DNA from: a virus
Lineage: Duplodnaviria; Caudoviricetes
DNA: 33,905 nt
IMG/VR virus record: IMGVR_UViG_3300032236_001084
Span: 1 to 33,905 of that record
Strand: one strand, 5' to 3'
Shown: positions 1 through 33,905 of the stretch, piece after piece
Layout: every line of letters begins with the position of its first letter
Numbering within the stretch: the stretch's first letter is position 1
Notes under the pieces: model-generated
Seen by the model: only the letters and a program-made list of their open reading frames with translations
What the model was told of the DNA's origin: nothing
Databases searched by the model: none
Translations under genes and position numbers: made by a program

Positions 1-672
1 AACCGTGTAACAGCAAAACCTTTATCAGGTAACTTTAAGCAATATCCACTTGTTAACGAAATAGTAGAGATAGTTGAAGGTCCATCTACAGATTTAAACA
101 ATGATGCTTCAGCAAAACAGTATTATTATCGACCACCATATAACCTATGGGGTACTGTTCATCATAATGCTTTTCCAAATTTAGCTAACTATGGAAGTGT
201 AATTCAAAATAAACAAGCACCGTATAGTTACCCTCTAGGTACAACTTTTCAAGAGAAAAGTAATATCAAGAATATACAGCCTTTTGAAGGTGATATAATT
301 ATAGAAGGTAGGTGGGGTCAATCAGTTAGATTTGGGAGTACAGTTAAGGGTAAAGGTGCATTAAATCCATGGAGTAGTCAAGGCCAAGTAGGAAGTCCAA
401 TTACTATAATTAGAAACGGACAAGCTACATCGACCATACCTCAAGCCTGGGTCAATGGTATAGAGGATATAAGTAACGATGATGCTTCAATTTATCTCTG
501 TTCAGGTCAATCTATCTATATTCAAGATCTAACTAATTTTAAATTAACTTCATATACAAGTAGAGTTGGATTACAGGATAATCAAGTAAGAACTAAGAAT
601 ACAGCACCTGTCTCAACAGATACAATATCACCTAGTCAACAATCACAAAAAGAATTAGCAGCTAATAAATAA
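1..672 (+). CDS. 5'-truncated gp5/VgrG-like baseplate hub/spike protein, N-terminal part (not in supplied ORF track)
   Basis: Frame 1 is open from base 1 to TAA at 670-672 (NRVTAKPLSGNFKQYPLVNEIVEIV...QPFEGDIIIEGRWGQSVRFGST...PITIIRNGQ...ELAANK*). P-L-V-N-E-I-V resembles the gp5 OB-fold 'P..gE.V' motif. It lies upstream of gp25/gp6 homologs, and its stop overlaps the next ATG (TAATG). Confidence 0.65.
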   Translation, partial: NRVTAKPLSGNFKQYPLVNEIVEIVEGPSTDLNNDASAKQYYYRPPYNLWGTVHHNAFPNLANYGSVIQNKQAPYSYPLGTTFQEKSNIKNIQPFEGDIIIEGRWGQSVRFGSTVKGKGALNPWSSQGQVGSPITIIRNGQATSTIPQAWVNGIEDISNDDASIYLCSGQSIYIQDLTNFKLTSYTSRVGLQDNQVRTKNTAPVSTDTISPSQQSQKELAANK

Positions 673-1127
673 TGGCAACATCTAAGAATTATATACCTGA
701 ACTTCAACAGTATACAGATAATCAAATTATACTATCTTCTGGGAGAGTTTTACTTCATGCTAAGACAGATAGTATACTACTATTTGGTAAGAAGTCTATT
801 GGATTATCAAGTCTAGGTACAGTTAACTTTGATGTAGCAAATCGTGTTATTGTAAACTCACCTAAGATAGAATTAGGTTTAGAAGCTGAATTAACAGGAG
901 AACCTGTTATGAAAGGTACATCGACAACTCAGTTTTTGGTTAGAATGTTAAACATACTAATACCACTAGGTACTGCTCTATCTAATATCTCTCAATCAGA
1001 ACCAGAAACTATTATACCCTTATTAGTAAAAGCAGGGACACTTATAAAATCTGAATTTCCTCAATTAGTAGCTCTAGCAAATGCAAGCGGTTCTGCTTTA
1101 GTATCACAAGTAACCTATACTAAATAA
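672..1127 (+). CDS. Putative spike C-terminal (beta-helix-like) baseplate protein
   Basis: Beta-strand repeats QIILSSGRVLLHAKTDSILLFGKKSIGLSS...VIVNSPKIELG followed by EPVMKG and a helical tail; position between the gp5-like N-terminal ORF and gp25. Confidence 0.5.
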   Translation: MATSKNYIPELQQYTDNQIILSSGRVLLHAKTDSILLFGKKSIGLSSLGTVNFDVANRVIVNSPKIELGLEAELTGEPVMKGTSTTQFLVRMLNILIPLGTALSNISQSEPETIIPLLVKAGTLIKSEFPQLVALANASGSALVSQVTYTK

Positions 1128-2902
1128 TGGCAAAAGGATTAGAAAATTTAATTATAACTATATCAGGTCAGTTAGCTACTATTGAAAAAGCAGTAGATGA
1201 CGTATATTACGGTAATCCTTTAAATAAATCTGCAGGTATAAAACTACCTGGATCAAATTCTAAAGTTAACGGAGTATTACCATTAGTTAGAGAAATAAGT
1301 AGCTATGACTTATGTAATATTATTGCTACAGTATTATCTTTTGCACCTAATCCTCAATCTGTAGTTCAAAAACAATTAGATAAAGTTAAAGATCAGTCTA
1401 AAAAGTTACTAAATAAATTAGGTAGTTCTACACTTGGAAAATCTTTTGTACAGAATACAGATAATTTAAAAAATCTAGCAACAGGTATTGAAGCTATCTC
1501 TAATTCAATATCACCTGATTTAGTATCAATTTCCCCATCACTTGCCAGCACTCAAAACTTTTTAAACGATTTATCAGGTACTCTTCGAAACGGTACAAGT
1601 AGTCCTACTAGTTTATTATCTAAGATCAATCAACTACAGACATCACTACATACTCTTAATAACCTAAATACTCCTCTAGATGTACTTAGTTTAGCTCAAC
1701 AAGCTACCGGTGTTAATATAGCAGCACAGATTCAAAACCTACAGAAGACTATTAATCCGGCACAGATTCTACCAACACTTCAGAGTATATCTATCCTTTT
1801 AGGAAGTATTAACCAAATGGGATTAAAACTGTTAAAGTATGTAAATCTTATACAGACAATAATTACTCTATCACAATCAGTATTAACTACTATTAATGTT
1901 ATAGTTAAAGTTATAAAGTTAATATCAGTTCCAAACATGTACACTGCATCATCCTTTAACCAAGCTTTAGGAGATTCATTAAATGATACTAAGACAGATA
2001 TTTTAAAACCACAGCAAAAAGTCCTTGCAGAATTACAAGTACTTCTTGATCTAATATATACAACTGTAATAAGTTTTACAGGTAAGATAAGTCAATTACA
2101 AGCTGCAATTGCACCTCTAATCTTTAACCTACAGACTTGTGTTGCTACAGCCGATTCACCTGAATTAGCTGACTTAGATGCCGCTAATAACAGTTTAACT
2201 GATGTAAGTAATAAACTGAACGACTTTGCTAAATATTATGCAGCAGCTCAAAGCGATCCAAATCAAAAAACTTTTCACGGATATGTTTTAAAGATTCAAG
2301 AAGAGCAGACCATAGATCATCCTTTACAGTTTAAAAGAAGACATGCAGTAGCATTAGATCCAAGAGGAGTTCAAGTAGCTCAAACTGAATTAACTTACTC
2401 AACTGATAATCAAGTAATCTTTCAAGAACTACAGTTAATTATAGGTAATAGTCACTACCCATCTACATCTACGGAAACAGAAGCAAGTATCTATAACTCC
2501 ATTGGTGTAGATCCAGCAACTCTTGATCCAACATCACAGAAAGTAAGTACAGCAGCTAAAGGATTTATAAATTCACTACCTGGCGGTAAATCGTTTATTA
2601 AAGATGTGGCAGCTGCTACAGCATCCGATAGGACACCTGATGCGATAGCATTAAAAGCTTCAGCACAAGCTGGGGATTATAAACCAACAGCACAAACACA
2701 ATTGCCAATACAGCCTTCAGAACCAACTATATCAGTTGGAGGTCCAGCACCGTCTGGAGTTCTATCTCCTGAAAGTCAAGCTAAATGGGAATCAATCGCT
2801 ACCAACCCTAATACACCTTTGATCTTACGTCAAAGAGCACAGACAATCCTGAATCAGAGTAGAGCAGCACAAGGTGATCAGCAAATATCAGGAATAAAGT
2901 AA
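1127..2902 (+). CDS. Uncharacterised alpha-helical virion (baseplate-associated) protein, 591 aa
   Basis: Long ORF coupled by TAATG; helical, Q/L/S-rich, with a long hydrophobic segment at about aa 215-335; in the baseplate cluster. Confidence 0.6.
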   Translation: MAKGLENLIITISGQLATIEKAVDDVYYGNPLNKSAGIKLPGSNSKVNGVLPLVREISSYDLCNIIATVLSFAPNPQSVVQKQLDKVKDQSKKLLNKLGSSTLGKSFVQNTDNLKNLATGIEAISNSISPDLVSISPSLASTQNFLNDLSGTLRNGTSSPTSLLSKINQLQTSLHTLNNLNTPLDVLSLAQQATGVNIAAQIQNLQKTINPAQILPTLQSISILLGSINQMGLKLLKYVNLIQTIITLSQSVLTTINVIVKVIKLISVPNMYTASSFNQALGDSLNDTKTDILKPQQKVLAELQVLLDLIYTTVISFTGKISQLQAAIAPLIFNLQTCVATADSPELADLDAANNSLTDVSNKLNDFAKYYAAAQSDPNQKTFHGYVLKIQEEQTIDHPLQFKRRHAVALDPRGVQVAQTELTYSTDNQVIFQELQLIIGNSHYPSTSTETEASIYNSIGVDPATLDPTSQKVSTAAKGFINSLPGGKSFIKDVAAATASDRTPDAIALKASAQAGDYKPTAQTQLPIQPSEPTISVGGPAPSGVLSPESQAKWESIATNPNTPLILRQRAQTILNQSRAAQGDQQISGIK

Positions 2903-2923
2903 GTAGAATTTTACATTTAAAAA

Positions 2924-2931
2924 TATTTATA
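2924..2931 (+). promoter_or_regulatory. Putative phage late promoter motif TATTTATA
   Basis: Same heptamer TATTTAT recurs just upstream of nine gene starts in this window. Confidence 0.5.
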
Positions 2932-2935
2932 TTAT

Positions 2936-3412
2936 ATGACAAAGTTAGATTTATTAAGGAAGCTAATAAGAGAAGAGGTAAGACAGGTTATACGTGAAGA
3001 AATAAAGCCTGTATTAGCAGAGATTAGAAGCGGAAAAGGAGAATTAATTACTCCAAGAAAAACTTTTCGTGAGGATTTAAAAGAATCTATAACACAGCGT
3101 CCTGTAAGAAAACCAGCTCCATCAGTACCGAGAGTTACTACTTCTGATCCGATACAGCAACTACTACAGGAAACTGCATATGGAATGGAACAGAGTGATT
3201 TTAGATCTTTTGTAAATGCAGAAGCACCTCAAGATTTCTCACAGATGTTTTCTGCACCTGAACCCTATACATCAGAACCGATGGTAGTAGAATCAGTACA
3301 AGAGATGTTAGCACAAACTGGACCCGTAACCGATATACACCAAGTTAACATAGATGCAGTACCGGATTTTTCTGAAATGATGAGCGTATTAAAAAGTAAA
3401 GGTCAAATATAA
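2936..3412 (+). CDS. Hypothetical protein with N-terminal LIREEVRQVIREE amphipathic motif
   Basis: 158-aa ORF, acidic C-terminus, own TATTTAT motif upstream; I-x-E motifs at the N-terminus. Confidence 0.7.
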   Translation: MTKLDLLRKLIREEVRQVIREEIKPVLAEIRSGKGELITPRKTFREDLKESITQRPVRKPAPSVPRVTTSDPIQQLLQETAYGMEQSDFRSFVNAEAPQDFSQMFSAPEPYTSEPMVVESVQEMLAQTGPVTDIHQVNIDAVPDFSEMMSVLKSKGQI

Positions 3413-3831
3413 TGGCATATGCAGCACGTACAATAAGCCCACTCGATTTAAGACCGAGCACTGCGATAGGAGTATCAATTCCTTTCTCAGCACCTAATGT
3501 ATTTACGTCTGTCTTTACAACAGCCGAACAGTTAAAGTACAATATCATAAATTACCTATTAACAGGTAGAAATGAAAGAGTATTTAGACCGACATTTGGT
3601 GCAGGATTAAGAGAACAGCTTTTTGAACAAATAACTGATATTTCTATCGCAACAATAGAGTCAAACATACAGACAGGGATAGAAGCTAATTTTCCAAATG
3701 TAATAACAACATCTGTACAGGTTATACCTTTATATGATCAAAACACAGTTAACGTCTTATTTAAGTATAGTATAGCAAATACTAGCCAAGTAGATCAAAT
3801 ATTTTTAACAGTAGACAATGGCCAACAATAG
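3412..3831 (+). CDS. Baseplate wedge subunit, T4 gp25-like (sheath initiator)
   Basis: QLKYNIINYLLTGRNERVFRPTFGAGLREQLFE matches the gp25/GPW motif (i..lLlT..GER...P.FG..l...lFe); 139 aa; directly upstream of the gp6-like gene. Confidence 0.92.
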   Translation: MAYAARTISPLDLRPSTAIGVSIPFSAPNVFTSVFTTAEQLKYNIINYLLTGRNERVFRPTFGAGLREQLFEQITDISIATIESNIQTGIEANFPNVITTSVQVIPLYDQNTVNVLFKYSIANTSQVDQIFLTVDNGQQ

Positions 3832-5713
3832 TTCAACAGTAACAAAGGATATAAAATACCTTAATAAAGACTTCTCTGATTTTAGAGCAGCTCTAATCGA
3901 ATACGCTAAGGCTTATTTTCCAACAACATATAATGACTTTTCTACTGCATCACCAGGTTCAATGTTTATTGAAATGGCTGCATATGTTGGAGACGTCTTA
4001 TCTTTCTACTTAGACAACCAATACCAAGAAACTTTCGTACAGTATGCAAAACAGACTAATAACCTATATACTCTAGCTTACATGCTTGGGTATAGACCAA
4101 AGGTAACATCTGCCGCAACAGTAGATTTGAACGTATATCAATTAGTACCTGCTTCAGGTTCAGCTGGTAATTACGTACCAGATTTTAGGTATGCACTACA
4201 GGTTGATCAAGGTATGCAAGTAACTTCTAATACAAATACAAATGCTGCTTTCTATGTACCTGAGAATATAGATTTTTCAATATCTTCTTCTGCTTCTCCG
4301 ACTAATATTTCTGTGTACAGCACAGACGGAAGCGGAAATCCACAGTATTTCTTATTGCAGAAATCTGCAAAAGCATTGTCAGGTACTATAAAGACATTCA
4401 CATATACATTCGGTACAGCTCAAACATTTGAAACAATACTATTACAAGATACAAATATAATTGAAATTCTAAGTGTTACCGATAGCAACGGTAATAAATG
4501 GTACGAAGTTCCATACCTAGCTCAAGATACAATAATGAAAGCGGTACAGAATGTACCTAATATAAATCCTGATTATGCAGCTGATGCAGGTACGGTACCT
4601 TATATCTTAGAATTACAAACTGTACCTCGTAGATTTGTAACTAGATTTAAAACAGATAATACATTAGAGATTCAGTTTGGATCAGGTATAAATTCAGTAG
4701 CTAATGAAGTAGTTGTACCTAATATGGGTAATGTAGGTATAGGTACTATAGATAGGTTAAGTAAGATTAATACTTTATATGATCCTGCTAACTTTACAAC
4801 AACAACTACCTATGGTCTAGCACCGAATAATATAACTTTAACCTTCACTTATTTAATAGGTGGTGGTGCCCAAGCTAATGTACCTAGTAACACTTTAAAT
4901 GTAGTAACAAACTTTACTTCTAATTTCGCAGGAGGTATTGTAGATCCTACTATTGGAAGTACGGTACGTAACTCTCTTGCAATAAATAATCCTACTTCAG
5001 CAGCCGGAGGGGGAGATGGTGATACAGTAGAGCAGTTAAGATTAAATATATTAGCTCAATATCCATCTCAAATGAGAGCTGTGACTCAGCAGGATTACCT
5101 AAGCTTTGCTTATAGTATGCCATCTAAATTTGGACAAGTTGCGAAAGCATTTGTAACTAAAGATAATCTAACATACAGACAAGATACAGGAGGTGATATC
5201 AATACGCAAGATCCTTATGCGTGTTCCTTATACACCTTAGCTTATGATACAAATAAACATTTACAAGAACCACCTGCTGCTTTACAGCAAAATCTAAAAA
5301 GCTACCTATCAGAGTATAGAATGTTAACAGATGCTGTGAATATAAAAAATGCTTATATAGTTAATATAGGGGTAGATTTTAGCATTATCCTAAGACCGCA
5401 ATATAATAATAGAGATGTACTGACTCAATGTATACAGTCTCTACAAGACTATTTCAAGATAGATGGATGGCAAATCAACCAACCTATTATCTTATCTGAA
5501 ATATACACATTAATAGATCAAATCCCAGGTGTCCAAACAGTTCAAAATGTAACTATAACGAATAAGTCTGCAGTAGATGGTACATATTCTCCATATACGT
5601 ATGATATATCATCAGCGACTTTAAAAGGAGTTATTTACCCATCTTTAGATCCATCTATATTTGAAGTAAAATATCCTGATATAGATATTACAGGAAAAGT
5701 TGTTACCTATTAA
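3818..5713 (+). CDS. Baseplate wedge protein, T4 gp6 / baseplate-J-like
   Basis: N-terminal YLNKDFSDFRAALIEYAK..FP..YNDFS..SPGSMFIEMAAYVGDVLSFYLD; IQFGSG; YLIGGG...N; GGGDGDTVEQLR...QMRAVTQQDY are typical gp6 motifs; 631 aa. Confidence 0.93.
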   Translation: MANNSSTVTKDIKYLNKDFSDFRAALIEYAKAYFPTTYNDFSTASPGSMFIEMAAYVGDVLSFYLDNQYQETFVQYAKQTNNLYTLAYMLGYRPKVTSAATVDLNVYQLVPASGSAGNYVPDFRYALQVDQGMQVTSNTNTNAAFYVPENIDFSISSSASPTNISVYSTDGSGNPQYFLLQKSAKALSGTIKTFTYTFGTAQTFETILLQDTNIIEILSVTDSNGNKWYEVPYLAQDTIMKAVQNVPNINPDYAADAGTVPYILELQTVPRRFVTRFKTDNTLEIQFGSGINSVANEVVVPNMGNVGIGTIDRLSKINTLYDPANFTTTTTYGLAPNNITLTFTYLIGGGAQANVPSNTLNVVTNFTSNFAGGIVDPTIGSTVRNSLAINNPTSAAGGGDGDTVEQLRLNILAQYPSQMRAVTQQDYLSFAYSMPSKFGQVAKAFVTKDNLTYRQDTGGDINTQDPYACSLYTLAYDTNKHLQEPPAALQQNLKSYLSEYRMLTDAVNIKNAYIVNIGVDFSIILRPQYNNRDVLTQCIQSLQDYFKIDGWQINQPIILSEIYTLIDQIPGVQTVQNVTITNKSAVDGTYSPYTYDISSATLKGVIYPSLDPSIFEVKYPDIDITGKVVTY

Positions 5714-5736
5714 TATTATCCTTAAATTAGAATACA

Positions 5737-6837
5737 ATGTCGGTATATAAAATATTTCCACAACAAGACGCAACTATATATTCATCTAATCCATCAGCTA
5801 ATGCTGGTATCGATGAGGTATTAGAGATATCGTCTGTTAACAGTAATCCAAATCTTGGTATTATAAATGGACTAGATGACATAAGAAGAACATTAATCAA
5901 GTTTAGTGATGCCGATATTAATACGATTGCTGGATTTGCAACCGGATCATTCAAGGTAGGATTAAAATTATATTTAGCATACGCTTCTACGTTACCTCAA
6001 ACGTATACGATACTGTGTAATCCTGTAGGACAGGCATGGACAATGGGAACCGGTAAGATTAACGATGTACCTAATCCTAAAAATGGAGTATGTTGGACAT
6101 CTGTAGGAGCATATGGACAGTCTGCTAACTGGAGTAATACATACGGTACTTCTAGCTACCTCTATACAGTAGGCGGTGGGGTATGGAATCCAGCTTATTC
6201 AGCATCTCAAAGTTTTAGTTATATAGATAATAAAGATGTAAACATTGATGTAACTACAATGGTAAGTGCATCGATGGTAGGTACAATTCCTAACTATGGA
6301 CTACTATTACGTATAACAGGTTCAATTGAATTAAATCCAAGTTCTTCAATAGAGACTCAATTCTTCTCAATGGATACACATACCGTATATCCACCTTGTC
6401 TAGAAATGAAATGGGATGATTCTGTATATAATACAGGTAGTAACACTAACGGTACTATTATAGCAGAAGACTTTGTACTAATACCTCAAAATAATACAGA
6501 TAAACTAAAAGTAGGTAACGTATATAGAATGAAATTCGTTACTAGAGATAGATACCCGGCAAGAACTTTCGCAACTGGGTCAGACTACTTAAACTGGAGA
6601 TATCTACCTCCGCAAAGCTACTGGTCAATAGTTGATTATAAAACATCTGATGTAATTGTTGATTTCGATACAAACTATACAAAACTTAGTGCAGATACAA
6701 ATTCTAATTATTTTACACTGTATACAAACGGATTACAACCTGAAAGATCTTATAGAATTTTAATTAAAACAATTGTACCGTCTACAGGTGAACAGGTAAT
6801 AGTTGATAACGGTGTGATTTTTAAAGTAACAAGGTAG
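5737..6837 (+). CDS. Virion structural protein with DNRLRE/TGF-beta-propeptide-like beta-sandwich
   Basis: QDATIYS..P..NAG.DEVLE, RTLIKF, IDVT..V, NYGLLL, F.S.DT....P.LE..W pattern resembles the DNRLRE/disaggregatase-type domain; located in the baseplate cluster. Confidence 0.55.
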   Translation: MSVYKIFPQQDATIYSSNPSANAGIDEVLEISSVNSNPNLGIINGLDDIRRTLIKFSDADINTIAGFATGSFKVGLKLYLAYASTLPQTYTILCNPVGQAWTMGTGKINDVPNPKNGVCWTSVGAYGQSANWSNTYGTSSYLYTVGGGVWNPAYSASQSFSYIDNKDVNIDVTTMVSASMVGTIPNYGLLLRITGSIELNPSSSIETQFFSMDTHTVYPPCLEMKWDDSVYNTGSNTNGTIIAEDFVLIPQNNTDKLKVGNVYRMKFVTRDRYPARTFATGSDYLNWRYLPPQSYWSIVDYKTSDVIVDFDTNYTKLSADTNSNYFTLYTNGLQPERSYRILIKTIVPSTGEQVIVDNGVIFKVTR

Positions 6838-6838
6838 T

Positions 6839-7177
6839 ATGACAGAACAAGTAAATTTAACAAAACAAATCTACGGTACAGCAGCCTATACTAGAGTAAT
6901 TGATACTTCATTTACAGAGTTAGTTGTCCCGCAAGCACCTGCCGCGCCAACTGTGACAGTGGATGATTTTTTTACATATTACAGTCAACTATTCTTTCAA
7001 ATACCGGTAACAGGAGATACAAACTCACACCAGTACCTGGTAAAACAAAGTGGAGAGTATATAGGAGGTGCAGTAATAACAGATAATGAACAGGCACTTA
7101 TCGATGAAATTAACAGCCTAAGACAACAGCTCCTAGTAGCTAATCAAACTATCGTAGACATAAGCTCAATAACATAA
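6839..7177 (+). CDS. Small virion protein with C-terminal coiled coil
   Basis: 112-aa ORF; FF..Y..LFFQIP..G..NSHQYLVK then ALIDEINSLRQQLL heptads; coupled to the next gene. Confidence 0.65.
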   Translation: MTEQVNLTKQIYGTAAYTRVIDTSFTELVVPQAPAAPTVTVDDFFTYYSQLFFQIPVTGDTNSHQYLVKQSGEYIGGAVITDNEQALIDEINSLRQQLLVANQTIVDISSIT

Positions 7178-10100
7178 TGGAAATAGTAACAATAGACCTT
7201 TTATCATCACAAGCAGAATATCAGCAGTATAAACCTGCCGATACGTCTCTAATTAATACTGCTACAATTGCACCACCATTCGGTGCTCCGACAGACTATG
7301 TTGAATATTTTATCTACGACATAAATGGAGATCTACTAGTATCCGAATACTACGATACTAACTATACTCCTGTTAATCCGGATCCGGCAACTGGTAATTA
7401 TACAGCATTACAAATAGATCCACAAGCAGACGTAGCATCGCACGGGTATGATAGAGGTTCGGTTGATATAACTTATAACTTCTTTAGAACCCTATTTCAA
7501 AGCAGTTATACAAATCAGTTTTGGATTAAGCAAATCTCTGGTACAAGAACAGAGTTAAAAGTTTGCCGTCAAGACTTATCTAACCAACAGTTACAGCAAG
7601 CATTTACAGATTTTGAAAATCAAGCAGCATCTCGTGCATACTATTCAGATTTCTATCTAAACTTTGGTAATAACGAAGTTTTAATTGGAGTTAACGTAGC
7701 TTATGCTTTAGATGGAGATCAAGGATGTTTACTTCTTAAACTGTATGAACCTTTACCGGCTGATATAGATCTTAAGAGTACGTTTTGGATTGTTGAGCAG
7801 TTAGGAGATTCAGTTAAGTATCAAGTTACTGTTGAAGTACCTGCTTCTGCACCACCTTCGTCAAATGCATTAAAAGGACCAAATTTTAACTTAAATATAG
7901 CCCAGAGAGTTGGTCAAGCAACACCTACTTATAATCTAAGTACTCTACTAGCATCATCTAGTCTAGCGCCGTCTTCATCGCTTTATCAGCAAATGCAAAG
8001 CATATTACAGGATACGTCTATTGATATAAATGTTGACTATTCTGATTTTAGTAACTTTGTACATTTCTCATCTGCACAAGAACGTATCTATAACTTCGCC
8101 TACAAGTTAAAACTTATTGAAAGTTACAATCAATCTATTGCAAATGCCGGGACAGTATTAAACGGAGGTACTATAACATCTGGAAGTATACTTACCTATC
8201 AACAGCAAATTAATAACATTATAACAAACTTTGATGGCTACGAGTATTACCTGTATTACGAAAATACCCCACAGGCATGGCCTAAATCAAATAGTTTACC
8301 ACCATATCAGTTATACTCTATAACATCTTCTCAGGCTTTAACTTGGCTTGGTAATCCAGATGTAGCACCCCCTGTTGGACAGTATAGTGCACTAAATGCA
8401 GCATCTACCTATGATCTTAACAACAAAGACTGGCTAATCAATACAATTCCAGAATATCTTAAACAGGATGATAGTAATATTCCGTATCAGACTTTCCTGA
8501 ATATGATAGGACAGCACTTTGATAACATCTGGATTTATTACAAAGATGTTACAGAGAGATATGATGCTGAGAGTGATTTAACTAAAGGTGTATCTAAAGA
8601 GATAGTAAAATCTGCATTAGAATCTTTCGGTATACATTTATATACAAATACAAACATATCAGATAACCTTTACTACTCAACCCTGGGTATTAACCCAGAC
8701 GGTTCTTTAACACCGCCTACAGGTTCTTTTAATAGTAATAATATCTATATAACATATAATTCATCAGGTCCTTATGTATTTCTAGGTTATACAAACCCTA
8801 ATTTATACACTCTGAACTTTGATGAAAAACCAACTATACCTGGTGCAGATATAACTCTTGAATATCAAAAGAGAATCTATCATAACCTACCGTATTTATT
8901 AAAGACTAGAGGTACAACAAGAGGTTTAAGAGCTCTAATTAACTGCTTTGGTATTCCAAGCACCTTATTAAGAATTAATGAATTCGGGGGATCCGATAAG
9001 TTACAATCTACACCTGATGTAATTCAAAAGAGATATGGCCTAGCCTATCATAATTCAGGTAGTGTAAATCTAACTATACCGTGGGCATTACAGGTTTTAA
9101 ATAATGCTGTACCAGATACAATCGAATTTAGATTTAAAACACAAGGTATACCTGATTCAAATCATATTTCACAATCACTGTTTGAAGTTAATAGAGGTAA
9201 TAATACCTACTTTGGAATACAGTTAACATATGATTCTGCTTCTGCTATACCATCAAGCTCTCTACAGAATAATGGTAATCTAACTTTCTATCTAAATAAC
9301 TCAGGTTCAGCAGGTATTTACGGTAAAACCGCACCTATAACATTACCATTTTTCGATAATACACAATGGTGGTCTGTTTCTATAGGTAGAGCTACTGGAT
9401 CGGCAATTAATACTGTGGATAATACTTACACCTTGACTGTAGCAGGTACTGCTTATAATCAAGAAGGTGATGGTAATATAACATATCTTAGCTCTTCTAG
9501 TCTCTTTGTAACTTCTTCAACTTCGGCAAGTTATAATGCAAGTTGGAATGCATATGATACAAGTACACAGACTGCACTATTTAGCGCATATCTTGGTGGT
9601 CCGGTTAATCTAACTAGTAGTTTATGTAAACTTAGAACTACCTTCCAAGGGTATTATCAGGAATTTAGATATTGGGGCCAACCATTAAGCCTAAGCGCAT
9701 TTAATCAGCATGTAACTAGCCCAAGTTCGATCGTAGGTAATACACCTACTTCTTCATACACGGACTTAACATTTAGATTACCTCTAGGTAACAATAATGT
9801 AGTACCGTCTTACGGAACAAGTAGCTTACAGCTTAATTCACCTGATGGTGATTTATATGAAATTGGATACACAGCTATTGATCAAAGTGCTGTTTTAACT
9901 TCAAATCATCCTGCTGCCAGTACCGTAAAATCTTTTAAGAGCGGTAGCAGTTCATTTAGCTATGGATTATTTGGTAGCGGAAGTCATGAATCAGAGAGTA
10001 ATGCTTCATTTGAATCTTTAGTAATGACAGACCTAATAGCAGGTCCATCAGTAGGAGTAGGTCAAAAAGTAAATAATAAAATTTTTATACCTACACAAGA

Positions 10101-12822
10101 TGATTTAACCGAAAGTTTATTATCACCATTTGTAAGTATCCAAAGATATAACCCGGACATAAGTAGAAATTCTGCCGATATTGAAGTTGGATTCTCACCA
10201 AGTGATTTAGTAGATGCCGATATCACAAACCAGCTAGGCTACTTTAACATTGATGATTACATTGGAAATCCAGCAGATGCTTATCTATCTAACTATCCCG
10301 ATTTAGATACTCTAAGAAATACATACTTCCAGAAGTATATTAGTAAGTTTGACTTACCAGACTTCATTAATCTAATTAGGTTCTTCGATAATTCTCTATT
10401 CAAGATGATAAAGGATTTCGTACCTGCTAGAGCAGACTTATCTACAGGTATTATCGTAAAACCGCACATCTTAGAGAGATCTAAGTACCCAAGAAATGAA
10501 CCAACCGTTACAATAAGTAACAATACAAGCTCAGTAGATTTAGTAGATACCTCAGGTTCAAACCCAGAAGGATATTATCTTAATACAAGATACACACAAT
10601 CAGTACCGGTATCTTTCTATGTAGCACCCGGTAACCAGTTTCAAACTATACAACCACTATCAGTAGGTAATATAACTTCACCTCAATCGAAGTTAAAAGA
10701 ACCGTTTACAGGTGAATTTGGAGGATTAGATATTAACTTAACCAATCACGGACAGTTTAGTCAATTAGAGAGATCTAGTATAACAGCACCATGGACTTCA
10801 TCAATCAAAGGTGGACAGTCAATCTTTACTACTTATAATTTAGGTGGCCTATATAACAATGCAGTATACGGAGTAACATCAAGTATATACCTTAAAACAG
10901 ACTACTCATCTAACTTAGTTGTACCTGTTAACAACGGTATTATTACACAGTACTACAACGATATAATAAATCAAAATCCGACTAACTATTTCATACCTTT
11001 TGCAACTATTACAGATTCTAATTATAGCTCGAAGGTATTTACCGGTATTAGGTATACAGGGACTAAGACTACTAGTGTGAAGTATAATACCTATACAGTA
11101 GGAGATAGTAGCTACGGTAAGACAGCTGCAATTGACCGTAATTCTGTAAAGATAGGTTTATTTACCCAAGTACAATCTAGTTCGTTACTGCCCGGAAGAG
11201 TAAATACATCTCTAAAATACCTTGTTGATGCTAACGGAAATCTTACAGAACTAAATCAGCAGAATAACAACTTATTTGAAGTACAAAATATATTTAAAGC
11301 AGGCGGCACAGCTACTATATCTTTATTTGATCGTAAAAAATACAGTAACCAGAAGTTTACAGATGGAGTAAAACCTATTTTTACAAGCGGGTATTCCTAC
11401 GAACCTATAATGTATTTCGGAGATAGTAATGCAGATTCTACATTATCTTTTCTACCATTAAATCCATCTTCTTACCTAGCCACTGCTACCACAGTTCCAA
11501 ATCCAAATAGGTATATAAGCGGAAGTGGAACAGGACAAAATAGCTTTCCTGTATCTGGAGGTATTGGAGGATATGTTAACAATGTATTCAATTCATCTGC
11601 ACAACAGGGAACTCTTTTCTTTACAGGTAGTAGTACAGTAGGTTCATACTACCTAATACCAGAAACAGGTAATTACAATGTTGATATGTATGTAGAATTG
11701 TTACTAACATCAAGTACACCGCTTACTATAACTTGGCAGTTAGAATTATTTAACAGTAGCTCTAACTCAGTACTTGCTACATCTTCACCGTACCAAAATT
11801 CTGTAGCAGGTACAGCCTATCAGTTATACGATTATACATTTGGAAATACTGGTCACTATTCTAGGAATATTACAGCTTATAGAGGCAGCGGCACTTCCCC
11901 TACTGCATCTTTTCTTATTCCATCCGGTGTTCAAATTTTAGCAGTCGATAATCCTGGCTATACTGATGTTACTTTAACCAGTATAGTACAGAGGACTGAT
12001 CCTAATTACGGCTTTACATTACCACCCGGTGTGTATGTAGTTTCTAGCGGAAGTGCTACCAACAATCCTAAATGGGCTTTAGAAGGAGGAAGCTCTAATG
12101 TTACTGTAGCTATGACTTTAACAACAACATTATTCGCTATACCTAAAAACACTAAAATTGTACCTCGATTAAAGTTAGTAAATAGTACGTTAACTAACTA
12201 TACAGCTAGTATTATCGATTCACAGTTATCAATAGCTTCACAAGCTACCGTTTCCGGTTATACTAATGCGACACTAAGTCACGGCTATCAAGATACATGG
12301 ACACTAGGTACAGTTAGTAGCTCTATAATACTTAATCCCGCATTATCAAGTTTTTACGGAGATAGTTACATATTTGCACCAAACCCCACACCTGCCGCAT
12401 CTGCATCAGCATATCCAAGTAGTTCTTTATATAAAAAATATGGGGATGTAAATTATATATTTAAACCTCAAATTAACGATATTATAGTAGCTAATTACTC
12501 CGACGGTACTTTCGGAGAGTATGTAATACAGAATATCTATATTGACAATCTAGGGCAGTTAAACCTAATACCAAGTGTTCCTTTAGGAAGTATAGCAGTA
12601 GATGATTTCAACAATGATACCTTTGTAAACTTTTTAATCGTTAAAAAAATACCAGATGAAACAAATCTAGAGTTAACGTTTAATAAACCTCCAGGTTTAA
12701 CATCATACGGATTTGTAATACCAGATGATCTGGATTTTAATTTCTTAAGAAATATCGATACTATAACAGCAGGTGTTAAACAAAAACTATTAGCTAGTGA
12801 ACAAGGTACTACAAGCGGATAA
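7177..12822 (+). CDS. Large baseplate wedge/tail protein (gp7 / P2 tail-I-like segment plus beta-rich domains), 1881 aa
   Basis: FLNMIGQHFD...LESFG...KRIYHNLPYLLKTRGTTRGLRALINCFGIP..LRINEFG is a P2 gpI/gp7-like motif; TIEFRFKT...WWSVSI...FQGYYQEFRYW..PLS is LamG/concanavalin-like; MIKDFVPARA closes the wedge fold; S/T/N-rich C-terminal half. Confidence 0.8.
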   Translation: MEIVTIDLLSSQAEYQQYKPADTSLINTATIAPPFGAPTDYVEYFIYDINGDLLVSEYYDTNYTPVNPDPATGNYTALQIDPQADVASHGYDRGSVDITYNFFRTLFQSSYTNQFWIKQISGTRTELKVCRQDLSNQQLQQAFTDFENQAASRAYYSDFYLNFGNNEVLIGVNVAYALDGDQGCLLLKLYEPLPADIDLKSTFWIVEQLGDSVKYQVTVEVPASAPPSSNALKGPNFNLNIAQRVGQATPTYNLSTLLASSSLAPSSSLYQQMQSILQDTSIDINVDYSDFSNFVHFSSAQERIYNFAYKLKLIESYNQSIANAGTVLNGGTITSGSILTYQQQINNIITNFDGYEYYLYYENTPQAWPKSNSLPPYQLYSITSSQALTWLGNPDVAPPVGQYSALNAASTYDLNNKDWLINTIPEYLKQDDSNIPYQTFLNMIGQHFDNIWIYYKDVTERYDAESDLTKGVSKEIVKSALESFGIHLYTNTNISDNLYYSTLGINPDGSLTPPTGSFNSNNIYITYNSSGPYVFLGYTNPNLYTLNFDEKPTIPGADITLEYQKRIYHNLPYLLKTRGTTRGLRALINCFGIPSTLLRINEFGGSDKLQSTPDVIQKRYGLAYHNSGSVNLTIPWALQVLNNAVPDTIEFRFKTQGIPDSNHISQSLFEVNRGNNTYFGIQLTYDSASAIPSSSLQNNGNLTFYLNNSGSAGIYGKTAPITLPFFDNTQWWSVSIGRATGSAINTVDNTYTLTVAGTAYNQEGDGNITYLSSSSLFVTSSTSASYNASWNAYDTSTQTALFSAYLGGPVNLTSSLCKLRTTFQGYYQEFRYWGQPLSLSAFNQHVTSPSSIVGNTPTSSYTDLTFRLPLGNNNVVPSYGTSSLQLNSPDGDLYEIGYTAIDQSAVLTSNHPAASTVKSFKSGSSSFSYGLFGSGSHESESNASFESLVMTDLIAGPSVGVGQKVNNKIFIPTQDDLTESLLSPFVSIQRYNPDISRNSADIEVGFSPSDLVDADITNQLGYFNIDDYIGNPADAYLSNYPDLDTLRNTYFQKYISKFDLPDFINLIRFFDNSLFKMIKDFVPARADLSTGIIVKPHILERSKYPRNEPTVTISNNTSSVDLVDTSGSNPEGYYLNTRYTQSVPVSFYVAPGNQFQTIQPLSVGNITSPQSKLKEPFTGEFGGLDINLTNHGQFSQLERSSITAPWTSSIKGGQSIFTTYNLGGLYNNAVYGVTSSIYLKTDYSSNLVVPVNNGIITQYYNDIINQNPTNYFIPFATITDSNYSSKVFTGIRYTGTKTTSVKYNTYTVGDSSYGKTAAIDRNSVKIGLFTQVQSSSLLPGRVNTSLKYLVDANGNLTELNQQNNNLFEVQNIFKAGGTATISLFDRKKYSNQKFTDGVKPIFTSGYSYEPIMYFGDSNADSTLSFLPLNPSSYLATATTVPNPNRYISGSGTGQNSFPVSGGIGGYVNNVFNSSAQQGTLFFTGSSTVGSYYLIPETGNYNVDMYVELLLTSSTPLTITWQLELFNSSSNSVLATSSPYQNSVAGTAYQLYDYTFGNTGHYSRNITAYRGSGTSPTASFLIPSGVQILAVDNPGYTDVTLTSIVQRTDPNYGFTLPPGVYVVSSGSATNNPKWALEGGSSNVTVAMTLTTTLFAIPKNTKIVPRLKLVNSTLTNYTASIIDSQLSIASQATVSGYTNATLSHGYQDTWTLGTVSSSIILNPALSSFYGDSYIFAPNPTPAASASAYPSSSLYKKYGDVNYIFKPQINDIIVANYSDGTFGEYVIQNIYIDNLGQLNLIPSVPLGSIAVDDFNNDTFVNFLIVKKIPDETNLELTFNKPPGLTSYGFVIPDDLDFNFLRNIDTITAGVKQKLLASEQGTTSG

Positions 12823-12850
12823 TAATAGGGCTTAAAACCAAATTTTTATA

Positions 12851-12857
12851 TATTTAT
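12851..12857 (+). promoter_or_regulatory. Putative late promoter motif TATTTAT
   Basis: Intergenic, 24 nt before ATG 12882. Confidence 0.5.
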
Positions 12858-12881
12858 TAATACAGTAAACACAAAACAAAT

Positions 12882-13538
12882 ATGGGCTACTTAAATGGAA
12901 CCACAGTAACGGTTGACGCAATCCTAACAAAGAAAGGAAGAGAATTATTAGCAAGAAATGATGGCTCTTTTCAAATCACACAATTTGCACTATCTGATGA
13001 TGAAATAGATTATACTCTGTATAACCCAAATCACCCATCTGGATCTGCATTTTATGGGGAAGCAATTCAAGCAATGCCAGTACTAGAAGCATTTCCAAAT
13101 GATAATGAAATCATGAAATACAAGTTAATAACACTTCCAAGAGGAACTTCTGCAATTCCGGCACTAAATGTAGGATATCAATCTATAACTTTAAAGCAAG
13201 GTGCATCTATTTCGATAACACCTCAAACTTTAAATTACCTAGGTGCTACATCTACATTTGAACAAGACGGGTATATCGCTACTATTGGTGATGTTAGAGT
13301 CACATCTAACTTTACAGGTATTGGTATCAATACAGCTGAAGCTACTCAATTAAACGGAACTGTGACTGTAGGTACAAATGTAAGTAAGACTGTTATAGGT
13401 ACTACAATTACTATTACTGCAACTACAGTTAATACTTTATTTGGAACTAGTACACAACTACAAACTAATCTTGTTATAGAAGGTAGAGATAGTGGTGCAA
13501 GAGTAACAATTCCTGTAACTATTACAAAACAATCTTAA
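12882..13538 (+). CDS. Conserved baseplate/tail-fibre attachment protein
   Basis: DAILTKKGRELLA...FQITQFALSDDEIDY resembles the N-terminal '(i/l)T..G...lA.....it..a.gD' motif of tail-fibre/collar (DUF3751-like) domains; T-rich beta C-terminus. Confidence 0.65.
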   Translation: MGYLNGTTVTVDAILTKKGRELLARNDGSFQITQFALSDDEIDYTLYNPNHPSGSAFYGEAIQAMPVLEAFPNDNEIMKYKLITLPRGTSAIPALNVGYQSITLKQGASISITPQTLNYLGATSTFEQDGYIATIGDVRVTSNFTGIGINTAEATQLNGTVTVGTNVSKTVIGTTITITATTVNTLFGTSTQLQTNLVIEGRDSGARVTIPVTITKQS

Positions 13539-13560
13539 TAATAAATTTTAATAATATAAT

Positions 13561-14577
13561 ATGAGCTTTGTTCAATTAGCTTCAACAGATATAGTAGTAA
13601 GTGCAGATACAATCACAGCACCGGCTTGGTCAACAGGTAATCCTGTAGCAACCTCTTTTATTACTTCTTCATCTCCAACACCTACAGTTTTTACAAATGT
13701 AAGTGTTAATAACTCAGCTACGATAGCAGATTTTGCTGTAACGTATGGTCATTTATACGGTAGTGGTTCAACACTATACAATTCTCTTGTACCTGGATTA
13801 TCCCCAACAAGGACTATCTACGGCCAGTACAGAAATTTAATATACGGTACTGAAACTCAAAACTTTAACTTCGGTACAGCTAATTCATCTTCTGTTAATC
13901 TATTTGTGATTAATGTAAATAGAAGTGACTATAAACAGCAACTATATGCTCCCACTTTTAATTTAACTTTAAGTGGAAGTAATGCACCAAAGATACAGTT
14001 AACAAATGACAGTACAACTACTACAACTGTTACTTATCTAGATTGCGGTAGAGCATTTAACATAGTAAGCGGGAGTAATGGTGCTGCTGTAACAACAGCT
14101 TATTTTCCAAATGTAACTGCAGGTTGGACACCATCAGGTTCATATGGTTTATTCCTACCAGATGTAGGGTTAATCGTATTAAACCCAGCTGCACTAGCAT
14201 TACCACCAGCTTCAGGTGGTATTAACCTAACTACAACAGATACATCAAATGTAAATACTAATAATCAAAACTTACTATACAGTGCAATTGTAAGTGGTAG
14301 TTACTTCCAACTTAATAGTGAAGAAACAGTATCATCTGATTACATATTTGTAAGAGCAGGTAATGCACAGTTTAACTACACCACAAACCCATCTGCAATA
14401 TCAGGAAGTACAGGTACACTAACCTTCCCTACAATGATTAATAACCCGCAGACTTTCCCAACAACAGTTGGTCTATATAACGCTAATAATGAGTTACTTG
14501 CAGTTGCTAAATTATCACAACCTTTTACAAAAGACTTCACAAAGGAAGCGTTATTTAGAGTAAAATTAAATTGGTAG
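13561..14577 (+). CDS. Baseplate/tail structural protein
   Basis: C-terminal FNYTTNPS...TFPTTVGLYNANNELLAVAKLSQP..K......RVKLNW, similar to the C-terminal half of tail-collar domains; paralogous C-terminus with the next gene. Confidence 0.7.
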   Translation: MSFVQLASTDIVVSADTITAPAWSTGNPVATSFITSSSPTPTVFTNVSVNNSATIADFAVTYGHLYGSGSTLYNSLVPGLSPTRTIYGQYRNLIYGTETQNFNFGTANSSSVNLFVINVNRSDYKQQLYAPTFNLTLSGSNAPKIQLTNDSTTTTTVTYLDCGRAFNIVSGSNGAAVTTAYFPNVTAGWTPSGSYGLFLPDVGLIVLNPAALALPPASGGINLTTTDTSNVNTNNQNLLYSAIVSGSYFQLNSEETVSSDYIFVRAGNAQFNYTTNPSAISGSTGTLTFPTMINNPQTFPTTVGLYNANNELLAVAKLSQPFTKDFTKEALFRVKLNW

Positions 14578-14597
14578 TAACCTAGTAAAACTATAGA

Positions 14598-15506
14598 ATG
14601 AGTTCTGTTTATAAGACATTAAACATATCAGATCTAACTGTATTCCCGTATAAGACTAGTAAGGCATTCAGTTTCCTTAGCGGAACTGCTGCCTATACTA
14701 ATTCGGGGATAAACATGACGTTTGGAAGTAATCCCACAACACTACCGGCTTCTGGATCTGTAACTTATCAACGTGCTCTAAATTATAGATCAGCACGACA
14801 CTTATACTACTCACATAATCTACCTGGATTACAACCTTCTACCCCTTTATCTGAACAGTCGTATGATCAGTTAGTAGCAGATCAAAATGTAGACAGCACA
14901 GTTAACCCAGTACTAGTGTATGATAACTATTTACAGACTACAGCTTGCTCAGGTTCAGCTGAATACGATAATAGAAATACTTTTCCATCTAGTAGCGGTA
15001 ATAACTTAGTATCGATAGTTTCGATACCGCAAATACTGTTTGGAGAACAGATACAGCCTAATAGTTTCTATATAACAGATACAACTAGTGATTTCAATAG
15101 TTCTAAAGATGACGGTAATGGTAATTTAGTAGATACAGCCACCGAACAGATTTGTGTAGGTAATATTATATATTCACACGGTATTGCCGTAATCACAAAT
15201 CAAAGTTATAGCCCTAACGGTAATACACCGCTCATAAGTTTTAACTCTGAAACTACTGTTTACCAGTCCCAAGTTAGATGTCATATTAATGAAAATGAAT
15301 TTAATCTGACTACAAATCCATCTGCAACTTCCGGTTCTTTTGGAGTATTAAATAGTAACGTATCTGGATCTAGTTTTCAACCCTATGTTACAACCATTGG
15401 ACTCTATAATGGAGCTAATGAACTAATTGCAGTTGGTAAACTAGGCCAACCCTTCCCAATGCCCGCTAACACTGATGTTACATTCGTAGTTAGATGGGAT
15501 TCATAA
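14598..15506 (+). CDS. Baseplate/tail structural protein (paralog of the upstream gene)
   Basis: FGEQIQPNSF..DDGNGNL..VGNIIYSHGIAVIT; C-terminal FNLTTNPS...PYVTTIGLYNGANELIAVGKLGQP...FVVRWD aligns with the 13561 protein. Confidence 0.7.
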   Translation: MSSVYKTLNISDLTVFPYKTSKAFSFLSGTAAYTNSGINMTFGSNPTTLPASGSVTYQRALNYRSARHLYYSHNLPGLQPSTPLSEQSYDQLVADQNVDSTVNPVLVYDNYLQTTACSGSAEYDNRNTFPSSSGNNLVSIVSIPQILFGEQIQPNSFYITDTTSDFNSSKDDGNGNLVDTATEQICVGNIIYSHGIAVITNQSYSPNGNTPLISFNSETTVYQSQVRCHINENEFNLTTNPSATSGSFGVLNSNVSGSSFQPYVTTIGLYNGANELIAVGKLGQPFPMPANTDVTFVVRWDS

Positions 15507-15520
15507 ACCTAAAATTATTT

Positions 15521-15934
15521 ATGGCAAAAAAAGTTAATGTAAGAAGAAGAGCTATACAGCAAGGCTATCGTTCTGGTTTAGAACAGACTATCGCCCAGCA
15601 GCTCGATTCAAAACAAGTTATATATCAATACGAAAATCCAGCTAATAAGATTAAATATACTGTACCTGCTAAAGATCACACCTACCTACCTGACTTTGTA
15701 CTAACTAACGGTATCATCATAGAAACAAAAGGTAGATTTGTACTAGCAGATAGAAAAAAGCACGAGCTAATTAAATCGCAAAGACCTGAATTAGACATAA
15801 GATTTGTCTTTAGTAACTCTAATACTAAAATAGCCAAGAACTCTAAGACAACATATGGGAGCTGGTGTGAGAAGCTGGGTATCCCTTATGCCGATAAACA
15901 GATACCGAAGGAGTGGTTGGAGGAGAAACTTTAA
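15521..15934 (+). CDS. T7 gp3-like endonuclease I (Holliday junction resolvase)
   Basis: GYRSGLE, YLPDFVLTNGIIIETKGRF...DRKKH.LIK.Q.PELDIRFVFSNS..KI.K.S.TTYG.WCEK.G closely follow T7 endo I. Start set at ATG 15521 because 15494 overlaps the upstream gene. Confidence 0.93.
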   Translation: MAKKVNVRRRAIQQGYRSGLEQTIAQQLDSKQVIYQYENPANKIKYTVPAKDHTYLPDFVLTNGIIIETKGRFVLADRKKHELIKSQRPELDIRFVFSNSNTKIAKNSKTTYGSWCEKLGIPYADKQIPKEWLEEKL

Positions 15935-15935
15935 G

Positions 15936-15966
15936 TTTGTAGTCTAGTAAGAAGTTCGTATATTTA
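15936..15966 (+). promoter_or_regulatory. Bacteroidota-type housekeeping promoter (-33 TTTG, 19-nt spacer, -7 TATATTTA)
   Basis: TTTG 15936-39, TATATTTA 15959-66; one mismatch to consensus TAnnTTTG; immediately upstream of the primase gene. Confidence 0.6.
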
Positions 15967-15973
15967 GTATACT

Positions 15974-16915
15974 ATGGATAACACTAGACTTTTATTAGGA
16001 ATAGTTGAGACAGTATTAGGCAAAGGTAAACATACTTCAAAACATAACTATGCTTTCAATTGCCCATTCTGTCATCATCATAAACCCAAGCTTGAAGTAG
16101 ACCTACAAGTAACACCTGACGGTAAAACGCCATGGAATTGTTGGGTGTGTGGCCAGAAGGGCAGATCACTTGTAAACCTATTTAAAAAGCTTGATGTCCC
16201 AAGAGAGACGCTATTAGAATTAAAGCCCTTTATCAAGTATATACCGCAAGAAAAGAATGGGGAGATTCAAGAGAAACTGATAATAAAGCTTCCTAAGGAG
16301 TATAAATCGATTCTACAAAAAAGTAGCTCGATCACCTATCGTCAAGCTCTAGCCTATGCTAGAAAGAGAGGTTTAACAGATGAAGATTTTATTAAATATG
16401 GAGTTGGGTATTGTGAAACAGGTCGATATGCTAATTCTCTAATAGTTCAATCTTTTGATAAGGATGGAAAATTGAATTACTTTATCGGAAGATCTTTTGA
16501 AAAAGACCCTGCAAGAAAATATAACGCACCTGTCTGTAATAAAAATGAAATAGTTGGGTTAGAATATTATATAAACTGGAAATGTCCTGTTATACTGTGT
16601 GAAGGTATTTTTGATGCAATTGCTATAAAAAGAAATGTAGTACCTTTATTTGGTAAAACATTACCAACATCTCTACAGGTTCAATTAGCTAGTGCAGACG
16701 TTAAAACCGTCTATATTGTATTAGATAATGATGCTCTAAAAGATGCAATAAAACATGCCCAGCAGTTAATGGACTCAGGAAAAGAAGTATATCTAGTGGA
16801 ACTAAATGGAAAAGATCCATCGGATATAGGTTTTCAAGAAATGACACGATTGTTACATCAATCAAGTGCGTTAAGTTATGCTAAACTTTTACATAAAAAA
16901 TTAGAATTATGCTAG
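15974..16915 (+). CDS. DNA primase (zinc-binding domain + TOPRIM)
   Basis: CPFCHHHKPKL...WNCWVC zinc ribbon; YARKRGL; ILCEGIFDAI and VYIVLDND TOPRIM acidic motifs; KDPSD. Confidence 0.92.
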   Translation: MDNTRLLLGIVETVLGKGKHTSKHNYAFNCPFCHHHKPKLEVDLQVTPDGKTPWNCWVCGQKGRSLVNLFKKLDVPRETLLELKPFIKYIPQEKNGEIQEKLIIKLPKEYKSILQKSSSITYRQALAYARKRGLTDEDFIKYGVGYCETGRYANSLIVQSFDKDGKLNYFIGRSFEKDPARKYNAPVCNKNEIVGLEYYINWKCPVILCEGIFDAIAIKRNVVPLFGKTLPTSLQVQLASADVKTVYIVLDNDALKDAIKHAQQLMDSGKEVYLVELNGKDPSDIGFQEMTRLLHQSSALSYAKLLHKKLELC

Positions 16916-17571
16916 TAGCAGAACAACGTTCACCTGAATGGTTTAGTGTTAGAAAAGGAAGAATAACCAGTTCAGAGATTTGGAAAATAATGGGATCAAA
17001 GAAAGAGGGATTAGGTGATGTAGCAAAAAGCTACTTACTAGAAAGAGTCTCCGAAAAATTAGGTGGGTTTTCACAACCCATCATTGGCCCGGCCCTAGAT
17101 TGGGGTACAGATTTAGAAGATACTGCAAGAGATATTTATGCAGCAGCAACTGGCCTAGAAGTTAAACCTTGTTCTTTCTATACTGTATCAGATTTTTATG
17201 GAGGAACACCTGATTCTTTAGTTGGAGATGATGGAGTGTTAGAGATTAAATGTCCCTACACATCAGTAAATCACTTCAAATATGGACTAATATCCTCAGA
17301 TGCTGAGTTTAAAAAGACATCAGCTGCCTACTACTATCAATGTATCTCGCATATGGCGGTAACGGGTAGAAAATGGTGTGACTTTATTAGCTTTGATCCA
17401 AGAGTAGGTACAGATTATATGTTATTCATCTATAGATTAGGTAGAGATGAAGATGAAATCAAGAATATGTTAGAGAGAGTTGAATTAGCAAGTAAATATA
17501 TGGTAGAATTAGTTGAAAGACTGCCAAAATCCATTGTATCACAAGAAATGCTAGTGAATAACGAAGAATAA
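16909..17571 (+). CDS. YqaJ / lambda-exonuclease-family recombination exonuclease
   Basis: QRSPEWF..RKGRITSS, WGTDLE..AR..Y, GTPDSLV, LEIKCP, YYYQC..HM.VTGRKWCDFISFDPR. Confidence 0.93.
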   Translation: MLVAEQRSPEWFSVRKGRITSSEIWKIMGSKKEGLGDVAKSYLLERVSEKLGGFSQPIIGPALDWGTDLEDTARDIYAAATGLEVKPCSFYTVSDFYGGTPDSLVGDDGVLEIKCPYTSVNHFKYGLISSDAEFKKTSAAYYYQCISHMAVTGRKWCDFISFDPRVGTDYMLFIYRLGRDEDEIKNMLERVELASKYMVELVERLPKSIVSQEMLVNNEE

Positions 17572-17573
17572 AC

Positions 17574-17581
17574 TATTTATA
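17574..17581 (+). promoter_or_regulatory. Putative late promoter motif TATTTATA at the head of the leader-tagged gene block
   Basis: aacTATTTATAagagtATG, between the exonuclease stop and the first MIKL gene. Confidence 0.55.
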
Positions 17582-17586
17582 AGAGT

Positions 17587-18348
17587 ATGATAAAGCTGGT
17601 AAATTTATTACGAGAAACTAAACAAGGTCCAAAAGCAATATTTTTAGCTGGACCTGCAGGTGCCGGTAAATCTTTTATAACTAAACAAATTTTACCTGTT
17701 GGACATTTTAATGTTATTAATAGTGATGATACCTATGAAGAGTTATTGAAAGCATCTGGTTTAGGTATGAAACAAAAAGACTTTGGTCCTGAAGAGCTAT
17801 CTCAAGCAGCTAAGTTACAAGGTCAAGCACAGAAAACTACAAGAGAAAAATATACCAAAGCTGTAGAGGATCGTGATGATATTATTGTAGACGGTACAGG
17901 TGCAGCATCTGGTCCGTTACTTAAAAAGAAAGCAGAGCTAGAAGAACTTGGTTATACTACATTTATGGTAATGATCTACGTATCACCTATGACATCTTTA
18001 GAGAGAAATGCAGGTAGAGATAGATCTTTAATGCCTGCTATTGTACTAAGGACTTGGAGAGATGTTAACAAGAACATACAGACATATGAACAAGCTTTTG
18101 GTGATAACTTTATACTACTAAATAATGATCCTGCAGGAGCAGATAAGTCTTTTGATCCGGCAATTGTAAAACGTCGATTCTTTGATACATCAACCGGTAA
18201 AGGTAAAGAAAAGACTCCTGAAGAGATGATGAAGAGAGCACAAGAGGCAGCAGACCTAAATCAGAGTATAACAGATATATTAAAATCAGAACCCGAAGCA
18301 ATTGATATCGGGCAAGCAAAAGCAAAAATACAAGCATTTATAGGATGA
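17587..18348 (+). CDS. P-loop kinase (zeta-toxin / AAA_33-like) with MIKL leader
   Basis: KAIFLAGPAGAGKS Walker A; VINSDD; IIVDGTG; ERNAGRDR lid; N-terminus MIKLVNLLRE. Confidence 0.85.
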   Translation: MIKLVNLLRETKQGPKAIFLAGPAGAGKSFITKQILPVGHFNVINSDDTYEELLKASGLGMKQKDFGPEELSQAAKLQGQAQKTTREKYTKAVEDRDDIIVDGTGAASGPLLKKKAELEELGYTTFMVMIYVSPMTSLERNAGRDRSLMPAIVLRTWRDVNKNIQTYEQAFGDNFILLNNDPAGADKSFDPAIVKRRFFDTSTGKGKEKTPEEMMKRAQEAADLNQSITDILKSEPEAIDIGQAKAKIQAFIG

Positions 18349-20057
18349 TAGATATACACAAACTTGGAAACCTTATCGCAGAAGAGATAACAAACGAACC
18401 TGGCGTATGTTTTTACCCGGGTGGATTTAAGCCACCACACAAAGGTCACTTTGAAGTAGCTAAAGACATATCGTCACGTAACTACATCACACATCTCTAT
18501 GTTATTATCTCACCAAAAGAGAGAGATGGTATAACTGCCGAACAGAGTTTAAAGGTATGGCAGACTTATCTAGCAGCACAACCTCTACCAAAGGTATCTG
18601 TTAGTATTTCTAAGACACAGACACCTGTTAAGGATATCTACGATTATATCGCCGATCACCCTACTGAGAAGCCAATCTATGTAATGGGAGGTAAAGACGA
18701 GGTAGATGATCAAGGATACTTTAAATCACTTCAAAAAGCATTTGGAGAAAGAGTTGTACCAATTCCTGTAGAAGAAAAGTTTGGTAGAATATCAGCTAGC
18801 TACGTTAGAGGTCTATTAAGATCAGGTGATATAGTAGGATTTGAAGATACCATTCCAGAAGCAGCAAAGAATAAAGGATATGCCGAGCCTATCTTTAAAC
18901 TACTGGCTACTACAATTAAGCAACCTGTAATTAAAGAAGGTGAAGAACCACATGAAGATGAAGCAATGTCTATCATTAGCAAGTATATTCAATGGTGTAA
19001 GCAAATGTTGGAGATTGAAGAACTACCACATATCGAATTCGTGTACGATACAAGTTTTACTGCACAAAATCATAGCTTTGGTGGATATACTCCTGAAGAT
19101 CACTCTATACTAATTTCAATAGCAAATAGGAATTTAGCAGATGTATTAAGAACTTTAGGACATGAACTAGTTCACCACCGTCAAAACGAAACAGTTGGTA
19201 TAAATCCTGAAGATGGTAAAACTGGTACAGATGTAGAAAATGAAGCTAATGCGGTAGCTGGAATGCTGATGAGAACATTTGGTAAACAAGACCCACGTAT
19301 TTATAATATCTTTATACCTGAAGTATCAACTACATTACAAGAAGATACTAGATCAGTAGCTAGGAAGCTATTAACAGCACTGCATGAAATGCGATTAACA
19401 GTAAAAAATGCAGCAGAAGTACATGGTGACCTACACCACGGGTATTTTAAGGTTGGAGATATAGAGTATAACTACACTATCCTAGAAACAGGTAATCCGT
19501 ATGATGATGGCGGTACATTTTACAATGTGGGTTTTGAAGAGGTAGACTCATCTGCACCTGGTGCTGGTCTTCCAACCGGTAATGCAGGAGGTAGGAATTA
19601 CATTAAGATCCTGAGTACAATGTATAAAGTTGTTCTAAATTTTACTGCAACAGTTAAACCTGACTACATTGCTATTGCAGCTTATGGAGATAGTAATTAC
19701 TTTAATATCTACAACGATTTAACAAAATCTAATCCAGTTCCTGGGTATTCTAGAAAAAGTCTTGATTTATTTTTTACAAGTAAAAGCGGGCAGAGAGGTA
19801 GAGCTATAGTATTAAAAAAGAATCAAGATAAAGCACAATTAACAGAATCTAAAGAGCATTATGTACCTTATATGTATTCTGCTCAAGGCTTTGGTTGCCA
19901 TGTTTGTAAGTTTTATTACAAAGAGAAAGGTACGCATATGTGTAGTAATCCTGACTACAAAGCTTATAAAGGTACTAACGAATTATTAGATAACGAAGGT
20001 AATAGTATTAAAGACCCATCAAAATGGTGTTCTAACTGGTTTAAACCTAAAGGATAG
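18345..20057 (+). CDS. Multidomain protein: HxGH nucleotidyltransferase + HExxH zincin-like domain + unknown domain + C-terminal 4-Cys domain
   Basis: YPGGFKPPHKGH and ISASYVR (cytidylyltransferase-like/HIGH); RTLGHELVHHRQ...ENEANAVAG (metallopeptidase-like); C-terminal GCHVCKFY...MCSN...KWCSNWF. Confidence 0.8.
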   Translation: MIDIHKLGNLIAEEITNEPGVCFYPGGFKPPHKGHFEVAKDISSRNYITHLYVIISPKERDGITAEQSLKVWQTYLAAQPLPKVSVSISKTQTPVKDIYDYIADHPTEKPIYVMGGKDEVDDQGYFKSLQKAFGERVVPIPVEEKFGRISASYVRGLLRSGDIVGFEDTIPEAAKNKGYAEPIFKLLATTIKQPVIKEGEEPHEDEAMSIISKYIQWCKQMLEIEELPHIEFVYDTSFTAQNHSFGGYTPEDHSILISIANRNLADVLRTLGHELVHHRQNETVGINPEDGKTGTDVENEANAVAGMLMRTFGKQDPRIYNIFIPEVSTTLQEDTRSVARKLLTALHEMRLTVKNAAEVHGDLHHGYFKVGDIEYNYTILETGNPYDDGGTFYNVGFEEVDSSAPGAGLPTGNAGGRNYIKILSTMYKVVLNFTATVKPDYIAIAAYGDSNYFNIYNDLTKSNPVPGYSRKSLDLFFTSKSGQRGRAIVLKKNQDKAQLTESKEHYVPYMYSAQGFGCHVCKFYYKEKGTHMCSNPDYKAYKGTNELLDNEGNSIKDPSKWCSNWFKPKG

Positions 20058-20692
20058 TGAAATTAATTAATACAGGTAATACTTTTGATCCAACTCCGTA
20101 TTGGACTAATCCTATTAAGAGGTATAAAACACCGCAAATAACTTGTGTGGATTTATTTGATACTAATGGCTACGATTTAACTGATTTAGAACAGGATTAC
20201 GCAGAAGTAAATACACCAGCCGAAGATCATAGATATAAGAGAGCCATAAAACGAACTTGGTTTGCAACCAAAAGACCAATTGTAGAAGGAGTACACATAA
20301 ATCATGCGCTACTATTTGAAAGAAAAGGATACAGCGGTACAGCTTTAGAACAGTTAAAGGATTGGAGTAATGAGATGCCAATCGTAAGCAAACTAATAAA
20401 GATACGTTCAAAGTGGGGAATAGACCTAGCAATAGATTATGTTGATAGAGACGGTAATGCATTTGAGGTATTTCATTATGAATGGGATGATTTCGACTAT
20501 GAAGCTGTGATGAGAGCTAAGACTAAAATCGAAGAATTAGCATTATCAACAGATTGGGATGCAGCAGCTAAAGAACTATTAGAAAGAAGAAGTGAATGGG
20601 CTTCTTTACCTTTCTTTGAACAGAGTGATTGGAAATGCAAATTCTTTAATATAGAACCTGAAAAGTTCAAAATAATAATTTGGAATGATTAA
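20057..20692 (+). CDS. Hypothetical phage protein (GTG start)
   Basis: 211-aa ORF overlapping the upstream TAG; W/D/E-rich (DLFDTNGYDLTDLEQ, INHALLFERKGY, HYEWDDF); no motif recognised. Confidence 0.7.
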   Translation: MKLINTGNTFDPTPYWTNPIKRYKTPQITCVDLFDTNGYDLTDLEQDYAEVNTPAEDHRYKRAIKRTWFATKRPIVEGVHINHALLFERKGYSGTALEQLKDWSNEMPIVSKLIKIRSKWGIDLAIDYVDRDGNAFEVFHYEWDDFDYEAVMRAKTKIEELALSTDWDAAAKELLERRSEWASLPFFEQSDWKCKFFNIEPEKFKIIIWND

Positions 20693-21272
20693 ACTAATAG
20701 ATTTACTAAAAGAAGCTAAACAGGTAGGTATACTATACCACTACACTAATTACGATAGTGCTATCAAGATAGTAGCTCAAGATCAATTAAAATCAGATTA
20801 TGCTGTAGATAGTACTAAAGATAATTTGAAATACAACATCTCCTTTACTAGAAATAAAAATTTTGCTACTGTTAAAAGAAGTTTAATGTCCGGTGCTCCA
20901 AGAGTTAGATTTACTGTTGATGGAGATAAATTAAGTGATAAGTATAAAATAGAACCTTTTGCACAGAAAGGATTTGAAAAAGCAAAGAAAAACAGTTTTG
21001 AAGCAGAGGAGAGAATTGTATACAATAAACCTTTTTCAATAGAATTATCAAACTACTTAATTAGTGTAGATATAGTTGAAGAATTAAAAGATCCAGGAAA
21101 ATATAAGTATAGTTCTGATTGGGATATGTATGGAGAAGATCAAAAAAGGTTTATTGAACTGTGTCAAAATAAGAACATAAATATAAATGTAATTGATCAA
21201 CATGGTAATTCTATTCCTTTTAAACAAAAAAAACAAACAAAAGGATTTTTATCAAAATTATTTAATAAATAA
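20685..21272 (+). CDS. Putative ADP-ribosyltransferase-fold protein with MIKL leader
   Basis: LYHYT...ISFTRN...EAEERI spacing matches the ART three-motif layout (H/R, S-x-T/S, E-x-E); leader MIKLIDLLKE. Confidence 0.5.
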   Translation: MIKLIDLLKEAKQVGILYHYTNYDSAIKIVAQDQLKSDYAVDSTKDNLKYNISFTRNKNFATVKRSLMSGAPRVRFTVDGDKLSDKYKIEPFAQKGFEKAKKNSFEAEERIVYNKPFSIELSNYLISVDIVEELKDPGKYKYSSDWDMYGEDQKRFIELCQNKNININVIDQHGNSIPFKQKKQTKGFLSKLFNK

Positions 21273-21328
21273 ATGTTAAACATATCTGAAAAAGATGCAT
21301 TTTTAGATAAATAATGAAATAGTATAAC

Positions 21329-21838
21329 ATGATTAAATTAATGAGTTTACTGAAAGAAGTAGAAGAAGCACCTAAAAAACTTTACTGTGATTTAGATGGT
21401 GTCTTGGTTGATTTCGAGAAAGGTTATGAAAATTTAACTGGAAAGAAAGCTCCCGGTGTTAATTCCGGGTATAATGCTAAAGAGTTTTGGGAGCCAATCA
21501 CAAAAGCAGGGGTGCCTTTCTGGTCAAACCTAGATTGGATGCCTGATGGTAAAGAATTATGGGATCATATTAAGAAATTCCATCCAAGCATCTTATCGGC
21601 ACCATCAAGAGATGAATCATCGAGAATTGGTAAGAAGGTATGGATGAAAAAACATCTACCTGGTGTGGATTTACATCTAAAAGCAGCAGAACAAAAGCAA
21701 GATCTAGCCAAAGAAGGTGATATCTTAATCGATGATAGGATAGATAATTGTAGAAGATGGCAACTAGCAGGAGGAACAGCAATACATCACACATCAGCTG
21801 CTAATACAATCCAGAAATTAAAAGATTTAGGTTATTAA
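21329..21838 (+). CDS. HAD-family 5'(3')-deoxyribonucleotidase (NT5C-like) with MIKL leader
   Basis: LYCDLDGVLVDF (DxD motif I), FWSNLDWMPDG, ILSAP, GKKVW, ILIDDR..N...W...GG.AI.H. Confidence 0.88.
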   Translation: MIKLMSLLKEVEEAPKKLYCDLDGVLVDFEKGYENLTGKKAPGVNSGYNAKEFWEPITKAGVPFWSNLDWMPDGKELWDHIKKFHPSILSAPSRDESSRIGKKVWMKKHLPGVDLHLKAAEQKQDLAKEGDILIDDRIDNCRRWQLAGGTAIHHTSAANTIQKLKDLGY

Positions 21839-21857
21839 TTAATAGAAATAAACCGTT

Positions 21858-22433
21858 ATGCAAAGAGAAACTGTACTCAAGAAAGAGTTTAGTCAAAAAG
21901 ATGTACAAAGAGCAAGAAACCTGTTAACCGGTAATGCTTCGGCAGCTACTTCATTACAGGCCGGATACGAAAAATCTAGACAAGACTATAAAGAAGGTGA
22001 TGTTTGGGAAGAACAAGGTAGAACTTGGACAATTAAAAATGGGTTAAAGCAAACTGTTACTAAGTTTGATTCTCTAAAAAAGTTACTAGTACTACCTCTA
22101 GCATGTCCAAACTGCGGTAAAGCATTAAAACTTACTGAATTAAATAAAAAAATGTATGCCATTCACCAAACCTGCTTTGATTGCGTTATTGAAAACGAAG
22201 CAAAATTAAAGCGTGAAGGTAAGTTCGAAGCATACCAAAAAGCTATCCTAAACGGTAATAAAAATGCCGTACTAGAAGATCTAGAAAGAGCTCTAGATGG
22301 GTGGTTAAACGAAACTACTTCCTTTGTATCCGAAGATGGAGTAGTAGAGGAGTGGAGTAAAGTCAAACTTAAATCAGAAGACTTTGATGGAGTTAGAGAA
22401 GAAATAAAAAAGGCCAAGGAACAGGAGATCTAA
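21858..22433 (+). CDS. Hypothetical protein with CxxC...CxxC zinc ribbon
   Basis: EGDVWEE.GRTWTIKNG; CPNCG...CFDC. Confidence 0.7.
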   Translation: MQRETVLKKEFSQKDVQRARNLLTGNASAATSLQAGYEKSRQDYKEGDVWEEQGRTWTIKNGLKQTVTKFDSLKKLLVLPLACPNCGKALKLTELNKKMYAIHQTCFDCVIENEAKLKREGKFEAYQKAILNGNKNAVLEDLERALDGWLNETTSFVSEDGVVEEWSKVKLKSEDFDGVREEIKKAKEQEI

Positions 22434-22435
22434 AC

Positions 22436-22442
22436 TATTTAT
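22436..22442 (+). promoter_or_regulatory. Putative late promoter motif TATTTAT
   Basis: aacTATTTATtat in the intergenic gap before ATG 22465. Confidence 0.5.
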
Positions 22443-22464
22443 TATCAAAATAGATAGATATTTT

Positions 22465-23106
22465 ATGCCAGCAACTTCTCAAGCACAGCAACACACTGCA
22501 GCAATCGCATTAGCAGCAAAAGAAAAACATAACACTAAAGGTCTAAAAGGTCCTGCCAAAGCAATGTCACATATGGCAAAGGGTGAACTAGAAAAATATG
22601 CTCACACCAAGCTAAAAGGCCTACCTAAACACGTACAGAAAGAATCAGTACTAGGTACTCACCCGGTTGATACTATTGAATTCTGGGTTGTACAGAAACC
22701 AACCTCACACGAATCTTCTATCCAAGATATCGTTACCTCATGTGACCCATTCCAATTTGCAGATATGTGTAGATCCGGTCTAGCTCCTGAAGCTGTACAT
22801 GGATTTTATACAGAAGAAGAAGATGCTGAAAAAGCGGGTAAACAGTTATTAACTGATATGTACCATACTGCTAAATCTCTAGAAGAAAAGAAAGAAGAAG
22901 TAACAACTAAACTTCAAAAAACTATTGATAAGCTTCAAAAGAAAGCTGAAGAGCATATGAGAATGGTTAAGAAAGAACCAGACCAGGCCGATCATCACCA
23001 CGAAGAAGCAGAAAAGGTAATGGCACGTATTAAAGAATTACGTGGTAAACATAAGATGGTAGAAACAGCTAAGAAACAATTAAAACCTTTAGAAGAAGAT
23101 AAATAA
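22465..23106 (+). CDS. DUF3008-like N-terminal domain fused to a charged coiled-coil region
   Basis: MPATSQAQQ..A.IALAAK...LKGPAKAM..M...ELEKYA.TK.KGLP.HV resembles DUF3008; K/E-rich C-terminus. Confidence 0.65.
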   Translation: MPATSQAQQHTAAIALAAKEKHNTKGLKGPAKAMSHMAKGELEKYAHTKLKGLPKHVQKESVLGTHPVDTIEFWVVQKPTSHESSIQDIVTSCDPFQFADMCRSGLAPEAVHGFYTEEEDAEKAGKQLLTDMYHTAKSLEEKKEEVTTKLQKTIDKLQKKAEEHMRMVKKEPDQADHHHEEAEKVMARIKELRGKHKMVETAKKQLKPLEEDK

Positions 23107-23108
23107 TT

Positions 23109-23471
23109 ATGGAAGAATTTGCACAATTTATCTCAATGTTATTTGCATCGAGAACACAAGCTCACATTTTTCACCTCCAAACAGATTCTTATGCAGCACA
23201 TAAAGCTCTACAAGAATACTACGAAGAGATTATAGAAATCGCCGATGGCCTAGTAGAATCGTATCAAGGTAGATATGGTATTTTAAGAGATTATAGCGGT
23301 CAGGCTACATTCAAAGAGGATAATCAACCTCTAGCATATTTTGAAGCACTGGATAAGTATGTAGAGACAACAAGACAAGTAATCCCACAAGATTCTTATA
23401 TTCAAAACGAAGTGGATACTTTAGTAGCTTTAATTGAAAGTACTAAGTATAAGCTTAAATTCTTACACTAA
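23109..23471 (+). CDS. Ferritin/Dps-like four-helix protein
   Basis: QAHIFHLQTDSYAAHKALQEYYEEI...DGLVESYQG parallels the Dps ferroxidase pattern (H-W/L...H...D...E); 120 aa. Confidence 0.75.
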   Translation: MEEFAQFISMLFASRTQAHIFHLQTDSYAAHKALQEYYEEIIEIADGLVESYQGRYGILRDYSGQATFKEDNQPLAYFEALDKYVETTRQVIPQDSYIQNEVDTLVALIESTKYKLKFLH

Positions 23472-23472
23472 T

Positions 23473-23793
23473 ATGTTACTAGAAACTGATTCATATTGCC
23501 CATCTTGTCTAGCTGAATATCTTATTGAACACAAAGATAAGTTAGTAGAGGCTGAATATCATGGACGTAAAGTGACTCTAGGTAAACCATTTTTAACACC
23601 TGGTGGACCTAAGAAGAGATCTGTTTATGTTAAGAATGCAAAAGGTAATGTGGTGAAGGTAAACTTTGGTGATCCAAACATGAGAATTAAAAAACATATA
23701 CCTGCAAGACGTAGATCCTATAGAGCAAGACACCATTGTCAAAACCCAGGACCACGAGATCGTGCAAATTATTGGAGCTGTAAATTTTGGTAA
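23473..23793 (+). CDS. Small basic phage protein (YWSC C-terminal family)
   Basis: ATG at 23473; EAEYHGRKVTLGKPF..GGPKK..VYVKN.KGNVVKVNFGD..M.IK...RR.SYRARH.C..PG....ANYWSC; K/R-rich. Confidence 0.75.
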   Translation: MLLETDSYCPSCLAEYLIEHKDKLVEAEYHGRKVTLGKPFLTPGGPKKRSVYVKNAKGNVVKVNFGDPNMRIKKHIPARRRSYRARHHCQNPGPRDRANYWSCKFW

Positions 23794-24440
23794 AATGTAT
23801 TACGTGTATTTATTAGTAGATCCTCAAGATAACCAGCCGTTCTATTGCGGAAAGGGTAAAGGAAGTAGATGGAAATCACATTTAGGGTACTGGAGTGGTA
23901 ACGGAAAAAATAGCAGGTGTGAGAATAAAATAAAAAGCCTAAGAGCGAAAGGAATTGAACCGGAAGTGAGATTCTTAGTTGAAAATATAGAAGAAGAGGA
24001 AGTAGCCTACAAGATAGAAGAGAGCTATATTAGAGAGCATTTTGATAGTTTAGTAAATCTTAAAATAGAAGCTAAGCCACCAAGTAGAAAAGGAAAACCG
24101 AGCTGGAATAAAGGAATTAATATGCCAAAAGAGTTTAGTGATAGGCAGAGTGGAAGATTGAAAGAGGAGTATAGAACCGGTAAGAGATCTAGTTGGAGTG
24201 GTAGATTATCAGAAGAAGAGAAGCATGCCTTTTATTCTAAAATGGCATTATGTAAAAAAAATTTTACAAGTAAAAGAAAAACTAAGGTATACTGTGAGCA
24301 GCTAGATAAACTATTTGAAAGCCAGACTGAAGCAGCAATTCAATTAGGATTAAGACAGGGGGATATTTCAAATGTGCTTGCTGGGAGACAAACGACAACA
24401 AAAGGTTACACTTTTAAATACATATAGAGCTTGGTAAAAT
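23787..24440 (+). mobile_element. Homing-endonuclease insertion bounded by 10-bp direct repeat TTGGTAAAAT
   Basis: TTGGTAAAAT at 23787-23796 and 24431-24440, flanking the GIY-YIG ORF. Confidence 0.65.
23795..24427 (+). CDS. Free-standing GIY-YIG homing endonuclease with NUMOD/HTH DNA-binding modules
   Basis: ATG 23795; YYVYLLVDP..NQPFYCGKG...R...H and E..AY.IE..YI...LVN (GIY-YIG); PSWNKG (NUMOD3-like); KLFESQTEAA.QLG..QGDIS.VL.GRQ.T.KGYTFKY (NUMOD1/HTH); visibly more purine-rich than its neighbours. Confidence 0.88.
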   Translation: MYYVYLLVDPQDNQPFYCGKGKGSRWKSHLGYWSGNGKNSRCENKIKSLRAKGIEPEVRFLVENIEEEEVAYKIEESYIREHFDSLVNLKIEAKPPSRKGKPSWNKGINMPKEFSDRQSGRLKEEYRTGKRSSWSGRLSEEEKHAFYSKMALCKKNFTSKRKTKVYCEQLDKLFESQTEAAIQLGLRQGDISNVLAGRQTTTKGYTFKYI

Positions 24441-24449
24441 AACACTACA

Positions 24450-24893
24450 ATGAACGCATATAACTTTTTTAAATTCTTAGAGAAAACAGATAATAGAAAA
24501 ACACCTTTTTTAGTAAAATTAGCATTAGCACCTGAAGAATTAACACCGGAAGAGCTACATATTAAGAGAAGTTTGATATTATCTCCGTTATCGGATTTTT
24601 ATTTTGAAGAACCAATATCACTACCTGATAATATGACTATTGAGGGTAACTTTATTTTAGATGGAGTATATGTAGACGGTGGGATATTACCAAACGGATT
24701 AGTAGTAAAAGGAAATCTAGAAATAGATTTTTGTTACATTACAGAACTTCCTTCAGATATGATAATAGGTGGAGATGTTCATATAGAATCAGATGAGTTA
24801 GTTCAAACTTACTACGGATCACCAGAAGAAGTAAAAAGAGCTTGTCCAGGTATAAAAGGTAAAGTTTATATGCCTGAACTTGATTATAGGTAA
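24450..24893 (+). CDS. Degenerate LRR-like repeat protein, paralog of 30383 and 30855 proteins
   Basis: N-terminal FFKFLEKTD...PEELTPEEL; repeats ISLPDNMTIEGNF / LPNGLVVKGNL / ITELPSDMIIGGDV; C-terminal EEVKRACPGIKGKVY. Confidence 0.75.
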   Translation: MNAYNFFKFLEKTDNRKTPFLVKLALAPEELTPEELHIKRSLILSPLSDFYFEEPISLPDNMTIEGNFILDGVYVDGGILPNGLVVKGNLEIDFCYITELPSDMIIGGDVHIESDELVQTYYGSPEEVKRACPGIKGKVYMPELDYR

Positions 24894-24908
24894 TACAGAT
24901 AGAGAGTA

Positions 24909-25280
24909 ATGATTAAACTTACTAATATATTAAAAGAGATTCTTGAAGAGAAAGAAGACCGATGCTTAAGAATTGCCCGTCGTAGATACGATAAGCCTTC
25001 TGCTTATAGATCCGGTGCAATTGTGAGATGTAGGAAAGGTGAGATTTGGAAAGACTTAAAAGAAGAAGAATCTCTACATAAATGGTTTTCAAGAAAAGGT
25101 GGTGAAGGACATAGAGGCTGGGTGGATTGTAATACCTGTCATGAAGTAGATGGTAAGAAAAAATGTAAACCATGTGGAAGACAGGATGGTGAGACTAGAG
25201 CAAAATATCCTTCCTGCCGACCAACACCATCACAGTGTAGTAGATCAGGTAAAGGTAAAACTTGGGGCAAAACAAAATGA
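24909..25280 (+). CDS. Basic Cys-rich protein with MIKL leader
   Basis: MIKLTNILKE; PSAYRSGAIVRCRK; ESLHKWF; GWVDC; KPCGR; YPSCRPT. Confidence 0.75.
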   Translation: MIKLTNILKEILEEKEDRCLRIARRRYDKPSAYRSGAIVRCRKGEIWKDLKEEESLHKWFSRKGGEGHRGWVDCNTCHEVDGKKKCKPCGRQDGETRAKYPSCRPTPSQCSRSGKGKTWGKTK

Positions 25281-25465
25281 TAAAGCTAATTGATATACTT
25301 ACAGAAGTAAAAGAAGGAATTGATGATCCAGTTAAACCTGGTATTCTAAAGAATAGATTAGGAAAGCTTTCTTGTACAAGAGTAAGATCTGCAAAAGCTA
25401 AACTAAAAAATAAGGGTACTCATTACGCAAAAGCATTACAGAGATATTTAAACTACCACTGTTAA
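25277..25465 (+). CDS. Small basic protein with MIKL leader (62 aa)
   Basis: ATG at 25277 (ATGA overlap with the upstream stop) gives MIKLIDILTEVKEGIDDPVKPGILK...ALQRYLNYHC. Confidence 0.75.
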   Translation: MIKLIDILTEVKEGIDDPVKPGILKNRLGKLSCTRVRSAKAKLKNKGTHYAKALQRYLNYHC

Positions 25466-25469
25466 AACT

Positions 25470-25817
25470 ATGATAAAACTAACTGAATTAATATTAGAAG
25501 ATAAGACTGTACCGGAAAAAGCTTTTGAAGAATTTGCCGATAAGAGATTTGGCGGTGCAGAAAAGATAGCCGATAACGCTAAAGAAAAAGGTGGACCTTC
25601 TATGTTAACTTACCATCATTTTAAAGTAAAACTTCCTTATTATAAGAAGGCATCTGAAGGTAAATTAGATTTAGAAAAAGCAGAAGAAGAGTATCAAGAT
25701 CTTGTAAAAGAACTATACGATACTACTAAGAAGAAAATGAATATCGAACAGATAGCTTTTCAGAAATTAGTTGGACGTATTGAAGTTTTAGGTGAATTAC
25801 TTATAAAACATAGATAA
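25470..25817 (+). CDS. Hypothetical helical protein with MIKL leader
   Basis: MIKLTELILE; 115-aa ORF; no motif recognised. Confidence 0.7.
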   Translation: MIKLTELILEDKTVPEKAFEEFADKRFGGAEKIADNAKEKGGPSMLTYHHFKVKLPYYKKASEGKLDLEKAEEEYQDLVKELYDTTKKKMNIEQIAFQKLVGRIEVLGELLIKHR

Positions 25818-25818
25818 G

Positions 25819-26712
25819 ATGATAAAGCTAATAGATTTACTAAAAGAATGTGTTATCGCTGCAGTACATATAGACGGTGATACTGTATTAACTAAAAATA
25901 GAGATAGAGGCTATACTGCTAAAATACGTATTGTTCATGAATTAATAGACGGTGTTGAAGTAGTATATTGGTTAGATGAAGATACAGACTGGTGTGAAGG
26001 TATGAATGAACATGGTATTGGTATTGTAAATTCAAGTCTACTAGTAGGTAAAGATGAAAAAGAAAGCGATAAGATAGAAAAGAAGCAAAAGGGTAATCAC
26101 GATGCTACTGAGAAGAAAATTACATCAACTGACGGTCTTAAGATTAGACATGCATTAAAACAAAACTCTATTAGAGATGCAATTGAATCAGTAGTATCTT
26201 ATGTAGGTAAAGATAAGAAAGACGTAGGTGTAAAAGGACACGTAATGGTAGCTACACCAAAAGTTAGTTATAATGTTGAATCTACAAGTAAAAATACACC
26301 TATTATAACTAAGTTAGATAGAGAAGAGAAAGCTCACACAAGATCAAACCATGGTGTATCTCACGAAGATGCAGGTTATACTCAAGGTGTTAAAAGAAGA
26401 TCATCACTATCAAGAAGAGATTTAGCTGCAAGAAACCTAGATGAAGTAGAAGATTGGAATGAAGTGTTAGATGCAATGGCTAAACAAACTGAATCTGATC
26501 CTTTTATGAATCCATTCAGACATGATAATATTTATAAAATGCGTACTATAGGTCAAATCATGATGAATTTAAACAAACTTAAATTCGTATACAGAGGTAC
26601 ATCAGCACACTCTGAATTTAAAGGATACGACAATAGATTACCAGATGATTACGAACCAAAGATAGAAGTAATAATTTTAGACTCCGTTAAACCAAGAGAT
26701 TCAGATGATTAA
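25819..26712 (+). CDS. Ntn-hydrolase (Cys-nucleophile; choloylglycine hydrolase / C45 / NRDE-like) with MIKL leader
   Basis: After the leader: C-V-I-A-A...KNRDR, WCEGMNEHGIGIVNS, RSNHG, S..R. These are typical of Cys-type Ntn hydrolases. Confidence 0.8.
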   Translation: MIKLIDLLKECVIAAVHIDGDTVLTKNRDRGYTAKIRIVHELIDGVEVVYWLDEDTDWCEGMNEHGIGIVNSSLLVGKDEKESDKIEKKQKGNHDATEKKITSTDGLKIRHALKQNSIRDAIESVVSYVGKDKKDVGVKGHVMVATPKVSYNVESTSKNTPIITKLDREEKAHTRSNHGVSHEDAGYTQGVKRRSSLSRRDLAARNLDEVEDWNEVLDAMAKQTESDPFMNPFRHDNIYKMRTIGQIMMNLNKLKFVYRGTSAHSEFKGYDNRLPDDYEPKIEVIILDSVKPRDSDD

Positions 26713-27136
26713 ACTATTAGACATATTAGAAGAATCTACTGAGCCAACTATTTTCTATTTCGCATATGGTTCTAATATGGAGCATAAAAGAATGAAACAT
26801 AGATGTCCAGATGCTGTAAAATATTCCGATGGAGTATTATTTGGATGGAAAAGAGAGGTGAATGAAAAAGGTGTAGATACAATAGTAAGAGGTGAGAGTA
26901 GCGATGATCATGTAGAAGGTGTGGTATGGTTGATAACTAAATCTGATCTAGAAACTCTTGATAAAAGAGAAGGTGTAAATATAGGTGACTACATTAAACG
27001 TCATCTTGAAGTAGATACACCGGGTGAAGATAAAATCTGCTTAGTATACATTGCCACAAACAGTAAACCAGGTACAGCAAAAGCTAACTATAAAAGAATA
27101 GTTAAAAAAGGAGAGGAAGAGAATAAAATTCGGTAG
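26705..27136 (+). CDS. Gamma-glutamylcyclotransferase (AIG2-like) with MIKL leader
   Basis: YFAYGSNM, VEGVVWLI...LETLDKREG....Y, CLVY, Y..IV..G. Confidence 0.9.
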   Translation: MIKLLDILEESTEPTIFYFAYGSNMEHKRMKHRCPDAVKYSDGVLFGWKREVNEKGVDTIVRGESSDDHVEGVVWLITKSDLETLDKREGVNIGDYIKRHLEVDTPGEDKICLVYIATNSKPGTAKANYKRIVKKGEEENKIR

Positions 27137-27137
27137 C

Positions 27138-27145
27138 TATTTATA
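27138..27145 (+). promoter_or_regulatory. Putative late promoter motif TATTTATA
   Basis: cTATTTATAa upstream of ATG 27159. Confidence 0.5.
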
Positions 27146-27158
27146 ATTAAAGGAATAC

Positions 27159-27494
27159 ATGATAAAGCTGGTAGAACTATTTAATGAAGAAGCATCTGCT
27201 ACAACCTATCAATTGATCGGTAAATTAACTGTTAATACAACTAAACGTACTCTAGGTGATATCCTAGCTGATATAAGAGCTATTGAAGGAGTGACAATTG
27301 TAAGAGGTGAAGGACAACCTAATGATGTCCCAACCAATAATCCGTCTTATACTGAAGAATTGAAAGTAAAGATTGATCCGTATCCATTTACCTCCTTTGG
27401 TAAACAGCAAGCAGAACAGATTATAAGTCTAATTAAACACGTAAATGGTGTAACCACTTTTATACCATCACAATCAGTACGTAAGATAAAGTAA
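27159..27494 (+). CDS. Small alpha/beta hypothetical protein with MIKL leader
   Basis: MIKLVELFNEE; ILADIRAIEGVTIV...IKHVNGVTTF internal pseudo-repeat suggests a ferredoxin-like fold. Confidence 0.7.
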   Translation: MIKLVELFNEEASATTYQLIGKLTVNTTKRTLGDILADIRAIEGVTIVRGEGQPNDVPTNNPSYTEELKVKIDPYPFTSFGKQQAEQIISLIKHVNGVTTFIPSQSVRKIK

Positions 27495-27498
27495 CAAC

Positions 27499-27506
27499 TA
27501 TTTATA
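27499..27506 (+). promoter_or_regulatory. Putative late promoter motif TATTTATA for the endolysin
   Basis: aacTATTTATAt upstream of ATG 27522. Confidence 0.5.
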
Positions 27507-27521
27507 TAAAACAAATTAAAC

Positions 27522-28145
27522 ATGGATTTAAGTAAATTAAAGGGTAAAATCCCTCAAGCAGTTTTAGATATACTGCCTCCTGCATTTGAAAAGTATGGTG
27601 TAAACACTAACCTTAGAGTAGCACATTTTCTAGCTCAAATAGCTCATGAGAGTGGTGATTTCACAATTAAGACAGAAAGTATGAACTATTCAACTCCTGC
27701 AAGATTAGTAGAAATTTGGCCATCAAGATTTAGTTTAGATGGAGCTGGCGGTAAGAAAAATGCTCATGACTATGTAAAAAACCAAGAAAAACTTGCTGAA
27801 GCAGTTTACGGTGGTAGAATGGGTAATATCAATCCTGGTGATGGTTTCCGTTTCCGTGGAGGTGGTTGGTTGCAGTTAACTGGTAAGGATGCTTATAAAG
27901 GATATGCTGCTTATCTAGGTAAGACAGTAGAAGAAACAGCTGATCTATTACGTTCAGATAACCATTATGCATTAGATGCTGCTTGTTGGGAATATACAAT
28001 CAACATGAAACTGAATCCAGTAGCAGATCAAGGTGCAACTGATGATGTTGTAAAAGTAATTACTAAGAAAGTTAATGGAGGTTATATTGGATTAGCAGAT
28101 AGAACTGCTCATTTCCATAAATTCTATAATGCTTTAACTGCCTAA
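27522..28145 (+). CDS. Glycoside hydrolase family 19 (chitinase-like) endolysin
   Basis: RVAHFLAQIAHESGDF...E, YGGRMGN...GDGFRFRGGGWLQLTGKDAY, ITKKVNGGYIGLADR. Confidence 0.93.
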   Translation: MDLSKLKGKIPQAVLDILPPAFEKYGVNTNLRVAHFLAQIAHESGDFTIKTESMNYSTPARLVEIWPSRFSLDGAGGKKNAHDYVKNQEKLAEAVYGGRMGNINPGDGFRFRGGGWLQLTGKDAYKGYAAYLGKTVEETADLLRSDNHYALDAACWEYTINMKLNPVADQGATDDVVKVITKKVNGGYIGLADRTAHFHKFYNALTA

Positions 28146-28147
28146 AT

Positions 28148-28477
28148 ATGACACTTAAACAATACTTAAGAGAATGTGGTGAATGTGAAAGACAATCTAC
28201 AGATTGGACTCAAGGCCACAACCATGCCGGTAAAATGGCTAAAGGTGAATTAAGAGATCTAATCATGAATGCCGTAGAGGTATATAAAATGTTAGGTCCA
28301 AATGACGAAATTCCGGGTTGGATCGCATCGTATATTACCTTATCTTCAGACTATATACATTCAGTGAAAGAATCGTTAGCAGAAGAAGCAACAGAGATGG
28401 ATAATGACTGGGAAGAAGACAACTACGAAGAAGAACCAGTACCGACTGAATATATTACAGAAAGAAAAAGAAAGTAA
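28148..28477 (+). CDS. Hypothetical acidic protein
   Basis: MTLKQYLRE start; GKMAKGEL...L...DEIPGWIASYITLSSDYI.SV; acidic tail. Confidence 0.7.
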   Translation: MTLKQYLRECGECERQSTDWTQGHNHAGKMAKGELRDLIMNAVEVYKMLGPNDEIPGWIASYITLSSDYIHSVKESLAEEATEMDNDWEEDNYEEEPVPTEYITERKRK

Positions 28478-29028
28478 TGCAAACAAAGCAAGTATTAAAA
28501 TATCTTATTGAACAGGAAGTTCGTAAGTACTTAAGAGAAGGTGAAGATACAACAACACCTGGACCATTAAAACCTGCTAGATCTTTTGAAGAAGATCCTG
28601 TACAGTTTATATTAAGTAAGTACCCTTCTCTAAGAGAGACTCTTGCTATGTTATTAACTAATGATTACGCTGATTATATTACCGGTGTCTACGTAATTGC
28701 ACCTAAGCCCACAACATTCAAAATTGTCCTACATAATGGCCAATCTTTTTATTTAAGATACTTAGGTAGATCTTATGAAGCCAAAGTTGAAGCTAAGAGA
28801 TACTACCTACTAACCCTAGGTGAGAGACAAAGAGCTACTTTAGCAATTGCACATCTTTTAGAATTAGGTGCACCAATCAATGTAAAGGGACCAGAAACAG
28901 AGTTAGCCCATAACGAAACACCTGCAGAAGCTGGAGGAGGTGCACCAGCACCGCCAAGTGGAGAACCTGAACCTCCTACACCTGAAGTATCACCAAATCA
29001 AGCAGAAGAAGAAAAGACTGAATCTTAA
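28477..29028 (+). CDS. Hypothetical protein with Pro/Glu-rich C-terminal tail
   Basis: LKYLIEQEVRKYLRE N-terminus; APKPTTFKIVLHNGQ.FYL; disordered PE-rich tail. Confidence 0.7.
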   Translation: MQTKQVLKYLIEQEVRKYLREGEDTTTPGPLKPARSFEEDPVQFILSKYPSLRETLAMLLTNDYADYITGVYVIAPKPTTFKIVLHNGQSFYLRYLGRSYEAKVEAKRYYLLTLGERQRATLAIAHLLELGAPINVKGPETELAHNETPAEAGGGAPAPPSGEPEPPTPEVSPNQAEEEKTES

Positions 29029-30383
29029 TGATAAAACTAATAGATATACTAAGAGAGGTTTCTTCTCTAAACTCAACAACTCTACTCAAACCCATACCCG
29101 GGTACGTAGATAGAGGTGAAGTTCTATTGAAAAAAATAGAAGGAGAAGAACCTATCGCTTTAGTTAACGGTGACGAAATTGTAGTTAATCCTGAGACCAG
29201 CTCTACATTTATTGATTTACTAAGAGGTAAGAAGTATAAGGAGTTAACTAATGTTAAGTTCTATGATATAGCTGGACTAGGACATAAACTTAGTGAACTA
29301 GCTAAGACTCAAGAATTTGGAAGTAGTAAAGGTATTAGCGGCGGTGCTACACAGACTGCTTTACAGGAATCAGCACAGTGTTTAGTCCTAGCACTTCGTT
29401 ACCATAAAGGTAGTGATTTAACAGAATCAGATCTAGAAGAAGAAGAAAGTCTAAAAGACGTAGCAAGTGACGTAGAGGTATCTGAACCTATTGACAAAGT
29501 TATTGAGTTTATTGAGAATAGTACATCATGGCAATCTACAATGGTTAGTACTGCTAATGTAGTTGCAGGTAAGTATCATAAGAGCTATAAATTCTATAGA
29601 GGAAAGGGTATCGTTACTAAGATAGATCATGCAGCTAAAAAAGCTTTATCCCAAGCAAAAGTAGGTCTAAACATTAATAAATGGAATCCATCTGATATTT
29701 GGATGGCTACCGAAGATGTTAATGAAGAAGACTTTCCTGAAGATATAGATGAGTTAAATGATTTACTTTTAGAGCTTTTTAGAGAAGAAAGACTGATCGG
29801 ATTATCACTTAAGAAGTGTGTATCAAGCTGTAAATCAGAGGTTAATAACCTATCTAAAGAAGCAAACGAAAAGAAAAAAATCACCTATGAAGGTATAAAA
29901 GATAAGAACGAAAACATCTTCAAAGCAAAAGATATCTACCTTATTACAACCAAAGGAACAGTTCAATTTAGAAACTTTCAGAACATAACCGGATGGATGG
30001 GTGAGATAAAAGGTGAAGGAGCAGCAGGTGGTAAGATAGGGTTTGAAGCAATAAATGCTATGTTAACTTCTATTACGAATACACCGCTATCCTCACAGCA
30101 AGAAGTATTAACACAATGCGGTAAACCAAGTAAGGAGTTTATTAATCACTTCTATAAACACTACCAGGCTACAGATCTAGACCCTAAGGTTAGCTTAGAA
30201 GAATTTACAAAACAGTTCACAGAAGCCGGATTAGGAAGTAGAACAAGTAACTATTTTAACATGGAACTATTAGGTCAACTAGATAATCTAGACAAAGAAG
30301 ACCAGGATAGTTTTGCAAGAGATTTATTTAATTACGCTAGCTCTAACACAGAATATTCTTCTGTATTTGTAAAAATATCATAA
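29028..30383 (+). CDS. Putative PD-(D/E)xK restriction-endonuclease-like protein with MIKL leader
   Basis: TALQESAQC helix, NKWNPSDIW and LIGLSLKK resemble an E...PD...SxK catalytic arrangement; leader MIKLIDILRE. Confidence 0.5.
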   Translation: MIKLIDILREVSSLNSTTLLKPIPGYVDRGEVLLKKIEGEEPIALVNGDEIVVNPETSSTFIDLLRGKKYKELTNVKFYDIAGLGHKLSELAKTQEFGSSKGISGGATQTALQESAQCLVLALRYHKGSDLTESDLEEEESLKDVASDVEVSEPIDKVIEFIENSTSWQSTMVSTANVVAGKYHKSYKFYRGKGIVTKIDHAAKKALSQAKVGLNINKWNPSDIWMATEDVNEEDFPEDIDELNDLLLELFREERLIGLSLKKCVSSCKSEVNNLSKEANEKKKITYEGIKDKNENIFKAKDIYLITTKGTVQFRNFQNITGWMGEIKGEGAAGGKIGFEAINAMLTSITNTPLSSQQEVLTQCGKPSKEFINHFYKHYQATDLDPKVSLEEFTKQFTEAGLGSRTSNYFNMELLGQLDNLDKEDQDSFARDLFNYASSNTEYSSVFVKIS

Positions 30384-30844
30384 TGGCTACACATATAAAA
30401 CATTTTTTTGATTTTCTAGAAAAGAAAGATGGTAGAAAAAAGCCTCTTACATATAAGCTTATTCATGATCCTGAATCTCTAACACCTGAAGATTTAGAAG
30501 TAGACGATACTCTTTGGTTAACCGGCACTAAAATTACTTCTCTACCTCAAGGATTAAAAGTAGGTGGAGAACTTTGGTTATCTGGTACTAAAATCACTTC
30601 TTTACCTCAAGGTTTACAGGTAGTTAAAGGTCTTTGGTTAAGAAATACTCCAATCACTTCTCTACCTCAAGGTTTACAGGTAGGTGGAGGTCTTTATTTA
30701 CAGGATAGTAAACTCACTTCTTTACCTCAAGATTTGCAAGTAGGTGGGAATCTTTATTTAAGAAATACTCCATTTTCTAAAAAATACACTAAAGAAGAAA
30801 TTAAGCAAATATACCCGGGTATAAGAGGTGGTATCTATTTATAA
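30383..30844 (+). CDS. LRR-like 20-aa repeat protein
   Basis: Four to five copies of ITSLPQGLxVGGxLxLxxT; N-terminal HFFDFLEKKD...PESLTPEDL. Confidence 0.85.
   Translation: MATHIKHFFDFLEKKDGRKKPLTYKLIHDPESLTPEDLEVDDTLWLTGTKITSLPQGLKVGGELWLSGTKITSLPQGLQVVKGLWLRNTPITSLPQGLQVGGGLYLQDSKLTSLPQDLQVGGNLYLRNTPFSKKYTKEEIKQIYPGIRGGIYL
30494..30773 (+). repeat. 60-bp tandem coding repeat
   Basis: t(c/t)tacctcaa recurs at 30541, 30601, 30661 and 30721. Confidence 0.9.
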
Positions 30845-30854
30845 AAATACAGTA

Positions 30855-31454
30855 ATGGACGACGTACAACTAAAACATTTTTTTGATTTTCTAGAAAAGA
30901 AAGATAGTAGAAAAACACCTCCCGGGGTTCTGACTAGATATAAACTCCTCTATGAACCTGAATCTCTAACACCGGAAGATCTGGTTATCAAAGGTGATCT
31001 TAATTTAAGAGATACTAAAATCACCTCTCTACCACAAGGTTTAAAAGTAGGTGGATGGCTTAATTTAAAGAATACTGGTATTACGTCTTTACCTGATAAT
31101 TTAAAAGTAGGTGGAAGTCTTGATCTAGACCGTACTAAAATCACCTCTCTACCTCAAGGTTTAAAAGTAGGCGGGTATCTTAGTTTAACTGATACACCAA
31201 TTACTTCCTTACCTGATAATTTAAAAGTACCGTGGGAACTATCTTTACAAGGTACTAAAATAACCAGACTTCCTAAAGGTTTGGTTGTTGGTGGCGGAAT
31301 CTTTTTAGGTGAGCAGGTGACTGATATACCGACAGATATTCAAGCAAAGGGCGGTATTCACTACCATAAGGCACCATTTGGTGAGAAAATCAAAGGTTAT
31401 ACAAGAGAAGAACTAAAAAAAATATACCCCGGTGTGTATAGTTTTTGGAAATAA
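30855..31454 (+). CDS. LRR-like 20-aa repeat protein (tandem paralog)
   Basis: ATG 30855 (MDDVQLKHFFDFLEKKD); five to six ITSLP(QG/DN)LKVGG repeats; TATTTATA at 30836-30843 upstream. Confidence 0.85.
   Translation: MDDVQLKHFFDFLEKKDSRKTPPGVLTRYKLLYEPESLTPEDLVIKGDLNLRDTKITSLPQGLKVGGWLNLKNTGITSLPDNLKVGGSLDLDRTKITSLPQGLKVGGYLSLTDTPITSLPDNLKVPWELSLQGTKITRLPKGLVVGGGIFLGEQVTDIPTDIQAKGGIHYHKAPFGEKIKGYTREELKKIYPGVYSFWK
30981..31320 (+). repeat. 60-bp tandem coding repeat with alternating 120-bp higher-order unit
   Basis: Units at 31021/31141 (LPQG) alternate with units at 31081/31201 (LPDN). Confidence 0.88.
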
Positions 31455-31460
31455 AAAAAA

Positions 31461-31492
31461 GTTGCTAATCTGAAAATACTTTCATACCTTTA
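31461..31492 (+). promoter_or_regulatory. Bacteroidota-type promoter (GTTG, 20-nt spacer, TACCTTTA)
   Basis: TTG 31462-64, TACCTTTA 31485-92; upstream of ATG 31510. Confidence 0.5.
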
Positions 31493-31509
31493 TCAAAATA
31501 GATATAGAT

Positions 31510-31758
31510 ATGGAAGAAGCATTTAAAACAATCAAGACACCGGATGGTGTAGTCCTACACACGTACACAGCCCCTGGTAAGAAACCAGTCCCGCATTCCT
31601 TAGATGGCCCTGCCATTAAGTACCCCAAAGATTCTAAACGTAAAGACGAGTATTTTATATTCGGTGTAGCTTATTCGAAAGATAAGTGGTCTGAATTGAA
31701 AGATGACAGTAAGGTGACTTATGTACCAATTGATCCAAGATTAGAAGGCGGTAATTAA
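31510..31758 (+). CDS. Small hypothetical protein with one H-x-x-D-G-P-A repeat unit
   Basis: PHSLDGPAIKYP......EYFIFG..Y...W; 82 aa. Confidence 0.7.
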   Translation: MEEAFKTIKTPDGVVLHTYTAPGKKPVPHSLDGPAIKYPKDSKRKDEYFIFGVAYSKDKWSELKDDSKVTYVPIDPRLEGGN

Positions 31759-31768
31759 TTTCTGTGCC

Positions 31769-31775
31769 TATTTAT
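31769..31775 (+). promoter_or_regulatory. Putative late promoter motif TATTTAT
   Basis: cTATTTATtat upstream of ATG 31793. Confidence 0.5.
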
Positions 31776-31792
31776 TATAAATTAATTATACA

Positions 31793-32272
31793 ATGGCAAA
31801 ACAAGAGTTAATAAAAGAGGCATTTAAGTTACAGCAATTAGCTGGTATTAAATCTCTTTATGAGTTTGAAAGTGATCATATGAAAGAAGCTATGGACGAT
31901 GACAACGTAGCAGATAGCTGGGATAAACCAGAAGACGATGGTGAAGATTATGAAAAAGAACCTTCAATGAAGGATATCAAGACAGTAGAAAAGAAAGCAG
32001 GTGGTAAACAAGCTAAACTAGCTAAACTTATCCAGCAAAAAGATGCTATCTTAGCTAAGTTTAAATCAGGAGAAATCTCAATAAGTGAGTACAAAGAAGA
32101 AATCGGTAACATACCTCAACAAATTAAAAATCTACAAGCCGATATCGAAAAATCAATGGGTATGGGTGGAAGTGAAGAAGAGATGGGAGACGAAGAAACT
32201 TTGTATGAATCTAGACTAAGAGGTGCTATTCGTCTTGAAGTAGGAAAAATCTTAGCAGAACGTAAGAAATAA
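31793..32272 (+). CDS. Acidic, probable internal head protein
   Basis: LIKE, LQQLAGI, LYE, MKE, LYE and LAE motifs; D/E-rich. Confidence 0.6.
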   Translation: MAKQELIKEAFKLQQLAGIKSLYEFESDHMKEAMDDDNVADSWDKPEDDGEDYEKEPSMKDIKTVEKKAGGKQAKLAKLIQQKDAILAKFKSGEISISEYKEEIGNIPQQIKNLQADIEKSMGMGGSEEEMGDEETLYESRLRGAIRLEVGKILAERKK

Positions 32273-32280
32273 TTTTCTAT

Positions 32281-32613
32281 ATGTTAAAATCAGCACTAGT
32301 TGCAATTGCATTAATATTGACAGTAGGTGTAACAGTTTGGATTACAACATCTAGACTGACACCTCCTGTTACTATCCAACATCAAATCGATTCTCTAAAT
32401 AGAATAGACGATTCCCTAAAACATGGACAGGTTGTATTAGATTCTGCTATCAATGAACATGAAGATAGAATCAGTGGTATTGAAGATAGTATAGCCACAG
32501 TTAGAACTATCACAATTACCATAAATAAAAACTATCACGATACTATTACGTATATTGATAAGTTTGGTGTACATCAATTAGATTCCTTTTTTAAAACAAG
32601 ATACACATATTAA
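32281..32613 (+). CDS. N-terminally membrane-anchored coiled-coil protein, i-spanin-like
   Basis: Hydrophobic aa 5-21 followed by heptad repeats; adjacent to a secreted partner gene. Confidence 0.5.
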   Translation: MLKSALVAIALILTVGVTVWITTSRLTPPVTIQHQIDSLNRIDDSLKHGQVVLDSAINEHEDRISGIEDSIATVRTITITINKNYHDTITYIDKFGVHQLDSFFKTRYTY

Positions 32614-32614
32614 A

Positions 32615-33043
32615 ATGAAAAAGTTATTAATAGTTACACTACTACTTATTACAGTAGGCTTAAACGCACAAACTCATTGCGTAGATCTAGACGGTCAAAC
32701 TGTACCTTGCAAAGAGGATACAGTTAGAATACCTTTTCATGCTGCAAAGCAGATAGCCAAAGACTTACTAATAGGTGATAGTACAAAAGCAGTCCTGTAT
32801 CAACTAAAACAAGAACTAGCTCTAACTACACAAATAAGTCTACACAAGGATACTATCATCTCTGACTATAAGAGTAAGGATAGTATATACGAGAATAGAT
32901 TAACTCAAAAGGATATTAAGTTTAATATCGAAAAAAGCTATGCCGATAAATTACAACTACAGAATACTATTTTAAAGCGTGTTACTAAAGGTGTACTATT
33001 AGGTGCATCAGCTGTTATAGCTTTATTACTAGTATTGAAATAA
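32615..33043 (+). CDS. Secreted protein with signal peptide, coiled coil and C-terminal TM helix (spanin-like)
   Basis: MKKLLIVTLLLITVGLNA|Q signal peptide; C-terminal GVLLGASAVIALLLVLK. Confidence 0.5.
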   Translation: MKKLLIVTLLLITVGLNAQTHCVDLDGQTVPCKEDTVRIPFHAAKQIAKDLLIGDSTKAVLYQLKQELALTTQISLHKDTIISDYKSKDSIYENRLTQKDIKFNIEKSYADKLQLQNTILKRVTKGVLLGASAVIALLLVLK

Positions 33044-33095
33044 TTAGTGCTACCTTTCGGACCACTAAGTCTGAACATTTATTAGACCAAATGTG
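33044..33095 (+). ncRNA. Candidate structured RNA: hairpin followed by possible H-type pseudoknot
   Basis: TTAGTG/CACTAA stem (33044-33068); GTCTGA/TTAGAC stem (33069-33087), whose loop ACATTT is complementary to the downstream AAATGT. Confidence 0.35.
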
Positions 33096-33100
33096 CAAAC

Positions 33101-33131
33101 AGCCCAATCCTTTCTAGGTTTGGGTTTTTTT
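33101..33131 (+). terminator. Rho-independent terminator
   Basis: AGCCCAAtCCT-ttct-AGGtTTGGGTT stem-loop running into a T tract. Confidence 0.8.
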
Positions 33132-33142
33132 ATTTACATAAG

Positions 33143-33175
33143 TTTGTAGTTTGACTACTTTTTCATATATTTATA
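33143..33175 (+). promoter_or_regulatory. Composite promoter upstream of terL: host-type TTTG-N19-TATATTTA overlapping TATTTATA
   Basis: TTTG 33143-46, TATATTTA 33166-73, TATTTATA 33168-75; shares AAGTTTGTAGT with the primase promoter. Confidence 0.6.
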
Positions 33176-33187
33176 TAAAAGAGATTA

Positions 33188-33905
33188 ATGTCCGAAGCAA
33201 ATATAAAAGAAATAATCAGACAGGAATTCGTTAAGTGTGCCACCGATCCGGTATACTTTATGAAAAAATATTACTGGATTCAACATCCACAACGTGGTCG
33301 TATCCAATTTAACCTGTATCAATTCCAGGAACAAGTCCTACATCTATTCCAAAGTAAAGAATACCTTGTAATCAACAAATCAAGACAGTTAGGTATATCA
33401 ACTCTATCTTCTGCTTATGCATTATGGTTGATGTTGTTTCAAAAAGATAAGAACATCCTTGTAATTGCAACCAAGCAAGAAACGGCCAAGAACATGGTAA
33501 CCAAGATTAGGTTTGCCTATGACCAATTACCTTCGTGGTTGAAAGTAAAAGCAGTAGAAGATAATAGATTAAGTCTAAGACTAGCAAATGGATCACAGGT
33601 AAAAGCGGTAGCAGCATCACCAGATGCAGGTCGTTCTGAAGCAGTATCATTATTACTACTGGATGAAGCAGCTTTTATCGATAACATTGATACAATCTTC
33701 ACTGCCGCTCAACAAACCTTAGCAACCGGAGGTCAATGTTTTGCTATCTCAACACCAAACGGTACAGGTAACTGGTTTCATAAGACATATACCAACGCAC
33801 AAATCAAAGAAAACAAATTTGTACCCATATCTCTACCCTGGACTGTTCACCCTGAACGAACACAAACTTGGAGAGATGAACAGGATAAGACCTTAGGAGT
33901 AAGAG
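33188..33905 (+). CDS. terL: Terminase large subunit (T4 gp17-like), 3'-truncated by the window (not in supplied ORF track)
   Basis: MSEANIKEIIRQEFVKCATDPVYFMKKY...FNLYQFQ...INKSRQLGIST (Walker A variant)...LLLLDEAAF (Walker B)...ISTPNGTGNWF. Confidence 0.96.
   Translation, partial: MSEANIKEIIRQEFVKCATDPVYFMKKYYWIQHPQRGRIQFNLYQFQEQVLHLFQSKEYLVINKSRQLGISTLSSAYALWLMLFQKDKNILVIATKQETAKNMVTKIRFAYDQLPSWLKVKAVEDNRLSLRLANGSQVKAVAASPDAGRSEAVSLLLLDEAAFIDNIDTIFTAAQQTLATGGQCFAISTPNGTGNWFHKTYTNAQIKENKFVPISLPWTVHPERTQTWRDEQDKTLGVR

Follow-up and report, generated by a model that had tools for sequence, protein, structure and literature searches.

How does a phage amidase come by the free N-terminal cysteine that an Ntn enzyme needs when that cysteine lies ten residues inside its own reading frame? 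The question is raised by ORF 25819-26712 (+; 297 aa) of the window, by which we mean the whole stretch of 33,905 nucleotides analysed here, a 33.9-kb piece of a large T4-like freshwater phage (GC 0.35) whose genes include baseplate, primase, endolysin and T4-like terminase. Translation from ATG 25819 opens MIKLIDLLKE-CVIAA, with Cys11 encoded by TGT 25849-51 and preceded by GAA (Glu10). An earlier note on this DNA had described the product as an Ntn hydrolase with its nucleophile at residue 11 and no in-frame start right before it, and had proposed that cleavage after Glu10 activates a zymogen. The placement of the Cys is borne out by the sequence, as codons 2-10 contain no ATG, GTG or TTG and the codon just ahead is GAA, which rules out an internal start; the motifs claimed in that note (C11-V-I-A, K26-N-R-D29 and E60-G-M-N-E-H-G66) are all present, and the comparisons below largely support the zymogen interpretation at the sequence level. 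An assembly artefact is ruled out as well by the gene's 90% cluster of 7 members and by the copies in loci L002 and L003, which are 96-98% identical.

The mechanism that we propose is that an Ntn-fold amidase is made as a precursor whose T4-type leader would place it in the prohead core, that the S77 head protease would there cut after Leu-Lys-Glu10, freeing the Cys11 amine and arming the enzyme, and that the armed amidase would be ejected with the DNA into the next cell. Cutting of the leader by the head protease would seem highly probable; that the amidase is a capsid-cargo precursor opened in this way is probable, and its packaging and ejection we hold to be reasonably likely.

Predicted fold and family of the amidase

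An AlphaFold2 model (81-sequence alignment; pLDDT 91.6, with residues 1-10 at ~51) has the alpha-beta-beta-alpha sandwich of Ntn enzymes, and its best Foldseek match is isopenicillin-N acyltransferase (IAT; 2x1c, E 2e-9). A wider structural search returned NAAA and CV2077 at Z 20.4, acid ceramidase at 19.7, IAT at 19.5, and bile-salt hydrolase and C69 dipeptidase at 17.0, with an rmsd of 3.1 over 205 residues against NAAA. Many of these alignments open at model residue 11 opposite the nucleophile of the solved enzyme (residue 143 in acid ceramidase, residue 2 in bile-salt hydrolase), chain positions 1-2 of penicillin V acylase and bile-salt hydrolase align with residue 11, and a predicted strand (E12-18) comes right after Cys11, which puts the nucleophile where the mature chain enters its first strand, as in Ntn hydrolases. 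An Ntn fold with Cys11 at the nucleophile position, which the earlier note had named as the point to be confirmed by structure prediction, is thus what the model predicts. NAAA, acid ceramidase, bile-salt hydrolase/penicillin V acylase, C69 dipeptidase and TANGO2 all share this fold (Z 15-20, aligned from residue 11), and since the top matches tie within ~1 Z and differ in substrate, the fold does not name a substrate.

Sequence profiles place the query amidase (P0001) close to the C45 family. It has no match in Pfam or PHROGs and falls short of the curated cut-offs of PF03417 and NF040521, reaching with the latter 34 of the 85 bits required and matching only from profile position 92; PF03417 is matched at E up to 0.1 by 46/81 aligned members, and its cut-off is narrowly passed by two long relatives. 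Like C45/IAT enzymes, the amidase has a Cys nucleophile behind a pro-segment, but it shares only 12-14% identity with them, lacks the ~90-100-residue N-terminal alpha subunit, has Glu rather than Gly at P1, and is predicted to be activated in trans, not by self-cleavage. A P1 Gly occurs in 6/408 relatives, which is 7% of the 86 A-class sequences described below. On the strength of the profile score and the absent alpha subunit we regard the query, by profile and model, as C45-like and outside C45 proper.

A search of PDB sequences with alignment A1 gave no matches, BFVD held two close uncharacterised viral models and otherwise only distant TANGO2/amidase matches, and the ESM Atlas matched viral hypothetical clusters, one with 10% PF03417. 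A scan of GTDB with one narrow pattern found 2 amidase loci, both in MAGs that also carry a phage protease, and a cellular origin of the family is not supported. Across 408 distinct sequences K26, R28, D29, E60, G61, N63, E154, N177, H178 and R199 are nearly invariant (Table 1); N177 and R199 we take to be the likely oxyanion Asn and amine-stabilising Arg, by equivalence with the Asn/Arg of bile-salt hydrolase.

Table 1. Features of the amidase gene and its surroundings, in window coordinates unless a locus is named.
Feature	Position	Strand	Basis
Leader M1-E10 (MIKLIDLLKE), predicted to target the capsid, with L-K-E protease motif at its end	25819..25848	+	Sequence; pLDDT ~51 over residues 1-10
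Cys11, predicted N-terminal nucleophile	25849..25851	+	Invariant in alignments A1-A5; structural alignments against solved Ntn chains begin here
Predicted mature Ntn-hydrolase domain, 287 aa, C45/NAAA beta-chain-like, without alpha subunit	25849..26712	+	AF2, Foldseek, Z, partial NF040521 match
K26-N-R28-D29 active-site motif	25894..25905	+	K, R, D in 408/408, partly by construction, K-x-R-D being the anchor for placing Cys
E60-G-M-N63-E-H-G66 motif	25996..26016	+	E60 407/408, G61 408/408, N63 407/408
S176-N177-H-G and S195-S196-x-x-R199	26344..26415	+	N177 407/408, H178 404/408, R199 406/408
Three upstream ORFs with MIKLxxLLxE-type leader (24909-25280, 25277-25465, 25470-25817)	24909..25817	+	Leader sequence
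Other leader-bearing ORFs: 17587-18348 (P-loop), 20685-21272, 21329-21838 (5'-nucleotidase-like), 27159-27494, 29028-30383	17587..30383	+	
Gamma-glutamylcyclotransferase-like gene, leader MIKLLDILEE, possible partner cargo	26705..27136	+	Pfam AIG2_2/GGACT
GGCT-like neighbours of amidase genes	window 26705-27136; L049:9527-9947; L349, L367, L374, L376, L378, L381		
Large terminase start, T4-like	33188..33904	+	Window ends inside gene

Junction classes and the head modules that accompany them

Glu stands directly before the Cys in the query and in all of the best 120 of 478 homologues, behind leaders of 5-168 residues and widely different sequence. Conservation of this junction is far beyond chance in the aligned sequences, and its exact register is forced by the need of an Ntn enzyme for a free N-terminal Cys. 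We then pooled the earlier matches, the best 150 of 451 cluster representatives and the fetched loci, and anchored 520/530 records, leaving out 10 (three loci truncated by the contig end, and seven proteins with an insertion or with a start downstream of the Cys). The resulting 408 distinct mature sequences comprise 278 with Glu before the Cys (E class), 86 with Ala, Ser or Gly (A class), 43 in which the initiator Met precedes it, and one other (MESLGQ-C). P3 is Ile, Leu or Val in 269/278 of the E class and Lys or Arg in none, and is Lys or Arg in 86/86 of the A class, while P4-P10 vary across the classes and leader lengths run from 4 to 1557 residues. The earlier note had anticipated that homologues would carry the Cys either after Met1 or after an xLxE leader; that expectation stands with the one exception among 408, and a third class, [KR]x[ASG]-Cys, is added to it. 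When metagenomes were scanned with the A-class alignment, 68 further distinct sequences were obtained (a few of them identical to earlier loci), 67 with [KR]x[ASG] and one with Met. Base composition is ruled out as the origin of K-x-A, the A-class loci spanning GC 0.30-0.69.

Leaders of six residues or fewer occur in 5/170 E-class and 26/77 A-class proteins, and such very short leaders may be without targeting information; the minimal ones (MVEE-C, MINE-C and MNKEA-C) keep just the cut site. At the other extreme, many A forms are embedded in polyproteins as long as 2792 aa. Partners identified in the 58 scanned of 68 proteins longer than 480 aa include TopoIB (11), a poly(A)/CCA polymerase head (5), 2H phosphoesterase (3) and PAP2 (2), among others, and are mostly nucleic-acid repair or modifying enzymes. 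In one A-class polyprotein, P0212, the amidase is accompanied by a poly(A)/CCA polymerase domain and by a domain of phosphatidylserine decarboxylase, another enzyme activated by cleavage. Domains of ~80-100 residues stand ahead of the cut site in several clades (P0025, P0027, P0125, P0133, P0152 and P0165 in the E class; P0162, P0200 and P0245 in the A class), have no Pfam match where scanned, and would come free as separate cargo. A-class phages also show recurring N-terminal tags, LRSKLI/IIxLA...KxA and RVAxR[YF]...KxA, which are candidates for a second capsid-targeting system (e.g. L044:9553-9898, L048:13911-14283, L050:14003-14480, L049:977-5183; P0135, P0193, P0194, P0206). The long A-class chains resemble the polyvalent phage proteins, which are injected and combine similar nucleic-acid repair and modifying domains in multi-enzyme chains with ART, GNAT and 2H partners (PMC5512222, available text), but differ from them in that the chemistry of the amidase domain demands an internal cut for its activation; the main text of that paper makes no use of the term NTN.

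The window stops ahead of the head module (S77 protease, scaffold and gp23), which was read instead in the near-relative G022, a genome collinear with the window and 89-97% identical to it. G022 encodes Peptidase_S77 and Gp23, its scaffold holds 22 [ILV]xE sites, and the N-terminal region of its major capsid protein contains LLE and VVE; the T4 protease gp21 cuts after I/LxE (PMC12991175, available text). Two local features of G022 are a ~700 bp insertion between the amidase and GGCT genes (28243-28952, compared with window 26698-26716) and a PhoH-like P-loop gene (45917-47257) that is apparently interrupted by an intein, to judge by the terminal motifs.

Among the records searched, 19 of them metagenome contigs covered in part, S77 protease was found in 9/11 of the E class, 2/5 Met-Cys phage records and 0/9 of the A class, where its absence is soft because the viral records are small fragments with a completeness of 6-27%. 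What A-class loci have is a phrog_18299/2774 protease alongside a phrog_2522 capsid; the protease has relatives in phage G (gp19) and in phages of Rhodococcus, Gordonia and Mycobacterium. This protease occurs in 5/9 A-class records (one of them the search query's own), 0/10 E-class and 0/5 Met-Cys records, and within 12/68 loci of the A-alignment scan, none of which contained a T4-type protease or capsid. Two A-class scaffolds have 14 and 9 K-x-A sites, many of them KKA-S, and the A-class proteases themselves carry [KR]TA at residues 5-7. From the scaffold repeats we infer that this second, phage-G-gp19-like protease cuts at K-x-A; a measured specificity was not found in the literature, including the available text of PMC12484599. 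Phage G head-region proteins gp13, gp19 and gp20 (L400) have KTA or KIA near their N-termini, which agrees with K-x-A, as a match not quantified against background.

Met-Cys forms occur in giant viruses and in some S77 phages (G010, G011). The divergent giant-virus clade has an NCLDV capsid in 5/7 records searched, and S77 was not found in 5 giant-virus Met-Cys records, a blank search being soft evidence. By these comparisons, junction class follows the head module of the virus.

The only cultured carriers found are the Chryseobacterium phages MA9V-1 (gene 182, WIC41446.1, annotated as hypothetical) and MA9V-2, whose proteins are homologues at 38% identity with the junction FLNE-Cys. In MA9V-1, Asn occupies P2 in 20/40 [ILV]xE sites of the protease-scaffold fusion and the start of the capsid protein. 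The fusion itself (MA9V1_151; OR050627.1 126501-130544) joins an S77 protease to a scaffold-like region (~1347 aa) with 37 [ILV]xE sites and a strong P2 Asn preference. Particle proteins of MA9V-1 have been resolved by SDS-PAGE only (PMC10537231, available text), and virion proteomics was not found in the available text of PMC10537231 or PMC13414440. Flavobacterium phage immuto (Immutovirus) has the S77 protease closest to that of G022 (46.6%) and homologous neighbouring genes; the amidase has no match in it, which makes the gene accessory. The main text of PMC7824862 mentions neither NTN nor C45, and a literature search on Ntn hydrolases, phages and head proteases, which covered few subscription papers and may have passed over supplements that list the family, returned no description of it.

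The leader, its proposed role in loading and the probable freeing of Cys11

By pattern, 10/42 called genes of the window begin with a MIKLxxLLxE-type leader, so that a short tag ending in (I/L)xE is carried by ten otherwise unrelated ORFs (Table 1). The T4 tag has ten residues, with targeting positions at 4 and 7 and processing positions at 8 and 10 (PMC9026906, available text). The window leader likewise has 10 residues with the hydrophobic 4/7 and 8/10 pattern and a cut motif at 8-10, and the tag is common to several unrelated cargo genes, as in the T4 IPI-III/Alt system, with an S77 gp21-like protease and a gp23-type capsid in the collinear relative. Removal of propeptides is known in SPN3US and T4 (PMC10052503, PMC9958956, available text of both). 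The likeness has two limits: a cut here would create a catalytic N-terminus in exact register, whereas T4 cargo, as described in the available text, is trimmed with no catalytic residue unmasked, and the amidase family is found with a second head system too, one not based on S77. In a comparison of leader-to-domain spacing, few homologues were found for the other leader-bearing cargo (GGCT, nucleotidase, ATPase). A promoter scan of the window was at chance level (13 vs 13.8).

Several further genes of the window deserve mention. The gene listed from TTG 25262 (25262-25465) has the leader MIKLIDILTE from ATG 25277, the likelier start. A GIY-YIG/NUMOD homing-endonuclease-like gene (23762-24427) overlaps the end of 23434-23793. 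Three paralogous-looking proteins without leader (24450-24893, 30383-30844 and 30828-31454), two with weak leucine-rich-repeat matches, have a similar protein adjoining the amidase in six other loci. There are also a small Dps/ferritin-like protein (23109-23471; phrog_858, DUF5856) and a nucleotidyltransferase-like protein of 570 aa (18345-20057).

A tree of 237 sequences (80% dereplicated, mature domain minus Cys, FastTree, midpoint root) has 9 changes of junction label, compared with at least 89 in 100 shuffles; because kin share labels, this falls short of proving co-evolution. The tree holds six separate Met-Cys groups and two A groups, the latter poorly separated (support 0.35-0.40) and so representing one or two E-to-A switches, in a direction that depends on the root. 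With only one or two such events, E-A covariation carries little weight when independent cases are counted. No loci of the second A-clade (the P0172, P0221 and P0250 group) turned up in a search for them.

Could the enzyme instead open itself, by ordinary Ntn self-cleavage through an N-to-S acyl shift at Cys11, the leader serving only for targeting and Glu forming part of the self-cleavage site? Some Ntn enzymes, such as glycosylasparaginase and taspase, need an acidic residue before the nucleophile, which counts for self-cleavage, and the E and A classes also track the enzyme's own tree. The nearest profile is that of the 'C45 family autoproteolytic acyltransferase/hydrolase', and IAT self-processes at Gly102-Cys103 (PMC2692852, available text). 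Yet P1 shifts from Glu to Ala, Ser or Gly and P3 from hydrophobic to basic without a matching change in conserved charged columns, none of which sets E forms apart from A forms (all three classes have 25 columns in common). Were P1 recognised by the enzyme itself, E and A forms should have different pockets, one to accept Glu and the other Ala; the lack of a separating charged column argues against self-cleavage, as do the match of both junction motifs to repeats in the scaffolds of the same phages and the missing C45 alpha subunit, and we consider self-cleavage very unlikely.

A head protease might also open an amidase that is not virion cargo, as a late timer tied to head maturation, with the enzyme acting in the producing cell. 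The minimal leaders that retain the cut site alone are compatible with such a timer, as are the Met-Cys forms, which require no head, and the action of phage prohead proteases can extend, in the cell, to substrates that do not belong to the head (PMC12991175, available text). The window leader, however, is a full 10-residue tag shared by ten unrelated ORFs and matching the T4 targeting pattern, and action confined to the producing cell appears decidedly improbable. As to why the Cys is capped, the earlier note held that the leader keeps the enzyme inactive until it is inside the maturing head. The capped Cys has comparative support; latency as a required lock has not fared as well and is probably a consequence of the loading tag. 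If latency were a selected safety lock, active enzyme would be harmful to the producing cell or to head assembly until sealed in the capsid, and the exact keeping of the junction in 364/408 sequences would fit. The exact register is nevertheless explained by Ntn chemistry alone, some forms of the six separate Met-Cys groups belong to S77 phages, and two downstream neighbour families are common to four Met-Cys and 47 E-class loci, all of which makes a selected lock unlikely. The forms in G010 and G011 show gating to be apparently dispensable and suggest that the enzyme can be constitutive, and several lineages have likely dropped the loading tag for Met-Cys. Because Met-Cys forms occur in S77 phages, some of them in the same gene neighbourhood, we read latency as a by-product of loading rather than as a lock. 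The reading that we prefer remains that of loading and activation by the head: with a tag that ends in a T4-type cut motif here and has the other ending in phages with the other protease, capsid maturation likely both loads the amidase and switches it on.

Possible substrate and wider meaning

Invariant residues of the amidase are mostly charged or polar, which suggests that a polar amide would fit better than a long acyl chain. Our first guess, possible and still doubtful, is a polar amide or isopeptide bond, such as would link a gamma-glutamyl or small peptide tag to a protein of host or phage, with early removal of the tag acting as counter-defence; host lipid amides, proposed because the top fold matches include NAAA and ceramidase, come next and seem quite unlikely. 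In two lineages that are unrelated, a GGCT-like gene lies beside the amidase or no more than ~1.2 kb away: the window clade, where it has a leader, and a low-GC A (K-x-A) subgroup, where it has none. There are only 13 distinct GGCT ORFs across 347 loci, and the substrate guess is weak for that reason.

Ntn hydrolases usually free their own catalytic N-terminus or depend on Met removal; bile-salt hydrolase is activated by Met removal, and the Met-Cys amidase class resembles it. Activation in trans by a viral maturation protease, if true, would couple catalysis to capsid assembly. We offer tentatively a broader reading, in which a virus-wide Ntn family would outsource its activation to the capsid protease of its own phage, with [ILV]xE-Cys alongside S77 and [KR]xA-Cys alongside the type of phage G and the cluster-C mycobacteriophages. 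The enzyme would be freed even from the middle of a polyprotein (up to 2.8 kilo-residues), be injected active, and remove a host amide or isopeptide mark common enough for giant viruses to keep a Met-Cys enzyme. Were this so, the junction would itself report where an uncharacterised head-protease family cuts (K/R-x-A), and the system would offer a route to capsid delivery of proteins with an exact N-terminus.

As the chemistry fixes the cut at one bond, the amidase family provides sequence-level evidence that the widespread LxE leaders of large Bacteroidota phages are processed, and a K/R-x-A specificity with a second targeting tag is predicted for another group of large phages. That a virus-restricted enzyme is conserved in giant viruses as well as in unrelated phages suggests a host target so far unrecognised.
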